Shown in pieces: positions 1-64,000 of a stretch of 64,000 bases of DNA. Position 1 is the stretch's first letter. Every line of letters begins with the position of its first letter. The stretch is taken from the NCBI GenBank assembly GCA_043798375.1, contig JAZDOS010000006.1, positions 9,523-73,522 on the forward strand. The letters are read 5' to 3'. The translations under genes were made by a program, and so were the position numbers. The stretch comes from Candidatus Omnitrophota bacterium (GTDB taxonomy: Bacteria; Omnitrophota; Gorgyraeia; 2-01-FULL-45-10). A model generated the notes under the pieces. That model did not search any database and was not told the origin of the DNA. It saw nothing but the letters and a program-made list of their open reading frames with translations.

Positions 1-635
1 GGGACAACATCCCTCCTTACAACATTCCTGAAATACTTATCCTCCGTGTTCGTTTTGTCTATCCTGTATAAAATACCGGCATCGTGCAGATAACGCAGGA
101 TTTCGGTTTTTTCCAGCTCCGCGAGCGGCCTTATGATTCTTAAACCCTCCCAATTTCTGGCCGGAGATATACCGACGATCCCTTTAAGGGAGGAGCCTTT
201 TATAAGGCGCATAAGCACGGTCTCAGCCTGGTCGTCAAGGGTATGCCCCGTAGCGACTACGGTTGCGGAGGCTGCGTTGGCGGCTTCTTTGAAAAATTTA
301 TACCTCTCGTCCCGCGCGGCCTCTTCCATTGAAAATTCTTTCGGCTTCGAGCTTTTCAAGTCTATTTTTTTATGAACGAACTTTAATTCGAGCTCTCCGG
401 CGATCCTTTTTACAAACAACGAATCAACTCCCGATTCCTCGTCTCTTATGCCATGGTCCAGATTACAAACGGCAATCTTTTTTATTTTAAGTTTTTTCTT
501 TAACTTATTCAAGGCATGCAACATAAAAACGGAATCCGGCCCGCCCGATACCGCCGCCAGAACCGTCTCCTGCGGCTTAAGCATCTCGTAATTTCTTATT
601 GTTTTGAGGACTCTCTCTATCAGGACTTCGCGCAT
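1..635 (-). CDS. tilS: tRNA(Ile)-lysidine synthetase TilS, N-terminal part; C-terminus lies beyond the window start
   Basis: Reverse translation from ATG at 635 gives MREVLIERVLKTIRNYEMLKPQETVLAAVSGGPDSVFMLHAL with the SGGxDS PP-loop typical of TilS. Not in the ORF table because no stop falls inside the window. Confidence 0.7.
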   Translation of the reverse strand, partial: MREVLIERVLKTIRNYEMLKPQETVLAAVSGGPDSVFMLHALNKLKKKLKIKKIAVCNLDHGIRDEESGVDSLFVKRIAGELELKFVHKKIDLKSSKPKEFSMEEAARDERYKFFKEAANAASATVVATGHTLDDQAETVLMRLIKGSSLKGIVGISPARNWEGLRIIRPLAELEKTEILRYLHDAGILYRIDKTNTEDKYFRNVVRRDVV

Positions 636-639
636 AGCC

Positions 640-2301
640 TTAATCCATCGTCACTTCCAGGGCAACGTCGAAATTGCTTCCGAATGCAGGATCGGCTGTA
701 AGCTCCGGGGCCTTGAACTGGCTGTCGTGGGCGCCCTCGCGGATCTTCTTCGCGCGGTACTTTTCGAAACTGCCTTTATTTAAAATCATCAGGATGGGCG
801 GATTCAGAATTTGCGCCTGCCTCACATAATCGTACTCCCTGTTTTGATTCCGCAGCTCGTTGTCTATCGAAATAAGGAGTTCCTTGCCGGAAACCGGGGG
901 CCTCGCGTCGTCGAATTCGATAAGAAAAACGTATCGCGGCGGCATACTCCACTGTACAGTCGTTGAAAACAGCGCCAGCGACAGGTTATATTTTTCTACG
1001 ACATTGTTGATGGCCGCATTGACCTGGGATTCGTAAAGTTTCTCCCCCGCAAGGCTTGTGGCATTGTGGCCTTTCTGTAAAAATTCTATCACGGGGGTTT
1101 TATTGAAAAATCCGTCGACGGTGATCACGTCGTCTATGTTGTAACGGTACAATCCGCCCGGGGTGGTCACGATCAAAAAATACTCTCTCGCCTTTTCAAG
1201 TTGATCGCATAAAAGAACCCTCTTGTCAGGCTTATCCATATCTTCGCGCGGAATGAATTCGTAAAAGTTCGTCTTTATCGCCAGGACGCCGCCGGCGCCT
1301 TCATCGCCGGTGGGGATAGAACTGCGCGCTTCCGTGGAAAGGCACCCTATATCCCTTATCGGAACATCGCCAAAATATTGAGGCAGTTCTTTAAGGTATA
1401 ATTTTACGGTCCCTCCCTTCCAGCATTCGATAAGCTCCAATTTCGGCCAGAAATGTTTCGGCAGAAGCTCGCCCTTATCTTCCAGTATGCTATTTAATTC
1501 TTTCGCCCTCTTCGGGTTGGGTTTGAACCGGCTTTCGAGAGCTTTTCTTGTCCTGGCGGGAATATTCCATCTTCCGCTGAACGTTCCCCTGTCGATATCT
1601 TCGATGATTTCATTTTGCCAGGCCCTGATCTTCTGGCATAAAATTATGAGCGTGCTCGGATTGAGAGTCGCGACCGTAGTGATATTCCTCTCTTCGAGCC
1701 CGATTCTCAGCATGCAGTAGTATCTGGTTTCGAAATCCTCGATATCGAAAACTTCCTTCGGAAGGGCGTAGATGCGCCTTATCGCGAACGGCAGTTTTTT
1801 ATACGCATGGCCGCTCTCCGCGCCGAGTATGAGGCCCGATTCGGTAACGCCCTCTTTCTCCGGACTTACTATCGCCAGAATCTTGCCGTCCGTTATCCCG
1901 GGATGGTCGCGCGTAATATAGTATGCCCACAACCCCGTCAGCGCGGCTTTCCGCCTTTGGGAAAATTTTGTGACAGGGATCAGCTTGGGTTTGTTAGTCG
2001 TTCCGCTTGTGGCGCCGAAGAATATGGGGCGATCGACGGTAAGAATGTTCGGCTCGCCTCCCGCCATTTTGCTGATGTAAGGGCGCATCGTCTCGCAGTC
2101 GGATAGAGGTACAAGCCTCTGGTAATCGCTTATGGAGCGGACTTTCGAGAAGTTGTAACGCCTGCCGTATTCCGTATCCTTGTTTCGGTATACGTACTCT
2201 AAAAGGACTTTTTCCTGTGATTTAAGCGGATCTCTCGTGGCTCTTTCGAATGCCTTTGCCCTGAAGGCCAGGCCCTTAAGGACAAGACGCGCGATATTCA
2301 T
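640..2301 (-). CDS. GH3 family protein (acyl-acid amido synthetase-like adenylate-forming enzyme)
   Basis: 553 aa with FGATSGTT...KPK adenylation motif and overall GH3 (auxin-responsive promoter family) architecture. Confidence 0.6.
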   Translation of the reverse strand: MNIARLVLKGLAFRAKAFERATRDPLKSQEKVLLEYVYRNKDTEYGRRYNFSKVRSISDYQRLVPLSDCETMRPYISKMAGGEPNILTVDRPIFFGATSGTTNKPKLIPVTKFSQRRKAALTGLWAYYITRDHPGITDGKILAIVSPEKEGVTESGLILGAESGHAYKKLPFAIRRIYALPKEVFDIEDFETRYYCMLRIGLEERNITTVATLNPSTLIILCQKIRAWQNEIIEDIDRGTFSGRWNIPARTRKALESRFKPNPKRAKELNSILEDKGELLPKHFWPKLELIECWKGGTVKLYLKELPQYFGDVPIRDIGCLSTEARSSIPTGDEGAGGVLAIKTNFYEFIPREDMDKPDKRVLLCDQLEKAREYFLIVTTPGGLYRYNIDDVITVDGFFNKTPVIEFLQKGHNATSLAGEKLYESQVNAAINNVVEKYNLSLALFSTTVQWSMPPRYVFLIEFDDARPPVSGKELLISIDNELRNQNREYDYVRQAQILNPPILMILNKGSFEKYRAKKIREGAHDSQFKAPELTADPAFGSNFDVALEVTMD

Positions 2302-2322
2302 TTATGCGAACCGATCTTTTCA

Positions 2323-2712
2323 CTATTTCAGGAGCCCTTCTATATCCTTCGGCAGTTTATCCGTTTTTTTGACGAACGCAACACCGACATCGTAAAGCCC
2401 TTTATCGGACTCCTCTATGCGCACCACCTTGCCGAGCATCCTGTTCCCGACCATCAGGGCGCGTCTTTCTATCTCCTGGCAGATACGGCTCGTCCTGTGA
2501 TCAAGATCAAGCACGAGTATGCTCGATATTTCCGGCAGGAAGCTCGATGTGAATAGAACGCCCGAAACGCTCAGGTTTTTCGATACGGCGTCGATAAACT
2601 CCGACGATATACTCTTACCTCCGGCAGGGTTCAGCACCTTATACTGGACCGGCTTTTCATGCTTATACCTGAAAAACTCCCTTTTCTCTTTACCCGCATA
2701 ATTCTCCGACAT
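2323..2712 (-). CDS. PilZ domain protein (c-di-GMP binding); start at internal ATG with GGGGGG RBS
   Basis: MSENYAGKEKREFFRY...LSVSGVLF fits the PilZ RxxxR and DxSxGG motifs. The ORF-table N-terminal extension lacks an RBS. Confidence 0.6.
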   Translation of the reverse strand: MSENYAGKEKREFFRYKHEKPVQYKVLNPAGGKSISSEFIDAVSKNLSVSGVLFTSSFLPEISSILVLDLDHRTSRICQEIERRALMVGNRMLGKVVRIEESDKGLYDVGVAFVKKTDKLPKDIEGLLK

Positions 2713-2847
2713 ACTACCCCCCTTGTGGTTTTGCCAAGCTATAGGTTTACTTGAGATAATTATAAATGTATTAATAAAAAATAGCAATCAGATTTTTCGC
2801 TGTAACCTATTTGAGACATATGTTATAATACGGCTTCAACGCAAAGC

Positions 2848-2888
2848 TGGCGGGGTAGCTCAGTCTGGCAGAGCAGTCGGCTCATACC
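2848..2888 (+). repeat. 41-nt 5' fragment of the tRNA(CAU) gene, a direct repeat of 10209..10249 (att-type island boundary); a TATAAT box lies about 17 nt upstream
   Basis: Exact identity tggcggggtagctcagtctggcagagcagtcggctcatacc at both sites. Identity ends inside the anticodon loop. Confidence 0.85.
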
Positions 2889-3072
2889 AAACCTTCGGGT
2901 TTCCGACGAGGTAATTTCAAAATTTTGCCAAATTTCACAATTCCTCATAATAGTTCTGTAATGCCATTCTCCTTTCGTTGTCTATAATTTTACCATATAT
3001 TGCCGTCGGAAGCCAGTCAAATGTGGAAATTAAAAAAACAAAAAATATTGGTTTTCCGACGGAAAAGGGCTT

Positions 3073-3101
3073 GACTTCTTGCCGTAGATATGATATACTT
3101 G
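3073..3101 (+). promoter_or_regulatory. Sigma-70-like promoter TTGACT-N17-TATACT for the island XRE operon
   Basis: gggcTTGACTtcttgccgtagatatgaTATACTtg read directly from the sequence. Confidence 0.5.
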
Positions 3102-3185
3102 TTTTTGTAAGATAAAAACGCCGCAAAAATTTCGGGTGAAACAAACCAACGCCGTCGGCGGGCGAAAAATATAAACCCCGATATA

Positions 3186-3199
3186 GAACGTAAGTTCTG
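3186..3199 (+). promoter_or_regulatory. Perfect palindrome AGAACGTAAGTTCT between the promoter and the XRE start; candidate operator
   Basis: 5-bp arms with a 4-nt spacer, located in the 5' UTR of the XRE gene. Confidence 0.35.
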
Positions 3200-3242
3200 T
3201 GTCGGGGTCGTTTTATTTTATACCAGAAAAGGAGGCTTGAAA

Positions 3243-3434
3243 ATGAACCGATTAAGAGAAGTAAGAAAGACAAGGGGATTAACGCAGTATAATTTGGCGA
3301 AATTGGCAGGCACTTATCAAACAAGGGTATGGCAGTGGGAACACAGCCATTATATACCACGCAAATCACAGAAAGAAGCTTTAGCAATAGCCTTAAAAAC
3401 TACCCTAACGGATATATTTCCCGATGAGCAGTAA
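3243..3434 (+). CDS. XRE-family (Cro/CI-type) HTH transcriptional regulator
   Basis: MNRLREVRKTRGLTQYNLAKLAGTYQTRVWQWE is a classic HTH_3 pattern. GGAGG lies 7 nt upstream of the ATG at 3243; the ORF-table start at 3237 is a TTG. Confidence 0.75.
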   Translation: MNRLREVRKTRGLTQYNLAKLAGTYQTRVWQWEHSHYIPRKSQKEALAIALKTTLTDIFPDEQ

Positions 3435-3654
3435 GACCTACGCTATAAGCGATTTTTACCTCTCTGCGTATCTTAAGGCAAAGGGGCTAAAACTACTTAG
3501 CACGGAAAAAGAAGGACGGCGAACCACATTCGTTTTTGAGGACACGGAAGAACGGCGAGCATTAGTATTGGCATTTTATAACAACGGCGAGGTTTCGGTA
3601 AATGCTTTTAAAAACGCAATTCAAGACCTGAAGGCGATAATCTATAACCTGTAA
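3424..3654 (+). CDS. DUF5659-like small protein of mobile elements
   Basis: 76 aa, SDFYLSAYLKAKGLKLL...RRTTFVFEDTEERRALVLAFYNNGEVSVNAFKNAIQDLKAIIYN matches the DUF5659 pattern. Confidence 0.5.
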   Translation: MSSKTYAISDFYLSAYLKAKGLKLLSTEKEGRRTTFVFEDTEERRALVLAFYNNGEVSVNAFKNAIQDLKAIIYNL

Positions 3655-3675
3655 AATTAGGAGACAAATGCAAAG

Positions 3676-4836
3676 ATGAATAGTCAAATATTGAATAGAG
3701 ATATTAGCCATGTAGAGGAAAGTTTTAAAAAATATCTGCTTTTAAAAGATACTATTGTCATTAGAGTTGTTCTGGCTACCATATTCGCAAATAGGCTTGA
3801 AGGCGACCCACTATGGCTGTTAATAGTCGCACCGCCCTCCTCGGCAAAAACGGAGATTATTAACTCGTTGAATGGACTACCAGAAATATTTCCGCTATCA
3901 AGCCTAACCGCTCATACATTAGTAAGCGGCATGATTACTAACGAGGATGGCAAAAAAGATGACAAGGATAAAAGCCTTATACTTCAACTTGATGGGAAAA
4001 TTCTGGCATTGAAGGATTTTACCTCGGTATTATCAATGCACAGAGAGCAGAGGGCCGAAATTCTATCCCAATTAAGAGAAATATATGACGGAGCATATAT
4101 AAAACGTTTTGGCACAGGTCAGGTAACGGACTGGAAAGGCAAGATAGGTATTATCGCTGGGGTTACGCCTATAATAGATAATCACAATAGCGTTTCCCAG
4201 ATGTTAGGGGAAAGATTTATTCAATTTCGGATGGAATCACCAGACCTTGTAGAAATGGCTCTTAGGGGCATAGACAACACTGGTAGGGAATGTGGGACAA
4301 GGCAACAGCTAATAGAGATGGTTAGAGATTTTGCAATAAATATACCTATGCCAACAAATGAAATCACCATACCCTCTGCAATTAGAAATAAAATAGCACA
4401 CTTAGCGGCTTTTTGCGTTGTTGCAAGAAGTGGGGTTTTACGGGACGGGCGTAGCCGTGAAATCATATATACTCCTGCACCCGAAGCCCCGCCAAGGTTA
4501 GCGAAACAATTTGTCAAGTTAGGTCAAGGATTGGCAGTTATTAGTAAACGAAGCAGTATATCTACGGAAGACTATGCAGTTATTTATAGAATTGGATTAG
4601 ACATAATTCTTAAACAACGTAGAGATATAATATTTCTGCTTGAGGCGTGCCCTAAATCCGTAAAGGACATAGCAAGAATAACGAGGTATCCTAATCCTAC
4701 TGTCTATAAAATTCTTGAGGACTTACGAAGCCTATCATTGATAGACTCAAGCGACGAACAGGCGTGGTCGCTAACGGATTCGGCAACGATGTCGTTGGGT
4801 GAAATTAAACCGTTTTCCGAAACGTCGGGGGTATAA
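3676..4836 (+). CDS. P-loop NTPase-like protein with C-terminal winged helix; putative island replication/initiator-type protein
   Basis: Degenerate Walker A LLIVAPPSSAKTE, Walker B-like KILALKDF, and C-terminal wHTH KSVKDIARITRYPNPTVYKILEDL. Sits in the rep position of an integrative element. Confidence 0.4.
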   Translation: MNSQILNRDISHVEESFKKYLLLKDTIVIRVVLATIFANRLEGDPLWLLIVAPPSSAKTEIINSLNGLPEIFPLSSLTAHTLVSGMITNEDGKKDDKDKSLILQLDGKILALKDFTSVLSMHREQRAEILSQLREIYDGAYIKRFGTGQVTDWKGKIGIIAGVTPIIDNHNSVSQMLGERFIQFRMESPDLVEMALRGIDNTGRECGTRQQLIEMVRDFAINIPMPTNEITIPSAIRNKIAHLAAFCVVARSGVLRDGRSREIIYTPAPEAPPRLAKQFVKLGQGLAVISKRSSISTEDYAVIYRIGLDIILKQRRDIIFLLEACPKSVKDIARITRYPNPTVYKILEDLRSLSLIDSSDEQAWSLTDSATMSLGEIKPFSETSGV

Positions 4837-4924
4837 GTGGTAACTTAAAATTTCAATTATTTAATTATAATATTTTAATTTTATAGATATATCCGACTTT
4901 TCGGAAAAATAGAAAGGTGGGCGT

Positions 4925-5542
4925 GTGAATACGGAAAGTAACGAAAACATACGAAATACGGAAATTTTGTCAGTGAACCAAAAGACGGCCATAACTTTAC
5001 TTTGCAACGGCCTAAGCAAGGCTGAAGTTGCGAGAAGGTTAGGCATAGAACGTGAAACAGTTTCCAAGTGGTGCAATCACGATCCCGATTTTCAACAGGC
5101 GTTAGAAAATAGGCGTAAAGAAATATGGGGCGAGAACTCATTAAGCAAGGAAGCGGAGTTAATAAGACAAGTTAAAGATACAGACTTGTTGACCCTTGAG
5201 GGCATAGAGGCCAGACTCAGGCTTGTTGACGCCCTTCTCCTAACGGATGTTATTGAACGTGATGATGGCAGAACCAAAACCATACAACGCCTTCAGATGA
5301 ATGTTGAAGCAGTGCGAAGCTATGTGGAGACTGTTCTTGCGGGAAAATCTGTGAATGATAGCGTTAACATTATTGTTAACAGGTATAAATTTTTGCTTCT
5401 CTCCTCATTGCAGAACATTCTAAAAGATGTCGCAGGAGAAGATAAGGCAACGCAAATACTGGTGTTCTTAGCACAAAAAATGGAACGCATAGAAAACGTG
5501 GAGAATTCGGCGAATGGACAGGACGAAAAACCTGAAAACTAA
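4925..5542 (+). CDS. HTH-domain protein, terminase-small-subunit-like or regulatory
   Basis: N-terminal LSVNQKTAITLLCNGLSKAEVARRLGIERETVSKW helix-turn-helix, followed by a coiled-coil-like remainder. Confidence 0.35.
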   Translation: MNTESNENIRNTEILSVNQKTAITLLCNGLSKAEVARRLGIERETVSKWCNHDPDFQQALENRRKEIWGENSLSKEAELIRQVKDTDLLTLEGIEARLRLVDALLLTDVIERDDGRTKTIQRLQMNVEAVRSYVETVLAGKSVNDSVNIIVNRYKFLLLSSLQNILKDVAGEDKATQILVFLAQKMERIENVENSANGQDEKPEN

Positions 5543-5900
5543 AACTATTATTGAATGTTTGCTCAGGTTAGAGGAGCTTACAAAACTATCTGTGGCAATT
5601 CATATAGCCTTTAAAAAATTTATTATATGGGAGGCTCAAAAGCGCATGGGCAATATAAAAGCCGAGCTTTTAACCGCCGAAGAACGGCGTTTTATAGGGG
5701 AATACTCCGCAAAATATATGCCTGCCATACGACTAAATCTTGAGCAGAATATAAGCGACTGGATAATCTGCCACGAGCAAAAACGGCAAACACTGAAAAC
5801 GCTAAGAGAAATATTTCCCGATGATATTCTATTGTTGTATATACGAGCCTCCCACATAAATGACCTAAAATCTATCCTACCTATACCGCTAAACGCCTAA
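5514..5900 (+). CDS. hypothetical protein (island)
   Basis: 128-aa ORF in an operon with its neighbours; no recognisable motif. Confidence 0.4.
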   Translation: MDRTKNLKTKTIIECLLRLEELTKLSVAIHIAFKKFIIWEAQKRMGNIKAELLTAEERRFIGEYSAKYMPAIRLNLEQNISDWIICHEQKRQTLKTLREIFPDDILLLYIRASHINDLKSILPIPLNA

Positions 5901-6127
5901 TCGTTCTCTCCCTTGTCTTCTCGGTTATAATGTGATAGTCTATACAGCAAGAAGTAGTAGTTAGCTCTTTAAAAGGAAGTGTTTTTAACGAGGACTTTCC
6001 TCAGTTTTATCAATCAACGTCTAAGGAGGGAGGCCCTTGCCTTATGGGCAAGCGGTCTTTCGCTTTAACTTAGACGTTGGGCGGAGGAATTAAAAATGCT
6101 TGCCCACTTTATTTTATAAGCACATAG

Positions 6128-6580
6128 GTGATAATTATGTTTTTCAAGCCAAAATGGTATAAAAAATTACCATTACATCTCAGGCCCGATAACAATAAAG
6201 TCGAAAACCTTGAGTCATTACGAAGAAAATTGGGTTTTCCCGATGAAATTTTTTTTATGGGCATAGTAAATTCCCGATGGACTGTAATACAGGCGCAAAA
6301 AGCAACTCTTGAAACGTTAAAAATAGATAAACCTGAAGCTACTGAAGCAGAATTGTGGGAAGGCGTTCTTTTTACAAGGTTAAAAATGAAGCTTATGATG
6401 CCAACGCCAGACGATCTACCAAGAGATGAAATTTTACATAGAATGGAAAATGTCAGTAATATAGTTGCCAATATCCATAGTTTTGATGAGCTGTTAAATT
6501 ATATCATTTCTATGGACGAAAAAAATCTTATGGATGATGACCCAACACAAAGACAAATTGACGAAGCGTTATTCGGATAG
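6128..6580 (+). CDS. hypothetical protein (island)
   Basis: 150-aa ORF ending 10 nt upstream of the Mrr_N-like gene. Confidence 0.4.
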   Translation: MIIMFFKPKWYKKLPLHLRPDNNKVENLESLRRKLGFPDEIFFMGIVNSRWTVIQAQKATLETLKIDKPEATEAELWEGVLFTRLKMKLMMPTPDDLPRDEILHRMENVSNIVANIHSFDELLNYIISMDEKNLMDDDPTQRQIDEALFG

Positions 6581-6589
6581 CATTTATCT

Positions 6590-6928
6590 ATGAATAGTGA
6601 TGGTATATCTTCTGAAATATTGTATCAGTTTTTAATACTTAAAACCCTCGTTGATATTGGTGGCTCAGCAAGGAGAGATAGAGTTTTAAATCATATAAAA
6701 CTACATTATAATAATTTCTTATCAAAAAAAGACTTAGAAGATTACGAAAGCGATAATGGAGAGCGTTGGAAAAATCACGCAAGTTTTGCTCGACAACATT
6801 TAATCTATGTTGGGTATTTAGCCAGAAACTCGCCTTATGGTATCTGGGAAATTACAGATGTTGGCAGGAGCAAGTGTGCGGAGTGGATTAAGCTTTTAAA
6901 ACAAGATTTAACACATTCTGGACTCTAA
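6590..6928 (+). CDS. standalone Mrr_N-like winged-helix protein (N-terminal DNA-binding domain of Mrr-type restriction enzymes, with no nuclease domain)
   Basis: ILYQFLILKTLVDIGGSARRDRVLNHI ... GERWKNHASFARQHLIYVGYLARNSPYGIWEITDVGRS parallels the E. coli Mrr N-terminus (YKNRAGWAHDRLKRAGL...GKWCLTPAG). Confidence 0.5.
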   Translation: MNSDGISSEILYQFLILKTLVDIGGSARRDRVLNHIKLHYNNFLSKKDLEDYESDNGERWKNHASFARQHLIYVGYLARNSPYGIWEITDVGRSKCAEWIKLLKQDLTHSGL

Positions 6929-7075
6929 TACAGGACGGGCGTGGTTAAGCTAAAATCTATCACCATAATGCTCCGCCTATTGATGTATGGGTCTTGACGT
7001 TTGTTCAAAGTTTGAAGATAGTTTACAGGGCTTATACCGAAAGAAAATTAATGGAGGCGCTATGCGAGAAATGAT

Positions 7076-7528
7076 ATGAACAGGCTTTTTATCACAATAT
7101 TATGCTTCATTTTCTTAGCGGGCTGTGCCACATCTTCAGGATATTATACAGACCCTAATAGCAAGGGTTATAAAGAGCCTCATTATGAAGGCTCCTGTTT
7201 AAAATGTAATAGGGTTTTTAGGTTTAGCAGGGCTGTATATGATGCAAGCTCAACACGCTTTGGGGCGTGCCCATTTTGCGGAATGGAGCAAAATTTAGAA
7301 ATGGCAAATCAGCGTTATTTGTATGACCAGCAAAATCAGAGTGGTTCATCAGATAATATATTAGATATGGTAAATGCTTTCAAGGGAACATCAATGCTTC
7401 CTTACCAAGTCAATTCAAACATCGAAAGCAACGTTACTAAATCTCGACAGGTTACAGTGTTTGGGCCGAGCAGAAAAAATATTTACAATAGAAATGGTCA
7501 ACAGGTCGGATACATTGATGGTCAATAA
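7076..7528 (+). CDS. lipoprotein with CxxC...CxxC zinc-ribbon
   Basis: Signal peptide with lipobox FLAGC; CLKCN and CPFCG motifs. Confidence 0.55.
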   Translation: MNRLFITILCFIFLAGCATSSGYYTDPNSKGYKEPHYEGSCLKCNRVFRFSRAVYDASSTRFGACPFCGMEQNLEMANQRYLYDQQNQSGSSDNILDMVNAFKGTSMLPYQVNSNIESNVTKSRQVTVFGPSRKNIYNRNGQQVGYIDGQ

Positions 7529-7547
7529 AATTTTTTGAGGTAAAAAT

Positions 7548-7991
7548 ATGAAATTCATACTGATTGGCTTAACGGCAATATTGTGCTTTCACAGTCCAGC
7601 ATATGCGTGGACGGAGTATAAAAATATCCGTTATGTCGACTTAGACGGCGATTCGGCTGATGAGATTGTCATTGAATCAAAACACGGGGCAGGCTATGGG
7701 CATTATATCGAGGACGTGCGAATATTCAAGGATGCGTATCCTGCGTTAGAGTTGATGTTCACGCAAAGGACGCTCGATAGCTACTCCGTTGATGAGTATA
7801 ATTACGATGTCGTATCTATTGTTGAATTTTCTGAACCAAACCAGAAAAGTGGTATACGGGATATAATGACTAAAACAGAGAAAAAGTATTATAAGGATAA
7901 CGAGCATAAGGTCTTTGACAGAACCGAAGATTTAGGCACTAAGATATTCAAGTGGGACGGAGTGAAATTTGGTGAGGCTAATGTTCAGTGA
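7548..7991 (+). CDS. secreted hypothetical protein
   Basis: N-terminal signal peptide MKFILIGLTAILCFHSPAYA. Confidence 0.5.
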   Translation: MKFILIGLTAILCFHSPAYAWTEYKNIRYVDLDGDSADEIVIESKHGAGYGHYIEDVRIFKDAYPALELMFTQRTLDSYSVDEYNYDVVSIVEFSEPNQKSGIRDIMTKTEKKYYKDNEHKVFDRTEDLGTKIFKWDGVKFGEANVQ

Positions 7992-8125
7992 TAAAATAAA
8001 CGGCGTTGCCGAAAAAATAAACACCCCTGTCTAAAATACTCCCCATTATACCTTGTCATGGTTTGTCATACCTTGCTTATCTCACCTGTTCTCAATAGGT
8101 TATAACTGTTAAATATAGGCATAGA

Positions 8126-8141
8126 TGGCACAGTTATTGCT
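8126..8141 (+). promoter_or_regulatory. Sigma-54 (RpoN) -24/-12 promoter TGGCACagttaTTGCT about 45 nt upstream of the LamG/PEP-CTERM gene
   Basis: Matches TGGCACG-N4-TTGCW with GG/GC spacing conserved. Confidence 0.55.
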
Positions 8142-8184
8142 TATATCTATTATGAGAAGTTATATCAAATAAGGGAGGTATGGC

Positions 8185-8991
8185 ATGAGACGTCTTATAG
8201 TGGCTTGCATATTTGCGTTGTTGATGGGCTGTCCGACTTTAGGGCATGCTGAAAATTATGCGTTGGATTTCGATGGAGTAGATGATTATGTTAGTGCTCC
8301 CGACAGTAATTCGTTGGACTTGACAAGTGGATTAACCATCGAGGCGTGGATTAATCCTCGCGAATATGCGAATGGCGCTAATGTGATAGCATCAAAATGG
8401 TATCCTAGCTCGTATATTTTCAAGCTACACAACGATGGAAGCGGAAAGTTGCGTATAGAATTATCTAAGGGTGGCTTCAATGACCTAGCTAATCTTAAAG
8501 GGAACACTGCGGTTTCACTTGACCAATGGACACATGTAGCTACGACCTTCAATGGGGCAGAAACAAAGCTTTTTGTTAATGGTAGTTTCGATGGCTCTCA
8601 GACTCAATCTGGTTCAATTGTTCCGAACTCAAAACCGTTTTATATTGGAAGTGTGGATGGTGGCGAAGTATTTCATGGATTGATTGATGAGGTTCGTATT
8701 TGGAATTATGCTCGGTCGCAACAGCAGTTACAGGATTATATGAATGGCCCGCTAACAGGTAATGAACAAGGCTTGATGGGCTATTGGAATTTTGATGAAG
8801 GCACGGGAAATACGCTCGGCGATTTAACGCAATTTGGGAATGATGGCCAGATATATGGTGCTCGATGGGTTTCGTCAGATAGCCCAGTAACTACGCCTGT
8901 CCCAGAGCCAACATCGCTAATGCTTCTTAGTATGGGTTTATTAGGAGCAGGAGTATTAAAGGCCAAAAGGCGAAATTTCAAAAAATCATAG
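8185..8991 (+). CDS. LamG-like (concanavalin A-like lectin/Laminin_G_3) secreted protein with C-terminal PEP-CTERM sorting signal
   Basis: Signal peptide; GLTIEAWINP...WTHVATTFNG...LFVNG...IDEVRIWN Laminin_G_3 pattern; C-terminal VPEPTSLMLLSMGLLGAGVLKAKRR has the PEP motif, a TM helix and a basic tail. Confidence 0.75.
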   Translation: MRRLIVACIFALLMGCPTLGHAENYALDFDGVDDYVSAPDSNSLDLTSGLTIEAWINPREYANGANVIASKWYPSSYIFKLHNDGSGKLRIELSKGGFNDLANLKGNTAVSLDQWTHVATTFNGAETKLFVNGSFDGSQTQSGSIVPNSKPFYIGSVDGGEVFHGLIDEVRIWNYARSQQQLQDYMNGPLTGNEQGLMGYWNFDEGTGNTLGDLTQFGNDGQIYGARWVSSDSPVTTPVPEPTSLMLLSMGLLGAGVLKAKRRNFKKS

Positions 8992-9083
8992 CGCATATTT
9001 GACAGCTCTAAGGTTATAATAACGGCCCGCCGTTGGGGGGGATGGCCCCCTTACTCGTTACCGATTTATCTTTTGTTATTCCC

Positions 9084-10046
9084 TCAAAACTTTAAACTAA
9101 GCGGATGAAACTTCTCAAGCGATTTCAGAAGCTCGCCTTCATCGTAGCCGATGTAACTCTTAACCGTAACGCTAATGTCGCTATGGCGCAATAACCTGCT
9201 AACGTCCACAATATTCAGCCCCTTTCGTAATAGCATCGTCGCAAAGCTTCGGCGTAAGAGGTGAGGCCGTAGCTTCTTACCAAAGCTGAGGTTATTATTT
9301 AACTCTCCAAACAGAAGTTGCAAGCCTCTCGTTCCGAAAGAGCCGTCGCCTCGCCTTTTATCCTGCCCGCTACGGTTGCTATCAACAAACAGATTATCAG
9401 TCTCACGCTTCAGGGTCATCCTTACCTGCAAGTAGTTCATCAATAGTTGCTTTAATGTGCTACAAATAGGCACTACTTCCTGTCGGCGTGTTTTGGTATG
9501 CATTAATCGTAGTGCGTTGTTGTTTAGGTCAATGTCCTTTATCTTGAGGTTGAGTGCCTCACTACGGCGTAACCCTGCAAATACAAAAACTCCCACAAGA
9601 GCAAGGTCTCGAAGATAGGCTATCCTATAACGTGGTTTCCGTCGGCTCATCATATATCGCATTAACTCCTTTACCTGCTTTTCGTCCAGTGCTTCGGGTA
9701 GTTTCTTCTCTACCTGCGGACGAATGACGTTGAGCATAGGGTCTTTACCTATGTATTCACGCCGAAGCAGGAATTTCGAGAACGCTTTTAACGCCTGCCA
9801 ATTGGTAAGGTTGGTGCGAGGAGTAATGCCACTTTTTAGGCGGTCAATAAGAAATTGCCTTATGTTCGTTTCGTTGAAGTCTTTTAACTGCGGTTCCTTG
9901 ATTTGTAGCCATTGACGAAGGTATGCGACGAATACCCGCATACTCATCCTATGCCATCTTAAAGTCGCTGGCCTTGATTGCCTTTCCCATTCATGCCACA
10001 ACATATACTCATTAAACACACTTTCCAATGTCTTCTCCATATACAT
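9084..10046 (-). CDS. int: tyrosine-type site-specific integrase (phage integrase family)
   Basis: Catalytic R (LRRSEALNL), HxxR (HLLRRSFATML) and H...Y (LLRHSDISVTVKSYIGYDE). Adjacent to the tRNA. Confidence 0.85.
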   Translation of the reverse strand: MYMEKTLESVFNEYMLWHEWERQSRPATLRWHRMSMRVFVAYLRQWLQIKEPQLKDFNETNIRQFLIDRLKSGITPRTNLTNWQALKAFSKFLLRREYIGKDPMLNVIRPQVEKKLPEALDEKQVKELMRYMMSRRKPRYRIAYLRDLALVGVFVFAGLRRSEALNLKIKDIDLNNNALRLMHTKTRRQEVVPICSTLKQLLMNYLQVRMTLKRETDNLFVDSNRSGQDKRRGDGSFGTRGLQLLFGELNNNLSFGKKLRPHLLRRSFATMLLRKGLNIVDVSRLLRHSDISVTVKSYIGYDEGELLKSLEKFHPLSLKF

Positions 10047-10209
10047 ATCGGCAAAACAGGGTTGCTAACAGAGGAAATTTGTGATATAATCGGCGTTACT
10101 TTGAAATGATTTACTGTTGTCGTCGAATAGTTGGGGCGTGATAACTGCTCGGTGAGATTTTGACTTTTAGCGGTTTTGTCGCAAGTCTTTTTACGTAACG
10201 AAGTTACGT

Positions 10210-10286
10210 GGCGGGGTAGCTCAGTCTGGCAGAGCAGTCGGCTCATACCCGGCGTGTCACTGGTTCAAATCCAGTCCCCGCTACCA
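10210..10286 (+). tRNA. tRNA with CAU anticodon (Met, initiator or Ile2-lysidine not distinguishable), 77 nt with encoded CCA
   Basis: Cloverleaf: acceptor GGCGGGG/CCCCGCU (G1-U72), D-arm GCUC/GAGC, anticodon stem GUCGG/CCGGC with loop CUCAUAC, T-arm ACUGG-UUCAAAU-CCAGU. Confidence 0.85.
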
Positions 10287-10411
10287 GTTCAGTTTACGCA
10301 GTGGAGAGTCGAACTGGATTTGAAGCCAAATTGCGCCGACGAATAGGAGGAAAAGTCCTCTGGACGGAAGCAATTTGGCCGGCCTGAAGCCCGCCTCTGG
10401 CGGGCGTAAGG

Positions 10412-10431
10412 AAATCCAGTCCCCGCTACCA
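10412..10431 (+). repeat. 20-nt copy of the tRNA 3' end (aaatccagtccccgctacca) 125 nt downstream of the tRNA; second att-like scar or tRNA-like minihelix remnant
   Basis: Exact match to the tRNA 3' terminus. Preceded by ggcgggc and the palindrome gcccgcctctggcgggc. Confidence 0.6.
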
Positions 10432-10494
10432 ACTTCAAAAAAAATGGGCGGCTCTTATATTATCTTTACAGCCGCCCTTAAATCGCGTGCTATT

Positions 10495-10857
10495 TTACGC
10501 CAATGCCAGCTTCTTCTCTATCTGTTTAAACCTTCCGTCATTCTGCTCAAAGGATACGTCCAGTTTATTCTCTACCACTGACAATCTATCATCTATCACG
10601 GACAACTTATCCTCTACTGCCGACAATCTGCTCTCCACTTTTATTAACCGTGAATCCAGATCAAAGACAACCATTTTTACGGTATGAAGCTCAGACTCAA
10701 CGCTGCCCAGCCTAACCTCCAACCTGTCCAATCTGGATATAATACCGGCGTGGCCCTCGGCGATAACCTTAACGCTCGATTGTATGGCCTCGAGCAGAAC
10801 CCTAGTCTCTCGCTCAAAATCTACGCTTCTTCCGATTCTCATATTCCCTTTCTTCAT
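10495..10857 (-). CDS. coiled-coil hypothetical protein with three 21-nt tandem DNA repeats
   Basis: Heptad-like RLSVVENKL/RLSVIDDRL/KLSAVEDKL; the DNA repeats are visible at 10560..10640. Confidence 0.4.
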   Translation of the reverse strand: MKKGNMRIGRSVDFERETRVLLEAIQSSVKVIAEGHAGIISRLDRLEVRLGSVESELHTVKMVVFDLDSRLIKVESRLSAVEDKLSVIDDRLSVVENKLDVSFEQNDGRFKQIEKKLALA

Positions 10858-11036
10858 TCTTCGGCTCCTTTTATTATAATCTTGTCATTTAAATTGTCAA
10901 CCTAATTTAGCAGGATACCGGATACCGGACAGTCATGATGAATCGCTCATAAAAAAACCTCCTTTCGGTCTCTATATGCCCCCATATATAAAGACGCGAA
11001 AAGAGGCAGAATTGTTGCAATTATTTTAAAAAAGTT

Positions 11037-11828
11037 TCATTTCGCTTCGTGCATGCTCCCCGTTCTGTATCCGCAGAGATCGAGAGTGATGTAGGTAAAG
11101 CCGAGACTTTTCAATTTTCTTACGATCAAATCCCGCAGTTTCAGCGCCCTGCCGAAGTCGCTCTTAAAAACCTCGATCCTTGCGATATCTTTATGCAGGC
11201 GCACCCTGACTTGTTTTAACCCCAAGCGCCTCAAATAGGCCTCGGATTCCCCTATTTTTTTTAGATCCGATTTTTTAATCTCGCTGTTAAACGGGATTCG
11301 TGACGCGAGGCATGCGAATGAAGGCTTATCCCATGTCGAAAGCTTCAATCTTTTCGAGAATTTCCTGATATCATCCTTCGTCATTCGCGCCTCCAACAGC
11401 GGGCTTCGCACGCCCAGCTCCCGAGCGGCCTTACGGCCATGCCGCACATCCTTCAGGTCGTCGAAGTTTGTCCCGTCGAGGATGTAGTTAAACCCGCGCT
11501 TCCTTCTTATCCCGTCGAGTTTCTTGAACAGCTCCTTTTTGCAGTAGTAGCAACGGTTAACCGGATTGGATTTAAATCTCTTTAAATTCAACTCTTTGGT
11601 ATAGATAGTGATCTGTTTTGCACCGATCTTCTTTGCTAACCGCCTTGCCTCTTTGTATTCAGATAGCGGATATGTTACGGAACGAGCCGTAACGGCCAGC
11701 ACGTTCTGCCTGCCCAGCGTATCGACAGCTGTTTTAAGCAGAAACGTGCTATCTAACCCGCCTGAGTAAGCTATCACCACGCGTTTCAGACCCTTCAAGA
11801 TCGTCCTCAATTTATCACTCTTATTCAT
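11037..11828 (-). CDS. larE: PP-loop ATP pyrophosphatase, LarE-like (TIGR00268 family sulfur transferase)
   Basis: SGGLDS PP-loop plus PSFACLASR cysteine motif; start taken at MNKSDK rather than the ORF-table extension. Confidence 0.55.
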   Translation of the reverse strand: MNKSDKLRTILKGLKRVVIAYSGGLDSTFLLKTAVDTLGRQNVLAVTARSVTYPLSEYKEARRLAKKIGAKQITIYTKELNLKRFKSNPVNRCYYCKKELFKKLDGIRRKRGFNYILDGTNFDDLKDVRHGRKAARELGVRSPLLEARMTKDDIRKFSKRLKLSTWDKPSFACLASRIPFNSEIKKSDLKKIGESEAYLRRLGLKQVRVRLHKDIARIEVFKSDFGRALKLRDLIVRKLKSLGFTYITLDLCGYRTGSMHEAK

Positions 11829-11947
11829 CGCGTCTCCCAAGCAATAATTTTTTGATTTCTTCAAGAATGTGATGTGGCGATGTGGTGAGCTCAGGCGTCC
11901 TGAGCGAACCACTCGACACAGCACATTCGACTGGTGAAAACGAAAAA

Positions 11948-13042
11948 TTATTGCGCCGATTTAATCCATCCCCCACCTATCACAACGTCTTTATCGTAAA
12001 ATACGACCGCCTGCCCCGGTGTTGGAGCCGCCTGCGGTTCGTCAAAATCGACTCTGACGGAATCCGCGGCAATCTTCGTAACGAGCGCCTTCGCCTTCTT
12101 ATGATTATACCTTATCCTCGCCATCGCTTTAATCGGCTTCGATAAGCCCTCTATGGCGATCCAGTTCATCCTATCGGCGACAAGGCTCTTTTTCATCACT
12201 TCTTCCCTTGGCCCGGCGATCAGGCGGTTCTTTTCGATGTCGATCCCTGTAACGTAGAGAGGCTCTTTATGAGCTATTCCCAGCCCGCGGCGCTGCCCGA
12301 TCGTGTAAAAAGGCATCCCCTTATGGCGGCCCAGGACTTTCCCGTATTTATCGACAATATCACCCGCCCTTATCCCGGCTCCGGTCTTCTTCTCGATATA
12401 TTCCGCGTACTCCAGGTCCTGAACGAAACATATATCCTGACTTGAGACGGCGTTAAATGTTATTAGCTTCATCTTTTTCGCAAGCGCCCTTACCCGATCC
12501 TTAGTCAGGCTGCCCAGCGGAAAAACCGCGCGTTTTAACTGCTCCTGCGAAAGCCTGAAAAGAAAATAGGATTGGTCCTTTCGCCCGTCCTTACCTTCCT
12601 TCAATAAATACCTGCCGGATTTTTTATCTATGCCTATGTTCGCGTAATGGCCGGTGGCCACGGCCGATGCCCCGAGGCTGACGGCTTTTTCCAGAAGATG
12701 GCCGAATTTTATCTTTTCGTTACACACAACACAGGGGTTCGGCGTATTCCCCCTTAAATATTCCCAGCAGAAATAGTCGATCACCTCTTTTCTGAACTCT
12801 TCGCTGAAATCGACTACATAATAGGCTATGCCCAGGCCTTCCGCAACGGCTCTGGCCCTCGTCACGGCTTCGAGGTTGCAGCAGCTCCTGCCGGAACTCG
12901 ATCCGCATTCCTCTTTCGGCCACATCCTGAAGGTGAGGCCTATTACTTCGAACCCTTCTTTCTTCAATAGCGCCGCGGAGACAGACGAGTCTACGCCTCC
13001 GCTCATCGCTGCGACGATCCTCTTACTTTTTGGCCTTGCCAT
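11948..13042 (-). CDS. mnmA: tRNA-specific 2-thiouridylase MnmA
   Basis: AAMSGGVDSSVSAALLKKEGFEVIGLTFRMW and overall MnmA pattern. Confidence 0.85.
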   Translation of the reverse strand: MARPKSKRIVAAMSGGVDSSVSAALLKKEGFEVIGLTFRMWPKEECGSSSGRSCCNLEAVTRARAVAEGLGIAYYVVDFSEEFRKEVIDYFCWEYLRGNTPNPCVVCNEKIKFGHLLEKAVSLGASAVATGHYANIGIDKKSGRYLLKEGKDGRKDQSYFLFRLSQEQLKRAVFPLGSLTKDRVRALAKKMKLITFNAVSSQDICFVQDLEYAEYIEKKTGAGIRAGDIVDKYGKVLGRHKGMPFYTIGQRRGLGIAHKEPLYVTGIDIEKNRLIAGPREEVMKKSLVADRMNWIAIEGLSKPIKAMARIRYNHKKAKALVTKIAADSVRVDFDEPQAAPTPGQAVVFYDKDVVIGGGWIKSAQ

Positions 13043-14117
13043 ACTGCTCCTTAAATCCGCCTGCCATCCCGACTTTAAATTTATCTTTATCTTCCATTAT
13101 GATGAGCGCGTCCATCCCCTTCGCGTCCGCAATCTCCAATCCATGGCTGCCCAGCACACACAATGCGGTCGCAAACATATCGGCGCTCGTCGCGTCATCG
13201 GCCACTACGGTCGCGCTTGCAACGCCGTTATCGGCCGGCCTTCCGGTCCTGGGGTCTATTATATGAGGGTAACGTTTCCCGTTAAATAAAAAATATTTTT
13301 CGTAATCGCCGGCCGTATCGATGGCCCTGTCATTCAACTGGAGCGCCGCGAAAACCTTCTTCTTGTCCCTCGGGTGCTGAATACCGACCCGCCAGGGCTC
13401 TAACTCATCCTTCATTCCGAGGCAGTACGTATCCCCGCCGGAACTGACAAGCGCGTTCCGAACGCCGCATTCTTTCAGGACCGCAACGGCCCTGTCGGTT
13501 GCGTATCCTTTCGCGACACCGCCGAAATCGAGCGCCATTCCGTCTTTCTGAAACGTGATAGTGGTATTTAACCTGTCGAGTATGATATATCGCGACCCGA
13601 CCTTATCAAGCGCGGCCATTATCTCTTTTTTGGACGGCAGAACCATCTCCTTACCTGCCGCGCGCCATAGGTCGACGAGAGGCTTGACCGTAATATCGAA
13701 CGCGCCTTTCATATCTTCACCGCACGCGACCGAGCGTTCGATTAAGCCGAAGACCTCTTCCGTCGTCTTAACAGGCTCTCCCGCTTTTTTGCACCTGTTT
13801 ATACGCGACGCCTCGCTGTCGTCTTTAAAAACGCTGAATATGCCCTCTACGCGGGCAATCTCATTGAAAGCCTTGCCTACGGCCAGCCGGACGGTTTCGG
13901 CGTCCTGGCCGGCAGGTACCGGCGCCTGTATGCGGACGAACGTTCCCATCATCGGCCTTGTATCTTCGACCATCCGCGCCGCCTCTCGACAAAGGCCCGG
14001 GACGGCGTCCTTGTCAGGGCCGAAGGATGCCGCCGTTTCCTGTGCGGCCGAAGCCGGAAATACCGCAAATGAAATGATTAATAATACCGCGTAAAGAAAG
14101 CGGGGTTTTTTTATCAT
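13023..14117 (-). CDS. apbE: FAD:protein FMN transferase (ApbE family lipoprotein)
   Basis: Signal peptide; DFGGVAKGYATDR...SSGGD motifs. Confidence 0.8.
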   Translation of the reverse strand: MIKKPRFLYAVLLIISFAVFPASAAQETAASFGPDKDAVPGLCREAARMVEDTRPMMGTFVRIQAPVPAGQDAETVRLAVGKAFNEIARVEGIFSVFKDDSEASRINRCKKAGEPVKTTEEVFGLIERSVACGEDMKGAFDITVKPLVDLWRAAGKEMVLPSKKEIMAALDKVGSRYIILDRLNTTITFQKDGMALDFGGVAKGYATDRAVAVLKECGVRNALVSSGGDTYCLGMKDELEPWRVGIQHPRDKKKVFAALQLNDRAIDTAGDYEKYFLFNGKRYPHIIDPRTGRPADNGVASATVVADDATSADMFATALCVLGSHGLEIADAKGMDALIIMEDKDKFKVGMAGGFKEQYGKAKK

Positions 14118-15208
14118 TTAAGATTGGCGAGAACTTTTTCTATATCGATATATTTTTCGACCATATCGACGATGATCTTGATCTTGTGAATATCCTGCGG
14201 CTTTAATTTTACGACCATGGAATTCACGCGGCTGGCTATTTTGTAAGTATCCTCTTTTGTAATCAACGCGGATATCCCGAACTTCTCGACCGCCTCAAGG
14301 GTCTTTCGCTTCGGCATCAGGCCGCCCGATAATATTATTCCGGAAATGCTGCATCCTTTCTTGAGCTTTCCGGCGTGCACCCTGCAGACGGTCTCTATCA
14401 TATCGTCCCTGTCGCCGGGGATGATCATCAGCGAATTATTCTGTATGAAGCCAAGCGCATCCTTCACGTTCATGGCGCCTATCAGCACGCTCTCCGCCGT
14501 CTTATCCAGATTTTTCCCGGCGTATAAGGCCTCGAGCTTCAGCTCCTCCTTTATCTCGCGCATCGTGGGAATGTCCAGTATCCTCTGATACGGAAGCATC
14601 CCGAAGACGGCGAGCCCTTTCTGCTGCAGGCCTTTCGTGGCCAACAGGGAGATCCTGTCGTATTTCTCGGGAAGCACCTTGTTCACTATGACGCCCGCGA
14701 GGTTCACGCCTTCTTTGTCAAGAAGCGCTTTATTGAGCATGACCTCGTCGATCGGTTTTCCGACGCCGCCGGAAGAAATAAGGATAATGTTCGTATCCAA
14801 TAAACGCGCCACGGTCGCGTTCGAAAGTCCGAAGACGCTTCCCACGCCCGCGTGGCCCGTGCCTTCGATTATCACAAGGTCGTTGTCTTTGGAGACCTGC
14901 TCAAATGAATCCTTGATAAGTTTTGCGTAATCCTCGTCGGCGCCCTTTTCGATGAAGCGCTCGGTGAACCCTTTATCGATGGCGACCGGCGACATATCCT
15001 TGATGTTGCACCTTATGCCGAAGACCTCCTCGATCAGGACCGAATCCTCATCGACCTTATAGCCCTGTTCCATGAGATAGCGCTGGCCTATCGGTTTGAT
15101 GAAGCCGATCCGCCCGAAGCGCTTCTTGAGGGCCGCTATGAGGCCGAGTGACACGGTCGTCTTGCCGTCATTCTGCTGCGTCGCGGCTATAAATATCTTC
15201 TTCGCCAA
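14114..15208 (-). CDS. BioD-like P-loop/DRTGG domain protein (phosphotransacetylase N-terminal-domain-like)
   Basis: KKIFIAATQQNDGKTTVSLGL P-loop; IPGDRDD region. Likely TTG start at LAKKIF with a GGGAGAGG RBS. Confidence 0.5.
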   Translation of the reverse strand: MAKKIFIAATQQNDGKTTVSLGLIAALKKRFGRIGFIKPIGQRYLMEQGYKVDEDSVLIEEVFGIRCNIKDMSPVAIDKGFTERFIEKGADEDYAKLIKDSFEQVSKDNDLVIIEGTGHAGVGSVFGLSNATVARLLDTNIILISSGGVGKPIDEVMLNKALLDKEGVNLAGVIVNKVLPEKYDRISLLATKGLQQKGLAVFGMLPYQRILDIPTMREIKEELKLEALYAGKNLDKTAESVLIGAMNVKDALGFIQNNSLMIIPGDRDDMIETVCRVHAGKLKKGCSISGIILSGGLMPKRKTLEAVEKFGISALITKEDTYKIASRVNSMVVKLKPQDIHKIKIIVDMVEKYIDIEKVLANLK

Positions 15209-15224
15209 TTTTCGCCTCTCCCAC

Positions 15225-15276
15225 AAAAAAGGTGCCTGGCACCTCTTTTGAAACTTTTTTAATTAGTTCTAATCGG
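15225..15276. terminator. GC hairpin AGGTGCC-T-GGCACCT with flanking T-runs on both strands (bidirectional intrinsic-terminator-like); one of two copies of a 44-nt conserved element
   Basis: The hairpin is followed by TTTTTTG on the minus strand, about 50 nt downstream of the acsE-paralog stop. A near-identical copy is at 62337..62386. Confidence 0.5.
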
Positions 15277-15295
15277 TTCCGCTCGTAGGAAAAAA

Positions 15296-16096
15296 TTATA
15301 CAAGCTTCCCTTCCCGATATGCCTTGATGTATTCCGCGCAGTAGTCATCGTGACAGAGGAGCGCCTTTGCGGCGGCGATGCTTGACATGACATGGCTGTC
15401 GAGCGGATCCAGGATCGCGGCGTCGAGCCCCGCGGCAATCGCCATCGCGAGAAACGAGGAATTGATGAGCTTTCTATTCGGCAATCCGAACGAAACGTTC
15501 GAGAGGCCGCATATCGTTTTCACTTTGCCCAGGCTCTTTATCCTGGGGATCGACATGAGAAATTCGTATGCCTGGTTCGGCTCCGTCGATATGGGCCTTA
15601 TCAGAGGATCGAAATAGAGGTTCTCTTCATTGAATCCTCTTTTCTTCACGCGGTCAAGGATCGATCTTGCGATTTCGAACCGTCCGCCGGCGTCGTCCGG
15701 CATGCCGCGCTCGTCCATTGTAAGAGCGATAAGCTTTGCGCCATATTGCTTCGCGAGCGGAAGGATTGTGCTCATCCTGTGTTCATCGGCGGTTATGGAA
15801 TTGATCATCAGTTCGCCGCCCGCCTTATAAACCTTCAAAGCCCTTTCGATCGCGAGATAGTTGGGACTGTCTATGCATATCGACACATCTTTTATCCCGC
15901 TCTGGATTACGCTGACGATCCAGTCGACATCCTGGATTTCATCGCCCGAAGTCACGGCGCAATTGATATCGACGAATGCGGCGCCGTTTGCCAGCTGGGA
16001 CCGGGCCTCTTTTAGGATATACGCCATATTCCTGGTTTTAATCGCTTCCTGGATTTTTGGTCTTGTTGAGTTTATGCGCTCGCCGACAATGATCAT
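15296..16096 (-). CDS. pterin-binding methyltransferase, AcsE/MtrH-like paralog
   Basis: GLSNVSFGLPNRKLINSSFLAMAIAAGLDAAILDP corresponds to the AcsE GLSNVS...NR.LINRTFLAMA motif. Confidence 0.65.
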   Translation of the reverse strand: MIIVGERINSTRPKIQEAIKTRNMAYILKEARSQLANGAAFVDINCAVTSGDEIQDVDWIVSVIQSGIKDVSICIDSPNYLAIERALKVYKAGGELMINSITADEHRMSTILPLAKQYGAKLIALTMDERGMPDDAGGRFEIARSILDRVKKRGFNEENLYFDPLIRPISTEPNQAYEFLMSIPRIKSLGKVKTICGLSNVSFGLPNRKLINSSFLAMAIAAGLDAAILDPLDSHVMSSIAAAKALLCHDDYCAEYIKAYREGKLV

Positions 16097-16105
16097 TCGA
16101 TTCCC

Positions 16106-17038
16106 CTACTTTATATGCCTGCCGTAGCTTGTCTCGATCGTCTTTACAAGATTGGTAAGGACTTCGTTAACCGGCGTCGCTATGCCGAGCGTTTTCCCCT
16201 GCCTCACGATCGCGCCGTTTATAAAATCTATCTCTGTCCGTTTCCTGTTCAGGACATCCTGGAGCATGCTCGAGATATTCTGGGCCGTTCCCTTGCAGAC
16301 CGACTCGACTTTCTGTATAGGGTCGTCGTACGCCAATTTTACGCGCTTACGCTTGACGATCTTCGCCGCCTCCTGGACAGCGTTTCTTAGAAGAGCGCGG
16401 GATTCCTCGTATTCGATCAGGGCGCCGTTATTCAACCGCGTTATGGCGGTAAGGGCGTTTATTCCGACATTGATTATAAGCTTACTCCAGATGACCGAAT
16501 CTATATCCTTGGATATCTTTGTTTCGAACCCGCACTTATTTAGAATGCCCGATATTTCTTTCAACATGCCGGAGAGCCTGCCGTCGGCTTTGCCTATTAT
16601 CGTATCGCCCCTGCCGGCGTGCCTTACGCGGCCGATCCCCAAAAGCGTCGCTCCGTGGTTTGTGACGCCCGCTATCACCCTATCCTCGCCGAAATACTCA
16701 TTGAGTATCTGGACGTTGCCGATACCGTTCTGCATGGTCATCACATAGGTGTTTTCGCCGACCATCTCCTTAATACCCCTGCAGGCATCTTCGGTCGAAT
16801 AACTCTTGACGCAGATTATGGCAAGATCGCATACGCCGATCTCTTTGGCATCGCAGGCCACGCTCAATTTTGCCTGAAAGGCGTTATTCGGCGTCTCCAC
16901 CTTAACGGAATTATCGCGGATATATCCCGCCCTTTCGGGAAGCTTGTCATACAGCCACACTTCCTCTTTTGTCTTATTCTTAAGATACGCGGATATAAGG
17001 CAGCCCATCGCGCCCGGGCCGACGATGGCGATCTTCAT
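16106..17038 (-). CDS. panE: 2-dehydropantoate 2-reductase
   Basis: MKIAIVGPGAMGCLISAYL Rossmann N-terminus and ApbA/PanE architecture. Confidence 0.75.
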   Translation of the reverse strand: MKIAIVGPGAMGCLISAYLKNKTKEEVWLYDKLPERAGYIRDNSVKVETPNNAFQAKLSVACDAKEIGVCDLAIICVKSYSTEDACRGIKEMVGENTYVMTMQNGIGNVQILNEYFGEDRVIAGVTNHGATLLGIGRVRHAGRGDTIIGKADGRLSGMLKEISGILNKCGFETKISKDIDSVIWSKLIINVGINALTAITRLNNGALIEYEESRALLRNAVQEAAKIVKRKRVKLAYDDPIQKVESVCKGTAQNISSMLQDVLNRKRTEIDFINGAIVRQGKTLGIATPVNEVLTNLVKTIETSYGRHIK

Positions 17039-17040
17039 CC

Positions 17041-17136
17041 CGTTAGACCTCCTATTTTCATTATCAAAATCATTTTTAAATCAAAAATATTAATATACCC
17101 TACCTGCAAGAAATACCATCTGTGAGGAGGTCTAAC
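17041..17136 (-). promoter_or_regulatory. 14-bp perfect inverted repeat (CCGTTAGACCTCCT / AGGAGGTCTAACGG) spanning the panE RBS; candidate RBS-sequestering long-range hairpin
   Basis: One arm is the SD AGGAGG immediately before the panE ATG; the complementary anti-SD arm lies 68 nt further upstream in the transcript. Confidence 0.4.
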
Positions 17137-17148
17137 GGGATTCATCGG

Positions 17149-18015
17149 CTATCTCCTCACTTTTTGCTTTGAGCCGCGGGATTTCAGCTTATCGGCCTCG
17201 TCCTCTTTGATCGTAAAGCTATGTTCTTTGTCCGGATATATGCCCTTCTCGACTTCATCTTTATATTTTTTAAAGCCTTCGAGTATCGCCGCCGAGAGCC
17301 TCACATACTGTTTTACGAATTTCGGGACGAACCTGTCGAAGAGGCCGACCATATCGTTTGTCACAAGCACCTGCCCGTCGCAATGAGGGCCCGCGCCTAT
17401 GCCGATGGTAGGTATCGACAATTTTTCGGTTATTATCTTCGCGACCAGGTCGGGCACGCACTCCAACACGACCGCGAAACAACCTGCGCGCTGGAGCTTC
17501 ATCGCCTGATCGAGGATCTTCTCGGCCCCTTCGGCAGTCTTTCCCTGAATCCTGAATCCGCCGAGCTTGGAGATCGTTTGCGGTGTAAGGCCCAGGTGGC
17601 CTAATACCGGAATGCCGGCGTTGACGATTGCGATTGTTGCATCCAAAACCTCATCCCCGCCCTCAAGCTTTACCGCGTCGCAGCCCGCTTCCTTCATGAA
17701 ACGACCGGCGTTACGCACCGCTTCTTCCGTCGAGACCTGGTACGACATGAAAGGCATGTCGCCGATTAAAAATGCGTATTTCGTGCCGCGGCGGACGGCC
17801 TTCGCGTGGTGGATCATCTCGTCCATCGTCACCGGCACCGTCGAATCGTATCCGAGCACCACCATCCCGACCGAATCCCCGACCAGTATCGCGTCAATCC
17901 CCGCCTCATCGACTAACCTCGCCATCGGATAGTCATAAGCGGTCAGCATCGTGATTTTCTTACCCTCGCGTTTCTTAGCCTGCAGGTCAGTGATCATAAA
18001 TTTCTTCCTGTCCAT
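17149..18015 (-). CDS. panB: 3-methyl-2-oxobutanoate hydroxymethyltransferase
   Basis: KKITMLTAYDYPMARLVDEAGIDAILVGDSVGMV is the canonical PanB motif. Start taken at MDRKK. Confidence 0.85.
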   Translation of the reverse strand: MDRKKFMITDLQAKKREGKKITMLTAYDYPMARLVDEAGIDAILVGDSVGMVVLGYDSTVPVTMDEMIHHAKAVRRGTKYAFLIGDMPFMSYQVSTEEAVRNAGRFMKEAGCDAVKLEGGDEVLDATIAIVNAGIPVLGHLGLTPQTISKLGGFRIQGKTAEGAEKILDQAMKLQRAGCFAVVLECVPDLVAKIITEKLSIPTIGIGAGPHCDGQVLVTNDMVGLFDRFVPKFVKQYVRLSAAILEGFKKYKDEVEKGIYPDKEHSFTIKEDEADKLKSRGSKQKVRR

Positions 18016-18283
18016 ATCAGCACTCTCCTTTATGTTCTCCACAGATTTTTCGTCTTTTGGTGCAGGCGGAACTTTTGCGGTCCGCCTGGAGCGACTGTTA
18101 AAAATTTTGATACATTGGGGCAATTTAGACAGGACAATGAAACTGCGCAATAGATACAGCTATATTGGCAGGTTCATTGGCCATCAAAATTTTTCCACAG
18201 CAAATTGGCATGCCTAATGCCAATTTGCGGCAAGCGGAAGGCGACCGCAAAAGTGAACACCCATCGCCAAAGACGAAAAAATT

Positions 18284-19072
18284 TCACCTCTTTCTGTATG
18301 CGTCCAGAAACGAATCGCAGTAAATATTCTTATTCAAAATCAATTCCGCCGTGATCATCGCATCGACCAGATCCTTGTCGAGCGGGTCGAGTATCGCGGA
18401 CGTAAGGCCGTTCGCGATCGCCATCACCAGAAATGTGCGGTTTACTAATGAGCGGCGCTTCGTGCCCTGCGACACGTTCGACAGCCCTATCGTCGTATTC
18501 GGCGCCGGGTCCGAGAGGAGCCTGAATTCGCGGATAGCCTCAAGTATCTGCGACTGCTGTACCTGAGCGACATTGACCGGAAGCACTATCGGATCAAGAA
18601 AGATGTCTTCAGGTCCGATACCGAAATCGATCGCCTTGGCGACTATCGCCGCCGCAAGCTCCAGCCTCTTTTCTTTGTTATTCGGTACGCCTGACTTGTC
18701 CATCGCAAGAGCGATCACCTGCGCATTATATTTCTTCGCAAGCCCGAATATCGCTTCCATCTTCGCCTCATCGGCGTTTGTCGAATTGATTACCGCCCTC
18801 TTCTTCGCAAGCTTTAAACCTTCCTCGATAACATCAGGTTTTGTCGAATCGAGCGCGAGGCTGGCATCCGTGACTTTCTGTATCGACTCGACAAGCCATT
18901 TCATATCGTCTTTCGGATTTTTTGAATAAGGCCCTGTATTTACATCCAGGACTCTTGCGCCTGCCCTTACCTGGTCCTCGGCAAGATGCTGGATGACGTC
19001 CGCTTCCTTATTGGTAATAGCCCGGCCGACGTCCTTGAACATTCCGTTAATCAGCTCACCGATTATGATCAC
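18284..19072 (-). CDS. acsE: methyltetrahydrofolate:corrinoid/iron-sulfur protein methyltransferase AcsE
   Basis: MIIIGELINGMF...GLSNVSQGTKRRSLVNRTFLVMAIANGL...YCDSF closely parallels Moorella AcsE. Confidence 0.8.
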   Translation of the reverse strand: MIIIGELINGMFKDVGRAITNKEADVIQHLAEDQVRAGARVLDVNTGPYSKNPKDDMKWLVESIQKVTDASLALDSTKPDVIEEGLKLAKKRAVINSTNADEAKMEAIFGLAKKYNAQVIALAMDKSGVPNNKEKRLELAAAIVAKAIDFGIGPEDIFLDPIVLPVNVAQVQQSQILEAIREFRLLSDPAPNTTIGLSNVSQGTKRRSLVNRTFLVMAIANGLTSAILDPLDKDLVDAMITAELILNKNIYCDSFLDAYRKR

Positions 19073-19941
19073 GGCTTCGCTCCTTTCATCATTTCGTCGA
19101 TATACTTAACTATATCGCGGGCCGCTTCGGGATGCCTCATGACAAGAAGATCCGCGCCAGCCGCAAGCATCGATACGGACGTCGAAATCTCCCAGTTGAC
19201 CCCCTGGATCTCGCCGGCCTCTTTAGCTTCTTTCGTCTTCCACACTTCCTGGCCGATGAAGAGTATGAACGGCATCGCGAGCATCCTGTCCCCGATAAAC
19301 GCGGCGAGCCTGGCGCGCTCCATTATCGAATAGACGTATTCCATGCCGTATCCGAGAGATGTCGTCGTCGGGTGCATCACTATCCTATTCGGGTCAAACC
19401 CCATGTCGCTTATCAGTATATTCACCTGCTTCGCGATATTGATATCGATCGGCGATTCCGCTATTATCGAATGCCCGTCAGCCAGGCAGGTCGCAGCGAG
19501 GGTTTTATAATTATTCTGCGTCGCGATCCCGAACAAATAGTTCTCGCCCCTGAATGCCTGGCTCACCTTAGGCAAAACCTCATTGTCCTTTTCGGCGTCC
19601 CCGCATCCTGTGATAACGAGCGGCACCCCAATGCTTGCGGCTATCGACTTCAAACTTTTAACGGCATCATCCGCTGATTTATTGCCGTTATCCGGATGTA
19701 CGCTTGCGAGCCGTACGCATAAAAGAGCTGCGCCGCTATCGGCCAGATGTCCGGGCAAATCGGTGTCGAGGATCTCCAGCGCCACGACAGGCTTATTCGG
19801 CACCAGGCCTTCTTCGAACAGAAACGGCAGCGTAGTTTCGCCGCCTATTTTAACGGCGCCGGCGCCGCCTTTGCCGATCTCCACCGTATTTATCGCGCCT
19901 CCATACTTTTCCTTAATTAATTCTACCGGCATATTTCTCAC
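19069..19941 (-). CDS. acsD: corrinoid iron-sulfur protein small subunit (CODH/ACS delta, AcsD/CdhD)
   Basis: TIM-barrel delta-subunit pattern; gene context with acsC. Confidence 0.75.
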   Translation of the reverse strand: MRNMPVELIKEKYGGAINTVEIGKGGAGAVKIGGETTLPFLFEEGLVPNKPVVALEILDTDLPGHLADSGAALLCVRLASVHPDNGNKSADDAVKSLKSIAASIGVPLVITGCGDAEKDNEVLPKVSQAFRGENYLFGIATQNNYKTLAATCLADGHSIIAESPIDINIAKQVNILISDMGFDPNRIVMHPTTTSLGYGMEYVYSIMERARLAAFIGDRMLAMPFILFIGQEVWKTKEAKEAGEIQGVNWEISTSVSMLAAGADLLVMRHPEAARDIVKYIDEMMKGAKP

Positions 19942-20686
19942 CTTTAAGTTTCTCTACCACCTGGTCGATTTTCTCGTTAACCGTCTGATTCTTAAATTCA
20001 AATATGGATCTCGCCGCAATATTCCATTTGATGAGGTCCTCGCTATAAGGTATTTCACCGATAAGATCAAGGCCTGAATTCCTGATCTCGTCTTTCAACG
20101 ATGAGACAGGCCCCGTAACCTTGTTTATGATGAGGTACGCGGCGCCTATCCTGATCCCGAGCTCTACGGCAAGATCGTATATCTTTTTCGCCGCGCGCAC
20201 GCCGGTTACCGAATAGTCACTTACGAGGACGAGCTTATTCAGCGCCCCGACCGTCCTTCTCGATATATGCTCCATCCCGGCCGCATTATCTATCACGACG
20301 TAATCGTAGCTTGAGATGATCTTTTCAATAATACCGCGTAAAAGATTATTTACATAACAATAACAGCCGGGCCCTTCGGGGCGGCCCATCACAAGACAGT
20401 CGAAGTTCTTTTCCTCGCTTACCGATTCCTGGACACGCATCTCGATATAACGGTCTTTCGTCATACCGCCGGGAATCTTGTCCATATCCTTCGATATCTC
20501 TTCGCAAATTCCCACTATCGTCTTCGGGCTTTTTACGCCAAGTGAGTCCGCAAAGCACGAGTTCGGGTCGGCATCGATAGCTATTACAGAACCGGCTTTT
20601 TTATATATGAGGTGCGCGACTACGAAAGAAGCTAATGTCGTCTTCCCCGTGCCGCCCTTACCGTTAACCGCTATAATCGTACCGAT
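19913..20686 (-). CDS. cooC: CooC-type Ni-insertion ATPase (MinD/ParA family); Walker A is encoded upstream of the first ATG, and the start codon is non-canonical or unclear
   Basis: The in-frame upstream translation IGTIIAVNGKGGTGKTTLASF continues into the ORF-table product. No ATG/GTG/TTG lies between the upstream stop and the Walker A; the region overlaps the stop of the RACo gene. Confidence 0.6.
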   Translation of the reverse strand: MGTIIAVNGKGGTGKTTLASFVVAHLIYKKAGSVIAIDADPNSCFADSLGVKSPKTIVGICEEISKDMDKIPGGMTKDRYIEMRVQESVSEEKNFDCLVMGRPEGPGCYCYVNNLLRGIIEKIISSYDYVVIDNAAGMEHISRRTVGALNKLVLVSDYSVTGVRAAKKIYDLAVELGIRIGAAYLIINKVTGPVSSLKDEIRNSGLDLIGEIPYSEDLIKWNIAARSIFEFKNQTVNEKIDQVVEKLKGEKYAGRIN

Positions 20687-22509
20687 GGAAACCTCCCTAT
20701 GTCCGTATGCGGAAAAAATAAGGCCGCGATATACTCATCCATATAATTCGGCTCTACGCTGAGGTCAAGATACGTTATGTTCTTATGTATTTCAAACGCC
20801 CTTTTGAACGCCTCGTGCGAATTTAACGACATGCGCGAGCCCGCCAGCGACGAATTGCCGACAAATTGATAAACGCTTCTATCGGTATCCGGCAATAACC
20901 CGATAAAAACAGCGTTCTCTATATTAAGGTAATTGCCGAAACCGCCGGCAATGTATATCTTCTTAACCTCCGAGATACTCTTGCCGACCTTATTGGTGAG
21001 CGCGATTATTGCGCTGTAGATCGCGCCCTTCGAGCGCTTCAGGTTTTCGATATCGTCTTCATTAATCACTATATCCTTGCCGTTCTCCACCTCATCTTTT
21101 GAGGCTATGATGAATTCGGCGCCGGTGCCGGTCACCCGTATTCTGCCGGTCTTATTGTCGCGATTCAATTTTCCGTCTTTGCCGATAATCCCGGTTTTCA
21201 GCATCTGGCATAACAGGTCGATATATCCGGAGCCGCAGATCCCTCTTGGCTTGCCGCCGCCGATCGTATCAAGCGTTATCTTGAGGGATTTACCGATTCT
21301 CACCTTCTGGATCGCGCCCGCCGTCGCCTTCATGCCGCACGATAATCCGCTTCCTTCAAACGCGGGGCCGGCGCTTGCGGCCGTCGACATCATCCACTCG
21401 GAATTACCCAGCACTATCTCGCCGTTAGTCCCGACGTCGATCAAAAGCGAAAGCTCATCATTATCCGCGAGGCCGCATGCCAATACACCCGCTACGACAT
21501 CGCCGCCGACATACGTCGTCACTCCCGGCAAAAATGACGCCAGCCCTTTCGGATTTGCCTCCACGCCGATCTCCGACAGGCTTGTGGCCGGAAAACAGGC
21601 CGTTGTCGGGATGTACGGCGCCTTCCTTATATTCGCCGGGTCTATTTTCAGAAGGATGTGCATCATCGTCATGTTCCCGGCAAAGTTTACGCCGTTCACC
21701 TCGCCAACCTGCACATTCTGGGATACGCAAAGATCCTCGACGATCTCGTTGATGTTCTCGAGGACCGACTCGTTAAGCACCTTTAAACCCCTGGGCTCTG
21801 AGGCATAAATTATTCTTGTTATAATATCGGCGCCGTGCGCCGCCTGCTTATTGAAGGCGATTCTGGTGCCCAGTATCTTTTTTTTATTCAGGTCCACCAG
21901 CTGCCCCGTGACGGTCGTCGTTCCGATGTCGAATGCAAAAGCATAATTCGATAAAGAGGTGTTTCCCGGCTCAATAGCCAGTATCTCTACGGTGTCATCT
22001 TTATAACCGACGATTGCCGTTACTTTAAAATTGCTGTCACGAAGAACTTCGCCGAGATGTTTTACGTTGCCAAGTTTTGTCGACAGGCTCAAGCCCTCGA
22101 CATCTTTCGCCAATTTGTCCGTTACCCTCTCAAGATCGCTTGAGTTGTCATCCGGCGTCGGCTTCGAGAGCTCAAGGTATATCTTTCTTACGAGCGGTGA
22201 AAAACGGTATGCCTTCTCTCTTTCAAGCACCACGCCTTTTGTAAATTCTTCGGCTTCGTGGCTTAAAATTAAATGTTCGTGGGTGGCTCCTTTGGGAACG
22301 ATTACGTCCAGATCGCTTTCGACGATCGTCTCGCAGGCCAGGACTTCCCTGCGGTTGATGATTACTTTGCACTTGCCGCACAACCCCTCGCCGCCGCACG
22401 ACGCATTGAGGACTATCCCGCACTTTATGGCGGCCGTCAACATGTCCGTGCCGCCGGCAACGCGTATTATTTTATTATGCGGCGTGAATTTTACCGTATA
22501 TTCCTGCAT
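20671..22509 (-). CDS. acsV: reductive activator of CoFeSP (RACo/AcsV): N-terminal 2Fe-2S ferredoxin domain plus ASKHA ATPase
   Basis: N-terminal Cys cluster CGGEGLCGKCKV; about 610 aa with an ASKHA fold signature; context between acsC and cooC. Confidence 0.7.
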   Translation of the reverse strand: MQEYTVKFTPHNKIIRVAGGTDMLTAAIKCGIVLNASCGGEGLCGKCKVIINRREVLACETIVESDLDVIVPKGATHEHLILSHEAEEFTKGVVLEREKAYRFSPLVRKIYLELSKPTPDDNSSDLERVTDKLAKDVEGLSLSTKLGNVKHLGEVLRDSNFKVTAIVGYKDDTVEILAIEPGNTSLSNYAFAFDIGTTTVTGQLVDLNKKKILGTRIAFNKQAAHGADIITRIIYASEPRGLKVLNESVLENINEIVEDLCVSQNVQVGEVNGVNFAGNMTMMHILLKIDPANIRKAPYIPTTACFPATSLSEIGVEANPKGLASFLPGVTTYVGGDVVAGVLACGLADNDELSLLIDVGTNGEIVLGNSEWMMSTAASAGPAFEGSGLSCGMKATAGAIQKVRIGKSLKITLDTIGGGKPRGICGSGYIDLLCQMLKTGIIGKDGKLNRDNKTGRIRVTGTGAEFIIASKDEVENGKDIVINEDDIENLKRSKGAIYSAIIALTNKVGKSISEVKKIYIAGGFGNYLNIENAVFIGLLPDTDRSVYQFVGNSSLAGSRMSLNSHEAFKRAFEIHKNITYLDLSVEPNYMDEYIAALFFPHTDIGRFPSVRL

Positions 22510-22510
22510 C

Positions 22511-23845
22511 TTACTTCAGCCCTCTCAGGTAATTCGGTATCCCGGACGCTTCGCGCGGGCCTACGGCGACAGTCCAACCGGATACCTCTTCCAGCTTTCC
22601 GCTTAAGACAGAAACATATCCCGGTATGATGACTCTTTTATGCGAAACCATATCTTTTATTCCGCTCTTATCCAATGTGTCGGCTATCTTTTCCGCCGTA
22701 AACTTTTCGGCGGCCCAGGCGGTAAGGACCGACATGCCTTCCGCGTCACAGCAGATTATCCTGGACGGAACTTTGCTCGATTCGACCTCGCCGGCGACCG
22801 TGAAGTACGTTATCGAGAAATTGGTCGTGACGAGAACGGGTGATTGTTCTGTGACCTTGCCTATCTCGTAGATCTTCGGTTCAACCTGGACGGGCTTCTG
22901 GGGGTCCTGATATATATCCTGCCTCGCCACCAGGAGCGGAAACATAAACTCTTTCTTCGTATTCTTTACAATTACGAGCCCTGCATATTTAAGGACATAG
23001 GAAACCGCCTCGGCAAGCTCTTCGGACGGTTCGAGGGAATCCGTAAAAGCCATGAGGGGATATCCGACCGTCCTTATGTTTTTCCTGAGCGCGGCGCGCC
23101 TTGCGAAGGTAAAGACCTGAATGCGCGCGGCCGCGCTCTTTCCCTTAATATTTAAAACTAACTCCTCCACGCCTTTTTTCTTCGCCCTGTCGGTAAATTC
23201 CGCCGCCTCATCCAGATTCGAAGACGTTACGGCAAGAGGCACACCATGTTCTTTGGCCAAATCGATAAAATCATCTATTGCGGCAGGGTCTTCGCAGATA
23301 ATCAGGGGCCTTCTATCTTTGACTATCGCAAGGCCTGCCGATAGAGCCGCGGCATCGGACGAAGAGAGCGCGAGGTTTAACTTCGTCGCTGACGCGGCCT
23401 TGCGGACAGCGCCAAGGAATTTATCCGCCGTCTTCGATGAATTTTTGACACAGACCAGGTTTACCCCTATCGCCTGGCCGACTCTTTCGAAATGCAGGCC
23501 GTTGATTTCAGAAACGGTTTTCGCGATCTCCGCTTCAGTAAGCGTATCTTCGACCAGAATACCTATCGCCGCGGGGTGATAGAACTTCTGTTCGTGCCGG
23601 TACATCACCGTCTCATTGCCGATCTCGATCTTATTGTGATTTTTTCCGATCGTAACGAGCTTGATCGGAGGCTGGGCCGCGCTTTCGAGCGCTTCCTTCG
23701 CCTGTGCCGTCACGTGCGGGCACTTGTCGAGAGAGGTTTTTTTCTGGGCAAGCGCCATGGCAAACGCCAGGCACGTCGAAAATCCGCAGTCCTTGCAGTT
23801 CGTCTTAGGCAGAAGCTTATATATGTCCAATCCCGATAACGCCAT
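22511..23845 (-). CDS. acsC: corrinoid iron-sulfur protein large subunit (AcsC/CdhE gamma)
   Basis: N-terminal CKDCGFSTCLAFAMALA...C 4Fe-4S motif and B12-binding architecture. Confidence 0.8.
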   Translation of the reverse strand: MALSGLDIYKLLPKTNCKDCGFSTCLAFAMALAQKKTSLDKCPHVTAQAKEALESAAQPPIKLVTIGKNHNKIEIGNETVMYRHEQKFYHPAAIGILVEDTLTEAEIAKTVSEINGLHFERVGQAIGVNLVCVKNSSKTADKFLGAVRKAASATKLNLALSSSDAAALSAGLAIVKDRRPLIICEDPAAIDDFIDLAKEHGVPLAVTSSNLDEAAEFTDRAKKKGVEELVLNIKGKSAAARIQVFTFARRAALRKNIRTVGYPLMAFTDSLEPSEELAEAVSYVLKYAGLVIVKNTKKEFMFPLLVARQDIYQDPQKPVQVEPKIYEIGKVTEQSPVLVTTNFSITYFTVAGEVESSKVPSRIICCDAEGMSVLTAWAAEKFTAEKIADTLDKSGIKDMVSHKRVIIPGYVSVLSGKLEEVSGWTVAVGPREASGIPNYLRGLK

Positions 23846-24060
23846 TACTATTCATTCCTTTCCTTACCCCCATAAATGTCCGCCAGGCCAGGGGGCCTCG
23901 CCTAATTTTGATATCAAGGATGTTTAGTTTTAATTAATTTATTTGGTTTCGTCTTGCTCTTATGATAACAATTGCGCCAATATCTATAGGGGTAATTAAA
24001 CCTTATCAAAATTTTACGGCTCAACCCCCATGGCCTGTCGGCCATTTACAGTTACGCTTT

Positions 24061-24087
24061 CTAACCTGGCAATTCTAACCAGGTTAG
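24061..24087. promoter_or_regulatory. inverted repeat CTAACCTGG-N9-CCAGGTTAG, 216 nt upstream of acsC; related to the palindrome at 27270..27285
   Basis: Shared half-site CTAACC(T/A)GG in two Wood-Ljungdahl intercistronic regions. Confidence 0.4.
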
Positions 24088-24103
24088 TTTCATTGAAAAA
24101 TCG

Positions 24104-24160
24104 CGCGTCCTGAGCGAACCACTCGACACAGCACATTCGACTGCTGTAACGAAAAATTTT
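24104..24160. repeat. about 55-nt conserved intergenic element (gcgtcctgagcgaaccactcgacacagcacattcgactg...aacgaaaaatt), second copy at 11895..11945
   Basis: Near-identical sequence located 10-50 nt downstream of the stop codons of acsB and mnmA. Confidence 0.7.
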
Positions 24161-24168
24161 ACCTCCCC

Positions 24169-26373
24169 CTATACCAGCGGTTCCATCGAAAGCGCGGGGT
24201 GCTTGGCCTGCTCGAGATGGGCGACGAGCGCCGCGGCGTCGGTCGCGATCGTCTCGTCCGCGATCTTGTCAAAAAGATCGGGCATTCCAAGCTCTTTCGA
24301 GCGCTCTTTTAACTTATCCGCAAGCGCCTCTTTCAATTCCTTCGGCATCCAGACAACGCGTTTCAAGCCGCCCTCTGCCGATATAAATTTTTTACTGGTT
24401 ATATAGAGCCTCCCCACCCCAAGAAACCCGGGCGTCTGGCTGCCGCCGCCTACGGAACTGGCAAGCGTCGTAAATTTCATCCCTGCCGGCGTCTCACCCG
24501 GGTATTCCCTGTTCACGACCATCACGCCGTTCGCCTCCGGCACGATCGCCACGATACACTCGAAGCACCCGCATGACGTCATCGGCGCGTCCATTAACGA
24601 ATAGACGGTCATGCGTGAAATCTTCTGGTGGCTGGAATTATGGACGAACTGATTTATGCCCTCCCAGACGCCTTTTACGGAATCGATCGCGCTTCCCTTC
24701 TTTATAGGCTGATTCCCGCCGGTCGGCGTGATCTCGTGCGCCGCCCTTGCGTCAAGCCACGAATACGCGCCGCACAAGCCCAGCCTTTCCGGGCTCACCA
24801 CACAGACGTGGTCGGGCGCGAAACTCTGGCACAAAGTGCAGCTGTAGAACGTGTCGACCGACTCGTCCGTCATGCCCTGAATTCTCGCGTCCCTGGCGTC
24901 AAAAACCGACTTTGCTTCCGGCAATATCTTCAAAACATCCTTCTCGTCCGTATATATGGTCACCTGCACCTTGTCAACTATGGCGCCGTATTCGTCTTTG
25001 AGTTTTGCGACGAGAATATCGCCGAAATGGCGGATATTGAATCCCGCGCCCCGGGCGTCCTTCGAGATTCTTATCCAGTTCATATCGCGCTGGCCCATGT
25101 GGAATATGCCCATGGCATAATTTAAATATTTATGGATCTGGCGTTCCAGGATGGGCTCAAAATCGGCGCTCATCTTTCTTCCGGCAACTTCCGCGAGTAT
25201 ACCGAGGGGATAACTTCCCCCCTCGCTCATCTTGTCGATCTCCGGGCCTTTAACGGTTACCTTCCCGTCTTCAACCTCGTCCATCTTCTTCATCCTCAGG
25301 TATTCGAACGCGGCCGAATATTTTCCGCCGAATTGGACGAACATATTCTCTTTTCTTACGCGCTCACCTTCGAAAGCGGCTGAAAAGGGAACCGGCACCG
25401 GAACCGATGCGATCTTTACCTTAATACCGCGCGCCTCTATCGCCTTCCGGACTATCTTCTTATAGTCTTTTTCCTTTACCAGGCATTCTTCGTGAGCGCA
25501 GACGCCGGGAACCCTTACCTCCGGCAGGTCTAAGTCCGTTATTATCGGAACTCCCGCGGCAAGCGCTCCGGCGCCTGTCGCGGCCTTCACATCATCGACT
25601 CCGCCGAGGAGCATTACAAAAGCCGGCACTCTATTTTTGATGTAATCGACGCATGCGGCCGTATTGCCGGCTTTAATCCCTCCGAATGTCAGCGCGGCGC
25701 GGATGGCAAAATTAAGGACATAGACTATCGAGATCGTATCGCGGCCATAAGGAACAACGTAGGACTCCAAACCCATGTGGAGCCCGCCTTCTTTTAACTG
25801 ATCGATGATGCTTATGCCGTCGACACTGCCGCCGACCAGGGTAAGAATATTTCTCTTCTGGAGGTCTCTTACTATATCTACCGCGGTCTTGGCATCGGGA
25901 GCCTTGCCGAGAATTACGCCGATACCCGATATCCTTCCGTCGACAAGCTGTATGCCGAGCGCGCGCAATAGTGTGTCGGAGAAAAATCCCGGGCATCCTG
26001 CCTGAGGCTCCTCACCGTAAAGATATCGAAGCGCGGTTATCACCTCTTCCGAGAGTATCGCCGCAACACCGGCATTCAGGCTGTCTTTTAAGAAATTGGC
26101 CCATTTATCTTCAGCCGGAATGTCCTTTATTATAAGGGTCTTTGCGGTATCTAAAATCTTTTTTGCGTCGGCGAGCGTCTTCGTCTCGAGGCCTAAAAGC
26201 GCGTTTGCCAGCGGAAAATAGAACGCCGTGTCAGGGAACGCTATTTTTGAATCCGCGCCCTTTTCTTTAATAGCCCTGTCCATGTAACTATCGGCAACGC
26301 CTGCGACCGACCTTGCGCCGCTAACCATCAAACCCGCCACAACCTTCACCGTAACCTCCGATGTTTTTGTCAT
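24169..26373 (-). CDS. acsB: acetyl-CoA synthase catalytic subunit (CODH/ACS, AcsB/CdhC)
   Basis: 734 aa; A-cluster cysteines in TSCGCFECIVAIVPE. Confidence 0.85.
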   Translation of the reverse strand: MTKTSEVTVKVVAGLMVSGARSVAGVADSYMDRAIKEKGADSKIAFPDTAFYFPLANALLGLETKTLADAKKILDTAKTLIIKDIPAEDKWANFLKDSLNAGVAAILSEEVITALRYLYGEEPQAGCPGFFSDTLLRALGIQLVDGRISGIGVILGKAPDAKTAVDIVRDLQKRNILTLVGGSVDGISIIDQLKEGGLHMGLESYVVPYGRDTISIVYVLNFAIRAALTFGGIKAGNTAACVDYIKNRVPAFVMLLGGVDDVKAATGAGALAAGVPIITDLDLPEVRVPGVCAHEECLVKEKDYKKIVRKAIEARGIKVKIASVPVPVPFSAAFEGERVRKENMFVQFGGKYSAAFEYLRMKKMDEVEDGKVTVKGPEIDKMSEGGSYPLGILAEVAGRKMSADFEPILERQIHKYLNYAMGIFHMGQRDMNWIRISKDARGAGFNIRHFGDILVAKLKDEYGAIVDKVQVTIYTDEKDVLKILPEAKSVFDARDARIQGMTDESVDTFYSCTLCQSFAPDHVCVVSPERLGLCGAYSWLDARAAHEITPTGGNQPIKKGSAIDSVKGVWEGINQFVHNSSHQKISRMTVYSLMDAPMTSCGCFECIVAIVPEANGVMVVNREYPGETPAGMKFTTLASSVGGGSQTPGFLGVGRLYITSKKFISAEGGLKRVVWMPKELKEALADKLKERSKELGMPDLFDKIADETIATDAAALVAHLEQAKHPALSMEPLV

Positions 26374-26388
26374 TATATTCTCCGATTT

Positions 26389-27261
26389 TTACAATCCGGC
26401 CGCATCCAGGACCTGCGGCACCTTTTTATCCCATCCGATCGGCATTATGTGAATACCTTTACATAAAGGTTTCAATCCCTTAATAAGCCGCGCGGCTATC
26501 TCTATCGATTTAGCGCTCTTGTCTTTCGTCTCTTCCATCTCTTTAATAAGATTATCCGGCACGAATACGCCGGCGACGTTCTTATTCATGTATTTAGCCA
26601 TGCCGGCCGATTTTAACAAGACGATACCGGCCATGATCGTCGTATTCAGGTGTTTCGCGCCGTCCAAAAATCTTTTAAATAATTCGACGTCGTATACCGC
26701 CTGTGTCTGGAAAAATCGCGCTCCGGCGGATATTTTCTTCTCCATCTTGATAATTTCCGGTTCGAGCGGGTCCGCGCCGGGATTGACCACTGCGCCCATG
26801 CAGAATTTTGGCGCGCCGCGAAGCGCATTGCCTTTCATGTCTTTACCTTGTTCCAGGATTTTCGCGACTTCCAGAAGCTGGACGCTTCCAAGATCGAATA
26901 CGGGCTTCGCCTCCGGATGGTCTCCCAAACTCGGGTAATCACCCGTCAGTAAAAGCACGTTTTCTATCCCGAGGACGCTTGCGCTTAACAGGTCCGATTG
27001 CAGGGCAAGCCTGTTCCTGTCGCGGCAGGTCATCTGGAATATCGGCTCCATCCCCTCATCTTTCAAAAGATGGCATATCGCCATCGAGCCGATCCTCATG
27101 ACAGAGCTCTGCAGATCCGTCACGTTTATCGCGTCGACCCTTCCTTTTATCAAAAGCGCGTCTTCCAGGACCTCTTTGATATCCGTCCCTTTCGGCGGCC
27201 CGATCTCGCTCGTCACTACGAATTTACCCTGCTTTATCTTCTCGCAAAAAGTCATCTTCAA
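26389..27261 (-). CDS. metF: 5,10-methylenetetrahydrofolate reductase (acetogen MetF type)
   Basis: MetF TIM-barrel pattern; context between folD and acsB. Confidence 0.75.
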   Translation of the reverse strand: MKMTFCEKIKQGKFVVTSEIGPPKGTDIKEVLEDALLIKGRVDAINVTDLQSSVMRIGSMAICHLLKDEGMEPIFQMTCRDRNRLALQSDLLSASVLGIENVLLLTGDYPSLGDHPEAKPVFDLGSVQLLEVAKILEQGKDMKGNALRGAPKFCMGAVVNPGADPLEPEIIKMEKKISAGARFFQTQAVYDVELFKRFLDGAKHLNTTIMAGIVLLKSAGMAKYMNKNVAGVFVPDNLIKEMEETKDKSAKSIEIAARLIKGLKPLCKGIHIMPIGWDKKVPQVLDAAGL

Positions 27262-27269
27262 CCATCCCT

Positions 27270-27299
27270 TTCTAACCTGGTTAGATTTGGCAGGTTAGA
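27270..27299. promoter_or_regulatory. perfect palindrome TCTAACC-T-GGTTAGA plus an extra half-site, 9-38 nt upstream of the metF start
   Basis: The same CTAACCTGG half-site as at 24061. Confidence 0.4.
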
Positions 27300-28155
27300 G
27301 ACTCATCTTAAATAGTTCAACCGTATTTCTCATAAGAATCGTGGTCGTAAGCGGCCCGACGCCTCCCGGAACCGGTGTAATATACGAAGCCTTCTGCGAA
27401 GCAGCTTCAAATTCAACATCGCCGACAATTTTATCCCCTATCTTATTAATGCCTACATCTATCACGATAGCGCCTTCCTTGACCCAATCGCCTTTTACGA
27501 TGCCGGCCTTGCCGACCGCAACGACGAGTATCTCTGCCCGCTTCACATGGTCCGGCAGTACGCCGCGTTCGCCGGTCCCGATATGACAGACCGTCGTCGT
27601 AGCAAACTTGTTGAGAAGCATTAACGATAGCGGCTTGCCGACTATCTCCGAATGGCCTACAATAACCGCTTCTTTTCCGTATAAATTTATCTTCGTCGAT
27701 TCCAAAAGCTCCATCACAGCCATCGCGGTGCACGGGCCTATCTTATAATTTCCCAGCAGGATCCTGCCGAGATTCTCCGGATGCATCCCCTCGGCGTCTT
27801 TAGCGGGGGATATTCCTTTTACAAGCAACTTTCCGTCTATCCCTTTCGGCACGGGTAATTGTAGAATGACAGCGGTAACGGCCAAGTCATTATTCAATTC
27901 TTTTATCAGGGCTTCCGCCTGCGCCTGCGTAAAAGTTTCCGGGGCGACTTTCAATTCGTATTCGATCCCGAGCGACTCCGCCGCTTTCTTCTGCGCCTTG
28001 ACGTAAACCGCGGACGACGCGTTTTCGCCTATCTCGACCGCCAGAAGTTTCGGCGCTCGCTGCCCGCGCCTTACCTTTAATTCCTCAACTTCAGCCTTAA
28101 TCTTCGCCTTCAGGCCTTCTGCTATTACTTTACCTTCCAATAACTTTGCCGGCAT
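27295..28155 (-). CDS. folD: bifunctional methylene-THF dehydrogenase/methenyl-THF cyclohydrolase
   Basis: MPAKLLEGKVIAEGLKAKIK... FolD pattern. Confidence 0.85.
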   Translation of the reverse strand: MPAKLLEGKVIAEGLKAKIKAEVEELKVRRGQRAPKLLAVEIGENASSAVYVKAQKKAAESLGIEYELKVAPETFTQAQAEALIKELNNDLAVTAVILQLPVPKGIDGKLLVKGISPAKDAEGMHPENLGRILLGNYKIGPCTAMAVMELLESTKINLYGKEAVIVGHSEIVGKPLSLMLLNKFATTTVCHIGTGERGVLPDHVKRAEILVVAVGKAGIVKGDWVKEGAIVIDVGINKIGDKIVGDVEFEAASQKASYITPVPGGVGPLTTTILMRNTVELFKMSL

Positions 28156-28163
28156 ATCTTCTC

Positions 28164-28769
28164 CTATTTAATCGCATCCTCACACATCTCCAGTATCTCT
28201 TCCTTTAATTTAGGCATGGTTTTTTCGAGCGGCGCCAAAATCCCATGCACGCTTCCGACGTAGTCCATGTCTTTAATATATTTAAGATTGATATAAACAT
28301 TGTACTTGCCCGAAAAAAACGCCCCTTCGAGCAGTATCGCGGCTATGGCCGTATCGGTAACGAGGTTCTTGTTTCCGACGCGCGCAAGTTCCCTGCAGAT
28401 TCTAAGCATCCCATGCGCAATCTTGCATATTTCGAACGGAACATCGGCGGCTTCCTTGTATATCGCGTCCAGTTCCGGCGAGTTTTTCGGTAATTCCTTC
28501 ATAGCCTTCGACAGCTTCCCGTAAGCTTCGACATCCGCATCGACAAGGCGCTCGAGCTCAGCCTTTGCCTCGCTGGCCCTTACCAGAATATCCGCAAGCT
28601 TCTTCTCCTCCTGCTTATACTTAGGATTGCCCACCGTGTAGTTGGCGGCCATCGACATGAGGCCGACCCCTATAGCGGCGGCCAGGGCAGACGCGCTCCC
28701 GCCTCCCGGCGCCGGCGACTTTGCCGCCAGATCGTCAAGATACTCTCTTATCGGCTTATTAATGTACAT
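28164..28769 (-). CDS. fchA: methenyltetrahydrofolate cyclohydrolase (FchA, cyclodeaminase domain family)
   Basis: LAAKSPAPGGGSASALAAAIGVGLMSM motif. Confidence 0.75.
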   Translation of the reverse strand: MYINKPIREYLDDLAAKSPAPGGGSASALAAAIGVGLMSMAANYTVGNPKYKQEEKKLADILVRASEAKAELERLVDADVEAYGKLSKAMKELPKNSPELDAIYKEAADVPFEICKIAHGMLRICRELARVGNKNLVTDTAIAAILLEGAFFSGKYNVYINLKYIKDMDYVGSVHGILAPLEKTMPKLKEEILEMCEDAIK

Positions 28770-30453
28770 ACTTCATCCTTCCTTTCGCATCTATATCGAT
28801 CTTTTCGCCTGCGGGATATGCCGGCAGCCCCGGCATTGTGAGCATCTTGCCGCATAACGCGTAAAGAAAACCGGCGCCTATCGACGGCCTTACATCGCGG
28901 ATCGGAAGGATAAAATTCTTTGGCGCGCCTTTCAGGTTCGGATCGTGCGATAAAGACAGGGGCGTCTTCGCCATGCATATGGGAAGTTTTGAATACCCGA
29001 GCTTCTTAAAAAGGGCTATATTGTCTTCCGCGGCCTTTTCATAATGAACCGACTTCGCCCCGTAAACATCCCTGGCGATACGGTCAATCTTGTCCTTTAT
29101 CGCCATTTCGGACGGGTAGAGAAGGTTGAATCTGGACTTTGTCCTGCACGCCTCTAAACATGCGCGCGCAAGGCCGATCCCTCCTCGCGAGCCGAATCTG
29201 TAAACATCGCTTGTAACACAATCGAACGCGCCCGCCTCAAGCGCCCTCGCCCTGACATGAGCAACTTCTCTTTCCGTGTCGGTTGCAAATCTATTTATCG
29301 CGACTATGCACGGCAGGCCGTATAGCCTCGTGTTCTCTATCTGTTTTTCAAGGTTAGCGCATCCGTGATCCAGAGCATCGAGGTTCTCCCTTTCAAGATC
29401 TCTTGAAAGCGGCTTGCCTATAGCCGTCTTGTACATTCCCGAATGCACTTTAAGCGCTCTTATAGACGCCACGAGCACCACGGCCTGGGGCGCAAGGCCG
29501 CTATATCTACATTTTATATTCACGAATTTCTCCAGCCCGCAATCCGCGCCGAAGCCGGATTCTGTCACGACAAAATCAGAATGACCGAGCGCGATCCTGT
29601 CGGCAAGAACGGAGGAATTACCGTGCGTGATATTCGCGAACGGGCCGGTGTGTACAAAGCATGGCGTGTTTTCTATCGTCTGGACGAGGTTTGGTTTTAT
29701 CGCGTCCTTCAGAAGGAGCGCCATCGATCCCGCGACCTTCAGGTCTTCGGCCGTCACGGCCTTGCCGCTTTTTGAGACCGCGACGACGATCCTGGCGACC
29801 ATCTTCCTCATATCCGCGATCGATTCGGTCAGCGCCAGGATCGCCATTATCTCGCTTGCCGCGGTAATGCAGAATCCGGTATCCCGCTCGAATCCGGAAA
29901 CGCCCGCGCCGAGAGCGATCCGCACATTTCTCAAAGCGCGGTCGTTTACGTCTACGACGCGCCTCCAGTAAATCCTTTTCGGATCGATATTGAGCCTGTT
30001 ATCCCTGTAAAGGCTGTTATCGAGAAATGACGCGCAAAGATTGTGCGCCTGACTTACGGCATGAATGTCGCCGGTGAGATGCAGGTTGATATCTTCCATC
30101 GGCAGGACCTGGGAATACCCCCCGCCCAGGCCGCCGCCTTTTATTCCGAAGAACGGTCCGATGGACGGCTGCCTGATGGTCGCTATAGACTTCTTCCCGA
30201 GCCTGTTTAGCGCCATGGAAAGGCCGACAGTGGTAACGGTCTTCCCTTCGCCCAAAGGCGTCGGGGTAATGCCGGTCACGACTATGTAATTAGCTTTATA
30301 TTTTGCGGGCTTTTCTTTGACTAGGTCGAGAGATACTTTGGCCTTGTATCTTCCGTATAATTCGAGGTATTTCGATGGGATACCAAGGTATGACGCTATT
30401 CTGGTAATAGGTTTTAGTTTGGCTCGTTGGGCTATTTCGATGTCCGGTTTCAT
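28759..30453 (-). CDS. fhs: formate--tetrahydrofolate ligase
   Basis: PTPLGEGKTVTTVGL P-loop; 564 aa. Confidence 0.9.
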   Translation of the reverse strand: MKPDIEIAQRAKLKPITRIASYLGIPSKYLELYGRYKAKVSLDLVKEKPAKYKANYIVVTGITPTPLGEGKTVTTVGLSMALNRLGKKSIATIRQPSIGPFFGIKGGGLGGGYSQVLPMEDINLHLTGDIHAVSQAHNLCASFLDNSLYRDNRLNIDPKRIYWRRVVDVNDRALRNVRIALGAGVSGFERDTGFCITAASEIMAILALTESIADMRKMVARIVVAVSKSGKAVTAEDLKVAGSMALLLKDAIKPNLVQTIENTPCFVHTGPFANITHGNSSVLADRIALGHSDFVVTESGFGADCGLEKFVNIKCRYSGLAPQAVVLVASIRALKVHSGMYKTAIGKPLSRDLERENLDALDHGCANLEKQIENTRLYGLPCIVAINRFATDTEREVAHVRARALEAGAFDCVTSDVYRFGSRGGIGLARACLEACRTKSRFNLLYPSEMAIKDKIDRIARDVYGAKSVHYEKAAEDNIALFKKLGYSKLPICMAKTPLSLSHDPNLKGAPKNFILPIRDVRPSIGAGFLYALCGKMLTMPGLPAYPAGEKIDIDAKGRMKYVH

Positions 30454-30494
30454 AGCTATAATTACCTTAAGATATTATCATTAATGGAAGGTAT

Positions 30495-30566
30495 ATTTTA
30501 ATATAAAGACGCCGGCGGGTCAATAAAATTTATCCCGCAAAATTTATCCCGCATGTTATCCCGCAA
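30495..30566 (-). promoter_or_regulatory. fhs-operon promoter (TTGACC-N17-TAAAAT) preceded by three direct repeats of TGCGGGATAA spaced 13-14 nt apart
   Basis: Read on the minus strand upstream of the fhs ATG at 30453. Confidence 0.45.
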
Positions 30567-30575
30567 AAACTTTTA

Positions 30576-30637
30576 CCGATACAACCTGCGAGGTTTGCCG
30601 GCAGCCGTCTACCGGTTAACCTCGCAGGTTGTATCGG
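30576..30637. repeat. REP-like palindromic element (20-bp perfect stem ccgatacaacctgcgaggtt / aacctcgcaggttgtatcgg, 22-nt loop); one arm encodes the C-terminus and stop of rnhB
   Basis: A near-identical copy lies at 63656..63717 and a shorter variant at 36124..36173. Confidence 0.8.
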
Positions 30638-31269
30638 TATTTCGCCAGCGATTTGACCGGCTGGAAGCTGAAACGGTGGATGGGTGACGGGCCATGCTCT
30701 TCCAGGGCCTTCATGTGGAGTCTTGTGCCGTAGCCCTTATGCCTGGCGAACCCGTATTGCGGATAAAGGCTGTCGTATTTTACCATGATGCGGTCTCGGG
30801 TGACCTTTGCGACGATCGATGCGGCCGCTATCGAGAGGCTCTTCGAGTCGCCGCCCACGATGCACTTGATCGGGCATTTCGTCGGAAGCTTCATGCGCCC
30901 GTCAACAAGAGCGTATTCGGGTTTGGCCTTGAGATTATCTACGGCTTCCTGCATGGCCCTGACGGTGGCCCGGTAGATATTGATCCGGTCTATCGTCTTC
31001 TCGTCGATGATGCCGACGCCGACAAATGCCTTATCGAGTATCTCGCGGTAGGCCCTCTCTCTTTTTTTGGGGGATAATCTTTTGGAATCGTCTATATCTT
31101 CTAAAAAATTGAAATCCTTGAGAATGACTGCGCCCGCGACGACAGGGCCGGCCAGCGGCCCGCGGCCTGCCTCATCGATTCCGGCGATCAGCTTGAAGCC
31201 CTGGCTATTCAGCCTCTTCTCTATCTTGAGGAGGATTTTTCGTCTCAGAGTGTTCGATCTTCTCTTCAA
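30616..31269 (-). CDS. rnhB: ribonuclease HII
   Basis: [24 protein letters not shown]. The ORF-table start is a TTG overlapping rplS by 65 nt, so the true start is uncertain. Confidence 0.8.
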
Positions 31270-31594
31270 CCTTCGTCTCTTTTCCGACCTTCTTCTTCAG
31301 GTAATAGAGCTTCGCTCTTTTTACGTCGCCCTTCTTCACAACCTCGATCTTGTCGATAGACGGTGAGTGCAGCGGGAATACCATCTCCACGCCTTCGCCG
31401 TACGAAACCTTGCGAACGGTAAAGGTCTCGGTGAGGCCGGATCCTGCGCGCGCTATAACGATGCCCTCGAAAGTCTGCAGCCTCGTCTTACCCTCTTCAA
31501 CGATCTTCACGGCCACATCTACCGTATCACCGACATTGAACTGCGATATGTCTTTCTTCAGGAACTTTGATTCAATCAGCTTGATCTTGTCCAT
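31205..31594 (-). CDS. rplS: 50S ribosomal protein L19
   Basis: Conserved L19 core with an acidic C-terminal tail. Confidence 0.85.
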
Positions 31595-31616
31595 TTCCTC
31601 TCCTTGTTATCGTTAC

Positions 31617-32360
31617 TTATTTCTTTTCCTTAAGCAGATCCGGCCTTCTCGCTCTCGTCCTCTTAATCGCTTCTCCCCTTCTCCATTCTTCTATTTTCTT
31701 GTGGTTTCCGCTTAACAGCACTCCGGGGGCATTCATCCCCCGGTACTCCGCAGGACGTGTATATTGCGGATATTCCAGTAAGTCATCTTCAAACGATTCG
31801 CGCTTTATCGAATCGTTATGCCCCAGGACTCCCGGGATAAGCCGAACTACAGAATCTATTACAATAAGCGCCGGAATCTCGCCGCACGTCAATATATAAT
31901 CTCCTATCGATATCTCTTCGTCGGCCAGTTCTCTTATACGCTCGTCAACGCCTTCATAGTGCCCGCAGATGAGGACGAGCCGCCTCTCTTTAGCGAGCCT
32001 CTTCGCAATCTTCTGATCGTATTTCTTTCCCTGCGGCGTCAGTAATACTACCTTTGGCCTACGCTTCGGTGTTCGGTATTCGGTGTTCGGTGTTCGTTCT
32101 TTTTCGACAACCGACAACCGACAACCGACAACCGATTTCAGTTCTTTTAACGCCCGCCAGATCGGCTCGATCTTCATCACCATCCCCGCGCCGCCGCCGA
32201 ACGGCTTGTCATCCGCCGTCTTGTGGAAATCATCAGTCCAGTCACGGAGATTATGAACCTTTATCGTGACGAGCCCCTTATTCTGGGCGCGTTTCAAGAT
32301 CGATTCGCCGAGAATATTCTCGAACATCCCGGGAAAGAGCGTCAGTACGTCGATTTTCAT
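31617..32360 (-). CDS. trmD: tRNA (guanine37-N1)-methyltransferase TrmD, with an in-frame insertion of about 20 aa derived from a heptanucleotide-repeat hairpin element
   Basis: TrmD motifs (GGGAGMVM, LVLICGHYEGVDERI, SIGDYILTCGE). The extra segment VGCRLSVVEKERTPNTEYRTPKRRP is encoded by the repeat at 32063..32138. Confidence 0.85.
   Translation of the reverse strand: MKIDVLTLFPGMFENILGESILKRAQNKGLVTIKVHNLRDWTDDFHKTADDKPFGGGAGMVMKIEPIWRALKELKSVVGCRLSVVEKERTPNTEYRTPKRRPKVVLLTPQGKKYDQKIAKRLAKERRLVLICGHYEGVDERIRELADEEISIGDYILTCGEIPALIVIDSVVRLIPGVLGHNDSIKRESFEDDLLEYPQYTRPAEYRGMNAPGVLLSGNHKKIEEWRRGEAIKRTRARRPDLLKEKK
32063..32138. repeat. heptanucleotide tandem-repeat foldback element (arms CGGTGTT x4 / AACCGAC x4) inserted in frame in trmD
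   Basis: Left arm cggtgttcggtattcggtgttcggtgttcg, loop ttcttttt, right arm cgacaaccgacaaccgacaaccgacaaccg. Confidence 0.8.
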
Positions 32361-32366
32361 AGTTTT

Positions 32367-32440
32367 TCGGTTTGCGGTTTTCGGTTTGCGGTTTTTGGTC
32401 TTCGGACGACGATAACCGAGAACCTATAACCGATAACCGA
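32367..32440. repeat. heptanucleotide-repeat foldback element (CGGTTTG/CGGTTTT arms) filling the rpsP-trmD spacer
   Basis: cggtttgcggttttcggtttgcggttttt ... ccgagaacctataaccgataaccga forms an imperfect inverted repeat. Confidence 0.75.
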
Positions 32441-32448
32441 ATCTTCAA

Positions 32449-32697
32449 TTATGCCTTAATTCCCTGCTTCTTCAATAATGTCTTCACTATCGCTGACGGT
32501 ATCGCGCCGACTCCGATCCAGTATTCCGCGCGCTCCTTCTTCACAAAGACAGTCGCCGGATCCGTCTTCGGATCGTAGTAACCGAGGATCTCGATAGGCC
32601 TCGAATCCCGCGCCCTCCTCTTATCCACGACGATGATCCTGTGAACCGGTTTCTTCAACGCCCCCATCCTCTTTAGCCTTATGACTGCTGGCATCAT
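32449..32697 (-). CDS. rpsP: 30S ribosomal protein S16
   Basis: MPAVIRLKRMGALKKPVHRIIVVDKRRARDSRPIE. Confidence 0.9.
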   Translation of the reverse strand: MMPAVIRLKRMGALKKPVHRIIVVDKRRARDSRPIEILGYYDPKTDPATVFVKKERAEYWIGVGAIPSAIVKTLLKKQGIKA

Positions 32698-32772
32698 TTC
32701 CTCCGATTTGCTATTGTTTGCCCGTAGGCAAATCGTCCCGAGCCGCTGGTTATTCCGTGCGGCGGCGAGGGA

Positions 32773-34038
32773 CTACTTTTCTTTCTCTCTCCACACCCTC
32801 GCTCCAAGCTTCACGAGTTTCTCTTCGATAAACTCATACCCCCTGTCTAAATGGTAGATCCTCTGAACATCGGTCCTGCCTTTCGCGACGAGCCCCGCAA
32901 GCACAAGCGCCGCGGATGCCCGCAGGTCCGACGCCATAACAGGAGCGCCGCTTAAATTTTTCACGCCTTTTACGATAGCGCTGGCGCCCTCCAGTAAAAT
33001 ATTCGCGCCCATCCTGTTAAGTTCGCTTACATGAATAAATCTTTCCGGGTATATCTTTTCGGTTATGACGCTTATTCCGTCGGTTACCGCCATCAGGCTC
33101 ATGAACTGGGCCTGCATATCCGTAGGAAACCCCGGATACGGAAGCGTCGTGACATCCATCGGTTTAAGCCGTTTTGTGTAACGCACGCGCAAGCCGCCCG
33201 GAATATTCCGCACATCCAATCCTGCCTCCGCAAGCTTATCTATGAGCGCGACAAGATGCTCTGGTATCACATGCTTTAAAGTTATATCGCCCTTCGTTAC
33301 GGCCGCCGCTAATATATAAGTGCCGGCCTCGATCCTGTCGGGGATCACGGTGTGCTCCGCGCCGCGCAATCGCTTCACGCCTTCGATTATTATCCTGTGC
33401 GTGCCGTGCCCTTTTATCCTTGCGCCCATCTTTATGAGAAAATGCGCAAGGTCGACAACTTCCGGTTCGGACGCGGCGTTCTCGATAACGGTAACACCTT
33501 CTGCCAGTGTCGCGGCCATCATCGTATTGTCTGTCGCAAGCACGCTCGACCCGAAGTGGCCCCCAAGATAAACATTGCCGCCGCGCAACTTTCTACCGTC
33601 AGCTATTATGTATCCCTTCTCGACCTTTATGTCGGCGCCAAGCGCCTTTAAACCTTTCAGATGAAGGTCGATCGGACGCGGCCCGATAACGCAGCCGCCG
33701 GGAAACGACACCTTGGCCCTCCTCTGCTTCGCCAGTAACGGGCCGAGCACGCATATGGACGCGCGCATCGTCGAGACAAGCTCATAAGGCGCGACGTATC
33801 TCTTATAGCCTTTCGGCTCGACGATGATTGAACTTCGTTCCTGCTGAACGCGCGCTCCAAGGTTCTTCAGGATTTTCGTCATCGTCGACATGTCGCGAAG
33901 GTCCGGTATGTTGTGTATAACCGATTTTTCGTCGGACAACAGCGTTGCCGCCAGTATAGGCAGGCACGCGTTCTTCGCGCCGCTTATCGAAACGGCCCCT
34001 TTGAGCGCTCTTGCGCCTTCTATGACTAATTTATCCAT
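32773..34038 (-). CDS. murA: UDP-N-acetylglucosamine 1-carboxyvinyltransferase
   Basis: MDKLVIEGARALKGAVSISGAKNACLPILAATLL. Confidence 0.9.
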   Translation of the reverse strand: MDKLVIEGARALKGAVSISGAKNACLPILAATLLSDEKSVIHNIPDLRDMSTMTKILKNLGARVQQERSSIIVEPKGYKRYVAPYELVSTMRASICVLGPLLAKQRRAKVSFPGGCVIGPRPIDLHLKGLKALGADIKVEKGYIIADGRKLRGGNVYLGGHFGSSVLATDNTMMAATLAEGVTVIENAASEPEVVDLAHFLIKMGARIKGHGTHRIIIEGVKRLRGAEHTVIPDRIEAGTYILAAAVTKGDITLKHVIPEHLVALIDKLAEAGLDVRNIPGGLRVRYTKRLKPMDVTTLPYPGFPTDMQAQFMSLMAVTDGISVITEKIYPERFIHVSELNRMGANILLEGASAIVKGVKNLSGAPVMASDLRASAALVLAGLVAKGRTDVQRIYHLDRGYEFIEEKLVKLGARVWREKEK

Positions 34039-34700
34039 CGCGCAACCACAACCCTGTCGATTCCGTTAAAATCTTTCTTTATGCCTGTAACTTTAAATGC
34101 CCCGGCGCGGCCGATAATCTTCCTCACCTCGCCGGCCTGTCCGAAACCTATCTCGAACACTAAATATCCGCCGCTATTTAAGCATCGAGGCGCTTCCTGA
34201 ACGATCCTTCTGTAAAAACCTAAACCATCCTCCCCGCCGTCGAGCGCCAATCGCGGTTCCTTCAACACCTCTTTCTGGAGCGTTTCGAACTCAAATCCCG
34301 CGATATACGGCGGATTAGAGACAATAAGATCATATCTTCCTTTGATATTATTGAAAAGGTCGCTCGAAACAAATTCTATGTTATGTCCGGCGCCAAGTCT
34401 TGAACTGTTTTTCCTGGCCAACGCGAGCGCTTCTTCCGAAATATCGGAAGCGATTATTTTACAGTCGGGCAATGTTTTTGTCAATGCAATTGCGATATTT
34501 CCGGAACCTGTACACAAGTCCAGTATTGCGTATTGAGTACTGTGTATTGAGTAAAAAATTTCAGTTACGGTTTCAACCAATAACTCCGTCTCGGGCCGCG
34601 GAATAAAAACGCGCTCATCGACCAGAAAATCCATCCCGCAGAATTCTGCATGGCCGACTATGTACTGTATAGGCGTATATGGGGCTGTCGTATTCATCAT
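34026..34700 (-). CDS. prmC: release factor glutamine methyltransferase PrmC/HemK (short form)
   Basis: NPPYI motif and SAM-binding LDLCTGSGNIAIAL; adjacent to prfA. Confidence 0.75.
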   Translation of the reverse strand: MMNTTAPYTPIQYIVGHAEFCGMDFLVDERVFIPRPETELLVETVTEIFYSIHSTQYAILDLCTGSGNIAIALTKTLPDCKIIASDISEEALALARKNSSRLGAGHNIEFVSSDLFNNIKGRYDLIVSNPPYIAGFEFETLQKEVLKEPRLALDGGEDGLGFYRRIVQEAPRCLNSGGYLVFEIGFGQAGEVRKIIGRAGAFKVTGIKKDFNGIDRVVVARWIN

Positions 34701-34762
34701 ATATTTTATGATACCTTTCCCGCAACACCCGCAACATACCTTTAAAAAAGTTCAATTTACTA

Positions 34763-35839
34763 TCAAGTTATGTTGCGGAATAATCTTAATTTCTTATCTT
34801 CGGCCTTCAGCGCATCGACAACCTCATCCAGCTCGCCCTCGAGAACCTCTTCCAGATTATGGACAGTAAAGCCGATCCTGTGGTCGGTAATACGCCTGTC
34901 GGGAAAATTATAGGTCCTGATCTTTTCCGAGCGGTCGCCTGAACCGACCTGCGCCCTGCGCGAGGCGGCAATTCTTGAATCCTGCGCGGTCTTCTTCATG
35001 TCAAAAAGCCTGGCCCTTAAGACCCGCATGGCCTTGGCCTTATTCTTAAGCTGCGACCTCTCGTCCTGGCACGTTACCACTATTCCCGTCGGCAGGTGCG
35101 TGAGACGGACAGCCGAGTCTGTCCTGTTAACACCCTGGCCGCCCTTTCCGCCGGCTCTAAAAACATCTATCCTCAAATCTTCCGTCTTGATATCTATCTC
35201 GACATCTTCGGCCTCCGGCAATACCGCTACCGTCGCCGCCGAAGTGTGAATCCTCCCCGAAGCTTCCGTGTCGGGAACGCGCTGGACCCTGTGCGTGCCG
35301 CTCTCAAACTTAAGCCTTCCGTAAACACCCTTGCCGGAGATCGCGCATATCACTTCCTTGTATCCGCCTTTTTCGGTGGCGCTCGAATCTATCAGTTCGA
35401 GCTTCCAGCCGTTTTTGGCGGCGTATTTCGAATACATCCTTAAGAGGTCCGCGGCGAACAGGCTTGCTTCAAGTCCGCCGGTGCCCGCCCTTATCTCGAG
35501 TATTATATCTTTGTCGCTAAAAGTCTCTTTTTCCAATAGTAACTCTTCCAGCCGCCGCTTGGAATTTTCGAGCGCGATTTTAAGTTTATGCTTTTCCTCC
35601 TCGGCAAGAACCAGAAATTCCTTATCGTGCGTCTTCTCGGACAGGACCTTCTCCATATCCAAAAGGTCCTTCGAGAGCCTAATGTGCTCATTATAACCCT
35701 GGACAAGCGGAGTAAGGCCCGCAAGCTCTTTCGCGTAGCCCTGGTACTTGCTTGTGCTGGCGATCACCTTTGGATCGGCCAGGAGCTCGTGGAGCTTGTC
35801 GTACCGCTTCTTCTTATCTTCGAATACCTTATCGATCAT
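34763..35839 (-). CDS. prfA: peptide chain release factor 1
   Basis: GGQ motif in AGGKGGQGVNRTDSAVRLTHLPTGIVV. Confidence 0.9.
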   Translation of the reverse strand: MIDKVFEDKKKRYDKLHELLADPKVIASTSKYQGYAKELAGLTPLVQGYNEHIRLSKDLLDMEKVLSEKTHDKEFLVLAEEEKHKLKIALENSKRRLEELLLEKETFSDKDIILEIRAGTGGLEASLFAADLLRMYSKYAAKNGWKLELIDSSATEKGGYKEVICAISGKGVYGRLKFESGTHRVQRVPDTEASGRIHTSAATVAVLPEAEDVEIDIKTEDLRIDVFRAGGKGGQGVNRTDSAVRLTHLPTGIVVTCQDERSQLKNKAKAMRVLRARLFDMKKTAQDSRIAASRRAQVGSGDRSEKIRTYNFPDRRITDHRIGFTVHNLEEVLEGELDEVVDALKAEDKKLRLFRNIT

Positions 35840-35840
35840 C

Positions 35841-36110
35841 TTATTCCGGCTTCGGATGTTCTTCCTTCTTTATCTCCTGAGGCTCAACGACCCTGTCTTT
35901 TTTCGTCTTTACTTTGCCGGCGTAACGTTTGGCAAACTTCTCGACGCGCCCCGCAGAGTCAAGCAGTTTCTGCTTGCCGGTAAAGAACGGGTGGCACTTC
36001 GAGCAGATATCGACGTGGATACCCTGCTTTGTCGAGCGGGTATGTATCACCTCGCCGCAGACGCATGCTATCGTCGTCTCTTTGTACTCCGGATGAATTT
36101 TGTCCTTCAT
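35841..36110 (-). CDS. rpmE: 50S ribosomal protein L31
   Basis: [48 protein letters not shown]. The ORF-table N-terminal extension overlaps the rho spacer and was rejected. Confidence 0.8.
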
Positions 36111-36123
36111 CGTATCCTCCTTG

Positions 36124-36173
36124 TCAACCTCGCAGGTTGCCTTCACGGTAAACCGATAGGCAACCTGCGAGGT
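36124..36173. repeat. REP-like palindrome variant (caacctcgcaggttgcc ... ggcaacctgcgaggtt) between rho and rpmE
   Basis: Shares the AACCTCGCAGGTTG core with the 30576 and 63656 elements. Confidence 0.65.
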
Positions 36174-36184
36174 TATATATACGG

Positions 36185-37432
36185 TTATTTGTTCATTGAC
36201 ATCAAAAACTCGGCGTTCGTCTTCGATTTCGCGAGCTTTTCGATCAATAACTGCATCGCCTCGTCGGTATTGAGGTCGTTCAATACCTTCCTCATGAGCC
36301 ATATCCGCTTCAGCTCGTCGGGATGGACAAGTAGTTCCTCTTTCCTCGTATTCGACCGTTTTATATCGATCGCGGGATATATGCGCTTCTGGAAAAGGTT
36401 CCTGTCCATCTGAAGCTCCATATTGCCGGTCCCCTTGAACTCCTCGAATATGACTTCATCCATACGCGATCCGGTATCAACGAGGGCCGTCGCGATGATC
36501 GTCAGGCTCCCTCCCTCCTCGATGTTGCGGGCCGCGCCCAGGAAACGCTTTGGTTTCTGAAGCGCGTTCGAATCGACGCCGCCCGAGAGAATCTTTCCCG
36601 AATGCGGCACGCAAGCGTTGTACGCCCGCGCAAGCCTTGTGATCGAATCGAGAAGTATAACAACGTCCTTTTTCGATTCGACAAGGCGCTTCGCCTTCTC
36701 AAGCACAATCTCCGCGACCTGTATGTGCCTCTCTGACGGTTCGTCAAAAGTCGATGATATCACCTCGCCCTTTACGGAGCGCTGCATATCGGTAACTTCT
36801 TCCGGCCGTTCGTCTATCAGAAGGACGATCAGGACGGCCTCCGGATAGTTGGTCGTGACGGCGTTGGCGAATTTCTGCAATAATACGGTCTTGCCGCTGT
36901 AAGGCGGGGCGACTATCATGCCGCGTTGGCCCTTGCCGACCGGCGTCAGGAGATCCATTACCCTCATCGAAAGCTCGTCCGACTTCGTCTCAAGAATAAA
37001 CCTCTCGTCCGGATAGAGAGGCGTCAGGTTGTCGAACAGGGTCTTGTCTTTCGTCTCGTCCGGGTTCCCGAAGTTCACGGCCTCGACCTTAAGAAGCGCG
37101 AAATATCTTTCGCCTTCCTTCGGAGGCCTGATCTGGCCGCTTACCGTATCCCCTGTCCTCAGGTTGAACTTCCGTATCTGCGACGGTGATACATATATGT
37201 CGTCCGGGCCGGGCAGGTAATTGTAGTCGGGGCTTCTAAGAAACCCGAATCCGTCAGGCAATATCTCCAACACGCCTTCGCCGAAGATGAGGCCCTCCTT
37301 TTCGGTCCTCGCCTGAAGGATCCTGAATATGAGGTCCTGCTTCTTCAGGCCGCTTATTCCGTTCACGTTCAAATCCTTTGCGAGCTTCGTCAGCTCCAAG
37401 ATACTCATCGCTTTCAGATCGGCTATTTCCAT
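36185..37432 (-). CDS. rho: transcription termination factor Rho
   Basis: N-terminal [26 protein letters not shown]-binding and RecA-like ATPase regions. Start taken at MEIADL. Confidence 0.9.
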
Positions 37433-38013
37433 ACGATCTCCCTCCATACACTTCTTACCTGAGCCCTTGTCCATGACCTCGTCCGGCTGTTGTCGATTAC
37501 GAAATCCGCCACTTCCATTTTCTTCCTTATCGGTAATTGATTTTTTATTCGTTTTAATATTTCCTCCCTTTCGATGCGGAATTTATTTTCGCATCTTTTT
37601 ATTTGTTCGCTCTTTGAGCAAATGACCACTACTATCTTATCGGTTATCTTCGCCAAACCCGCTTCGATCAAAAGCGGCGCGTCTATAACCGCTACACCTC
37701 TACACCTGAGGCTTTTTAATTTTTTTCTGATTATTTTTATTACTTCAGGATGGACAATTCTATTGAGGCGCCGCAATTTTGACCGGCTCTCAAAAACCGC
37801 CTTCCCGAGCTTACGCCTGTCGATATTTGCGCGGCTATCCAGAATGTTCGCGCCGAATGTGCTGACAATTTTTCTATACGCGATCGAACCTTTCTTAATG
37901 ACCGTATGGGCTATCCGGTCGGCGTCTATCACTTTCGCGCCGAGAGATCTGAATATAGACCCGACAAATGTCTTTCCTGTGCCGAAACCGCCTGTCAGCC
38001 CTATAACCGTCAC
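37423..38013 (-). CDS. coaE: dephospho-CoA kinase
   Basis: [18 protein letters not shown]-loop. Confidence 0.85.
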
Positions 38014-38063
38014 CCCGCACCTTCTTTCACCCCCTCACCCTCCAAAGAAGGTGCGGGGTTCAT

Positions 38064-39455
38064 TTATTTATTGTACAGTATTTTATTATATAATTTGAGA
38101 TACTGCGCTGCCGAGGCGTTCCAGGAAAAATCGAGATTCATCACTTTTTTCACAAGCCCGGCCCACGTTTCTTTATTGTTGTAGAGCAATAATCCCTTCT
38201 TTATCGCCGCGAATAACCTGTCGGGTTTATATTCCTCGAACGTGAATCCGTTGCCGCGCATCGTCTTCGCGTCAAATTCCGTCACGCTGTCCTTCAGTCC
38301 CCCTGTCTGCCTTACCACCGGAATCGTCCCGTATTTGAAGCTTATCATCTGCCCGAGGCCGCAGGGCTCGTATCTCGACGGAATAAGGAAGAGATCGGAG
38401 GCCGCGTATATCTTCTGCGCCAATGTCGCGTCAAATTTCAGGTTTATCGACGTATTCTTTGGGTGGGCCTTCGCCATCTTTTCAAATAGGACGTGGTACT
38501 TATTATCGCCTGTCCCCAGAAGGACAAACTGTATCTTCAGATTTAAAAGATCGTCTATAATCTTCGCGATCAGGTCAAGGCCTTTTTGGTCCGCAAGGCG
38601 CGATATGAGGCCGATCATCGGTATGTCGCGATCGATTTTGAGACCGAGCTCTTTCTGCAGATTTTCCTTATTAATATACTTATCGCCGCTCGTCTCAATC
38701 GAGTAGTTCTTAAAGATCTTTTTATCGGTCCCGGGATTCCATTGATCGTAATCAAGCCCGTTAAGAATGCCGGATGAGGCATCAACCCTTGTCTTCAATA
38801 CGCCCTCCAGGCCGCAGCCGAACTCTTTGGTCAGGATCTCTTTAGCGTATGTCGGGCTCACGGTCGATATCGCGTCGGAATATACGAGCCCCGCCTTCAT
38901 CAGGTTGACCTTGTCGTAGAATTCGAAGTAGTCGATGCTGAAGAGGATCCAGTCTAACCCTGTTTTCGGAAACTCGTCTTTAGGGAAGAGGCCCTGATAC
39001 GCCATATTATGTATGGTAAAGAGGGTTTTCGTATTCGAGAAGAACGGGTCGAACTTATAATTTGTATTCAAATAGACCGGTATGAGCGCCGTCTGCCAGT
39101 CGTTGCAATTGATTATATCGGGCGCGAAATTTTCGCTTTTACATCTTTCGAGCGCACCTTTACAAAAGAATACGAACCTGTCGAGGTTATCATGATAGTC
39201 GCCGAATTTATCGCCGTAGAGTTCGATTCTCTTAAAATAATCGTCGTTTTCGACGAAATAGACCTTTACGTTCTTTCCTATGGTCGTTTCATCGCCCCTG
39301 GCCTTAACGGATGCGTATTTAGGCATAATAACCCTTACGTCAACGCCTAACTCTTCCAGCGCTATCGGTAAGCTTCCCGCAACGTCCGCCAATCCTCCTG
39401 TCTTCGCGAACGGCATGACTTCGCTCGAGGCGAACAGAACTTTTAATCTCTGCAT
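38064..39455 (-). CDS. glgA: glycogen synthase (ADP-glucose type)
   Basis: KVLFASSEVMPFAKTGGLADVAGSLP. Confidence 0.85.
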   Translation of the reverse strand: MQRLKVLFASSEVMPFAKTGGLADVAGSLPIALEELGVDVRVIMPKYASVKARGDETTIGKNVKVYFVENDDYFKRIELYGDKFGDYHDNLDRFVFFCKGALERCKSENFAPDIINCNDWQTALIPVYLNTNYKFDPFFSNTKTLFTIHNMAYQGLFPKDEFPKTGLDWILFSIDYFEFYDKVNLMKAGLVYSDAISTVSPTYAKEILTKEFGCGLEGVLKTRVDASSGILNGLDYDQWNPGTDKKIFKNYSIETSGDKYINKENLQKELGLKIDRDIPMIGLISRLADQKGLDLIAKIIDDLLNLKIQFVLLGTGDNKYHVLFEKMAKAHPKNTSINLKFDATLAQKIYAASDLFLIPSRYEPCGLGQMISFKYGTIPVVRQTGGLKDSVTEFDAKTMRGNGFTFEEYKPDRLFAAIKKGLLLYNNKETWAGLVKKVMNLDFSWNASAAQYLKLYNKILYNK

Positions 39456-39608
39456 TTCTCCCCCGTCATTCGTTTTTCGTCTATCGGTTGCGCAACCGAT
39501 TAACGCAACCTATGGTTTATATGATTCCATCCGCCTTCGCAATCAACTGGTGATAGAGTAGGCGCTTCGGCGGATGTCCGTCGTACGCTATCTTCCCTGA
39601 ATATCTAT

Positions 39609-42272
39609 TCACAGGAAGGCGGACATTTCCAGCCAATTCTTACCTATCTCTATATGCGCCTCTATCGGCACTTTGAGTTTCATGACGTTCTCCATGCCGG
39701 CCTTTACTATTTTATAAACATCCTTCAGTTCTTCCTTCGGAACGTCGAGAACAAGCTCATCATGCACCTGAAGCGTCATAAGGCTTGCCAATTTGTGCTT
39801 GGCAAGATTTTCATTAATGGCTATCATCGCGATCTTTATGACGTCGGCCGCGGATCCCTGAATGGGCGTATTTATCGCGGTCCTCTCGGCAAATTGCCTT
39901 ATCCTCATATCCTGGCTATTGATCTCGGGAATATATCGCCGCCTTCCCAATATCGTGGTGACATAACCGCTTTCCCTGGCCTCGACAACCAATCCTTCGA
40001 GGTACTGCCTGACGTCCGGGTACCTTTCGAAATACGCGTCAATGAACTCTTTCGCCTTATCGACCCCTATCCCTAAACTTTGCGAAAGGCCGTAAGGGCT
40101 CATCCCGTATATGATGCCGAAATTTACCGTCTTCGCCATGCCGCGCATCTCGGGCGTAACATCATTTTCGTTTACTCCAAATACGAGACTTGCCGTATAT
40201 GCGTGAATATCCAGCCCTTCTTTAAATGCCTTGGCAAGCTGCTTATCACCGGATAGATGCGCCAGTATCCTCAACTCGATCTGCGAATAATCTGCCGACA
40301 ATAGAGTATTATTTTTAGACGAAGGTATGAACGCCTTCCTTATCTTTCTGCCTTCCTCGGTCTTAATCGGAATATTCTGCAGATTGGGATCGCTCGACGA
40401 AAGCCTTCCTGTCGCCGTCACCGTCTGGTTGAAGTTCGTATGGACGCGGCCGGTTTTCGGATTAACGAGCGCCGGCAATGTGTCGACGTATGTCGATTTT
40501 AGTTTCGCCAGTTCGCGGTATTCCAGAAGAGCTTTCGGAAGCTTATGAATTGAGGCGAGCTTCGTCAGGACCTCTTCATCGGTCGACATACCCGTCTTCG
40601 TCTTTTTTATCACGGGAAGCTTGAGCTTCTCAAAGAGTATCTTCGAAAGCTGTTTCGGGGAATTTATGTTGAATTCCTCTCCGGCGATCTCGTGTATATG
40701 TTTTGTAAGCTTATTCAGCTTCCTGTCCATCTCCTCCGACAGGCCGGCAAGATAAACTTTGTCGATCGATACGCCGTTTATCTCCATAACGGCCAATACC
40801 GTAATGAGCGGTATCTCGACCTTGTAAAAGAGTTCGCCCAGGTCTTTCCCTGATATCTCTTTTTCCAGGACCTTCTCGAGCCTCAAAGTTACATCGCTAT
40901 CCTCACAGCAGTAGTTCGCCGCCTTGTCAACATCAACCTTGTCCATCGTGATAGCGCTCTTACCCTTGCCCAATAAGTCGGTGATCGGCGTCGTCATCTT
41001 ATGATTCAGGTATTCGAACGATATATCTTCGAGGTTATGATTGAGCTTCGACGGATTCAGGACGTATGAGGCGACCATCGTATCGAACTTGATCCCTTTC
41101 AATTCGATCCCGTAATTTGCCAATACTATATATTCATACTTGATATTCTGGCCCGTCTTATGAATATGGCTATTTTCAAATACGGGCTTGAGCGCGGCCA
41201 AAACTTCATCGACGTTAAAATATTTATTCGCCGGCACATAACAAGCCTCGCCGACTTTCCATGAGAATGAAACGCCCACGAGCTCGGCCAGCATCGGGTC
41301 AACGTTTGTCGTCTCGACATCGAAGGTGAATTCCTTCAGCTTCTTCAATTCGCCGACCAGCTTTTCGAATTTCTTTTCGTTATCGATCAATTCGTAGGAT
41401 GAATCCAGCTTCTCCTTGGGCGTCAGGTCTTTTAACATCGATTTAAATTCGAGCTCCTTATATAATTCGAGAAGCTTCGTCTCATCCGGGCCTTTAAGCT
41501 CCAACCCCTTAAAATCGACCTTTATGGGCACCTCGGTATCGAGCACCGCAAGCTCCTTGCTCATGATCGCCATATCTTTATTATCTTCGAGCATCTTTCT
41601 TCTCGATTCACTCTTTATCTTGTCCGCGTTCTTGAGCAGATTCTCAAGGGACCCGAACTCTCCTATCAATTCAACAGCCGTCTTTTCGCCGATCCCCTTG
41701 ACGCCCGGGATGTTGTCGGTCGCATCCCCCATCAGGCTCATTATGTCTATCATCCGCTCCGGCCTGACACCATAAGCTTCTTCGACCGCCTTTGCATCGT
41801 ATATGAGGCCCTCTTTGTGGGTGCTCATAACCTTTATATGAGGATTTACAAGCTGCAGCGCGTCCTTATCGCCGGTCACTATGAATGTCTCGATATCGTG
41901 CGACTCGGCCTTTTTGGCGATGGTCGCCAACACATCATCCGCCTCGTAGCCTTCCATCTCGTATATCGGTATATTGTTCGCCCCTACCAGCTTCTTTATA
42001 TAAGGGATTTGGCTTACGAGGTCGTCCGGCATCGGTTTTCTGTGGATTTTGTATTCTTTGTACTTCTTGTGCCTGAATGTCGGCCCCTTGAGGTCAAACG
42101 CCACCGCGAGCATATCAGGCTTGTTTTCCTTAACTATCTTATTGAGCATCGTAAGGAAGCCATATATGGCATTCGTAGGCTGCCCCTTGGAATTGGAAAG
42201 CGGCCTTATGGCATAATAAGCCCTGTAACAAAACGAGTTTCCGTCAATCAGGAATAGCCTGGTTTTGGACAT
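39609..42272 (-). CDS. polA: DNA polymerase I
   Basis: 887 aa with 5'-3' exonuclease N-terminus, 3'-5' exonuclease and polymerase domains. Confidence 0.9.
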   Translation of the reverse strand: MSKTRLFLIDGNSFCYRAYYAIRPLSNSKGQPTNAIYGFLTMLNKIVKENKPDMLAVAFDLKGPTFRHKKYKEYKIHRKPMPDDLVSQIPYIKKLVGANNIPIYEMEGYEADDVLATIAKKAESHDIETFIVTGDKDALQLVNPHIKVMSTHKEGLIYDAKAVEEAYGVRPERMIDIMSLMGDATDNIPGVKGIGEKTAVELIGEFGSLENLLKNADKIKSESRRKMLEDNKDMAIMSKELAVLDTEVPIKVDFKGLELKGPDETKLLELYKELEFKSMLKDLTPKEKLDSSYELIDNEKKFEKLVGELKKLKEFTFDVETTNVDPMLAELVGVSFSWKVGEACYVPANKYFNVDEVLAALKPVFENSHIHKTGQNIKYEYIVLANYGIELKGIKFDTMVASYVLNPSKLNHNLEDISFEYLNHKMTTPITDLLGKGKSAITMDKVDVDKAANYCCEDSDVTLRLEKVLEKEISGKDLGELFYKVEIPLITVLAVMEINGVSIDKVYLAGLSEEMDRKLNKLTKHIHEIAGEEFNINSPKQLSKILFEKLKLPVIKKTKTGMSTDEEVLTKLASIHKLPKALLEYRELAKLKSTYVDTLPALVNPKTGRVHTNFNQTVTATGRLSSSDPNLQNIPIKTEEGRKIRKAFIPSSKNNTLLSADYSQIELRILAHLSGDKQLAKAFKEGLDIHAYTASLVFGVNENDVTPEMRGMAKTVNFGIIYGMSPYGLSQSLGIGVDKAKEFIDAYFERYPDVRQYLEGLVVEARESGYVTTILGRRRYIPEINSQDMRIRQFAERTAINTPIQGSAADVIKIAMIAINENLAKHKLASLMTLQVHDELVLDVPKEELKDVYKIVKAGMENVMKLKVPIEAHIEIGKNWLEMSAFL

Positions 42273-42351
42273 TATGCGGCAAGCCTAATAGGTCAGATGA
42301 TATGAGGAACGATTCGGCATTTTATCAATTTATTGGGATTTATTCTGCTAC

Positions 42352-42440
42352 GCAAATCAATACGAAAAATTCAGGTGTTGCTTCGCAGGAATAATTCTCC
42401 GAAGCAATTCCTGTGTTTTCCATCTGTTTTGCGAAGGAGA
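42352..42440. repeat. member (reverse orientation) of a dispersed intergenic repeat family sharing GCGAAGCA...TTGATT(T)GCG(A/T)AG; also contains a 7-bp hairpin
   Basis: The reverse complement reads tcctgcgaagcaacacctgaatttttcgtattgatttgcgtagcag; compare 45745, 51869 and 58603. Confidence 0.45.
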
Positions 42441-42587
42441 ATAGCTTATTTCGAGTTGATTTTCCGTAAACAGAAAGGATCTTCGACTTGCCCCGTTAGA
42501 AATAAATTTCTAACGGGGCTTGCTAAAATCTAATAATAGTATACCCGAAATGGCCGTTTTGTCAAGAGGAAAATGGTTATTCGGCTC

Positions 42588-44165
42588 CTACGAGAGGTCG
42601 TTTGTTCTCTTGATATGGTCCGACAGGTAATTCCCTGTAAGGTCGTCGATCGACTGGGTAAGTTCCTGGATACGCAGCTCCTTGTCAAACCTTGTCTTCA
42701 TATCCTTCGGTGGATTGGCCATGATCTCGAACTGCAGCCGCTTTCTTTCGAAATACACGCGCCTGAGGTCGTCAAGGATATCATTCCTGAGCTGGGTGGT
42801 CAGCCTGGAGCGGACGTCGATATTTGTCTGGTCGTCGGACCAGATAAGGTCGCCGAGTTCCCAGATTAGGGTTGCATCCCAGTCTATACTGTCACGACCG
42901 GGCCTTAAAACGTCATCGTTTTCCTTTACAGTTGACCCGCCCTCCCAGTGCCAAAGGTCTGTGCTATTCCTGTCTATACCAAATGACACTTTTGGCAGAA
43001 GCGCCCTCGCCTTCGATTCGCTCCGCCATTTCTTTATCTTCTCGGGCCCCACCTCATTGAACATGATGGCCGCCTGCTGTAATTCTCTAATAGTCGGCTC
43101 GTTGTCGAATATTATCTTAAGGCCTTTGATGTTCCTCTCCACGTCTATAAACTGATCTGATGTGAAACGGCCGCTTTCAAGCCTGTATAGGCCGCCTTCC
43201 GTTACAGCCCAAATCGAGCCTTCGTTTTCATTGTCAAAAAGGAGCGATCTCACGCTATAGGTCTTATCCATGCCCTTATATAATTCGAGCCATTTCGCCT
43301 TATCCTTGTCGAATTCAAAAACACCCTTGGTCGTTGCGCAATACAGCTTCTCCGGCTTTCTCGAAGGGAGAATATAGTTTATGCTGCCGGTTAAGCCGGC
43401 GCGGGAAAATCCGATCCAGGCCTTTCCGCCGTCATCGGAATATAAGATATTCTTATCTACGCCCGCGTATATCCTGGATCCCTTAAACGCTATGCAATTG
43501 ACCGATCCGTCCGCATCCTCGGCCTCTATGAAATCCCGTGTCTCTTCTTCGGCGCGCTCCTCCGAAGAGGCCTCTCTCACATATATCCTCTCCCATCCCA
43601 TGGCATCGATCTTGCGGGAATATAATCCGTCGCTCGAAGCCGCGTAAATCGTATCCTTAGACATGCCTATGCAAGTTACGCGCCTGTTTTTAAGATTGTA
43701 ACTTATATCCTGCCAGTTTGCCCCTAAATCTTCACTTATAAAAATGCCCTTTTCGGTACCGATCAGGACTTCGCTCTTATTGTACTTCGACACCTCGATA
43801 CAAAGGATGTTGTTTTTGTCCGGCAGGATCGTCATGAAAACGTTCCTCCAGTTCCGGGAGCCCCCTTGCGCCCGGAAAAGGCCGCGTTTTGTGCCGATAA
43901 ACAGATTCTTCGAATTCCCGCTCATGCATGTTATCTCGTTCCCGCCTGACGGCATGGAAAACATCTCCTCCCATTTCGATTTTGCGTCGAGCGCCCTGTA
44001 CAATTCCTTCCTGGTGGCCAGATAGATACCGCCATCATCTATCACCATGGCGCGTGAATCGACATTCCGGATGTTCCCGTCCTTGCCCACCCATAGCTCC
44101 TGAGCGAAAACCGTTGAGATCAAATAGAAAATCGTTATTGTCTGCAATAAAACACTTCTACCCAT
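42588..44165 (-). CDS. secreted BNR/Ycf48-like beta-propeller repeat protein
   Basis: Signal peptide MGRSVLLQTITIFYLISTVFAQE; repeated GxxW motifs (GANWQ, GGKAW, GGSRNW). Confidence 0.5.
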   Translation of the reverse strand: MGRSVLLQTITIFYLISTVFAQELWVGKDGNIRNVDSRAMVIDDGGIYLATRKELYRALDAKSKWEEMFSMPSGGNEITCMSGNSKNLFIGTKRGLFRAQGGSRNWRNVFMTILPDKNNILCIEVSKYNKSEVLIGTEKGIFISEDLGANWQDISYNLKNRRVTCIGMSKDTIYAASSDGLYSRKIDAMGWERIYVREASSEERAEEETRDFIEAEDADGSVNCIAFKGSRIYAGVDKNILYSDDGGKAWIGFSRAGLTGSINYILPSRKPEKLYCATTKGVFEFDKDKAKWLELYKGMDKTYSVRSLLFDNENEGSIWAVTEGGLYRLESGRFTSDQFIDVERNIKGLKIIFDNEPTIRELQQAAIMFNEVGPEKIKKWRSESKARALLPKVSFGIDRNSTDLWHWEGGSTVKENDDVLRPGRDSIDWDATLIWELGDLIWSDDQTNIDVRSRLTTQLRNDILDDLRRVYFERKRLQFEIMANPPKDMKTRFDKELRIQELTQSIDDLTGNYLSDHIKRTNDLS

Positions 44166-44253
44166 AGCGCTCTCCTCGTTTAAAGAGAGCAGGATATCAT
44201 TTATTTGATTTTTTGTCAACAATAATTTTATTTATTATCAAATCGGGCGGGCG

Positions 44254-45699
44254 CTAATATCTGAAAAGAAAATTCTTAAAACTCCAGGGATTCTTTTTGT
44301 CGAGATACGCGGCGGGGTTTTCCTTGAAAAATATCCGGTAACTTTTAAAGGGCGTCCAGTCGGATGACTCCGAGACAAGGCGCCCAAGATACGGTTTTGC
44401 TATCTTTAGAATGTGCTCATGCGGCAGGTCATCCGGCACGCACACCCCCCTATTTGGATTTTCAACCGCCCACATCGCCGCCGATACCACGCCGATCGCG
44501 ACCTGAACGGTAGTCGCGTTCTGATGAGGCACAAGGCGCCGCGACTCCTCTATCGAAAGGATGCTCCCCGTCCACCATGAATTATATTTATGCCCCATGA
44601 TGAGCGCGCCCAGGCTATCGGCGCCGCAGGTTATCTCATCGCCAAGTATCCTGAACTTCGACTGAAGTTCGTAATTGCGGCAGCGGAGCTCGTGAAGCGA
44701 TGATAGAGTCTCGTCGCACGGCATATATGCGTAATGGACGGTTGGCCTGTAGACGGGTTTTCCCCTCTTCCAGATGGTCAGTCTATCCGAAATGGTAAAC
44801 GCCTCACCGTGCCTTATGACCATACCGACGATATCCTGATACGGGATCCACGATCTCACCCACGTGTTTATGCCCATCTGCGATAAGAATATCTGGTTCT
44901 TCGGCCCATACGGCGGCACATGCGCTAAAAGAGGAAGCTCTTTCTCGTGTGTGCCCCAACCCAATTCCGCGGGCGACGTCCCCTCTTCCCTCAATCCCTC
45001 TATCGACCAGGTTCCGACAAACTCATCGACAAGTTTGGGCTTATGAGATACCTGCGTATCCCGTTCGCTTACATGAATTACTTTTACGCCGAGAGCCATC
45101 GCCAGCTGGGCGAAGCGCTTTTCAGCCATAAGATGTTCGAGCAAATTCGCATCCCGCTTCGGAGTTGTTTTGTCCCTTACGGCTTTTCTGGCTATATCGA
45201 TAAGGCCTTTCTTTGTGAAATGCGAAATAAGTCCGGGGTTCGCTCCGTGGTCGAGAACAGCCGTAGCCGAACCGGCCCATTTGGAGACCATGCTGCGCAG
45301 CTCCATATGTTTGAAATAGAGCGATTTTTCGAACGGCGTCTTCTTATCGATATTCGCGTATGGGTCCCATTCCTCGACGGAAGTATTGACATACAGGACT
45401 TTGTTGTCGTGGCACCAGCTGAGCATGTCGAGCGAATCTATGTTCCACGAAAGGTCTACGACGAGCCCGCCGGCCGACACATATTTTGAGAGTATCTTAT
45501 ATACGTTTATCGGGGTTATCTTTTCCTGGGAGTACTTAACGCCCTTCTGGATCCAGGGCGCGAGGTCTTTTCGTTTATCCGCAAAATCTACGACGGTAAT
45601 TTTTTTGCAGGGGATGTCGATATGTTTCAGAAGAATGGGAAGGGCGCATTTACCGACTGAGCCGAAACCTATCATCAATACTTTATTATTGAATTCCAT
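44254..45699 (-). CDS. hss: homospermidine synthase
   Basis: About 480 aa; VLMIGFGSVGKCALPIL Rossmann N-terminus and bacterial HSS pattern. Confidence 0.7.
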   Translation of the reverse strand: MEFNNKVLMIGFGSVGKCALPILLKHIDIPCKKITVVDFADKRKDLAPWIQKGVKYSQEKITPINVYKILSKYVSAGGLVVDLSWNIDSLDMLSWCHDNKVLYVNTSVEEWDPYANIDKKTPFEKSLYFKHMELRSMVSKWAGSATAVLDHGANPGLISHFTKKGLIDIARKAVRDKTTPKRDANLLEHLMAEKRFAQLAMALGVKVIHVSERDTQVSHKPKLVDEFVGTWSIEGLREEGTSPAELGWGTHEKELPLLAHVPPYGPKNQIFLSQMGINTWVRSWIPYQDIVGMVIRHGEAFTISDRLTIWKRGKPVYRPTVHYAYMPCDETLSSLHELRCRNYELQSKFRILGDEITCGADSLGALIMGHKYNSWWTGSILSIEESRRLVPHQNATTVQVAIGVVSAAMWAVENPNRGVCVPDDLPHEHILKIAKPYLGRLVSESSDWTPFKSYRIFFKENPAAYLDKKNPWSFKNFLFRY

Positions 45700-45744
45700 T
45701 CTGCTTCGCCCTTATATTCGTTAATGACGGTTGGGCTTCGCAGG

Positions 45745-45795
45745 AATGGTTCCTGCGAAGCATCTGGTCTATTGATAATTGATTGCGAAGTAGAA
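45745..45795. repeat. repeat family member: 12-bp perfect palindrome GCTTCGCAGGAA-TGG-TTCCTGCGAAGC followed by TTGATTGCGAAG
   Basis: Read directly; lies between the hss start and the RND gene stop. Confidence 0.5.
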
Positions 45796-45851
45796 CCATG
45801 ATTACGTATTATAACAGAATGATGAGCGGTTGCAACAAAAAATCTCGAGCC

Positions 45852-48800
45852 TTACGCGGCGGGAGGTTCTTCTATATTCTCGAGCTCGGAAAATTCAACA
45901 TTATAACTCTTGCGCTCGATCTTTGTAAAGAGGCTGTAGACACAGGGCACTACAAACAACGTAAACATAGTGGATACGATGACTCCGCCTATGATCGTTA
46001 TCGCCATTGGTATCCGTGTTTCGGCGCCGGGCCCTATGGCAAGGGCCACCGGAACGGCGGCCGCGATTGTCGCGACCGATGTCATAAGTATGGGCCTCAG
46101 CCTTATCGGGCATGCCTTAAGAAGCGCGGGGCGAACCTCCAACCCCAGCTCTCTCTGCTGGTTAGTGAAATCGACGAGAAGAATCGAATTCTTCTTTACT
46201 ATACCCATAAGGAGTATCAGGCCTATTATGCTGTAGATATTGATCGACTTATTGAACATCCATAGCGCCAAAAATGCTCCGGAGATGCTGAACGGCAGGG
46301 CCAAGAGGACCGAAAACGGATGGAGATAACTGTTGAACTGTGAGGCGAGCACCATGTACGCTATCAGTATACCCAGCCAGAAGGCAAGCACGAGGCTCGA
46401 GAAGGATTCTTTAAACGTCTCGGTGCTTCCCGAAAATACTATCTTGTAGCCCTCCGGCAGGATGCCCCCGGCTATCCTTTCCACCTCTTTCAGCGCGTCT
46501 GTCTGGGATTTGCCGGACGCCACGTTGGCAAATATTGTTATCGCCCTTTCCCTGTTGCGCCTGGTAATAGTAAGCGGCGTCGGTTTCTCCGTAATATTTA
46601 CCACGTTCTTAAGCTGAACGAGTTCGTTTCTATTATTCCATACCCAAAGCCGTTCGATATCCTCTATTTCATTCCGCTGGATAGGCTTGAGCCTGACCCT
46701 CACGTCGTAACGCCGGCCGCCCTTAGTGTACTTGCCTACCCTCTCTCCGCCTATGAGCGCGTTTATCGCGCTTCCGATATTAGATACGCTAACGCCTCTC
46801 TTATCAGCCTTCTGCCTGTCCGGGGTAACGCGAATTTCCGGGATCTTGGCAAGAAAGTCCGTGTCGACATCTATCATAAGGCTCGACTTTTCCATCTTAA
46901 GGCGGATCTCTTCGGCATACTTTGCCAGCTTTTCCCATTCGGGGCCTCTCACCGATACTTCGACGGGAAAACCCCTTTGGGCCGAAAAACCGGCCAGCGA
47001 TAGGTCCTGTATCGTAACCTTAAGATCCGGTATCTTGTTAAGCTCCTTCCTGAATAACGACATCAACTCTCCTTGAGTAAGCGGATGTTTGTTCGGAGGG
47101 ACTACCGGCCTTTTCCGGGGCTCTTTCAACGTTATGAATAGTACGCCGGAGTTCACTTCGCCGCCGCCGTATCCGCCTATCAAGGCAAAATAGGCATCTA
47201 CCTCCGGCCTCGCCATCAGGTATGCCTCGGCCTTCTTGAAGCGCTCGTCGGTTAATACTATTGATGAACCGACGGGCGTCTGGAGACGGCACATCATCAT
47301 ACTCATATCCTGGGATGGAAGAAACTCTTTGCGGAGCATTTTTAAAAATAACATCGAACACGCGAAAAATGCCAGGGCCGCTATGACGATGACCAGCCTC
47401 TTGCCGAGCGCTTTTTCAAGAAGCCTGTGGTATGCGGAGGCAAGCCATTTGAATCCGCCGTCGACAGATTTTCCGACGATCGTATGGCGCGCGCCGACTT
47501 CCAGGAATTGCGAACACCTCATCGGCGCAAGCGTCAGGGCCTCCAATAACGACAGCGCCACAGCTACGGATATGGTCACGCCGTACTGAAAAAAGAACTT
47601 GCCTATAATGCCGTACATAAATGCGACCGGCAGGAATATCGCGATGAGCGCGATCGTCGCGGCGATAGCCGCGAACGTTATCTGACGCGCGCCGCGGCGC
47701 GCAGCCTCGACCTTCCCTACACCCTTCTCTCTGTAGCGCACGATATTTTCAAGCACCATAATCGCGTCATCCACAACTATACCTATCGCAAGCGATAATC
47801 CAAGCACTGTAAACGTGTTGAGGGTAAATCCGAGGAAATAAATCACTATGAACGTCCCAAGAACCGATGTGGGTATGGCCAGCAATATATTGAACGTAGC
47901 GCTCAACGACCCGAGAAAGAGCCAGCAGACCAATGAGGTTACTATTGCCGAAAGCATCAAAGTAAATATCAATTCGCGTATGGAATCCTCGCTGAATTTG
48001 CTGCGGTTATAGCGAATGCCTATATCTATCTCTTTGGGCTTACCCTTTTTAACCTCTTCCAGGCGCTTCAATACATTTCGCGCCACTTCCACCTCGTTAG
48101 CGCCGCGCTGTTTGCGGATCCCCATGGCCACGGACCGTCGGCCGTTCGACCGGGCTATGCGCCTGACATCGGCGAGGCCGTCTTCTATGCTGGCAACTTC
48201 TTTTAAATATATGGGCTTGAATACCGGCTGTCCCGACCTTTTTGGAAGGAGTAAATTCTCGAATTCCCCGGTGGTCATCGCCTCGCCCATGACCCGCACG
48301 TTAAATTCCTTATCCGCGGTCTCTATCCTGCCGGCGGGTACCTCTTCATGCTCCGCCTTCACGGCATCTATCACATCCTGAACGGTAAATTGATACGCCT
48401 CCAGTTTGTCGGCATCCACCCATATCCTCAGGTTCCTGTCTACAAATCCTCCGAGGAAAATATCGCCGACGCCGTTTATCGTGGCAAACTGGTCCTTGAG
48501 ATGGTCCTGGACGTATGTCATTATATCGCGCAGCGGCAGTGTCTTAGACGAGACGGCAAGCATCAGTATCGGATGGTCTTCGGGATTGACTTTGCTGACT
48601 ATCGCCGGGTCAAGATCGGTAGGCAGCATCCTTTGGGCCTGGTCGATCTTCGCCTGCACGTCCTGAACGGCAACGTCTATATCCTTGTCCAGGTCGAACT
48701 CGACCGTTATGCTCGCCGTTCCCTGCCGTATTGAGCTTGAGATCTCGCGCACACCCTGGATACCCATGAGGGCGCTTTCAGCTATATCCACCACGTCCGT

Positions 48801-48980
48801 CTCCATGACTTCGGGAGCCGCGCCTTCCCACGTGAGATGCACCGAAACTATCGGAAAGTCCACGTCCGGCAGTTGGCCCACGCCCAGGCGGCCGTAGCAT
48901 ATTACGCCGAATATCACAAGTGCCGCCATCAGCATCCAGGCGAAGACCGGATTTTTTATTGAAAGGTCAGAAAGTGTCAT
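45852..48980 (-). CDS. RND efflux transporter permease (AcrB/CzcA family)
   Basis: 1042 aa; 12-TM and large-periplasmic-loop pattern of the ACR_tran family. Confidence 0.85.
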   Translation of the reverse strand: MTLSDLSIKNPVFAWMLMAALVIFGVICYGRLGVGQLPDVDFPIVSVHLTWEGAAPEVMETDVVDIAESALMGIQGVREISSSIRQGTASITVEFDLDKDIDVAVQDVQAKIDQAQRMLPTDLDPAIVSKVNPEDHPILMLAVSSKTLPLRDIMTYVQDHLKDQFATINGVGDIFLGGFVDRNLRIWVDADKLEAYQFTVQDVIDAVKAEHEEVPAGRIETADKEFNVRVMGEAMTTGEFENLLLPKRSGQPVFKPIYLKEVASIEDGLADVRRIARSNGRRSVAMGIRKQRGANEVEVARNVLKRLEEVKKGKPKEIDIGIRYNRSKFSEDSIRELIFTLMLSAIVTSLVCWLFLGSLSATFNILLAIPTSVLGTFIVIYFLGFTLNTFTVLGLSLAIGIVVDDAIMVLENIVRYREKGVGKVEAARRGARQITFAAIAATIALIAIFLPVAFMYGIIGKFFFQYGVTISVAVALSLLEALTLAPMRCSQFLEVGARHTIVGKSVDGGFKWLASAYHRLLEKALGKRLVIVIAALAFFACSMLFLKMLRKEFLPSQDMSMMMCRLQTPVGSSIVLTDERFKKAEAYLMARPEVDAYFALIGGYGGGEVNSGVLFITLKEPRKRPVVPPNKHPLTQGELMSLFRKELNKIPDLKVTIQDLSLAGFSAQRGFPVEVSVRGPEWEKLAKYAEEIRLKMEKSSLMIDVDTDFLAKIPEIRVTPDRQKADKRGVSVSNIGSAINALIGGERVGKYTKGGRRYDVRVRLKPIQRNEIEDIERLWVWNNRNELVQLKNVVNITEKPTPLTITRRNRERAITIFANVASGKSQTDALKEVERIAGGILPEGYKIVFSGSTETFKESFSSLVLAFWLGILIAYMVLASQFNSYLHPFSVLLALPFSISGAFLALWMFNKSINIYSIIGLILLMGIVKKNSILLVDFTNQQRELGLEVRPALLKACPIRLRPILMTSVATIAAAVPVALAIGPGAETRIPMAITIIGGVIVSTMFTLFVVPCVYSLFTKIERKSYNVEFSELENIEEPPAA

Positions 48981-50329
48981 TCAAGGGTATCCCTCATGCT
49001 TTCGCCCACAGCCACGCGAAGCTGCCAGTACTGTCTCTTGGCCCCGTACATGGCGCGTATAAAATCTCTCTGGGCATTCTGCAGCGTCTGGATCGCGGCC
49101 AGGACGTCAAGGTTATTGACAAGGCTTAACAGATAATCCTTTTTCTGTAAATGATAATTAAGCTTGGCCGTCTTATATTCCTTCTCAAGTAATTTATATA
49201 CTTTTATAGCCGTGCCGAGCCTTACGTATGAATCACGTATATCGTAGGGCGCCAGCCTCCTCGTCCTTTTATATGTGAGTTCCTGCTGGTGGGCCTTTGC
49301 GATTGCCTCATTGGACCTGCCTATAGTTAAGCCCCCGTCAAATATAGGGACGTTCACATTCAACGTCACGTCCCAGTCGACACCCTTGTCAAAACCGGTC
49401 CGCTGTGTATAATAGTTGGCCGTAACGTCCACGCTGGGTAGAAAGTCGCTATTGACGATCTGGGCCTGTTTCCTGGCTACTTCCCAGCCGAATTTAGTCG
49501 CTTTAACATCGGGGCGCTGGTCGGATTTGGCCACATAATAATTTATCGGCTGTAAATCGGACGGCATATCATATCTGTCGTTGATGCTGTAGACCGAGCC
49601 GCCGACCAGAAACTCCAGAAGCTGGCGCGCTACGACCTCCTGGTTCTTCGTTAGCTCGATATCCGAATCAACACCGAATAACTGGGCCTTCGCGTTCACC
49701 ACTTCGCTCGGCCTCGATCGCCCAAGGCGCTCCCTCTGACGTAATTCCGTAATACGGTTCAAGAGCGCCACCCGGATCTTCTGAAGAGCCTTCAGGTCCT
49801 CCCTCTTCTCGATTAACAGATAGAAAGAACTGGCGACATCGACCAGAAGCAGCTGCTCGGCTCGTATCTTTTGATTGATGAACTGTTCGCGCTCAAACTT
49901 GCTTCCCTTAATGCCCGCAAACGCCTTGAACCCGTTAAAAAGCGTCTGGGTAATGGTGAATTGCCTCTGGGAATCTTTTGTCGTAGATACAGCGGCTCCG
50001 GATATGGCGGTTACCGCGCCATCAGGCCTGGCCTGCTGTATATCGGCGGAGACGAAGGAGATGTGCGGCAGCATGATCGACAATGCCTGCAAAAAACGCG
50101 CCTCGGCTATCTTTATCTCGTCCGCGTCGATCGCTATCTTCTCGCTCTGCCTCAGGGCCATCTTATAGCAATCGGAAAGCGTCAGCGGCACGGGATCGGG
50201 CAAAGGGCTATCCGGCGAAGCGGACCTCTTCTGTATAACATTATAAGATACGCCCTCCGGCCAGGCGTAATAAGGAACGCCTGCCTGCGCCAGGATAAAT
50301 ATGAGTATTAACGAAACCGTCTTTCTCAT
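48977..50329 (-). CDS. outer membrane efflux protein (TolC-like OMF)
   Basis: Signal peptide and two-repeat OEP architecture. Confidence 0.7.
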   Translation of the reverse strand: MRKTVSLILIFILAQAGVPYYAWPEGVSYNVIQKRSASPDSPLPDPVPLTLSDCYKMALRQSEKIAIDADEIKIAEARFLQALSIMLPHISFVSADIQQARPDGAVTAISGAAVSTTKDSQRQFTITQTLFNGFKAFAGIKGSKFEREQFINQKIRAEQLLLVDVASSFYLLIEKREDLKALQKIRVALLNRITELRQRERLGRSRPSEVVNAKAQLFGVDSDIELTKNQEVVARQLLEFLVGGSVYSINDRYDMPSDLQPINYYVAKSDQRPDVKATKFGWEVARKQAQIVNSDFLPSVDVTANYYTQRTGFDKGVDWDVTLNVNVPIFDGGLTIGRSNEAIAKAHQQELTYKRTRRLAPYDIRDSYVRLGTAIKVYKLLEKEYKTAKLNYHLQKKDYLLSLVNNLDVLAAIQTLQNAQRDFIRAMYGAKRQYWQLRVAVGESMRDTLE

Positions 50330-50331
50330 CT

Positions 50332-50781
50332 TTAGCGGTCTTTCTCCATGATATGATCCCGTATGTGCGTAAGGATTTCAAGGTACTTCTCGCGCTCTTC
50401 GTGCGATATCATGCTGAAGATTCTGGCCGTCAACACCTTCCTCTGGTCTATCATATTTTTTACGGACATGGCGCCCTTCGCGGTCAAAGTCACCTTTACG
50501 ATCCTCCTGTCCCCCGGGTCATACGCCCTCTTCGCGTAGCCATCCCTCACGAGTCGATCGACAATGCCGGTCATCGCCGCGGTCGTGACGTTTATGAAAC
50601 GGGCCAGATCCGACATCTTGGACTCTCCCTGCCTCTTCAGCATGTCAAGAACCACGAACTGAGGAAGCGTGATCTTAAGCTTATAAAATTCGTTCGTCTC
50701 CTGCCTGAAGAACTCCCTCATAATAACAGGCATTATCTCGCTCACCCTGTCCGCAAACTCCGCCAGCGATAAATTCGGCAT
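50332..50781 (-). CDS. MarR family transcriptional regulator
   Basis: LTLPQFVVLDMLKRQGESKMSDLARFINVTTAAMTGIVDRL wHTH. Confidence 0.8.
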   Translation of the reverse strand: MPNLSLAEFADRVSEIMPVIMREFFRQETNEFYKLKITLPQFVVLDMLKRQGESKMSDLARFINVTTAAMTGIVDRLVRDGYAKRAYDPGDRRIVKVTLTAKGAMSVKNMIDQRKVLTARIFSMISHEEREKYLEILTHIRDHIMEKDR

Positions 50782-50883
50782 CGTTAACCTCCTTGATAGT
50801 TAACCATATTAAATATCAATATAGTAAATATACCACACCGTTAATCTTTTGTCAAGTCACTTGCGGTAAATTTTGGCTTGGTT

Positions 50884-51309
50884 TTAAGCCCAGGCGGGTG
50901 AATTGCGGTACCACTTCATTGAAGCCTCGGCAAGAGAGATTGGCCTGCCCATCTCCTCGCCGTAACGCCTCTGGTAGAACAAAATCGTCTCAAGTTCTTC
51001 GTAAAATTTCATCGCGAAGTTCGTCGTCCTTTCCATGAATTCGATCCCTACATTGTAAGGGTCTTTATCCGAAAACCTCTGGGTATGGACGGCCCTTGAC
51101 CTGATAAAAAATTCCTCGTTCCTTAAAAACATCCTTACGATAAGGCCGGCCGCGCCGTCCAGCTTTCTATTCACGGAGATAAGCGCGCCGCCTTCCGATA
51201 TATTCAGCGTTATTGAAGGCTCTCTCGTCAGGATACCCTCTTCCTTATACTGGATGGGGCAGTAAACGGAATATCTCCTGAACCTTCTTCTCTCCGTAAC
51301 GTCTACCAT
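50884..51309 (-). CDS. PilZ domain protein
   Basis: RRRFRRYSV...NISEGGALI matches the PilZ RxxxR and D/NxSxGG motifs. Confidence 0.65.
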   Translation of the reverse strand: MVDVTERRRFRRYSVYCPIQYKEEGILTREPSITLNISEGGALISVNRKLDGAAGLIVRMFLRNEEFFIRSRAVHTQRFSDKDPYNVGIEFMERTTNFAMKFYEELETILFYQRRYGEEMGRPISLAEASMKWYRNSPAWA

Positions 51310-51430
51310 AAGATATCCTTATGTTTTGCCGGTAACAAAAACGCCTGGCACAATATATCTGCCAAGCATTTGTAAAAAGCATATCATATATTTCCATAAA
51401 GGCAAGGCGCAAATTCTTAGTTTTTCATTC

Positions 51431-51796
51431 CTAACCTATATGCTTCCTCACCATGTCGACTACCTCCTGCATGCTGGCCGGCTTCACGAGATAGTCGTTT
51501 GCGCCCAGGCGGCCGGCATCGAGAGCGTATTCCGACTCGGTCTTTGCCGTAAGTATGACGACCGGTATGTTCATGGTCTTCGAATCGCCCTTGAGTTTCA
51601 CAAGGACCGTGAAACCGTTTATTCTGGGCATCACCAGATCCAAAAGTATTAGGCCGGGGGCCTCCCTCTTCGCCTTATCTATCCCGTCATGGCCGTCATA
51701 TGCGGATATGCAGTCGTATCCGTTTGCCTCGAGCCTCATTTTTAAAGCATCTACAAACCCCGGCTCATCATCTATAATTAAAATTTTCTTGCTCAT
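51431..51796 (-). CDS. single-domain response regulator (CheY-like receiver)
   Basis: KKILIIDDE...LILLDLVMP...VVILTAK. Start taken at MSKKIL, which has an AAGGAAGGGGA RBS. Confidence 0.8.
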   Translation of the reverse strand: MSKKILIIDDEPGFVDALKMRLEANGYDCISAYDGHDGIDKAKREAPGLILLDLVMPRINGFTVLVKLKGDSKTMNIPVVILTAKTESEYALDAGRLGANDYLVKPASMQEVVDMVRKHIG

Positions 51797-51868
51797 CTCC
51801 GTATCCCCTTCCTTCTTATGCATAAGTATATCATATAAAACTCTTTTGTGAAGAAAAAAATAACATCC

Positions 51869-51903
51869 GCCGAAGCACCTGCCCTATCTCTTATTGATTG
51901 CGA
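51869..51903. repeat. repeat family member ACATCCGCCGAAGCA...TTGATTGCGAAGGCGGATA overlapping the 3' end of the fused spermidine synthase gene
   Basis: The 19-nt core TTGATTGCGAAGGCGGATA is identical at 58632..58650. Confidence 0.6.
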
Positions 51904-54232
51904 AGGCGGATAAAAGAACGAAGGCCGCCAGGCTCATGAAGCCGATAGCATAACACGTCTTCGATATGCCCATGACCGGGATAAGAAATCCGCCCGCAAA
52001 AAGGGCTCCCAGGCATGAGCCGAAAAGGTCGATCCCGTAAGTAAGACCCGCCGTCCCTGCCACCATCCCCTCTTTGCCGCTCAGATATATTTTATTTGCC
52101 AGAGGGAACTGAAAGCCGCCGATGAAGCCGGCCATCACCGATATGAACGGAAAAATAATATTCGCGCCGAGCCATATTGCCGGCATAGCCCCTGAACCTG
52201 CCAATAGATCCAGGAGGGCCGGCAGCGTAAAAATATATAGGCAGAGAAAGCCTTGGGTCCCTATAAAAATCCTGCGGCCGTTTCCGAAAAACCGCGCCAT
52301 TTTCACGGCAAACCATCCTCCGAGCGCAAGTCCGGCCATATAAGATGTCAATATTACTCCTAATTTATAGTATAGATATCCGTATATGGCCTGAAAAGCA
52401 AGGCACACCATGACCTGTACCGTCATAAGGCTAAAACCCGCTATCGACAGCGCCGCAAGCGATGATTTTTCAAAACGCCTTTTATCGTTAAACAAAGCGG
52501 CACCGAATAACAGGATGGAAAGACAGGCGAAAGACTTTGCCTTCCAGACCCTTTCCCCTGTAATTGACTTAAGGATTTTATTGAACAGCGAATCCTTAAA
52601 GCGCGCCGTCCAGAATAATACGGCGTAATAATATGATATGGGCCTGAAGTCGCGGTTTATCTCCCCCTTCCTGCCGACACAATTTTCTATTGTTCTTATT
52701 TTATCGCCCGACAACTTCGATGAAAGGTAATACTCTCTCACATATTTTATATCGAGACTCCGCTCTCCGGCCCTCTTCATAAGGAGGCCATAATCATAGG
52801 TGAGCATCGCCTTCCGGTCCGTCGCGAGAAAGTACGCCGTATCGCCCGGGATCACCAACACATCGGCGAAGACTTCTTTTAATGTGGTATAAATAGATCT
52901 CAGGAATTTACCAAGTTCGGCATTGATATAGTTCTCGGAAGAACCCAGTCCGAACGAGATGAGGCCGGAGTCTTTTAAGGCATGTTTGGCCTCTCTGAAA
53001 AACTCGACGGTATAGTATCTGTTGATCTCGGCCGTCAGCGGGTCGCCCAGATCGACTATTATGCAGTCATAGCGCCTTGCGGTATTTTTTATAAAAGACC
53101 TGCCGTCTTGGTAGTGAATATACAGCTTCGGGTCACGGAGAGGCCTGTAATATTCTTCGGGAAGATAGAGCCTGGCCAAATTTAAAATCATCGGATCGAG
53201 CTCTGCGTAATCGATTTTTTCGACAGGATGCTTTAATATCTCGCCGGCAAGGCCGCCGACGCCTCCCCCTACCAGAAGGACGTCTTTCGGGTCGCGGTTT
53301 TCGAGAAGGGCGTAGTGAACTCTCTCCTCCCGGCTCTGGATGTCCGGTATGGTATAAAGGCGGAGCCCGTTATTAAAAAAGGAGATTTGAGCGTCTTTTT
53401 TGGTAACTGCTACATTACCGTATATGGAATTTTTTGACGCTATAAGATTATATCCGCCCCATTCTTTCGCCAGTAAATAACTCTCCATGCGGCTCCACCC
53501 CTTGAGAGGCCACATAACAACGAGACCTACGAAAATAAGATTTGAGACTGCCAGGAAGAATGTCCTGCGCTTAACCTCTCCGGACATAAGCGGCATGACA
53601 AGCGAGCATATGATATTCAAAATGGCCAGGATACCCATGATCTCCAGGGAACCCAATAGGCGGATCAGGATAAAACTCGCGATGAGACCGCCGCCCATCG
53701 CTCCAAACGCCTCGAGGACATAGACCCTGCCTATTCTTGAAGCGCCGTCCCTCGACAGGCTCGGGACGGTATCTAGATCGTAAAGCCTGCATGCAAGAGA
53801 AAAGGTAAAACCGAGGATTATACAAACCGGGGCGAGGATTATAAGTGCGGATATCGCCATCGGCGATAACGGTATGATCTCGCCGGGATTTATATGAAGG
53901 GTGCTCTTTATAAGCCTTATGGCAACGATACCGAACGGAAGCAGGATTGATAAAATAATCTGGCAGGATAAAAATAGATTGAGCTTGAACTTCACCTTGT
54001 CGGCAAATCTTCCCAAAAGGAGGCTGCCGACGGCTCCCCCGGCCAGCCAGCTTGCGAGGATGAATCCGATCGATAACTCGCTGCCGTAAAATACGACCAA
54101 AAGCTCCCGGATGAAGACGATCTGCGAGGCCATGGCCGTAAAACCTATTACGATCACGGATAAGGATACAGCCATCTTCGCCCCGCCCTTTCCTCCCAAG
54201 CTTTCACTATTCATAGAAGGGGCGGGGTTCAT
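51884..54232 (-). CDS. fused polytopic membrane domain/spermidine synthase-like protein
   Basis: Many TM helices flanking a central aminopropyltransferase fold (VLLVGGGVGGLAGEILKH...DCIIVDLGDP). Confidence 0.65.
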   Translation of the reverse strand: MNPAPSMNSESLGGKGGAKMAVSLSVIVIGFTAMASQIVFIRELLVVFYGSELSIGFILASWLAGGAVGSLLLGRFADKVKFKLNLFLSCQIILSILLPFGIVAIRLIKSTLHINPGEIIPLSPMAISALIILAPVCIILGFTFSLACRLYDLDTVPSLSRDGASRIGRVYVLEAFGAMGGGLIASFILIRLLGSLEIMGILAILNIICSLVMPLMSGEVKRRTFFLAVSNLIFVGLVVMWPLKGWSRMESYLLAKEWGGYNLIASKNSIYGNVAVTKKDAQISFFNNGLRLYTIPDIQSREERVHYALLENRDPKDVLLVGGGVGGLAGEILKHPVEKIDYAELDPMILNLARLYLPEEYYRPLRDPKLYIHYQDGRSFIKNTARRYDCIIVDLGDPLTAEINRYYTVEFFREAKHALKDSGLISFGLGSSENYINAELGKFLRSIYTTLKEVFADVLVIPGDTAYFLATDRKAMLTYDYGLLMKRAGERSLDIKYVREYYLSSKLSGDKIRTIENCVGRKGEINRDFRPISYYYAVLFWTARFKDSLFNKILKSITGERVWKAKSFACLSILLFGAALFNDKRRFEKSSLAALSIAGFSLMTVQVMVCLAFQAIYGYLYYKLGVILTSYMAGLALGGWFAVKMARFFGNGRRIFIGTQGFLCLYIFTLPALLDLLAGSGAMPAIWLGANIIFPFISVMAGFIGGFQFPLANKIYLSGKEGMVAGTAGLTYGIDLFGSCLGALFAGGFLIPVMGISKTCYAIGFMSLAAFVLLSAFAINKR

Positions 54233-54882
54233 ATCATAAGCCTTATGCCTAATAATATAAGGAGGGCCGCGCAGATGGCTTTAAAGACAAGATTGGACGC
54301 CCCGGACTTGAGAAGTTTGGCCGGTATCCATTTAACGGCGCCGGTCAGGGCCGATATCACAATTATACCCGAAGCGAGCGTTCCCAACCCGAAAGAGAAC
54401 GCGTAAGCCATGCCGTCGAGGGCGCATTTTGACAACAGGACTATATTGAACAGTATCGCGACAAGCGGCGCGCACGGCACAACGCCGATCGAAAAGCCCA
54501 GAAGGAAGAGGCCTGACTTACCGTATACGCTTTTCCTGGATTTCGCGCCGGGACAGCCCGCATGCTCTTTATAGGTAAGTAGAAGAACCCCGAAAGCAAT
54601 CGCTGCCGCGCCGCTCAAAGGCTTAAAAAAAATCGAAAGATTTGAATCCGTGAAGTGCCTCAGGGCCGTCCCGGAAAGGCCCGCAAGGTAACCGAGAAGA
54701 AGATACGCCGATAACCTTCCCGACAAAAATATAAAAACATCGGACAGGGTATCCGCCCACCCCTTTTGGCTTGCGGCAGTATAGGCAACTATGATGGGCG
54801 TGCAGACCAGAAGGCACGGGCCGGCGATGCCGAAAGTGAACCCTATACCGAAAATCTGAAGGTGCGTGATCAGCGCGTCCAT
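54229..54882 (-). CDS. CcdA/DsbD-family-like transmembrane protein
   Basis: Six predicted TM helices with membrane-embedded Cys motifs AGPCLLVCTP and VVPCAPLV. Confidence 0.4.
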   Translation of the reverse strand: MDALITHLQIFGIGFTFGIAGPCLLVCTPIIVAYTAASQKGWADTLSDVFIFLSGRLSAYLLLGYLAGLSGTALRHFTDSNLSIFFKPLSGAAAIAFGVLLLTYKEHAGCPGAKSRKSVYGKSGLFLLGFSIGVVPCAPLVAILFNIVLLSKCALDGMAYAFSFGLGTLASGIIVISALTGAVKWIPAKLLKSGASNLVFKAICAALLILLGIRLMI

Positions 54883-55973
54883 ATGCCGGCTATTCTTTCA
54901 CCGCAAAATTTGCATTTCGAATCTGTGATATTATTCTCCACAACCTCGTAACCGATACGGTTCACTATCATCTTCCCGCAATTCGGGCAATACGTATTCT
55001 CTTTGGGATTGCCGGGAACATTTCCTACATAAACATATTTCAAACCGGCACCCTTTGCTATTTTATATGCTTCATCAAGTTTTTCAACCGGCGTGGGCGG
55101 AAGGTTCTGGAGCCTGAAAGCCGGCATGAACCTGGAGAAATGTAAAGGCACTTCATCCCCGAGACTCTCTTTTATCCATTCACACATCGATTTAATCTCT
55201 TCGGGATCGTCGTTAAGCCCGGGAATGATGAGATTCGTGATCTCGAGCCATACACCCCGGGCCTTCACGGCCTTCAGGGTTTCAAGGACAGGCTTCAATT
55301 CCGCGAAAGCGCCCATTTTTCTATAGAATTCAACGTTAAAACCTTTCAGGTCCACGTTTACGGCATCCATATATTCGAGAAGCTCCGCGAGCGGCTCGGG
55401 ATTAATGTAGCCGCATGTATGCATCCCGTTCTTCAGGCCTTTCGACCTGGCAAGCTTAGAGATGTCGAGCATATATTCATAGAATACGGTCGGCTCTGTA
55501 TAGGTATAGACTATGAACGGGCAGTTGTGTTTCGCGGCTGCGGCTACGGCTGCTTCCGGCGGCATGTCGTAGGCGGCCGTCTCGTCGGGCTTCGCCTGGG
55601 AGATCGTCCAGTTCTGGCAGAAAAGGCAGCGCATATTGCAGCCCGCGACGGCGATCGAAAAGGCGTTCTCACCCGGCAGGACGTGAAAGAATGGTTTTTT
55701 CTCTATGGGATCTACATGAACGGCAACCGGGTTTCCGTATCCCAGCGTATACAGCATGCCGTCCTTATTTACGCGGACCGTGCATGCGCCCCGCTGGCCG
55801 GAATTGATCACGCACCTGCGCGGGCATAAGACGCACTGGACGACATTGCCCTTTACCTTATACCAAAAGCTCGCCACCCTGGGCACGGCCTTATAGTTTT
55901 CCTGCGCCCGGGATTCGGCAATGATTGAAATTGTTAAGGAAAAAAGAAGGGTAACGAAAAGGAGCCTTTTCAC
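54870..55973 (-). CDS. radical SAM enzyme, PFL-activase-like (AmmeMemoRadiSam-system AmrS type)
   Basis: CNMRCLFCQN radical SAM motif; N-terminal CVLCPRRC...GAC zinc-ribbon-like motif. Confidence 0.65.
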   Translation of the reverse strand: MKRLLFVTLLFSLTISIIAESRAQENYKAVPRVASFWYKVKGNVVQCVLCPRRCVINSGQRGACTVRVNKDGMLYTLGYGNPVAVHVDPIEKKPFFHVLPGENAFSIAVAGCNMRCLFCQNWTISQAKPDETAAYDMPPEAAVAAAAKHNCPFIVYTYTEPTVFYEYMLDISKLARSKGLKNGMHTCGYINPEPLAELLEYMDAVNVDLKGFNVEFYRKMGAFAELKPVLETLKAVKARGVWLEITNLIIPGLNDDPEEIKSMCEWIKESLGDEVPLHFSRFMPAFRLQNLPPTPVEKLDEAYKIAKGAGLKYVYVGNVPGNPKENTYCPNCGKMIVNRIGYEVVENNITDSKCKFCGERIAGIWTR

Positions 55974-55988
55974 TCTATATACAACCTC

Positions 55989-57671
55989 TTATTTTATATC
56001 GCGGAGTTCCAGCTGGATCGATTGGAGCCCCTGCCAGTCATTCATGGAAGGTGTATAGGCTATATCTATGCCCGAACCTGTTTTCGGGGCTTCCATGCCG
56101 CCTTTACCGAAGCTGACAGCTTCACAGGTAACCCTGTTATCGGTTACAAGCATTTTGAAACCGGACCTGCCTATCTGGCGCGGGCCGTCCTTCACCGTCA
56201 GGTTGCGCGAGGCGAGAACGGGGCGCGGGTTATCTTCTCCGAAAGGAGAAAGGCTCTCTATCTCGGCTATGACATCCTCGCTCAGCATATTGAGGGGCAC
56301 ATCCATATCGATATCCAGCTTTGGGCTGAATATTCTTTCGTCGGCATCTTTCGCCGCGATGTCATTGATCGCGTCCCTGAATTCCTCTATCTTATCCTTA
56401 TCGATAGTTATGCCGCAGGCCGACTCATGGCCCCCGAAACCCATCAGGCTATCCTTGCACCGCAACAGATATTCGAACAGATGAAAATGCTCGATACTGC
56501 GGCCTGAACCCTTGCCGTACTTCCCGTCCAACGAGATGAGTATCGCGGGACGATAGAACCTGTCGGCTATTCTTGAAGCGACTATGCCGATCACTCCGGG
56601 ATGCCACCCGGCGCTTGCCAGCACTATCACGCGATGGTGCTTGAAGTTGACCTCGCGCTCGACCTTTGAAAGCGCTTCCTCGAGGATACCCGATTCTATC
56701 TTCTGCCTCGTCCTGTTCTCGCTGTTCAGTATGCCTGCCAGTTCTTTGGCTCGCGGCCCGTCTTCGCAAAGCAAAAGCTCGAGCGCCGTCTGCGGCGTGC
56801 CGACACGGCCCATCGCGTTTATGCGGGGGCCCAGGATGAAGCCGATGTGGCCGCTCGATATATCTTTTCCGGTAAGGCCTGATGCGTCCATTAGCGCCTT
56901 AAGGCCGGTTCTTTTTCTCTTATTCAGCTCTTCAAGGCCATGCCTGGTGAGGATCCTGTTCTCGCCGACGATCGGCGCAACGTCGGCTACCGTTCCCAGG
57001 CTTACAAGGTCGAGGAATTCTTCCGCGTTATACGAAGTTCCTTTATACAATGCGCTCGCCAGCTTGTAAGCTATTCCCACTCCCGCAAGATGCTTAAAAG
57101 GATACTTGCAGTTCTCCTGCAGCGGATTGATTACGGCATAAGCCGGCGGTATCCCGGAATCCAATATCTCGTGATGGTCTGTTACGATAACATCTATGTT
57201 CAGGCTTTTAGATACCTCGATCTCCTTAAAAGAGCTTATTCCGCAGTCGACCGTGATTATAAGAGAGACGCCGTCCCTCTGGGCTTTCTTTATCGCTATA
57301 GTGTTAAGGCCATACCCCTCTTCCAGGCGGTTCGGTATATAGGTCTCCGGGTCCGCTCCCAAATTTTTGAGGCAAAGGTATAGAAGCGTTACGCTCGTCA
57401 TCCCGTCCACATCATAATCGCCGTAGATAAGTATTTTTTCGCGCGATGATACGGCCCGCCGTATCCTGGATACGGCCCTGTCCATGTCTTTCAAAAGCAG
57501 CGGGTCATGGCATGACGAAAGCGAGCATTGCATGAAGGCTGAGGCGTCGGAGGCGCTGGCTATCCCTCTATTCAGGAGAAGCTGCGCCGTGATTTTTGAT
57601 ATATTCAGATCGTGCGAAAGAGAGTCCTGAAAGGCCGGGTCGGAATCTTTGATCCTCCAAATCCTTCTCAT
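55989..57671 (-). CDS. recJ: single-stranded-DNA-specific exonuclease RecJ
   Basis: DHH motifs (YGDYDVDGMTS, ITVDCG, DHH) and DHHA1 domain. Confidence 0.85.
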   Translation of the reverse strand: MRRIWRIKDSDPAFQDSLSHDLNISKITAQLLLNRGIASASDASAFMQCSLSSCHDPLLLKDMDRAVSRIRRAVSSREKILIYGDYDVDGMTSVTLLYLCLKNLGADPETYIPNRLEEGYGLNTIAIKKAQRDGVSLIITVDCGISSFKEIEVSKSLNIDVIVTDHHEILDSGIPPAYAVINPLQENCKYPFKHLAGVGIAYKLASALYKGTSYNAEEFLDLVSLGTVADVAPIVGENRILTRHGLEELNKRKRTGLKALMDASGLTGKDISSGHIGFILGPRINAMGRVGTPQTALELLLCEDGPRAKELAGILNSENRTRQKIESGILEEALSKVEREVNFKHHRVIVLASAGWHPGVIGIVASRIADRFYRPAILISLDGKYGKGSGRSIEHFHLFEYLLRCKDSLMGFGGHESACGITIDKDKIEEFRDAINDIAAKDADERIFSPKLDIDMDVPLNMLSEDVIAEIESLSPFGEDNPRPVLASRNLTVKDGPRQIGRSGFKMLVTDNRVTCEAVSFGKGGMEAPKTGSGIDIAYTPSMNDWQGLQSIQLELRDIK

Positions 57672-58618
57672 GAAAACCTGCGCCTTCTGTTTTTCATAGG
57701 CTCTATGTGCACAACGACATCCGTAACGCCGGGGATATTTTCTTTTATAGCCGTTTCTATCCTATAACATATATCATGGGCTTTGTTCACATGCATGTCG
57801 GGGGAGACCTGCGCGTGGAGGTCGACGTGTATGTCGTCTTGCCTGCCGCGGGTCCTTATCTTGTGGCAGCTCTTTACGCCGTTAACGGCCATGCATATAT
57901 TAAATATCTTTTTCACATCCATTATTACGATCGTATCGCAGAGGACGCTGGAGCCTTGTTTGATAATGGAATAGCCCGCATGGGCAATAAAGACGGCTAT
58001 CATTATCGTAACGATAGGGTCGAGGATAGGGTAACCCATCTTTATGGCAAAGATGGCCGCGATGACAGAAAACGAAGTGAACAAGTCCGCCCTCGTATGC
58101 ATCGAATCCGATATGAGGATATCGCTCTTAAGCTCTTTTCCTTTCGCATATTCGTAAGTCATTACGAATACATTGACGAGCATCGTCGCTATCATCACGA
58201 CAAGGCTTATGGCATCCACCTGTGGAAAGGCCGGAGTCTGGAAATTCCTGATACCCTTGGAAATAAGGTTGCAGCATACGAAGAATAGCATTCCCGCTAT
58301 ACCCAGGGAAAACAACGTTTCGTATTTTTTGTGGCCGTAAGGATGAGCTTTGTCCGGGGGGCGGCAGGCAACCGTTATCCCGATAAGCCCGATTATATTC
58401 GACGCGCCGTCGGCAAGTGAGTGAAAACCGTCGGCCGCCATGCTCGTAAAATTGGTGATTATGCCGTAGGCTATCTTGGCCAGCGCCACTCCCCAATTAA
58501 GGGCAAGAATGACCAGGAGAATCTTTTTTATCTCTTCGAAACGCTTTGCCTCGTCTTCGGCCATAATGGAGCCCCGAGTATCCGACTGCATATTTATGTG
58601 CGACATCCGCCGAAGCAT
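57668..58618 (-). CDS. cation diffusion facilitator family transporter
   Basis: Six TM helices plus C-terminal cytoplasmic domain; HSLADGASN motif. Confidence 0.8.
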   Translation of the reverse strand: MLRRMSHINMQSDTRGSIMAEDEAKRFEEIKKILLVILALNWGVALAKIAYGIITNFTSMAADGFHSLADGASNIIGLIGITVACRPPDKAHPYGHKKYETLFSLGIAGMLFFVCCNLISKGIRNFQTPAFPQVDAISLVVMIATMLVNVFVMTYEYAKGKELKSDILISDSMHTRADLFTSFSVIAAIFAIKMGYPILDPIVTIMIAVFIAHAGYSIIKQGSSVLCDTIVIMDVKKIFNICMAVNGVKSCHKIRTRGRQDDIHVDLHAQVSPDMHVNKAHDICYRIETAIKENIPGVTDVVVHIEPMKNRRRRFS

Positions 58619-58650
58619 TTACTCTATTGCCGGTTGATTGCGAAGGCGGA
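58603..58650. repeat. repeat family member ACATCCGCCGAAGCA...TTGATTGCGAAGGCGGATA overlapping the CDF start
   Basis: Identical 15-nt head and 19-nt core to the 51869 copy. Confidence 0.6.
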
Positions 58651-58667
58651 TAGGTTGGTCTTTGAGG

Positions 58668-60905
58668 TCATCTCTTCGAACCGGCTGCCACTCTCGCCCT
58701 GTGCCAGGAGATAACCATAGGGCTCGCGATGTAAATGGTAGAGTAGACTCCGACCAGGAATCCGACAAATATACAGAATGAGAAGTTGTTCAGGACTTCG
58801 CCGCCAAAGAAAAGAAGCGAGACAACTACCAGCGTAGTAATGCCTGTCGTAAGTATGGTTCTGCCGAGCATCTGGTTAACGCTTAAGTTCACGATTTCAC
58901 TGAAAGAGCCCTTCTTGACCATCCGCAGGTTTTCCCTGATCCTGTCATATATAACAACCGTATCGTTTATGGAAAAACCGGCTATCGTCAAAAGAGCCGC
59001 GACGATTGTAAGGTCAAACTGCCTGTGGGTCAGCGCCATCGCTCCAATAGCGAAAATGACGTCATGAATGAGCGCTATGACGCCGGCTATGCCATATTTG
59101 ATATCGAACCTGAACATGATATATATCGCGATCCCCGCCAATCCCAGAATGAGGCTCATCATGGCGTTGTAGCGCAGGTTCTTCCCGACAGCGGGCCCGA
59201 CTGTCTCTACCCTCAATATCTGGAACGTATTATCCTTTATCTGGGCTCGGAAGGCCTGCGCGAGCTTAGTCGAGATATCGGCTTGCGTCCTTACGATGAT
59301 CTCTTTGGGATCGCCGTATTGCTGAATCGAGGCGTTCCCCTGGCCTATATCTTTCAGGACCTTTCTTATATCATCGAGCTTTACCGGTTTTTCGAACATA
59401 TACTGCTGCAGGGTGCCGCCCGAAAAATCTACGCCGTAATTCCTGTCGCCGCGCATTATAAATAGAGCTACGCTGCCTACTATGAAAATCAGGGAAAGGA
59501 TATAACATATCCTCCTCTTGCCGATAAAATCGAAATTCGTTGTTTTGCGGAACAGATGCATGAAATTCAATTTTGAGAGATTGAATTGATCGCACATTAC
59601 CTCAAATACAACTCTCGTGCATGTCACCGCCGTGAAAAGGTTGGCGAGAAGGCCTATCGTCAGGGTTACCGCGAAACCTCTTATCGGGCCGGTCCCGAAT
59701 TTGAATATCAGGGCCGCGGCGACGATTGTTGTGATGTTCGAATCCACGATAGCCGACAAAGCCCTGTGGTAACCTGAGGCTATAGCGGCGCGCAATGATT
59801 TCCCAAGATGCAATTCCTCGCGTATCCTCTCATAAATGAGGACGTTGGCATCAACGGACATACCGATAGTCAATATAAGGCCTGCGATACCCGGCAGCGT
59901 TAGCGTCCCTTTGAAAAGCGCTAATGCCGCCAGTATTAATAAGATGTTAAGAATTAACGCCATGTTGGCAACCATGCCGGCAAGCCTGTAGTAGAATACC
60001 ATGAAACCGACTACCAGGATGCCGCCGATCATCGTTGCCCGGAGGCCGCTTCTGATGGAATCCGCCCCAAGGAGCGGGCCGACGGTCCTCTCTTCTTCTA
60101 CGATGACAGGCGCGGGCAAAGCGCCGGCCCTCAATATGACGGCGAGGTCATTAGCCTGCTCCACGGTAAAATTGCCGGAGATCTGGGCCTGGCCCGAGGG
60201 AATGGCTTCGCGTATGACCGGCGCTGAAACAATTTTACCATCCAAGACGATCGCCAGGCGCTTGCCTACATTAGCCGCCGTTACATTGGCGAAGATTTGA
60301 GCTCCCTTGGAATTGAGCGTGAGCGAAACGTACGGCTCACCGAATCCTCTTGAGCTGAACTCCGTTTTTGCGTTGACCAGAAGGTCGCCTGTAAGGCTCG
60401 CGTCCTTCGCGACCAGAAGCGGTTCGCGGCCCGCGCTTTCGCCTTCCAGATATTTGAGTTCATATCCATCTACGGGCTCGCCGTCGATCGCCTTCTTAAG
60501 GTCTTCCACATTATCCGAAACGAGCTTAAATTCGAGGTGCGCGGTCTTTCCGACTATCTCAAGGGCCCTTTCCCTATCCGTGACTCCGGGCAGCTGAACG
60601 ATTATGTTTTCTTTGCCCTGCCTCTGGATAGACATTTCGCCTACCCCGAACTGGTCGATCCTGTTCCGTATAATCTCAATAGCGCGGTCGATGGCGTCTT
60701 TTCTTGTTTCCAGCGGAATCTTGGCCGTATCGACCTTTAAGACGATATGCATGCCGCCCTGCAGGTCCAGGCCCAGATTTATCTTGCCCTTCTGGATTAC
60801 ATTTCCGTCTTTATCTTTGACCGTAAACGGCGGCCATATGACCCAGAGGCAGGCAGCCGCGATAGCGATTATCCCCAATAATTTCCATTGAAGACTTTTG
60901 TTCAT
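58668..60905 (-). CDS. secDF: protein translocase subunit SecDF (fused)
   Basis: 745 aa with SecD and SecF halves. Confidence 0.85.
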   Translation of the reverse strand: MNKSLQWKLLGIIAIAAACLWVIWPPFTVKDKDGNVIQKGKINLGLDLQGGMHIVLKVDTAKIPLETRKDAIDRAIEIIRNRIDQFGVGEMSIQRQGKENIIVQLPGVTDRERALEIVGKTAHLEFKLVSDNVEDLKKAIDGEPVDGYELKYLEGESAGREPLLVAKDASLTGDLLVNAKTEFSSRGFGEPYVSLTLNSKGAQIFANVTAANVGKRLAIVLDGKIVSAPVIREAIPSGQAQISGNFTVEQANDLAVILRAGALPAPVIVEEERTVGPLLGADSIRSGLRATMIGGILVVGFMVFYYRLAGMVANMALILNILLILAALALFKGTLTLPGIAGLILTIGMSVDANVLIYERIREELHLGKSLRAAIASGYHRALSAIVDSNITTIVAAALIFKFGTGPIRGFAVTLTIGLLANLFTAVTCTRVVFEVMCDQFNLSKLNFMHLFRKTTNFDFIGKRRICYILSLIFIVGSVALFIMRGDRNYGVDFSGGTLQQYMFEKPVKLDDIRKVLKDIGQGNASIQQYGDPKEIIVRTQADISTKLAQAFRAQIKDNTFQILRVETVGPAVGKNLRYNAMMSLILGLAGIAIYIMFRFDIKYGIAGVIALIHDVIFAIGAMALTHRQFDLTIVAALLTIAGFSINDTVVIYDRIRENLRMVKKGSFSEIVNLSVNQMLGRTILTTGITTLVVVSLLFFGGEVLNNFSFCIFVGFLVGVYSTIYIASPMVISWHRARVAAGSKR

Positions 60906-60909
60906 TTAC

Positions 60910-62333
<1,424 letters not shown>

Positions 62334-62336
62334 TTA

Positions 62337-62386
62337 CGTAAGGTGCCTGGCACCTCTTTTGAAAGTTTTTTAATTAGTCCTGCTCC
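62337..62386. repeat. second copy of the 44-nt element aggtgcctggcacctcttttgaaa(g/c)ttttttaattagt, directly upstream of the tgt start
   Basis: Matches 15225..15276. Confidence 0.7.
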
Positions 62387-62410
62387 CAGTAAAATTTTTC
62401 GTCTCTCATT

Positions 62411-62593
62411 GGGGCAGATACCGGCAGCCATTCCCTTGAGGCGAAATGATTTTGCCAAGACTGCACTACAAATATACGTTTTAGCACAATCGTTATCATA
62501 AGAATAAAGACTACCTATTTACTAGATACATCTAAACCAATAATCCTGGATGGCAAAATCCGCCGAAAGGGTGGCTGCCGGTCAATCTGCCCT
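62411..62593. repeat. foldback (MITE-like) element or structured RNA: nested imperfect inverted repeats of about 50 nt flanking an AT-rich core of about 87 nt
   Basis: ggggcagataccggcagccattccc...gaggcgaaatgattttgccaag versus ggatggcaaaatccgccgaaagggtggctgccggtcaatctgccc. Confidence 0.5.
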
Positions 62594-62611
62594 GTTGGAA
62601 TACGAAAAATT

Positions 62612-63643
62612 TTACACGATCAGCATCGCATCGCCATAGCTGAAGAATCTGTAATTTTCCGCGATGGCTTCCCTGTACGCTTCCATAATAAAATCCTTGC
62701 CCGCGAACGCGCTCACCAAAAGCATCAGGGTTGATTTCGGCAGATGGAAGTTTGTGATCATATGATCGACCACCTTAAACTTGTATCCCGGATAGATGAA
62801 AATGTCGGTGTAGCCCGAACGGTTTGCGGTTTGCGGTTTTCGGTTTTCGGAAAAAATTCCGTCGGCGCAGTATTCTAAAACTCGCGTAGTAGTTGTGCCG
62901 ACGGCAAAGACCCTGCCGCCGCTATTCTTGGTTTCATTGATTAAATTTACGGTCTCTTCCTGCAATTCAAAATATTCTCTATGCATCTTGTGACTCTCAA
63001 CATCATCTGTCTTTATTGGTGCAAATGTTCCATAACTAGTGTGCAAAGTAACGTGCGCCAACCGAACACCGATAACCGACAACCGGGCAAGCAGTTCTCT
63101 TGTGAAATGCAGCCCCGCGGTCGGGCTTGCCGTCGCGCCCTCCCGCGAGCCGTAAACGGTCTGATAATCAGTCTTATCGCGTTCCTCGTCGGCCCTGTCG
63201 ATATAGGGCGGCAGCGGCATATGGCCGCATCTGGTCATGATCTCGTCTATGGAGCGGTTAAACTGTACCATCCTGCCTATTTTGCCCGAACCAAGCACCT
63301 CAACCTCGTGCCCGGACTCCAGTAATATGCGCTCTCCGATATTTATCCGGCCCGATGGCCTGACCAAAGCCTCGCATGACACTCCTTTATTATCCAGCAA
63401 AAACAATTCAACCCTCCCCCCAGTCTTCCTGCTTCCGAACAGCCTGGCAGGTATGACTCTGGTGTTATTCAGCACCAGAAGATCGTTTTTTTTGAAATAT
63501 TTCGAAATATCCGAAAAAACTTTATGCCGGACGCGGCGCGACTTACGGTCAAGCACCATCATCCTGCATCTGTCGCGAGCCTCTATTGGATATTGCGCAA
63601 TCAATTCCCTGGGGAGCTTATAATCAAACTCGGATAATTTCAT
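62612..63643 (-). CDS. queA: S-adenosylmethionine:tRNA ribosyltransferase-isomerase QueA, containing heptad-repeat-derived segments
   Basis: MKLSEFDYKLPRELIAQYP N-terminus with a GAGGAAA RBS. The segment FSENRKPQTANR is encoded by 62816..62850, and ARLSVIGVRLA by 63058..63087. Confidence 0.85.
   Translation of the reverse strand: MKLSEFDYKLPRELIAQYPIEARDRCRMMVLDRKSRRVRHKVFSDISKYFKKNDLLVLNNTRVIPARLFGSRKTGGRVELFLLDNKGVSCEALVRPSGRINIGERILLESGHEVEVLGSGKIGRMVQFNRSIDEIMTRCGHMPLPPYIDRADEERDKTDYQTVYGSREGATASPTAGLHFTRELLARLSVIGVRLAHVTLHTSYGTFAPIKTDDVESHKMHREYFELQEETVNLINETKNSGGRVFAVGTTTTRVLEYCADGIFSENRKPQTANRSGYTDIFIYPGYKFKVVDHMITNFHLPKSTLMLLVSAFAGKDFIMEAYREAIAENYRFFSYGDAMLIV
62816..62850. repeat. 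CGGTTTG/CGGTTTT heptanucleotide tandem repeats inside queA
   Basis: cgaacggtttgcggtttgcggttttcggttttcgg. Confidence 0.75.
63058..63087. repeat. AACCGAC-type heptad repeats (complement of CGGTTGT) inside queA
   Basis: ccaaccgaacaccgataaccgacaaccgg. Confidence 0.6.
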
Positions 63644-63655
63644 ACTATTTCCTCG

Positions 63656-63717
63656 CCGATACAACCTGCGAGGTTTTCCGGCAGCTATCTACCTGTTAAC
63701 CTCGCAGGTTGTATCGG
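63656..63717. repeat. REP-like palindromic element (same 20-bp arms as 30576..30637); the right arm encodes the C-terminus of the SpoIID-like gene
   Basis: ccgatacaacctgcgaggtt-N22-aacctcgcaggttgtatcgg. Confidence 0.8.
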
Positions 63718-64000
63718 AAATTTCGGTGCCGGGATAGTAGAATTTCAGGATCTCTTCCGCTTTCTTGCCCTTGCGCGCCTGGCCGTAGGCGCCCCACTGG
63801 CACATGCCGGCACCATGGCCCCAGCCCATGCCTTCCAAAACGAGCGAATTCAGTTTTACGGACGCGTCGAATTTCGTAGACCGGACTTCATTAGGGCCGA
63901 TAAGCTGGCGAAAATCCTTGCCGGTCAAGACTACCGAAATGCCTGCGTCGTCTTTAATCTCTATTTTATCGACTCTATCTGATCTATTTTTCGACAGGAC
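63689..64000 (-). CDS. SpoIID/LytB domain protein, C-terminal part; N-terminus lies beyond the window end
   Basis: GWGHGAGMCQWGAYGQA motif of the SpoIID/LytB family. Confidence 0.6.
   Translation of the reverse strand, partial: VLSKNRSDRVDKIEIKDDAGISVVLTGKDFRQLIGPNEVRSTKFDASVKLNSLVLEGMGWGHGAGMCQWGAYGQARKGKKAEEILKFYYPGTEISDTTCEVNR

Follow-up and report, generated by a model that had tools for sequence, protein, structure and literature searches.

The tRNA(CAU) gene and its displaced 5' half

The window, by which we mean the whole 64 kb stretch of Candidatus Omnitrophota DNA analysed here, holds a single tRNA gene, a tRNA(CAT) placed by ARAGORN at positions 10210–10286 on the plus strand and scoring 61 bits against the Rfam tRNA model. 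Judging from its sequence, which has a G1-U72 pair, C11-G24 and an anticodon stem without GGG/CCC, this tRNA(CAU) gene has elongator-type features and would specify either Met or Ile2. An earlier note on this DNA had reported an exact 41-nt direct repeat with one copy inside the tRNA gene, and such a repeat is indeed present at 2848–2888 and 10209–10249. The concern that it might be a dispersed repeat can be set aside, as the window contains only these two copies and the number expected by chance is 0 even when up to 3 mismatches are tolerated.

The repeat begins 1 nt 5' of the gene and continues through tRNA nt 1–40, and BLAST of the tRNA against the window likewise matched nt 1–40 to 2849–2888 at 100% identity. 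It spans the 5' strand of the acceptor stem, the D arm, the 5' strand of the anticodon stem and the full 7-nt anticodon loop, plus one C. Since the full loop and one further C are included, the identity stops just past the loop and not within it, as had been proposed; the actual end is at the 3' edge of the loop, and in relatives it falls exactly on the last loop nucleotide. Fragment and tRNA gene share a strand, with the fragment 7361 nt upstream, and the two repeats enclose an AT-rich segment of 7.36 kb. The source is a short-read MAG, and with a repeat of 41 nt it is conceivable that an episome was threaded into the chromosome during assembly.

Composition and gene content of the island

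The earlier description of the enclosed DNA as AT-rich, with genes running against those of a minus-strand chromosome, is borne out by composition and codon usage, which are strongly atypical. The GC content of the cargo (2889–9083) is 0.395, compared with 0.506 ± 0.012 for 190 other 6.2 kb windows (z = -9.2), and its tetranucleotide distance, 0.0365, is about 2.8 times the highest value found elsewhere (0.0132). GC3 ranges from 0.27 to 0.46 in the island genes and from 0.55 to 0.64 in the flanking genes. All 39 of the 39 ORFs of at least 200 aa outside the island are on the minus strand, and those on the plus strand belong solely to the island cargo.

The plus-strand cargo opens with a 65-aa Cro/CI-type HTH regulator (3237–3434; Pfam HTH_3 and HTH_31; PHROG transcriptional repressor families, 8e-9), followed by a 76-aa DUF5659 small protein (3424–3654; Pfam PF18903, 1.8e-16) encoded directly 5' of the helicase gene. 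A DUF5659 gene occupies the equivalent position in the island of a related assembly, L001. The helicase gene itself (3676–4836) encodes a 386-aa protein, p386, that comprises an MCM-like AAA+ ATPase and a C-terminal winged helix. The AF2 model of p386 has a pLDDT of 89.8, and its top Foldseek matches in the PDB are MCM2-7 and archaeal MCM (probability 1.0, TMq 0.45–0.53). The winged helix is recognised by Pfam HTH_5 and by a PDB profile match, and no Pfam family covers the ATPase part at the sequence level. Fusions to PrimPol/PriCT_1 or Toprim domains are common among the homologues, and p386-type modules recur in other islands that carry other recombinases (L035 and L036). On the strength of the predicted fold and of these homologues, p386 is the element's putative replicative helicase or initiator.

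Two further genes are common to this island and that of L001. The first encodes a 205-aa HTH protein, p205 (4925–5542, plus strand; 74% aa identity to L001 by tblastn), with matches to phrog_7344 (6e-9), Terminase_5 (9e-6) and CENP-B_N (1e-7); its similarity to the terminase small subunit (TerS) is weak and overlaps generic HTH and transposase-HTH families. The second encodes a conserved hypothetical protein of 128 aa, p128 (5514–5900, plus strand; 57% aa identity to L001), which has no significant family match in Pfam, PHROG or NCBIfam scans. The remaining plus-strand genes form a variable cargo (6128–8991), annotated with Pfam among other resources, that includes a 150-aa hypothetical protein, an Mrr_N-domain protein (6590–6928; Pfam Mrr_N, 1.7e-10), a 150-aa lipoprotein-like protein (7076–7528), a 147-aa secreted protein (7548–7991) and a LamG/concanavalin-like (lectin-like) protein with a PEP-CTERM sorting signal (8185–8991; Laminin_G_3, 2e-34; PEP-CTERM, 1e-5). 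No protein of this variable cargo was matched in the related islands fetched (tblastn, E ≤ 1e-6), and PADLOC found no defence system in the cargo. Of the ten island proteins scanned against PHROG, all other than the PEP-CTERM protein, six had no match.

We considered whether the island is a prophage and rejected this, as the PHROG matches are an integrase, a repressor-type HTH and the weak TerS, with no virion structural, packaging or lysis genes beyond the latter. An integrative conjugative or mobilisable element was likewise rejected, since Pfam and NCBIfam searches of the island ORFs yielded no relaxase, type IV secretion or coupling-protein domain.

The integrase

The tyrosine integrase that had been noted beside the intact tRNA gene is a 320-aa, Xer-like two-domain protein encoded on the minus strand at 9084–10046 and transcribed away from the tRNA. 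The ORF matches Pfam Phage_integrase (3e-27), SAM_1 and phrog_1 (9e-41), and XerD is the nearest solved structure (1a0p, 1e-18; R, HxxR and H align). Residues R160/R161, K185, H262, R265, H288 and Y298 are invariant in an alignment of the integrase family, a small one with members at least 51% identical. We rejected assignment as a XerC/XerD chromosome-dimer resolvase because the NCBIfam scores fall far short of the equivalog cut-offs (XerC, 152.4 versus 335.15 bits; XerD, 142.4 versus 329.6 bits); the score is also under the NCBIfam cut-off for integron integrases. No excisionase was recognised among the island proteins with Pfam or PHROG.

Spacer, promoters and left arm

Between the integrase gene and the tRNA is a 163-nt spacer (10047–10208, plus strand) with 84–87% identity to its counterparts in L001, L002, L011 and L020, whose chromosomal contexts differ. 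This conservation among elements in different genomes indicates that the right-hand 5' half is element-borne and that the left fragment is chromosomal, and it settles a point that had previously been left open, namely that either side could be the native half. A promoter scan found a promoter-like site directed towards the tRNA (TTGCTA-17-TATAAT with TG, 10062–10090), which is kept in L001, L011 and L020 and is not clearly so in L005, and a hairpin (ACGTAAC-GAA-GTTACGT) abuts the 5' end of the tRNA. The element probably brings along a promoter for the regenerated tRNA gene, one predicted from consensus matches.

A TATAAT box had been reported for the left tRNA fragment. There is an extended -10-like box, TGTTATAAT, at 2821–2829 on the plus strand, 19 nt 5' of the displaced fragment, although a consensus scan for full -35/-10 promoters reported none at this position. 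The same TGTTATAAT is found just 5' of the tRNA in L025, and ATGTTATAATAC lies 5' of the outermost tRNA fragment in L001. We presume that the box at 2821–2829 belongs to the chromosomal tRNA promoter, which would now point into the island. The left arm of the island (2889–3236, plus strand; the P' side of attP) aligns with the corresponding arm, located after the core, of L003, L004 and L006. It contains a hairpin (AAACC-TTCG-GGTTT), promoter-like sites, a terminator-like hairpin at 3175–3208 and four CCGACG/CGTCGG motifs (2903, 3004, 3056 and 3153), that is, 4 in 348 nt compared with 57 in 64 kb.

Related loci and empty sites

The integrase family, at 51% identity or above, is present at the same tRNA(CAU) gene in seven other Omnitrophota assemblies, always on the 5' side. 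L001/L002, L011, L020 and L005 resemble the window: about 140–170 nt separate an intact tRNA(CAU) from a divergent integrase gene on its upstream side. In L003, L004 and L006 the integrase gene is downstream of the 5' half and co-directional. Within one integrase family, then, the gene can lie to either side of a core site that stays the same. Island DNA and a family integrase come next after the 5' half in L004 and L006, where that half stops at nt 39, and the L003 unitig (k=31; 9985 nt) starts with tRNA nt 10–39 and ends with nt 1–30, implying a repeat of exactly nt 1–39. L001 also has a displaced tRNA fragment, about 8.3 kb away. The islands are mosaic, as the window and L001 have the integrase, spacer, p205 and p128 in common and differ in cargo. 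The integrase gene of L011 has a frameshift or stop, indicating that some family members are decaying.

Empty sites were sought in related genomes and found: with LarE on one side and GH3 or TilS on the other, there is a single intact tRNA(CAU) and no integrase, and in L013 and L010 the order is LarE-tRNA-GH3 with nothing intervening. A search of species-representative genomes with the tRNA gave 25 hits, all in Omnitrophota, and 23 of the 25 are intact genes with no integrase in the fetched stretch. JGI metagenomes provided three loci only. The searches recovered neither a circular junction (attP) nor an empty site of the same species.

Compared both with the conserved gene order and with the closest relative, the whole block, from the left fragment to the tRNA, stands in the opposite orientation, a feature that escaped the earlier note; the gene order opposite to that of the window is seen in 19 of 20 related loci. 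The inversion means that the history of the locus includes at least one additional rearrangement. No inverted repeat was found at the block ends.

Interpretation as an integrative element

The proposal of an integrative island with duplication of the tRNA 5' half is supported by the repeat, the integrase, the composition, the related loci and the empty sites, and we consider it very probable that 2889–10249 is an integrated copy (7361 bp including one repeat) of a small Candidatus Omnitrophota integrative element. In the circular form of this element, attP would consist of the element-borne tRNA(CAU) nt 1–39/40 preceded by the 163-nt spacer with its consensus promoter, and the Xer-like tyrosine integrase would recombine attP with the chromosomal tRNA(CAU) gene. 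The crossover could occur anywhere in nt 1–39, most probably in the 7-nt anticodon loop; what the sequences show is that the identity block stops at the final nucleotide of that loop. Integration would part the chromosomal promoter and 5' half (2849–2888) from the chromosomal 3' half, leaving the former as the displaced fragment within the presumed attL core (2848–2888, plus strand). At the presumed attR core (10209–10249, plus strand), the element's promoter and 5' half would be joined to the chromosomal 3' half and so reconstitute the full-length gene at 10210–10286. Such an arrangement is the mirror image of the usual one, in which the element supplies the 3' part. Besides this, the element carries genes for regulation and replication (Cro/CI HTH, DUF5659, MCM-like helicase with a winged helix, and TerS-like HTH) and a variable cargo of surface proteins. 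As it has no virion or conjugation genes, movement between cells would require other means, such as a helper phage, vesicles or transformation.

The first of the alternatives to be weighed is that the island is a fixed, immobile remnant, integrated long ago and later inverted together with the tRNA cassette. The inversion relative to 19 of 20 related loci, the lack of a recognised excisionase, the disrupted integrase of L011 and the abundance of scars at tRNA(CAU) in the phylum are all compatible with this idea. On the other hand, the two 41-nt copies show no difference, nothing interrupts the integrase ORF and its catalytic residues are all present, the composition shows no amelioration, and an inversion that encloses both att sites is no bar to excision; we regard the remnant as unlikely and infer that the element is mobile at present. 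Somewhat less likely again is a phage satellite (PICI-like) packaged by an Omnitrophota helper phage. The small size, the lack of structural genes and the module set of integrase, Cro/CI-type regulator, replication helicase and TerS-like protein (phrog_7344) would fit a satellite, but the TerS similarity is the weak, overlapping one described above, capsid-remodelling or other satellite hallmark genes were not found, and neither the integrase family nor a tRNA 30-mer was found in a viral contig collection. Typical PICIs are also larger than 7.4 kb.

It is quite improbable that the element and its attP are real and exist as an episome (a plasmid-like circle) in the sampled population, the integrated contig being an assembly path through the 41-nt sequence. 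The element has its own MCM-like helicase module, so that autonomous replication is possible, and assemblies do break at the repeat: a gap in the L001 scaffold coincides exactly with the fragment, the Logan unitigs L003 and L006 both terminate within the repeat, and in L016 and L026 the break falls at the 5' end of the tRNA. The integrated arrangement is nevertheless also present in independent assemblies (L004 from ENA and the L001 scaffold), the two chromosomal tRNA halves are both on the plus strand on either side, as fits one contiguous inverted block, and the final k of most assemblers exceeds 41 and would resolve the repeat. A reading with no mobile element at all, in which a local duplication or tRNA pseudogene adjoins AT-rich genes of a native variable region, is barely credible. 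Apart from tRNA-derived scars of other kinds at the locus, it has general possibility in its favour, and it is opposed by repeat bounds that in several genomes match tRNA nt 1 on one side and the end of the anticodon loop on the other, by a dedicated integrase family that is always present, by the existence of empty sites and by the foreign composition.

Relation to known systems and significance

Taking the locus to be an integrated element, its XerC/XerD/XerA-like features are a SAM-like core-binding domain and a catalytic domain with R, K, HxxR, H and Y, with no arm-binding domain; it differs from XerC/XerD in that the integrase is island-borne and always beside a tRNA att site rather than a dif-type site. 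MCM-like helicases are known from prophages and integrated elements, such as the MCM of a Bacillus cereus prophage, which is fused to a primase-polymerase. These resemble p386 in the MCM-type AAA+ fold and C-terminal winged helix, whereas p386 is a stand-alone ATPase and wHTH that lacks a primase domain and an MCM N-terminal domain. An anticodon-loop sublocation class of tRNA-targeting tyrosine integrases was reportedly recognised by Williams in 2002, and the dyad symmetry flanking the 7-nt loop in the anticodon stem-loop is thought to provide the core sites, with the loop as overlap region. The element described here is similar in that the edge of its identity block coincides with the anticodon stem-loop. 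It is different in that the block reaches from the loop to the gene's 5' end, not its 3' end, and in that the element side 3' of the loop reads CAAAC, TGCCA or GGCCA instead of the stem sequence CCGGC.

The 5' geometry, rightly called the less common one, is rare and yet already catalogued: a displaced 5' tDNA fragment marks 159 of 3919 islands (approximately 4%) in Islander, which also lists 2083 anticodon-centred attP sites (Hudson, Lau & Williams 2015, PMC4383910). By the scheme of that database, the window presents an intact tDNA and a cognate end fragment on the same replicon in the same orientation, a tyrosine integrase in the interval that is neither Xer nor an integron integrase, and a 5' fragment upstream of the tDNA at a length within 2–200 kb (PMC4383910). 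Like the Islander 5'-fragment islands, the locus has an intact tRNA, a cognate upstream 5' fragment in the same orientation and a tyrosine integrase between them, and the 5' part of the gene comes from the element, as the spacer conserved in four other assemblies indicates; unlike them, the Omnitrophota family has its integrase on either side of the core. The literature searched held no earlier description of this host phylum together with this integrase family.

The locus thus offers a clean, multi-genome case of 'reversed' tRNA integration, a documented mode in which the mobile element must bring a promoter in addition to part of the gene. The host is a candidate phylum whose mobile elements are almost unstudied, and the locus defines a concrete attP/attB pair which, like its compact Xer-like integrase, is open to experiment. 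It does not overturn the current understanding of site-specific integration.

More speculatively, and with little confidence, we suggest that this integrase lineage may have made tRNA(CAU) a long-term dependant of mobile DNA in Omnitrophota. Elements might repeatedly swap the tRNA's promoter, its 5' half and its leader, which is half of a conserved leader-trailer processing stem. Old element-derived upstream parts could have become fixed, and an arrangement of promoter, 13 nt of tRNA, 82 nt and tRNA is in fact common to at least five species. Whether or not it contains an island, the tRNA cassette might also flip its orientation against the otherwise uniformly co-oriented chromosome. If this doubtful scenario were true, a mobile lineage would shape, and not just be tolerated by, the expression and maturation of a perhaps essential tRNA, which may be the TilS substrate tRNA-Ile2.

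[quoted passage not shown]

The last 20 nt of the tRNA (10267–10286) are repeated at 10412–10431, 145 nt downstream, and the two copies are separated by a 125-nt structured insert (MFE -58.9 kcal/mol). The insert belongs to no Rfam family and has no further copy in the window or in the fetched loci. Together, the insert and the second 20-nt copy (10287–10431, plus strand) are probably the scar of a separate 3'-end event and would lie outside the 7.4 kb island. The end coordinate given in the earlier note, 10431, corresponds to the end of this second repeat, which that note left undescribed.

Identity of the island

The 7.36 kb AT-rich segment upstream of the tRNA(CAU) gene is a real integrative element of a known, uncommon tRNA-targeting kind, one whose displacement of the 5' part of a tRNA gene is already documented. 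The earlier note had proposed an integrative island with a 5'-half duplication at this tRNA, and the proposal is borne out by the same arrangement in related loci, by empty sites and by the foreign composition of the segment. The 41-nt direct repeat TGGCGGGGTAGCTCAGTCTGGCAGAGCAGTCGGCTCATACC that bounds it occurs in exactly the two places first reported (2848-2888 and 10209-10249), and no third copy with up to three mismatches is present in the window, where none is expected by chance. The right-hand copy coincides with the sole tRNA gene that ARAGORN finds in the 64 kb, a tRNA(CAT) on the plus strand (10210-10286) that scores 61 bits against the Rfam tRNA model. When read against the gene sequence, the repeat consists of one upstream base followed by tRNA nt 1-40, and it spans the 5' strand of the acceptor stem, the D arm, the 5' strand of the anticodon stem, the full loop CTCATAC and one C of the 3' strand. 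Identity was originally said to stop inside the anticodon loop; in fact it takes in the whole loop and breaks off just past it, after that one further C.

The DNA enclosed by the repeats is foreign in composition. GC content over 2889-9083 is 0.395, while 190 equally long windows elsewhere give 0.506 ± 0.012 (z = -9.2), which confirms the AT-richness noticed initially. The strand-symmetrised tetranucleotide distance reaches 0.0365 there and nowhere else exceeds 0.0132, and GC3 is 0.27-0.46 in the island genes compared with 0.55-0.64 in the flanking genes. The reported opposition of gene orientation also holds: outside the island, every one of the 39 ORFs that reach 200 aa is on the minus strand, and plus-strand ORFs of this size are confined to the island. 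GC skew is negative across the whole window, and the strand bias is unusually complete for 57 kb. The gene adjoining the intact tRNA (9084-10046, minus strand) encodes a tyrosine recombinase according to its protein family matches, as had been recognized from the sequence.

In the Islander catalogue of tRNA-integrated genomic islands, 159 islands have 5' fragments and 3760 have 3' fragments (PMC4383910), so the description of the 5' geometry as the less common one was accurate. Judged by each Islander criterion tested, the segment in the window is such an island. A literature search returned no paper describing 5'-fragment tRNA elements in Omnitrophota. Specialists in mobile elements would find it mildly interesting that the family as a whole prefers the 5' side, that its integrase gene has two placements and that the cassette is inverted, and none of this is very surprising.

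Related elements and empty sites

The best database matches of the integrase are from Candidatus Omnitrophota, and the integrase of the window itself is recorded on an 85.6 kb MAG contig. Only about 10 proteins in a collection of 5.8 billion are at least 51% identical to it, and all other matches are XerC/D-like and at most 30% identical. Contigs encoding the close relatives were fetched from other assemblies (the loci numbered with L here, each with its own coordinates) and then searched with the tRNA, which revealed two arrangements. In arrangement A, that of the window, the integrase gene lies ~140-170 nt upstream of an intact tRNA(CAU) gene and is divergent from it. This arrangement is found in Rifle MAG 45_24 (L001/L002; integrase 89% identical), Rifle MAG 45_10 (L011; 90%/83% identical, with a frameshift or stop), Lac Pavin MAG_49_9 (L020) and L005 (51% identical). 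The displaced tRNA fragment in L001 is ~8.3 kb away, and a scaffold gap follows after 27 nt of the fragment. In arrangement B (L003, L004 and L006; integrases 64-66% identical), the 5' half ends at tRNA nt 39 and is followed by ~100 nt and then by a co-directional integrase gene. L003, assembled at k=31, is a single unitig of 9985 nt that opens with tRNA nt 10-39 and closes with nt 1-30, which is the expected de Bruijn picture of an island bounded by a repeat of exactly nt 1-39. Eight independent assemblies thus agree that the element carries the 5' part of the tRNA, beginning at the mature 5' end and including the anticodon loop up to its last nucleotide.

A scan of JGI metagenomes with the integrase profile yielded three loci, two being duplicates of known loci and the third only 28% identical. 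Viral contigs contained no match to the integrase profile or to a tRNA 30-mer, and the attP circle was found in neither the JGI scan nor the viral-contig scans.

When tRNA nt 10-39 were scanned against one genome per species of bacteria and archaea, all 25 matches were intact genes in Omnitrophota MAGs, and the integrase adjoined only those in L011 and L020. The conserved neighborhood comprises ApbE, MnmA, LarE (TIGR00268), the tRNA, and then GH3 and/or TilS. LarE, the tRNA and GH3 lie within ~220 nt in L013, and L010 has the same order with longer spacers. Judging from this gene order, L013 and L010 are empty sites at the species-to-genus level, each with the single tRNA(CAU) gene that the earlier note had anticipated in relatives lacking the island; these empty sites come from other species, and none was obtained from the same species. 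In one MAG, STD1_50, the contigs L016 and L026 have the tRNA plus 50 nt in common, and the first base of one contig is tRNA nt 1. The assembly graph thus branches at the tRNA 5' end, which is what a population polymorphic for an element at this position should produce.

The tRNA(CAU) gene of the window is set within a cluster of tRNA-modification and sulfur-transfer genes, all on the minus strand, with the N-terminus of TilS at the left edge (1-635) and a LarE-type sulfur transferase, MnmA and ApbE at 11037-14117. TilS is directly 3' of the tRNA in L001 and L011. The association hints that the gene may encode tRNA-Ile2, the substrate of TilS, instead of tRNA-Met.

Origin of the two tRNA halves

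The earlier note considered that either copy of the 5' half could be native, and the left one is identified as such by the spacer between the integrase gene and the right-hand repeat (10047-10208, 163 nt), which is 84-87% identical in L001, L002, L011 and L020, loci with differing chromosomal flanks. Since the spacer is conserved despite the different flanks, it and the right-hand 5' half belong to the element, and by this sequence comparison the left-hand fragment is the displaced chromosomal half. [quoted passage not shown] We rejected this as less parsimonious because one conservative recombination cannot yield junctions at both nt 40 and nt 58, and because related elements carry nt 1-39 only.

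An element of this type must supply a promoter for the tRNA, and the obvious candidate, judged by its match to the consensus, is a TTGCTA-17-TATAAT site preceded by TG in the spacer (10062-10090), which faces the tRNA and is kept in all arrangement-A elements except the most distant. The sequence TGTTATAAT is located upstream of the left fragment (2821-2829); the same ATGTTATAATAC is upstream of the outermost tRNA piece in L001, and TGTTATAAT is just upstream of the tRNA in L025. The site at 2821-2829 is probably the orphaned chromosomal promoter, which would now read into the left arm of the island.

The 125-nt insert between the 3' repeats (within 10287-10431) folds stably (MFE -58.9), matches no Rfam family and has no other copy in the window or the fetched loci. 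A similar arrangement exists in L027, where 26 nt of the tRNA 3' end are repeated around a 94-nt insert, and homology of the 145-nt unit with the L027 insert was ruled out by an alignment score of 39 against a shuffle mean of 39. We interpret the 3' repeats of the window and L027 as probable scars of separate conventional 3'-end integrations.

The integrase and the likely site of crossover

The integrase has the two-domain architecture of the Xer type and aligns with XerD (1a0p, 1e-18) with R, HxxR and H in register, and R160/R161, K185, H262, R265, H288 and Y298 are invariant across its family. Its score falls far under the curated XerC/XerD cut-offs. Because the overlap region must be identical for strand exchange, the crossover should fall within tRNA nt 1-39. 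The likeliest overlap region is the anticodon loop, since identity runs out exactly there and since integrases are known to target the anticodon stem-loop, with 2083 anticodon-centered sites in Islander (PMC4383910). Selection to restore a functional tRNA best accounts for the block beginning precisely at tRNA nt 1.

Arrangements A and B share a homologous element arm 3' of the core. This arm abounds in the motif CGTCGG/CCGACG, which resembles the anticodon-stem arm AGTCGG and has four copies in 2889-3236 versus 57 in the whole window (both strands); these copies may be accessory binding sites. The core is the same whichever side the integrase gene occupies, which shows that the family has undergone rearrangement of int with respect to attP.

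Cargo of the island

The leftmost island genes encode a Cro/CI-type HTH regulator (3237-3434), a DUF5659 protein (3424-3654) and p386, a 386-aa protein (3676-4836, plus strand). Searches of p386 against Pfam, PHROGs, NCBIfam and PDB (phmmer and profile) matched only its C-terminal wHTH, and assignment of the ATPase consequently required a fold search. An AlphaFold model built from 25 homologues (pLDDT 89.8) had MCM2-7 subunits and archaeal MCM as its best PDB matches (Foldseek probability 1.0; TM 0.45-0.53 on the query). There are hundreds of p386 homologues, many of them fused to PrimPol/PriCT_1 or Toprim primase domains, and on the basis of the predicted fold we read p386 as the putative replicative helicase or initiator of the element. 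The p386 module also occurs in islands with other recombinases, L035 and L036. A small SpoVG-like gene precedes the MCM-like module in both (L035 3301-16618; L036 8603-15138), and a large serine recombinase gene in L035 appears to split a Mg-chelatase/ComM-like gene.

The next gene (4925-5542) encodes an HTH protein that is weakly terminase-small-subunit-like (phrog_7344, 6e-9), and this gene and the one at 5514-5900 are common to the islands of the window and L001. The variable cargo consists of an Mrr_N-domain protein, two small exported proteins and a LamG-fold protein with a PEP-CTERM signal. Since PHROGs and NCBIfam searches of the island proteins identified no virion, lysis or conjugation genes and PADLOC detected no defence system in the cargo, the element resembles an integrated plasmid or satellite and is neither a prophage nor an ICE. 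Just before the first island gene is a promoter-like TTGACT-17-TATACT with TG (3071-3099), and 3' of it is a 15-bp terminator-like hairpin with a T tract (3175-3208); the region 3071-3208 may be an attenuator of the regulatory and replication operon.

Leader and trailer of the tRNA gene

L001, L004, L009, L019 and L029 share a promoter, GGCGGGGTAGCTC, ~82 nt and the tRNA, in that order. GGCGGGGTAGCTC is a 13-14-nt copy of the tRNA 5' end that stands just 3' of the distal promoter and begins ~96 nt before the start of the tRNA or 5' fragment (L001 ~9000-9120; L004 2592-2726; upstream of the tRNA in L009, L019 and L029), and the ~82-nt spacer is homologous across the five species. This arrangement may be an inherited scar left long ago by a 5'-type element, or it may be a functional or conserved leader.

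In many Omnitrophota, including L030 (1186-1420), L018, L020, L001, L010 and L022, tRNA(CAU) is flanked by a leader, AAGGTCCTTCG...CTCAGGATCA, that is complementary to a trailer, TGATCCTGAG...CGAAGGACCTT. The long-range leader-trailer stem in L030 encloses the cloverleaf (MFE -106.9, z = -7.0) and recalls the processing stems of rRNA. When the element integrates, the leader half is parted from the trailer half.

Inversion of the tRNA block

The tRNA is co-directional with the upstream LarE gene and the downstream GH3/TilS genes in 19 of 20 related loci, where the order ApbE-MnmA-LarE-tRNA-(PilZ-GH3)-TilS is conserved. Comparison with L018, L020, L010 and L013 indicated that the block in the window from the fragment to the tRNA (~2746-10435; promoter, 5' fragment, island, tRNA and trailer) is inverted relative to this order. 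Lac Pavin MAG_49_9, the closest relative, has the same flanks at 85-87% nucleotide identity and has the tRNA and integrase genes in the ancestral orientation. In L009 the tRNA cassette alone is inverted, so flips of the cassette recur. The ends of the ~2746-10435 block have no inverted repeats above those in shuffles, and the leader-trailer inverted repeats of the relatives are not present at these breakpoints. Since both att sites are inside the block, the inversion leaves the case for integration unaffected.

MAG_49_9 also has two intact copies of tRNA(CAU) on two contigs with differing T stems, one (L018 111-187; CATAGG/CCTATC) next to a coiled-coil gene and the other (L020 5119-5196; CACTGG/CCAGTC) next to the integrase and PilZ genes. 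The tRNA leader occurs a second time directly before PilZ, in a copy that ends in GGC. These copies suggest tandem or compound elements at the tRNA site.

Follow-up and report, generated by a model that had tools for sequence, protein, structure and literature searches.

A small island integrated in a tRNA-Met gene of uncultured Omnitrophota has its own replication unit, in which the gene of a divergent MCM-like initiator-helicase candidate, rep, ends in a probable origin

A stretch of 64,000 nt from an uncultured Omnitrophota bacterium (hereafter the 64-kb window) holds a short operon for a Cro/CI-type regulator, a DUF5659 protein, a 386-aa protein (here Rep), an HTH protein and a 128-aa protein, which raises the question of what kind of element these genes belong to and how it could replicate. 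The initial annotation noted a resemblance to the core of phage-inducible chromosomal islands, and the gene order that it gave was recovered in full on the + strand (Table 1). This study places the operon in a small integrative island that is inserted in a tRNA-Met gene and has its own replication unit, and we consider it fairly likely that the region serves this 7.36-kb integrative element as its control and replication core.

Table 1. Features of the island, in positions of the 64-kb window
Feature	Position	Strand	Description
attL	2848..2888	+	Left copy of the 41-nt repeat, displaced 5' half of tRNA-Met; perfect repeat of 10209-10249
Palindrome TTTTCCGACGGAAAA	3052..3066		Candidate operator; abuts the -35 hexamer
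Sigma-70-type promoter	3071..3099	+	TTGACT-17-TATACT, extended -10 TG; 10/12 matches
Leader hairpin	3175..3218	+	15 bp (3175-3208), 7 G-C pairs, then T-run; terminator- or attenuator-like
XRE (Cro/CI-type) HTH regulator, 65 aa	3237..3434	+	Pfam HTH_3/HTH_31
DUF5659 protein, 76 aa	3424..3654	+	Pfam PF18903, E 1.8e-16, 60.1 bits vs gathering 23.6
Rep, 386 aa	3676..4836	+	MCM-like AAA+ initiator-helicase candidate
Rep, AAA+ core plus lid	3808-4605		~residues 45-310
Rep, winged helix	4612-4773		Residues 313-366
Putative origin	4813..4908		Paired inverted sites and A+T-rich spacer
Putative origin, left site	4813-4828		TTTTCCGAAACGTCGG, inside the last rep codons
Putative origin, A+T-rich unwinding region	4846-4892		47 nt, 95.7% A+T
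Putative origin, right site	4893-4908		Inverted, CCGACTTTTCGGAAAA
HTH protein, 205 aa	4925..5542	+	N-terminal HTH of TerS or psq type, helical C-terminal region
128-aa protein	5514..5900	+	29-nt overlap with the HTH gene
Cargo region	6128..8991	+	Five proteins
Cargo, 150-aa protein	within 6128..8991	+	No assigned role
Cargo, Mrr_N-domain protein	6590-6928	+	
Cargo, putative lipoprotein	7076-7528	+	Zinc ribbon
Cargo, 147-aa protein	7548-7991	+	Secreted
Cargo, Laminin_G_3/PEP-CTERM protein	8185-8991	+	
Tyrosine integrase, 320 aa	9084..10046	-	Phage_integrase 3.1e-27
Promoter-like site	10062..10090	+	TTGCTA-17-TATAAT with TG; sequence match
attR and tRNA-Met(CAT)	10209..10286	+	Repeat 10209-10249, inside the intact gene 10210-10286

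The island and its control region

The island lies between perfect 41-nt direct repeats, with a G+C content of ~0.39 compared with ~0.51 in the flanks. The integrase gene adjoins the att site and the repeats are tRNA-derived, as in tRNA-integrated elements of tyrosine recombinases. The repeat comes from the 5' half of the tRNA, as opposed to the usual 3' part. A promoter-like site within the island would drive the reconstituted tRNA-Met gene. Neither a primase nor a recognisable excisionase was found among the island's genes, and PADLOC gave no convincing defence match for the cargo. The compact layout is also seen in sister islands of 8-12 kb, some with the same integrase and att site and some with others; the att sites are tRNA-Met, a Mg-chelatase (comM-like) gene that is split, and positions next to tRNA-Ser genes.

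The strong sigma-70-like promoter that had been predicted for the operon was confirmed. The "palindromic operator" AGAACGTAAGTTCT described with it is present at 3185-3198, but it turned out to be the tip of the terminator-like leader hairpin, which lies ~90 nt downstream of the -10 element, an atypical place for an operator; the RNA of 3105-3245 folds at -45.1 kcal/mol (z = -4.3). Copies of TTCCGACG are clustered near the promoter (2901+, 3004-, 3054+, 3057-), and the palindrome TTTTCCGACGGAAAA of this cluster may be the operator. The XRE regulator just exceeds the HTH_3 cut-off (23.6 bits vs 23) and matches PHROG repressor families down to 8e-9, and its translation likely starts at the ATG at 3243 (63 aa), behind the RBS AAGGAGG. 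A small DUF5659-like gene recurs upstream of rep in 16 other loci.

The genes behind rep and the resemblance to phage satellites

The initial annotation had likened the island to the regulatory, replication and packaging-hijack core of PICI-type satellites. The likeness holds for integration, regulation and replication only, and packaging hijack stays hypothetical. The island is small and site-specifically integrated, with an integrase, a small regulator, its own replication gene and no capsid or other structural genes, in common with PICI/PICMI elements, and PICMI satellites consist of about six genes (PMC10803314). Unlike those elements, it has an XRE regulator as opposed to AlpA/Stl and an MCM-like Rep as opposed to DUF3987/DUF5906, and neither a helper phage nor a sign of packaging was found for it.

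The satellite explanation supposes that a helper phage induces the island and that the 205-aa HTH protein, as a small-terminase-like factor, directs helper TerL to island DNA. This protein may be TerS-like, as had been proposed. TerS families head its list of PHROG matches (7344 at 6e-9 over residues 11-121, 2538 at 7e-8, 3218 at 3e-6, and also 4044), Terminase_5 is matched above its cut-off (8.6e-6, 26.0 bits vs 20.3), and a TerS-type N-terminal HTH was found, together with a CENP-B_N match (1e-7). However, the TerS matches are centred on the HTH, and the AF2 model (pLDDT 72.7) gave no PDB fold match at E<=0.001, the best being prophage protein 2AO9 (probability 0.99, E 0.2). A TerS oligomerisation core was not recognised, and the island holds no TerL partner. 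An HTH protein of ~205-215 aa also follows rep in other elements. Close homologs of the present one number only 7, all in Omnitrophota islands, and none was found in INPHARED phages or IMG/VR. The NCBI call for the gene is 189 aa, from a GTG start at 4973.

From the packaging and interference repertoire of PICI/PICMI (terS, ppi, cpm, rpp; pac/cos), only this HTH-centred TerS resemblance was seen; no helper phage, pac/cos site, capsid-size gene or interference gene was identified, and at 7.4 kb the island falls below the length of classical PICIs. The matches behind the TerS-like call are modest and centred on the HTH, so that satellite status is unproven, and we regard a helper-dependent satellite as a possible but doubtful explanation.

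The 128-aa protein matched no family. Its homologs come after the HTH gene in related islands (L089-L094; 1e-42, 5e-37) and the two are always paired; the conservation at 1e-42 indicates that the ORF is a real gene. The DUF5659, 205-aa HTH and 128-aa proteins would be accessory factors of the integrative element.

The Rep protein, its family and a probable origin

Rep had been described as an initiator-like ATPase with a winged helix and a role in replication, outside any family that could be named with confidence. Both statements are borne out, the former by the predicted MCM fold, the primase fusions of its relatives and their presence in phage genomes. In Pfam, Rep matched none of DUF3987, D5_N, PriCT, Orc1/Cdc6, DnaA, MCM (PF00493, SF6 helicases), DUF927, VirE, DnaB_C and AAA_25 at E<=1, and in PHROGs it matched 0 families. 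A profile of the family (A1) found only wHTH proteins in the PDB, and no model matched Rep beyond its C-terminal wHTH (residues 314-357; HTH_5, 2.5e-5). The AF2 model (pLDDT 90, pTM 0.90), compared with the PDB by Foldseek, gave MCM subunits as all of its best 50 matches (E 1e-10 to 3.5e-8, probability 1.0, TMq 0.43-0.56), and its viral fold matches were helicases and primases. The model thus predicts an MCM-type AAA+ fold followed by a C-terminal winged helix, and we regard Rep as a divergent MCM-like initiator-helicase candidate.

The Walker A motif (APPSSAKTE, residues 52-60), previously called degenerate, is present and resembles the MCM type xxPxxAK[ST][QE]. Nine residues (K58, T59, E60, D114, F115, T164, R180, F181 and R274) are invariant in the family, and K143 is nearly so (at least 90%). 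The conserved residues succeed one another at the same spacing as the MCM motifs (MCM2 reference sequence verified), namely Walker A, Walker B, the PS1 hairpin Lys, sensor 1, the Arg finger (RF) and sensor 2, as matched by position and order and not by residue-level structural alignment. In the model, K143 lies in a beta-hairpin (140-154) between a helix (126-137) and a strand (158-163). Unlike archaeal and eukaryotic MCM proteins, Rep has no N-terminal OB-fold/zinc domain, only ~45 helical residues standing ahead of Walker A; its Walker B is an invariant KDF (113-115) vs the canonical DExD (DEFD in MCM), and its sensor 1 is an invariant Thr vs Asn. It also fails in sequence comparison with MCM, as hhalign against human MCM2 520-665 aligned 20 columns in the Walker A region only (probability 3%), and plain pairwise alignment reached only z = 3.5.

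Word indexing gave 434 homologs of Rep, and clustering of the family at 50% identity gave 8,667 clusters (~8,700), mostly in uncultured bacteria, DPANN archaea and phage contigs; the hosts include Omnitrophota, CPR/Patescibacteria, DPANN archaea, Acidobacteriota, Actinomycetota and uncultured phages. IMG/VR holds 101 relatives, many on 38-64-kb contigs. Among 67 long relatives, primases are the sole enzymatic partner domains (Prim-Pol in 14, PriCT_1 in 8, Toprim_2 in 8, NrS1-1 HBD in 5, Zn_ribbon_DnaG in 5, RepB_primase in 3). One Toprim fusion adjoins a DnaG zinc-ribbon ORF on a phage contig that also encodes capsid, portal and TerL. In relatives, primases of three or four unrelated classes stand N-terminal to the Rep domain, in proteins without any other helicase domain, so the family occupies the replicative-helicase slot.

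An origin had been predicted downstream of position 4836, and a candidate was found there, reaching back into the end of the gene. Two inverted 16-nt sites stand on either side of the rep stop codon, and the spacer between them is the most A+T-rich 47-mer of the whole window. The window contains the exact sequence CCGAAANGTCG at two places only, 4817 (+) and 4894 (-), and inverted repeats of equal quality appeared in 0/20 shuffles. Paired sites are also located at the rep stop codon in other loci (L001, L002, L008, L061, L107, L175 and L177), and sites of this type recur at rep 3' ends across phyla, at a density of 0.79 per kb near rep stops vs 0.014 per kb elsewhere. The site was present in only 20 of the 82 genome-derived family loci and in 2 of the 77 viral ones, and a reverse scan of metagenomes for the paired site returned mostly unrelated palindromes, with a Rep homolog in only 11/80 loci.

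The codons of the Rep tail point to the same site. In the peptide [PS]E[MTK]S, GAA is used in 21/23 cases and TCG in 15/23 (backgrounds 50% and 17%, respectively), a bias that holds even in genomes of 62-69% G+C, so the site fixes codons in the Rep tail. The sequence at the end of rep is probably an origin.

A natural swap of rep separates the site from the neighbouring genes. In another Omnitrophota genome, an allelic island occupies the same att site, bounded by the same 41-nt repeat (L092, L094) and with a near-identical integrase (1e-195), but its rep is unrelated and the corresponding spacer holds other iterons. Where islands keep the HTH and 128-aa genes but have an unrelated P-loop/wHTH rep, the origin site is absent and TATAGGT/ACCTATA iterons occupy the same spacer. 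The paired sites accordingly co-vary with the rep type and not with the neighbouring genes.

Because Walker B is KDF and not DE, and sensor 1 is Thr and not Asn, the ATPase and helicase competence of Rep is not assured. This family-wide deviation would suit a Rep that is not a helicase, acting as an ATPase-impaired origin-binding initiator or loader, or as a transcription or defence NTPase, with the paired sites as an autoregulatory operator or terminator; the sites overlap the gene end and could affect transcription into the downstream genes. We consider this quite unlikely, since the primases of the long relatives are accompanied by no other helicase domain, the family shows no variation in the Walker A Lys/Thr, the Arg finger or the sensor-2 Arg and hardly any in the hairpin Lys, PADLOC gave no match outside the wHTH, and the sites follow the rep type. 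A decayed prophage remnant that kept its integrase, regulator and replication genes is very unlikely: family members do occur in full-size phage contigs and the cargo genes have no clear role, but the 41-nt repeats are perfect, the integrase is intact, the core holds no pseudogenes and the sister islands share the compact layout.

Proposed replication mode and its significance

For the integrative element that we prefer, the following mechanism is proposed. The XRE protein and the leader hairpin would keep the operon off and, on induction, the integrase would excise a circle. Rep would then bind the paired CCGAAANGTCGG sites with its winged helix, melt the A+T-rich spacer and load itself as an MCM-type ring helicase of 3'-5' polarity, like SaPI Rep and SCCmec Cch. 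As the stand-alone Rep has no primase domain, priming would be left to host or helper enzymes, which would also carry out synthesis.

Several known systems are comparable. SaPI Rep2 and SCCmec Cch are MCM-like self-loading initiator-helicases of staphylococcal islands, and the C-terminal winged helix of SaPI Reps binds iterons that surround an A+T-rich centre directly behind the rep gene (PMC9371898). The present rep likewise sits in a small integrase-bearing island and encodes a predicted MCM-type AAA+ ATPase and a C-terminal winged helix in one polypeptide; as in SaPIs, the putative origin is found directly at the 3' side of rep and has an A+T-rich centre between repeats of opposite orientation, and unrelated rep-ori cassettes are swapped between otherwise similar islands. 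However, Rep has no detectable sequence relationship to SaPI Rep2 or Cch, including no DUF927 match at E<=1, and no primase gene is adjacent. In place of the 6-12 short iterons of SaPIs, the island has two 13-16-nt pseudo-palindromic sites, one of them inside the rep coding sequence, and this is a site conserved across phyla. In place of staphylococci, the hosts include uncultured lineages of Omnitrophota, CPR and DPANN.

BcMCM is a primase-MCM fusion of a Bacillus cereus prophage (PMC2715239, PMC3273815), and relatives of Rep are similarly fused to a Prim-Pol primase. In mobile elements of bacteria and archaea, replication proteins of the primase-helicase-WH type have DUF927, DUF3987, VirE or MCM in the helicase slot (PMC5862659). 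Relatives of Rep have the same arrangement of primase, PriCT or zinc finger, P-loop ATPase and winged helix, from which the same helicase-slot role is deduced for the ATPase, although this ATPase matches none of those Pfam families and in the island stands alone with its winged helix.

Few cases of MCM-like helicases in bacterial mobile elements have been studied, namely BcMCM, SCCmec Cch and SaPI Rep2. The novelty here is a family of ~8,700 clusters, without a family model, in the replicative-helicase slot. In the boldest form of the interpretation, these islands would be the first mini-elements described from Omnitrophota and related uncultured lineages that are phage-satellite-like or replicate autonomously in another way, and their basis would be a very large, so far unnamed family of self-loading initiator-helicases of MCM-like type whose site CCGAAANGTCGG lies in the 3' end of its own gene, unchanged across bacterial phyla, with the 205-aa protein as a TerS-like packaging factor; we hold this full combination to be unlikely. 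The short conserved candidate origin that accompanies the family is directly testable. The family and its site may thus offer a handle for annotating the replication modules of "dark" mobile elements, for spotting small integrative elements in uncultured lineages, and for following initiator-site co-evolution where the site sits in the initiator's own coding sequence.

The MCM-fold protein of the island

The island, an intact integrative element, encodes Rep (386 aa), an ATPase of MCM fold with a winged helix and a member of a primase-associated family. The initial annotation had read this protein as an initiator-like ATPase with a winged helix, and the confident AF2 model, built from 37 stand-alone family members (pLDDT 90, pTM 0.90), agreed with that reading. 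Its 50 best PDB matches were all MCM subunits, eukaryotic and archaeal (E 1e-10 to 3.5e-8, probability 1.0). Among viral fold matches, two uncultured phage proteins of the same fold came first (TM 0.76-0.79), ahead of helicases, primases, and DUF3987 and MoxR-like ATPases.

The family-invariant residues occurred in the order and spacing found in MCM, as compared with an MCM2 reference segment checked against the PDB; these equivalences are based on position and not on significant sequence alignment.

Rep residues and their positional equivalents in MCM
Motif	Rep	Rep family	MCM
Walker A	K58-T59-E60	xPPSxAKTE	GDPGTAKSQ
Walker B position	D114-F115	KDF	DEF
Predicted pre-sensor-1 hairpin (140-154)	K143	Lys	hairpin Lys
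Sensor 1	T164-P165	AGVTP	AAANP
Arg finger	R180-F181	GERF	SRF
Sensor 2	R274	Arg	Arg

With hhalign, the family profile and human MCM2 (520-665) were aligned in the Walker A region alone, and plain pairwise alignment gave only a weak signal (z = 3.5). Compared with MCM, Rep is devoid of the N-terminal domain, and its Walker B and sensor 1 are non-canonical. By sequence criteria, Rep is not an MCM family member; its predicted action is that of an MCM-type ring ATPase.

The HMM searches proposed in the initial annotation matched the winged helix but none of the suggested replication families. The sequence libraries (Pfam, PHROGs, NCBIfam and PADLOC) recognized only the C-terminal winged HTH (residues 314-357), with 0 matches in PHROGs, and no MCM, DUF927, DUF3987, VirE, D5_N, DnaB, Orc1/Cdc6 or DnaA match was found in Pfam at E<=1. 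Searches of PDB sequences (phmmer and profile search) returned wHTH regulators only, and tblastn against INPHARED phages and PLSDB plasmids gave no match.

Concerning the family itself, 434 homologs were found by a word-indexed search and 8,667 clusters (50% identity, E<=1e-3) by an exhaustive profile search, 4,254 of them at E<=1e-30. Many relatives are 500-900 aa long with the Rep module at the C-terminus. In 67 long relatives, the only enzymatic partner domains were primases of several unrelated kinds: Prim-Pol (14), PriCT_1 (8), Toprim_2 (8), NrS1-1 HBD (5), Zn_ribbon_DnaG (5) and RepB_primase (3). One Toprim-Rep fusion, encoded on a phage contig along with capsid, portal and large terminase, adjoins a separate DnaG zinc-ribbon ORF, a layout resembling T7 gp4. 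IMG/VR held 101 relatives, many on 38-64-kb contigs. These primase partners and phage relatives argue that the Rep module occupies the replicative-helicase slot.

A paired site at the end of the rep gene

A conserved paired site flanks an A+T-rich spacer at the end of rep. The iteron-type origin that the initial annotation had proposed to look for downstream of 4836 has a candidate: two inverted candidate Rep sites (CCGAAANGTCGG) enclosing 64 nt. Within these 64 nt, 4846-4892 (95.7% A+T) is the most A+T-rich 47-mer of the 64-kb window, both exact occurrences of CCGAAANGTCG in the window lie in the putative origin, and inverted repeats of this quality appeared in 0 of 20 shuffles.

The same paired site was also observed at the rep stop codon in independent elements of other genomes (loci L001/L009, L002-L004, L008, L061, L107, L175 and L177), with spacers of 25-70 nt that are mostly A+T-rich. 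Across 82 genome-derived loci, the site density was 0.79 per kb between 250 nt upstream and 200 nt downstream of the rep stop, compared with 0.014 per kb elsewhere. The site was present in 20 of these loci, which belong to Omnitrophota, Saccharibacteria and other CPR phyla, Acidobacteriota, Actinomycetota, Myxococcota and a gammaproteobacterium, but in only 2 of 77 viral loci.

Where the site lies inside the coding tail, it is translated as [PS]E[MTK]S, and the codons hardly vary: GAA for Glu (21/23; background 50%), TCG for the final Ser (15/23; background 17%) and CCC for Pro (14/15). As this fixation persists in genomes of 62-69% G+C, it argues that the constraint acts on the DNA and not on the peptide. 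The site core, CCGA-N4-TCGG, is a short palindrome, which is the expectation for dimeric winged-helix binding.

A natural replacement of rep was found in the related islands L089-L094, which retain the 128-aa gene, the HTH gene of 205 aa at ~75% identity, and the DUF5659 or SpoVG-like gene. Their rep slot holds a 401-405-aa protein (e.g., L092 8643-9848) with Walker A GGSSAGKS, a C-terminal wHTH and a precomputed Pfam assignment to PF27228 (MTBMA_p00010_2nd); BLAST detected no similarity to Rep. The CCGAAANGTC site is absent from these islands, and the rep-HTH spacer contains a TATAGGT/ACCTATA repeat cluster around an A+T-rich stretch. Upstream of rep, a DUF5659-like gene occurs in 16 loci and a SpoVG-like gene in 7, each with both rep types. 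The site swap indicates that the repeats track the rep type rather than the adjacent genes, which assigns the paired candidate sites to Rep. SaPIs exchange rep-ori cassettes, and the swap in the Omnitrophota islands mirrors this exchange (PMC9371898).

In the reverse test, metagenomes were scanned for site pairs lying 45-75 nt apart. The scan returned mostly unrelated palindromes, with a Rep homolog in only 11 of 80 loci (ten of them next to the site); therefore, the site pair by itself is not diagnostic. Six metagenome loci caught by the pattern (L184, L194, L215, L220, L227 and L229) carry long hairpin repeats, GTTCCGAAACGTCGGCATAT...ATATGCCGACGTTTCGGAAC, unrelated to Rep. Just right of the island's putative origin, four ACG[GA]AA[AT] repeats, 6-11 nt apart (4931-4964), fall within the opening codons of the 205-aa gene, ahead of its later NCBI start.

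Island boundaries, operon leader and accessory genes

The island, located in a Candidatus Omnitrophota MAG, measures 7,361 bp from repeat to repeat, with G+C of ~0.39 inside versus ~0.51 in the flanks. A sister island in another Omnitrophota genome (L092/L094) has the same att site and repeat and a near-identical integrase (1e-195).

Features of the island
Feature	Position	Strand	Remarks
41-nt direct repeat, perfect	2848-2888; 10209-10249		5' half of tRNA-Met(CAT)
Sigma-70-type promoter	3071-3099	+	TTGACT-17-TATACT, TG extension
XRE-type HTH gene	3237-3434	+	probable start ATG 3243, preceded by AAGGAGG
DUF5659 gene	3424-3654	+	Pfam 1.8e-16
386-aa ORF (rep)	3676-4836	+
Left origin site	4813-4828		TTTTCCGAAACGTCGG; overlaps last rep codons (F-S-E-T-S-G)
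Right origin site	4893-4908		CCGACTTTTCGGAAAA; inverted copy of TTTTCCGAAACGTCGG
205-aa HTH ORF	4925-5542	+	NCBI start later, 4973
128-aa ORF	5514-5900	+	overlaps 205-aa HTH ORF
Tyrosine integrase	9084-10046	-	Phage_integrase 3e-27; adjoins intact tRNA
Intact tRNA-Met(CAT) gene	10210-10286

Repeats of att sites in tRNA genes usually comprise the 3' part of the tRNA, but here the 5' half is used; therefore, the intact gene is downstream of the island, which must provide the tRNA promoter. The int-tRNA spacer contains a TTGCTA-17-TATAAT site with a TG extension (10062-10090). The tRNA 3' end (10267-10286) has a perfect 20-nt copy 145 nt downstream (10412-10431), and the 125 nt separating the two copies resemble a scar left by a second integration event at this tRNA. 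The Rfam search returned only the tRNA.

The gene order and the sigma-70-like promoter described in the initial annotation were both recovered, with all listed ORFs on the plus strand. The palindrome AGAACGTAAGTTCT (3185-3198), proposed there as an operator, is present; the operator reading was rejected, as this sequence caps a 15-bp hairpin (3175-3208), which is followed by a T-run and lies ~90 nt downstream of the -10. The leader folded far better than shuffled sequence (z = -4.3), and we read the hairpin as a terminator- or attenuator-like structure. Since it ends the leader (3105-3220) directly before the RBS, the strong promoter might be subject to attenuation or antitermination, or its product might be a short RNA. 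A palindrome directly adjoining the -35 hexamer, TTTTCCGACGGAAAA (3052-3066), may be a better-placed operator candidate. Copies of TTCCGACG at 2901-2908, 3004-3011(-), 3054-3061 and 3057-3064(-) cluster between attL and the promoter and, like the origin arms, contain TTTCCGA; the integrase (as arm sites), XRE or Rep could be the protein that recognizes them. Neither sequence is enriched across the whole window, and they are notable only for clustering in two regulatory spacers.

The TerS-like character suggested for the 205-aa protein held for its HTH. Its best PHROG matches were TerS families (7344 at 6e-9 over residues 11-121, plus four more), Terminase_5, CENP-B_N and HTH_Tnp_1_2 reached Pfam cut-offs, and the best PDB fold match was the Bacillus cereus prophage protein 2AO9 (probability 0.99). 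These matches were centred on the HTH, no PDB fold matched at E<=0.001, and no PDB sequence match was significant; the AF2 model, built from 7 sequences, was of moderate confidence only (pLDDT 72.7). Only seven close homologs were found, all in Omnitrophota islands, with one HTH-only match in INPHARED phages and none in IMG/VR. A packaging role is therefore possible but unproven. The 211-aa and 215-aa proteins that follow rep in other elements had no detectable homology to it.

The cargo comprises an Mrr_N protein, a lipoprotein, a secreted protein and a Laminin_G_3/PEP-CTERM protein, and PADLOC found no defence-system matches among these genes. The 147-aa secreted protein (7548-7991) is common to L002 (1694-2158; 3e-45), an otherwise different island with a different integrase, which suggests cargo exchange between elements. 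In the non-coding spacer 5900-6128 (228 nt), a perfect 11-nt inverted repeat (6015-6079) encloses a G+C-rich hairpin (RNA fold z = -2.4; no Rfam match). A related ~11.6-kb element (L001 3301-16618) interrupts a Mg-chelatase (comM-like) gene; it has a serine recombinase, and its cargo includes a large N6/N4 methyltransferase and an ATPase. Outside the island, the window has five further short-spaced inverted repeats with arms of 16 nt or more, at 17036-17142, 30573-30640, 36125-36175, 38011-38060 and 63655-63718; none were expected in shuffles.

Proposed replication and related systems

All functional statements on the island are inferences from sequence. The XRE protein and the leader hairpin would hold back the operon; upon induction, the integrase would excise the circle. 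Rep would then bind both sites, open the A+T-rich spacer and load itself as a ring helicase, with priming and extension by host or helper enzymes. For transfer between cells, a satellite lifestyle, mobilization or some other route are candidates.

The closest known systems are the initiator-helicases SaPI Rep2 and SCCmec Cch and BcMCM, a primase-MCM fusion from a prophage (PMC9371898, PMC2715239, PMC3273815); also near are mobile-element replication proteins with the general primase-helicase-WH architecture (PMC5862659). Unlike Rep2, Cch and BcMCM, the Rep family is without a sequence model and has altered catalytic motifs, and the island version is without a primase. The putative origin also differs from those of the closest known systems, as it would consist of two sites only, one of them within coding sequence, and the candidate Rep site is conserved across phyla.

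What the first reader, a model, noticed from the sequence alone, without database searches (positions are those of the whole stretch)
6128..6928. Standalone Mrr_N-like winged-helix protein on the island, in a two-gene cassette
The 112-aa product aligns position by position with the N-terminal DNA-recognition domain of Mrr-type type IV restriction enzymes (GERWKNHASFARQHLIYVGYLARNSPYGIWEITDVGRS versus E. coli Mrr YKNRAGWAHDRLKRAGL...GKWCLTPAG), but it has no nuclease domain. It is translationally coupled to an upstream 150-aa unknown with a 10-nt gap. A detached sensor domain of a defense nuclease carried by a mobile element could be a regulator, a decoy or anti-restriction factor, or part of an uncharacterised two-component defense or counter-defense module.
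Basis: partly seen in the sequence, partly recalled or inferred. Interest (0 to 1): 0.55.

Follow-up and report, generated by a model that had tools for sequence, protein, structure and literature searches.

The report
Lone Mrr_N winged-helix island cargo gene
A small mobile island in an uncultured Omnitrophota genome carries a real, selectively maintained 112-aa protein that is only the DNA-reading winged-helix domain also found on many defence enzymes; it looks like a free-moving single gene of untested function, not half of a conserved two-gene system.

Summary
ORF 6590-6928 (112 aa) matches Pfam Mrr_N above the curated cutoff (41.3 vs 29.5 bits, E=1.7e-10), models as a winged helix (pLDDT 84.9) and has no nuclease domain. 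It lies 9 nt downstream of a 147-aa ORF (true start ATG 6137).

The "Mrr sensor in a two-gene cassette" reading is only partly supported.
- Of the 150 nearest clusters, 1 carries Mrr_cat. The domain is C-terminal in 95, tandem in 27, standalone in 21 and N-terminal in 1.
- Close standalone homologues (40-69% identity, dN/dS 0.11-0.29) occur in 10 other gene contexts. Both flanks differ in them and none contains ORF1.
- ORF1 has one partial homologue, in the same slot of a sister island whose contig ends before any downstream gene.
- A sister island with an 89%-identical integrase lacks the wH gene, so it is dispensable cargo.

The setting is a 7.36-kb, satellite-like island integrated in tRNA-Met.

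Best reading (confidence 0.45): an autonomous, probably dimeric DNA reader with no effector that acts by binding alone, as a regulator or as a masker of sites read by wH-guided nucleases.

It is a new member of a known domain family. Function is untested; interest is moderate to low.

The parts
6590..6928 (+). Standalone Mrr_N-family winged-helix protein, 112 aa (NCBI MFH0763483.1, 'winged helix-turn-helix domain-containing protein')
   Evidence: Pfam PF14338 41.3 bits > GA 29.5. AF2 pLDDT 84.9, pTM 0.80, wH topology plus a C-terminal helix at 90-110. Close homologues are all 112-120 aa. dN/dS 0.11-0.29.
6137..6580 (+). ORF1: 147 aa, acidic (pI 5.25), predicted all-helical, no known family. 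Ends in TAG 9 nt before the wH start, in the same reading frame.
   Evidence: No Pfam, NCBIfam, PADLOC or PHROG hit. Only a self hit in the 5.8-billion-protein search. One partial homologue in L037: 70% identity over 47 aa, same position. AF2 pLDDT 48.6, unusable.
6014..6080 (+). Conserved junction hairpin between the island backbone and the cargo
   Evidence: Fold -45.4 kcal/mol, z=-5.0. No Rfam match. Conserved in L025 and L037; the outer 12-bp helix is 100% paired with 5 compensatory pairs.
6090..6120 (+). Conserved block TTAAAAATGCTTGCCC...TATAAG after the hairpin, just upstream of the first cargo gene (possible promoter or leader)
   Evidence: Near-identical in the window, L025 and L037. 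Function is inferred only.
2848..2888 (+). attL: displaced copy of the 5' half of tRNA-Met
   Evidence: Perfect 41-nt direct repeat with 10209-10249.
10209..10286 (+). attR (10209-10249) within the intact tRNA-Met(CAT) gene 10210-10286
   Evidence: ARAGORN, Rfam tRNA 61 bits, direct repeat.
9084..10046 (-). Island tyrosine recombinase (integrase)
   Evidence: XerC/XerD-like, 142-152 bits, below equivalog cutoffs. phrog_1 integrase E=9e-41. 89% identical to the integrase of sister island L021.
4925..5542 (+). Backbone gene: HTH protein resembling a small terminase subunit (205 aa)
   Evidence: CENP-B_N and Terminase_5. phrog_7344 terminase small subunit E=6e-9. 74-87% identical in sister islands.
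5514..5900 (+). Backbone gene: 128-aa ORF overlapping the TerS-like gene
   Evidence: 54-77% identical in L021, L025 and L037, with the same overlap.
3676..4836 (+). 386-aa protein with a C-terminal wHTH (the ATPase call rests only on a Walker A-like motif seen by eye); possible replication or regulatory protein of the island
   Evidence: HTH_5/TrmB at residues 314-359. Not similar by BLASTP to the ~400-aa gene at this position in sister islands.
7076..8991 (+). Further cargo: 150-aa lipoprotein-like with Cys pairs, 147-aa secreted-like, 268-aa LamG-like PEP-CTERM protein
   Evidence: PEP-CTERM TIGR02595 21.7 bits > 16; TafC-like region. None is shared with sister islands.

Best explanation
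The 112-aa protein is an autonomous, effector-less winged-helix DNA reader carried as dispensable single-gene cargo on a small integrative, satellite-like island.

It belongs to a large Mrr_N subfamily in which this wH is normally the C-terminal targeting module of diverse, often defence-type proteins. The standalone form keeps the family-wide conserved recognition helix and wing. It adds a subfamily-specific C-terminal helix, which I infer mediates dimerisation. With no catalytic partner of its own, it most likely acts by occupancy, binding the same DNA feature that its fused relatives read.

Two outcomes fit binding alone. One is repression of genes. The other, which I favour slightly, is masking of sites against wH-guided nucleases, which would protect the element or its helper phage.

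ORF1 is co-transcribed with it here but is not a required partner of the family.

Shown: family membership, predicted fold, absence of an effector, purifying selection, single-gene mobility, cargo status.
Inferred: DNA binding, dimerisation, the ligand, the biological outcome.
For: - Membership and fold.
- Homology to the wH half of fused relatives: the standalone family aligns end to end with the C-terminal half of the ~190-aa class (hhalign probability 99.9%, E=3.9e-36).
- Conserved reading face: across 191 domains from 150 clusters, R59, W60, R68 (helix 3) and S81, G84, W86, E87, T89, G92 (wing) are 76-99% conserved. The C-terminal helix 90-110 is not conserved family-wide (mean 0.19) but is conserved within the standalone subfamily (E98, W99, Q105).
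- Fusion partners of relatives: HSDR_N, T5orf172/GIY-YIG, AIPR, TIR, Mrr_cat, UvrD, RAMA.
- Purifying selection: dN/dS 0.11-0.29.
- Single-gene mobility: in four contigs whose wH proteins are 82-92% identical, the DNA diverges right after the stop codon, and the upstream genes differ. No neighbour is shared across the 10 other contexts.
- Cargo, not core: sister islands L021 and L023 (L021's integrase is 89% identical to the window's) have no wH gene. L025 has an HSDR_N nuclease with a weak C-terminal Mrr_N match in the same slot.
- Structural neighbours are small dimeric wH DNA binders: STIV F93, Sso10a-2, AspA, PadR.
- Precedent: the isolated wH domain of DpnI binds DNA alone and competes with the full enzyme, reducing cleavage (PMC3874153).
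Against: - No experiment exists on any standalone Mrr_N protein. Even in EcoKMrr the Mrr-N domain's DNA binding is only 'presumed' (PMC3874153).
- Net charge is near neutral (pI 6.4-9.4), which is unremarkable for a DNA binder.
- The choice between regulator and site masking is not resolved by any result here.
- ORF1 and the wH gene share the lowest GC on the island (0.35 and 0.34) and a 9-nt gap. ORF1 recurs in L037. A local functional pairing therefore remains possible.
- Nearly all homologue contigs are short (1-4.7 kb), so more distant partners could be missed.
Confidence: 0.45

Rival explanations
1. ORF1 and the wH protein form a two-component module, either toxin-antitoxin-like or effector plus DNA sensor. 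The wH would be a promiscuous partner that pairs with different upstream genes in different elements.
For: - 9-nt gap, same strand, matching low GC.
- ORF1 recurs at the same slot in L037.
- In L004 and L006 the wH follows a RES toxin-domain gene (Pfam 24.4 bits > 23.2) that has no upstream antitoxin ORF.
- In most contexts a same-strand ORF ends 6-75 nt upstream of the wH.
- The subfamily-specific C-terminal helix could be a partner-binding element.
Against: - ORF1 is absent from all 10 other wH contexts.
- In the ERZ1426855 contig that carries P0008, the wH follows the backbone after a 230-nt gap with no room for ORF1.
- L005 (92% identical wH to L004) keeps only about 15 nt of the RES gene, and L012 has a different upstream sequence.
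- Some upstream neighbours are implausible toxins, such as a DUF3192 lipoprotein or an Xre HTH.
- The C-terminal helix is conserved although the neighbours vary.
- ORF1 has no recognisable effector domain and no PADLOC hit.
Confidence: 0.2
2. The wH protein acts in trans as a specificity or sensor subunit, or as a controller-type regulator, of a restriction or defence enzyme encoded elsewhere in the host or in a helper phage.
For: - Distant relatives (33-44% identity; a helical N-terminus plus the wH) are separate small genes inside R-M-like operons.
- L007: wH 197 aa, then a PLD+SNF2 helicase, then an Eco57I-type methylase.
- L009: Eco57I-like methylase, then wH 187 aa with its start overlapping the methylase's stop.
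- L001: the wH lies downstream of HsdS and HsdM.
Against: - The window's island has no R-M or nuclease gene.
- The close standalone family lacks the N-terminal region that those relatives have, which may be the part that docks to the enzyme.
- There is no conserved enzyme neighbour.
Confidence: 0.12
3. The wH protein is a core island function: an excisionase (recombination directionality factor) or a life-cycle repressor.
For: - wH proteins often serve as directionality factors.
- Standalone homologues recur beside recombinase or excisionase modules: L014 (serine recombinase), L015 and L030 (HTH_17; L030 also has a resolvase).
Against: - Sister islands L021 and L023 (L021's integrase is 89% identical, with the same backbone) have no wH gene.
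- The gene sits in the variable cargo segment.
- The wH is more diverged (61%) than the backbone TerS-like gene (87%) between the window and the ERZ1426855 contig.
Confidence: 0.05
4. ORF1 and the wH are one gene, either split by a nonsense mutation or joined by TAG read-through. That would give a 263-aa protein with the family's usual layout of an N-terminal region followed by a C-terminal wH.
For: - The two ORFs are in the same frame, separated only by TAG plus 3 codons.
- 95 of the 150 nearest clusters have a C-terminal wH after an uncharacterised N-terminal region.
Against: - Being in the same frame has a 1-in-3 chance expectation.
- TAG ends 10 of the 39 long ORFs in the window, so the standard code applies.
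- The wH start Met and N-terminus align with those of standalone homologues that have unrelated upstream DNA.
- ORF1 shows no similarity to the N-terminal regions of fused relatives (phmmer best E=0.64; hhalign probability 0.09%).
Confidence: 0.03

Closest known systems
N-terminal domain of EcoKMrr (Pfam Mrr_N, PF14338), a type IV methyl-directed restriction enzyme
   Same: Same Pfam family by profile. Same register of the helix-3 and wing motif (hhalign). Presumed DNA-binding winged helix (PMC3874153).
   Different: No Mrr_cat nuclease. Pairwise similarity to EcoKMrr is not significant. In the nearest 150 clusters the domain is C-terminal, tandem or alone rather than N-terminal, and only 1 has Mrr_cat.
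wH reader domains of DpnI, HhiV4I and the wH-fusion endonucleases (6mA-dependent type IV systems; PMC11037411)
   Same: A winged helix used as a DNA or modification reader attached to varied nuclease domains. The isolated DpnI wH binds DNA alone and competes with the enzyme (PMC3874153), which is the mode of action proposed here.
   Different: Different wH sequence family; no similarity was tested or claimed. Those proteins are fusions with nucleases, while this one has no effector. Modification specificity here is unknown.
Uncharacterised proteins of about 190 aa with a helical N-terminus and a C-terminal Mrr_N wH (alignment A6), some in R-M-like operons
   Same: The wH halves are clearly homologous (probability 99.9%, 35% identity). 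Both are small proteins without an enzyme domain.
   Different: The standalone family lacks the ~100-aa N-terminal region and has a longer C-terminal helix. It sits among mobile-element cargo rather than inside R-M operons.
Small dimeric wH DNA-binding proteins of archaeal viruses and plasmids (STIV F93, Sso10a-2, AspA) and PadR-type regulators
   Same: Best structural matches: Foldseek probability 0.99-1.0, TM 0.49-0.62. Similar size, with a wH core plus a C-terminal helix.
   Different: E-values are weak (3e-3 or worse), sequence identity is 9-20%, and no family relationship is shown. These matches indicate only the generic wH fold.

Membership tests
Pfam Mrr_N (PF14338) winged-helix domain family | Profile score at or above the curated gathering score, covering most of the model | tested here: met
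   41.3 bits against 29.5; profile positions 8-84 of 87; the only family hit at E<=1. 147 of the 150 nearest clusters also match Mrr_N.
Pfam Mrr_N (PF14338) winged-helix domain family | Winged-helix fold (H1-b1-H2-H3-wing) | tested here: met
   AF2 pLDDT 84.9, pTM 0.80, with elements H8-23, E26-28, H29-43, H46-54, H59-73, E85-88, H90-110. All top Foldseek hits are wH proteins. This is a prediction, not a solved structure.
Pfam Mrr_N (PF14338) winged-helix domain family | Family-wide conserved motif RW.N...W.R (helix 3) and SP.G.WEIT..GR (wing) | tested here: met
   R59, W60, N62, R68, S81, P82, G84, W86, E87, I88, T89, G92 and R93 are all present. F66 replaces the consensus W in the W.R element. 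Conservation is 76-99% for most of these across 191 domains.
Pfam Mrr_N (PF14338) winged-helix domain family | Binds DNA, possibly modified DNA | not testable with these tools
   Only 'presumed' even for EcoKMrr (PMC3874153).
Mrr-type type IV restriction endonuclease | Mrr_N joined to a C-terminal Mrr_cat PD-(D/E)XK-variant nuclease in one polypeptide | tested here: not met
   The protein is 112 aa with a single domain. No nuclease family is found in it or in any island protein.
Mrr-type type IV restriction endonuclease | Modification-dependent DNA cleavage | not testable with these tools
   Needs biochemistry.
Conserved two-gene cassette (toxin-antitoxin-like or sensor-effector) of ORF1 plus wH | The two genes co-occur across genomes | tested here: not met
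   ORF1 is absent from 10 other distinct wH contexts on 17 contigs (16 checked by tblastn; the ERZ1426855 contig by its gene list only). It is also absent from the 5.8-billion-protein database apart from the self hit. The converse, whether ORF1 is always followed by a wH, is inconclusive: the only homologue (L037) is cut by the contig end.
Conserved two-gene cassette (toxin-antitoxin-like or sensor-effector) of ORF1 plus wH | Tight same-strand coupling | tested here: met
   9-nt gap with no terminator-like site between the genes.
Conserved two-gene cassette (toxin-antitoxin-like or sensor-effector) of ORF1 plus wH | The partner carries a recognisable toxin or effector domain | tested here: not met
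   No Pfam, NCBIfam, PADLOC or PHROG hit. The AF2 model has pLDDT 48.6.
Recombination directionality factor or island core regulator | Co-inherited with the cognate integrase and backbone | tested here: not met
   L021 (integrase 89% identical) and L023 (same gene order) have no wH gene.
Integron gene cassette | An attC-like hairpin after each cassette, with a divergently placed IntI | tested here: not met
   Only the junction hairpin exists. Intergenic regions after the other cargo genes do not fold above shuffled controls. The integrase scores 73 bits against a 265-bit cutoff for integron integrase, and it is convergent with the cargo.
Phage satellite or PICI-like integrative island (context only) | Integrase, att repeats, small size, replication-type gene, TerS-like packaging gene | tested here: inconclusive
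   Integrase, a 41-nt att repeat, 7.36 kb in length and a TerS-like HTH (phrog_7344, E=6e-9) are present. No helper phage or induction evidence is available, and the replication-gene assignment is weak.

The most novel reading that the evidence does not exclude
The effector-less Mrr_N reader is a counter-defence or interference factor. A satellite-like island would carry a bare copy of the DNA-reading module used by wH-guided nucleases. This copy would compete for their target sites and so protect the element or its helper phage. In this island lineage it might work together with the acidic ORF1. Sister islands carry a nuclease-wH fusion in the same slot, consistent with an arms race played out at one cargo position.
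Probability: 0.15. Interest if true: 0.6.

Novelty: new member of a known kind. Interest (0 to 1): 0.3.

Why it matters
If the binding-only reading is right, this would be a simple natural example of a defence-system sensor domain released from its effector and spread as single-gene cargo. That could mean a minimal regulator, or a competitive anti-restriction factor of a kind not yet described for Mrr_N.

The survey also shows that the Pfam name "Mrr N-terminal domain" is misleading for this subfamily. Its nearest relatives rarely have the domain at the N-terminus or joined to Mrr_cat. At least 21 of the 150 nearest clusters are domain-only proteins that nobody has characterised.

As it stands, the gene is already annotated as a wHTH protein. 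Nothing here points to a new principle, so the practical value is a modest lead for defence and counter-defence screens.

Tried and rejected
- Split gene or TAG read-through. The two ORFs share a frame, but TAG is a normal stop here, the wH start aligns with standalone homologues, and ORF1 is unlike any N-terminal region of fused relatives.
- Obligate RES-wH pairing. RES is upstream only in L004 and L006. L005 and L012, with 88-92% identical wH, lack it.
- Integron-like cassette array. The junction hairpin ends in GTTGGGC or GTTGGGT (GTTRRRY), but no such hairpin follows the other cargo genes, and the integrase is not IntI-like.
- Excisionase or core regulator. A sister island with a near-identical integrase lacks the gene.
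- Conserved upstream promoter or cassette boundary. Upstream DNA is not conserved across contexts.
- Solved-structure relatives by sequence: none. Foldseek against PDB and BFVD gave only generic wH hits.
- ORF1 structure: single-sequence AF2 was unusable (pLDDT 48.6), so no fold search was run on it.
- Phage and plasmid genomes. Neither protein has a match in phages. The wH search of plasmids found only a fused copy inside an AAA ATPase of Clostridium butyricum; ORF1 was not searched against plasmids. IMG/VR also has no relative.
- Literature. No paper in the library mentions PF14338 or standalone Mrr_N proteins.
- DNA of the key contig in ERZ1426855 (wH directly after the backbone) was not available.
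Full report
**1. Observation**

Two same-strand ORFs lie at 6128/6137-6580 and 6590-6928. The 112-aa product matches a single Pfam family, Mrr_N (PF14338): E=1.7e-10, 41.3 bits against a gathering score of 29.5, residues 16-95 on profile positions 8-84 of 87. Nothing else appears even at E<=1. NCBIfam, PADLOC and PHROGs give no hit.

It is weak as a pairwise match (hhalign E=0.0012, probability 19%; BLASTP E=0.68). The membership claim therefore rests on the profile, not on E. coli Mrr.

Small corrections:
- The upstream ORF starts at ATG 6137 and is 147 aa. AGGTGA lies 5 nt upstream, NCBI calls it at 147 aa, and the L037 homologue starts with the same MFFKP.
- The gap between the two ORFs is 9 nt.

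**2. Which family it really belongs to**

An exhaustive profile search finds 2,433 representative clusters at E<=0.001 and 565 at E<=1e-10. Of the best 150, 147 match Mrr_N but only one also has Mrr_cat. Other partners are HSDR_N (3), T5orf172/MUG113 (2), SeqA_N (2), and one each of AIPR, a TIR effector domain, UvrD, RAMA and others. Most have no second Pfam domain.

Re-mapping the domain in these 150 clusters gives this split:

| Position of the wH | Clusters |
|---|---|
| C-terminal (median protein length 198 aa) | 95 |
| Tandem (up to five copies, P0012) | 27 |
| Standalone (135 aa or less) | 21 |
| Internal | 6 |
| N-terminal | 1 |

The standalone family aligns end to end with the C-terminal half of the ~190-aa class (hhalign probability 99.9%, E=3.9e-36, 35% identity). 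So this is not a detached Mrr N-terminus. It is the bare form of a promiscuous wH module that usually sits at the C-terminus of other proteins, several of them defence-type.

**3. Structure and conservation**

The AF2 model is confident (pLDDT 84.9, pTM 0.80). It shows a winged helix with a short extra helix at 46-54 and a long C-terminal helix at 90-110. Foldseek finds only generic small wH proteins such as STIV F93, Sso10a-2, AspA, PadR/LmrR and FOXN1, with E of 3e-3 or worse. The viral library adds nothing more. No solved structure matches by sequence.

Across 191 domains from the 150 clusters, the best-conserved residues lie on helix 3 (R59, W60, R68) and the wing (S81, G84, W86, E87, T89, G92), at 76-99%. 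The C-terminal helix is not conserved family-wide (mean 0.19). Within the close standalone family, though, E98, W99 and Q105 are nearly invariant.

From this I infer two things. The standalone and fused members read the same kind of ligand. The C-terminal helix is a subfamily-specific addition, plausibly for dimerisation.

The family is under purifying selection, with dN/dS of 0.11-0.29 in seven pairs.

**4. The island**

A perfect 41-nt direct repeat (2848-2888 and 10209-10249) duplicates the 5' half of tRNA-Met(CAT), which lies at 10210-10286. It brackets 7,361 bp of low-GC DNA, 36-41% against about 50% outside.

The island's contents:
- a tyrosine recombinase (9084-10046, minus strand);
- a 386-aa protein with a C-terminal wHTH (an ATPase assignment rests only on a Walker A-like motif I saw by eye);
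- a 205-aa HTH protein resembling small terminase subunits (phrog_7344, E=6e-9);
- an overlapping 128-aa ORF;
- then ORF1, the wH gene, two lipoprotein- or secreted-like ORFs, and a LamG-like PEP-CTERM protein.

The host is a Candidatus Omnitrophota MAG.

Sister islands share the TerS-like gene (74-87% identity), the overlapping ORF (54-77%) and, in L021, the integrase (89%). Everything between the overlapping ORF and the recombinase differs:

| Island | First cargo genes after the backbone |
|---|---|
| L021, L023 | unrelated small ORFs, no wH |
| L022 | a PrsW-like protein |
| L025-L027 | a 350-aa HSDR_N nuclease-like protein (29.1 bits) with a weak C-terminal Mrr_N match (16.5 bits, E=0.0097) |
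| ERZ1426855 contig carrying P0008 | the wH directly, after a 230-nt gap |
| L037 | an ORF1 homologue, then the contig ends |

The wH gene is therefore dispensable cargo in a variable slot, not a core island function.

**5. Is ORF1 plus wH a cassette?**

For a local pairing:
- 9-nt gap;
- the two lowest GC values on the island (0.35 and 0.34);
- a shared conserved upstream element;
- one recurrence of ORF1 in the same slot in L037: 70% identity over 47 aa, tblastn E=2e-18, codon-position differences of 13, 6 and 18.

Against a conserved system:
- Close standalone homologues (40-69% identity, 112-120 aa) occur in 10 other distinct contexts on 17 contigs, and none contains ORF1. Sixteen contigs were checked by tblastn and the ERZ1426855 contig by its gene list.
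- Their neighbours are unrelated to one another:
  - downstream of HsdS and HsdM, after two small ORFs (L001);
  - after a 325-aa unknown (L003);
  - after a RES-domain gene (L004, L006; 24.4 bits > 23.2);
  - after an Xre HTH beside a serine recombinase (L014);
  - after a 206-aa unknown on a contig that also has an excisionase-like HTH_17 (L015);
  - between a 62-aa ORF and HTH_17 plus a resolvase (L030);
  - 6 nt after a DUF3192 lipoprotein in an array of small ORFs (L033).
- Among four contigs whose wH proteins are 82-92% identical, the DNA diverges immediately after the stop codon in all four. Upstream, RES is present in two, reduced to about 15 nt in L005, and replaced in L012.
- Upstream DNA is not conserved across contexts.

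The wH gene therefore moves as a single-gene unit.

ORF1 itself has no family, no effector motif and no full-length homologue among 5.8 billion proteins. It is acidic (pI 5.25), and its AF2 model is unusable.

**6. The same-frame curiosity**

ORF1 and the wH gene are in the same frame, separated only by TAG and three codons. I tested a split gene or read-through and reject it for three reasons:
- TAG terminates 10 of the 39 long ORFs in the window.
- The wH Met and N-terminus align with those of standalone homologues that have unrelated upstream DNA.
- ORF1 has no similarity to the N-terminal regions of fused relatives (phmmer best E=0.64; hhalign probability 0.09%).

**7. Mechanism**

Shown here:
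- a selectively maintained wH of the Mrr_N family;
- no effector in the protein or on the island;
- a conserved reading face shared with effector-fused relatives;
- single-gene mobility;
- cargo status on a mobile element.

Inferred: it binds DNA, probably as a dimer through helix 90-110, and acts by occupancy alone.

Two outcomes fit. One is transcriptional repression, which is the prior for small wH proteins and fits the structural neighbours. The other is masking of sites read by wH-guided nucleases. The second is favoured by the defence-type fusion partners, by the nuclease-wH fusion in the same slot of L025, and by the faster divergence of the wH (61%) than of the backbone (87%) between related islands. 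There is also a published precedent: the isolated DpnI wH domain binds alone and competes with the full enzyme (PMC3874153).

I put 0.45 on the binding-only autonomous model. Within it I lean slightly towards interference rather than plain regulation, but no result here separates the two.

Rivals:
- a local two-component module with ORF1: 0.2;
- a trans-acting subunit or controller for an enzyme encoded elsewhere: 0.12, suggested by L007 and L009, where helical-N-terminus-plus-wH proteins sit inside R-M-like operons;
- a core island function: 0.05;
- a split gene: 0.03.

**8. Comparison with what is known**

It is a member of the Pfam Mrr_N domain family: profile, predicted fold and motif were all tested and met. 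It is not an Mrr-type restriction enzyme, because the nuclease domain was tested for and is absent.

Reviews describe Mrr-N as a "presumed" DNA-binding domain (PMC3874153). Mrr_N is also listed among the domains fused to McrB GTPases (PMC11090510) and to Menshen NsnA (PMC12065111). wH readers fused to nucleases act as 6mA-dependent type IV systems (PMC11037411). I found no paper on standalone Mrr_N proteins.

NCBI already annotates this gene as a wHTH-domain protein.

**9. Verdict**

It is a new member of a known kind: a domain-only representative of a large, poorly named wH family, with untested function. Interest is 0.3.

The most novel reading not excluded is a competitive anti-restriction factor carried by a satellite-like island. 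I give it a probability of about 0.15, and it would deserve about 0.6 if true.

**10. Limits**

- Almost all homologue contigs are 1-4.7 kb, so partners further away cannot be seen.
- The two most informative contigs could not be read through: L037 is truncated, and the ERZ1426855 contig has no DNA on file.
- No complex prediction was possible.

Noticed in passing
window 6014-6080 (context 5985-6127); L025 ~9120-9250; L037 ~1446-1590: A very stable hairpin (-45.4 kcal/mol, z=-5.0) with no Rfam match sits exactly between the conserved island backbone and the variable cargo. It is conserved in three islands whose cargo differs. The outer 12-bp helix is 100% paired, with 5 positions changed on both sides (slid controls 0-1). 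A conserved block TTAAAAATGCTTGCCC..TATAAG follows it. L037 has an extra GCAC-GAAA-GTGC mini-hairpin in the apical loop. It could be a terminator, a leader, a small RNA, or a recombination hotspot for cargo exchange.
   Followed up: partly
window 2848-2888 and 10209-10249; tRNA-Met 10210-10286: The 7,361-bp island is integrated into the 5' half of tRNA-Met(CAT), with a perfect 41-nt direct repeat. Most tRNA-targeting islands duplicate the 3' end instead.
   Followed up: partly
window 10267-10286 and 10412-10431: A second perfect 20-nt direct repeat copies the 3' end of the same tRNA-Met 145 bp downstream. It may be the scar of another integration event on the other side of the tRNA.
   Followed up: no
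window 3676-5900 and 9084-10046: The island backbone looks like a phage satellite: an integrase, a 386-aa protein with a C-terminal wHTH (with a Walker A-like motif seen by eye), a TerS-like HTH protein (phrog_7344, E=6e-9) and an overlapping 128-aa ORF. The backbone recurs in several Omnitrophota metagenome contigs, paired with either tyrosine or serine recombinases.
   Followed up: partly
window 6137-6928: ORF1 and the wH ORF share one reading frame and are separated only by TAG plus CAT TTA TCT. Tested and judged coincidental.
   Followed up: yes
L025:9285-10337 (also L026, L027): In the same cargo slot, a sister island carries a 350-aa protein with an HSDR_N PD-(D/E)XK-like N-terminus (29.1 bits) and a weak C-terminal Mrr_N match (16.5 bits). 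This is a candidate wH-guided nuclease. An AbiEii gene lies a few kb downstream, past the island's serine recombinase.
   Followed up: partly
L004:214-1171 and L006:263-1226: A RES toxin-domain gene (24.4 bits > 23.2) has no upstream antitoxin ORF and is followed after 55 nt by the standalone wH. This could be a toxin-first RES-wH pair. L005, whose wH is 92% identical to L004's, retains only the last ~15 nt of the RES gene.
   Followed up: partly
P0012 (717 aa, ENA metagenome contig of 44 kb): This protein consists of five tandem Mrr_N domains (Pfam 194.9 bits, 5 stretches). Tandem wH arrays make up 27 of the 150 nearest clusters.
   Followed up: no
L007:175-7654 and L009:2-3450: Small proteins with a helical N-terminus and a C-terminal wH (187-197 aa) are separate genes within R-M-like operons: a PLD+SNF2 helicase plus an Eco57I/TaqI_C methylase in L007, and an Eco57I-like methylase plus a 541-aa unknown in L009. 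This looks like an uncharacterised accessory subunit or controller.
   Followed up: partly
window 8185-8991: The island cargo includes a LamG-like surface protein with a PEP-CTERM sorting signal (TIGR02595, 21.7 bits > 16). That implies the host has an exosortase system and that the element alters the cell surface.
   Followed up: no
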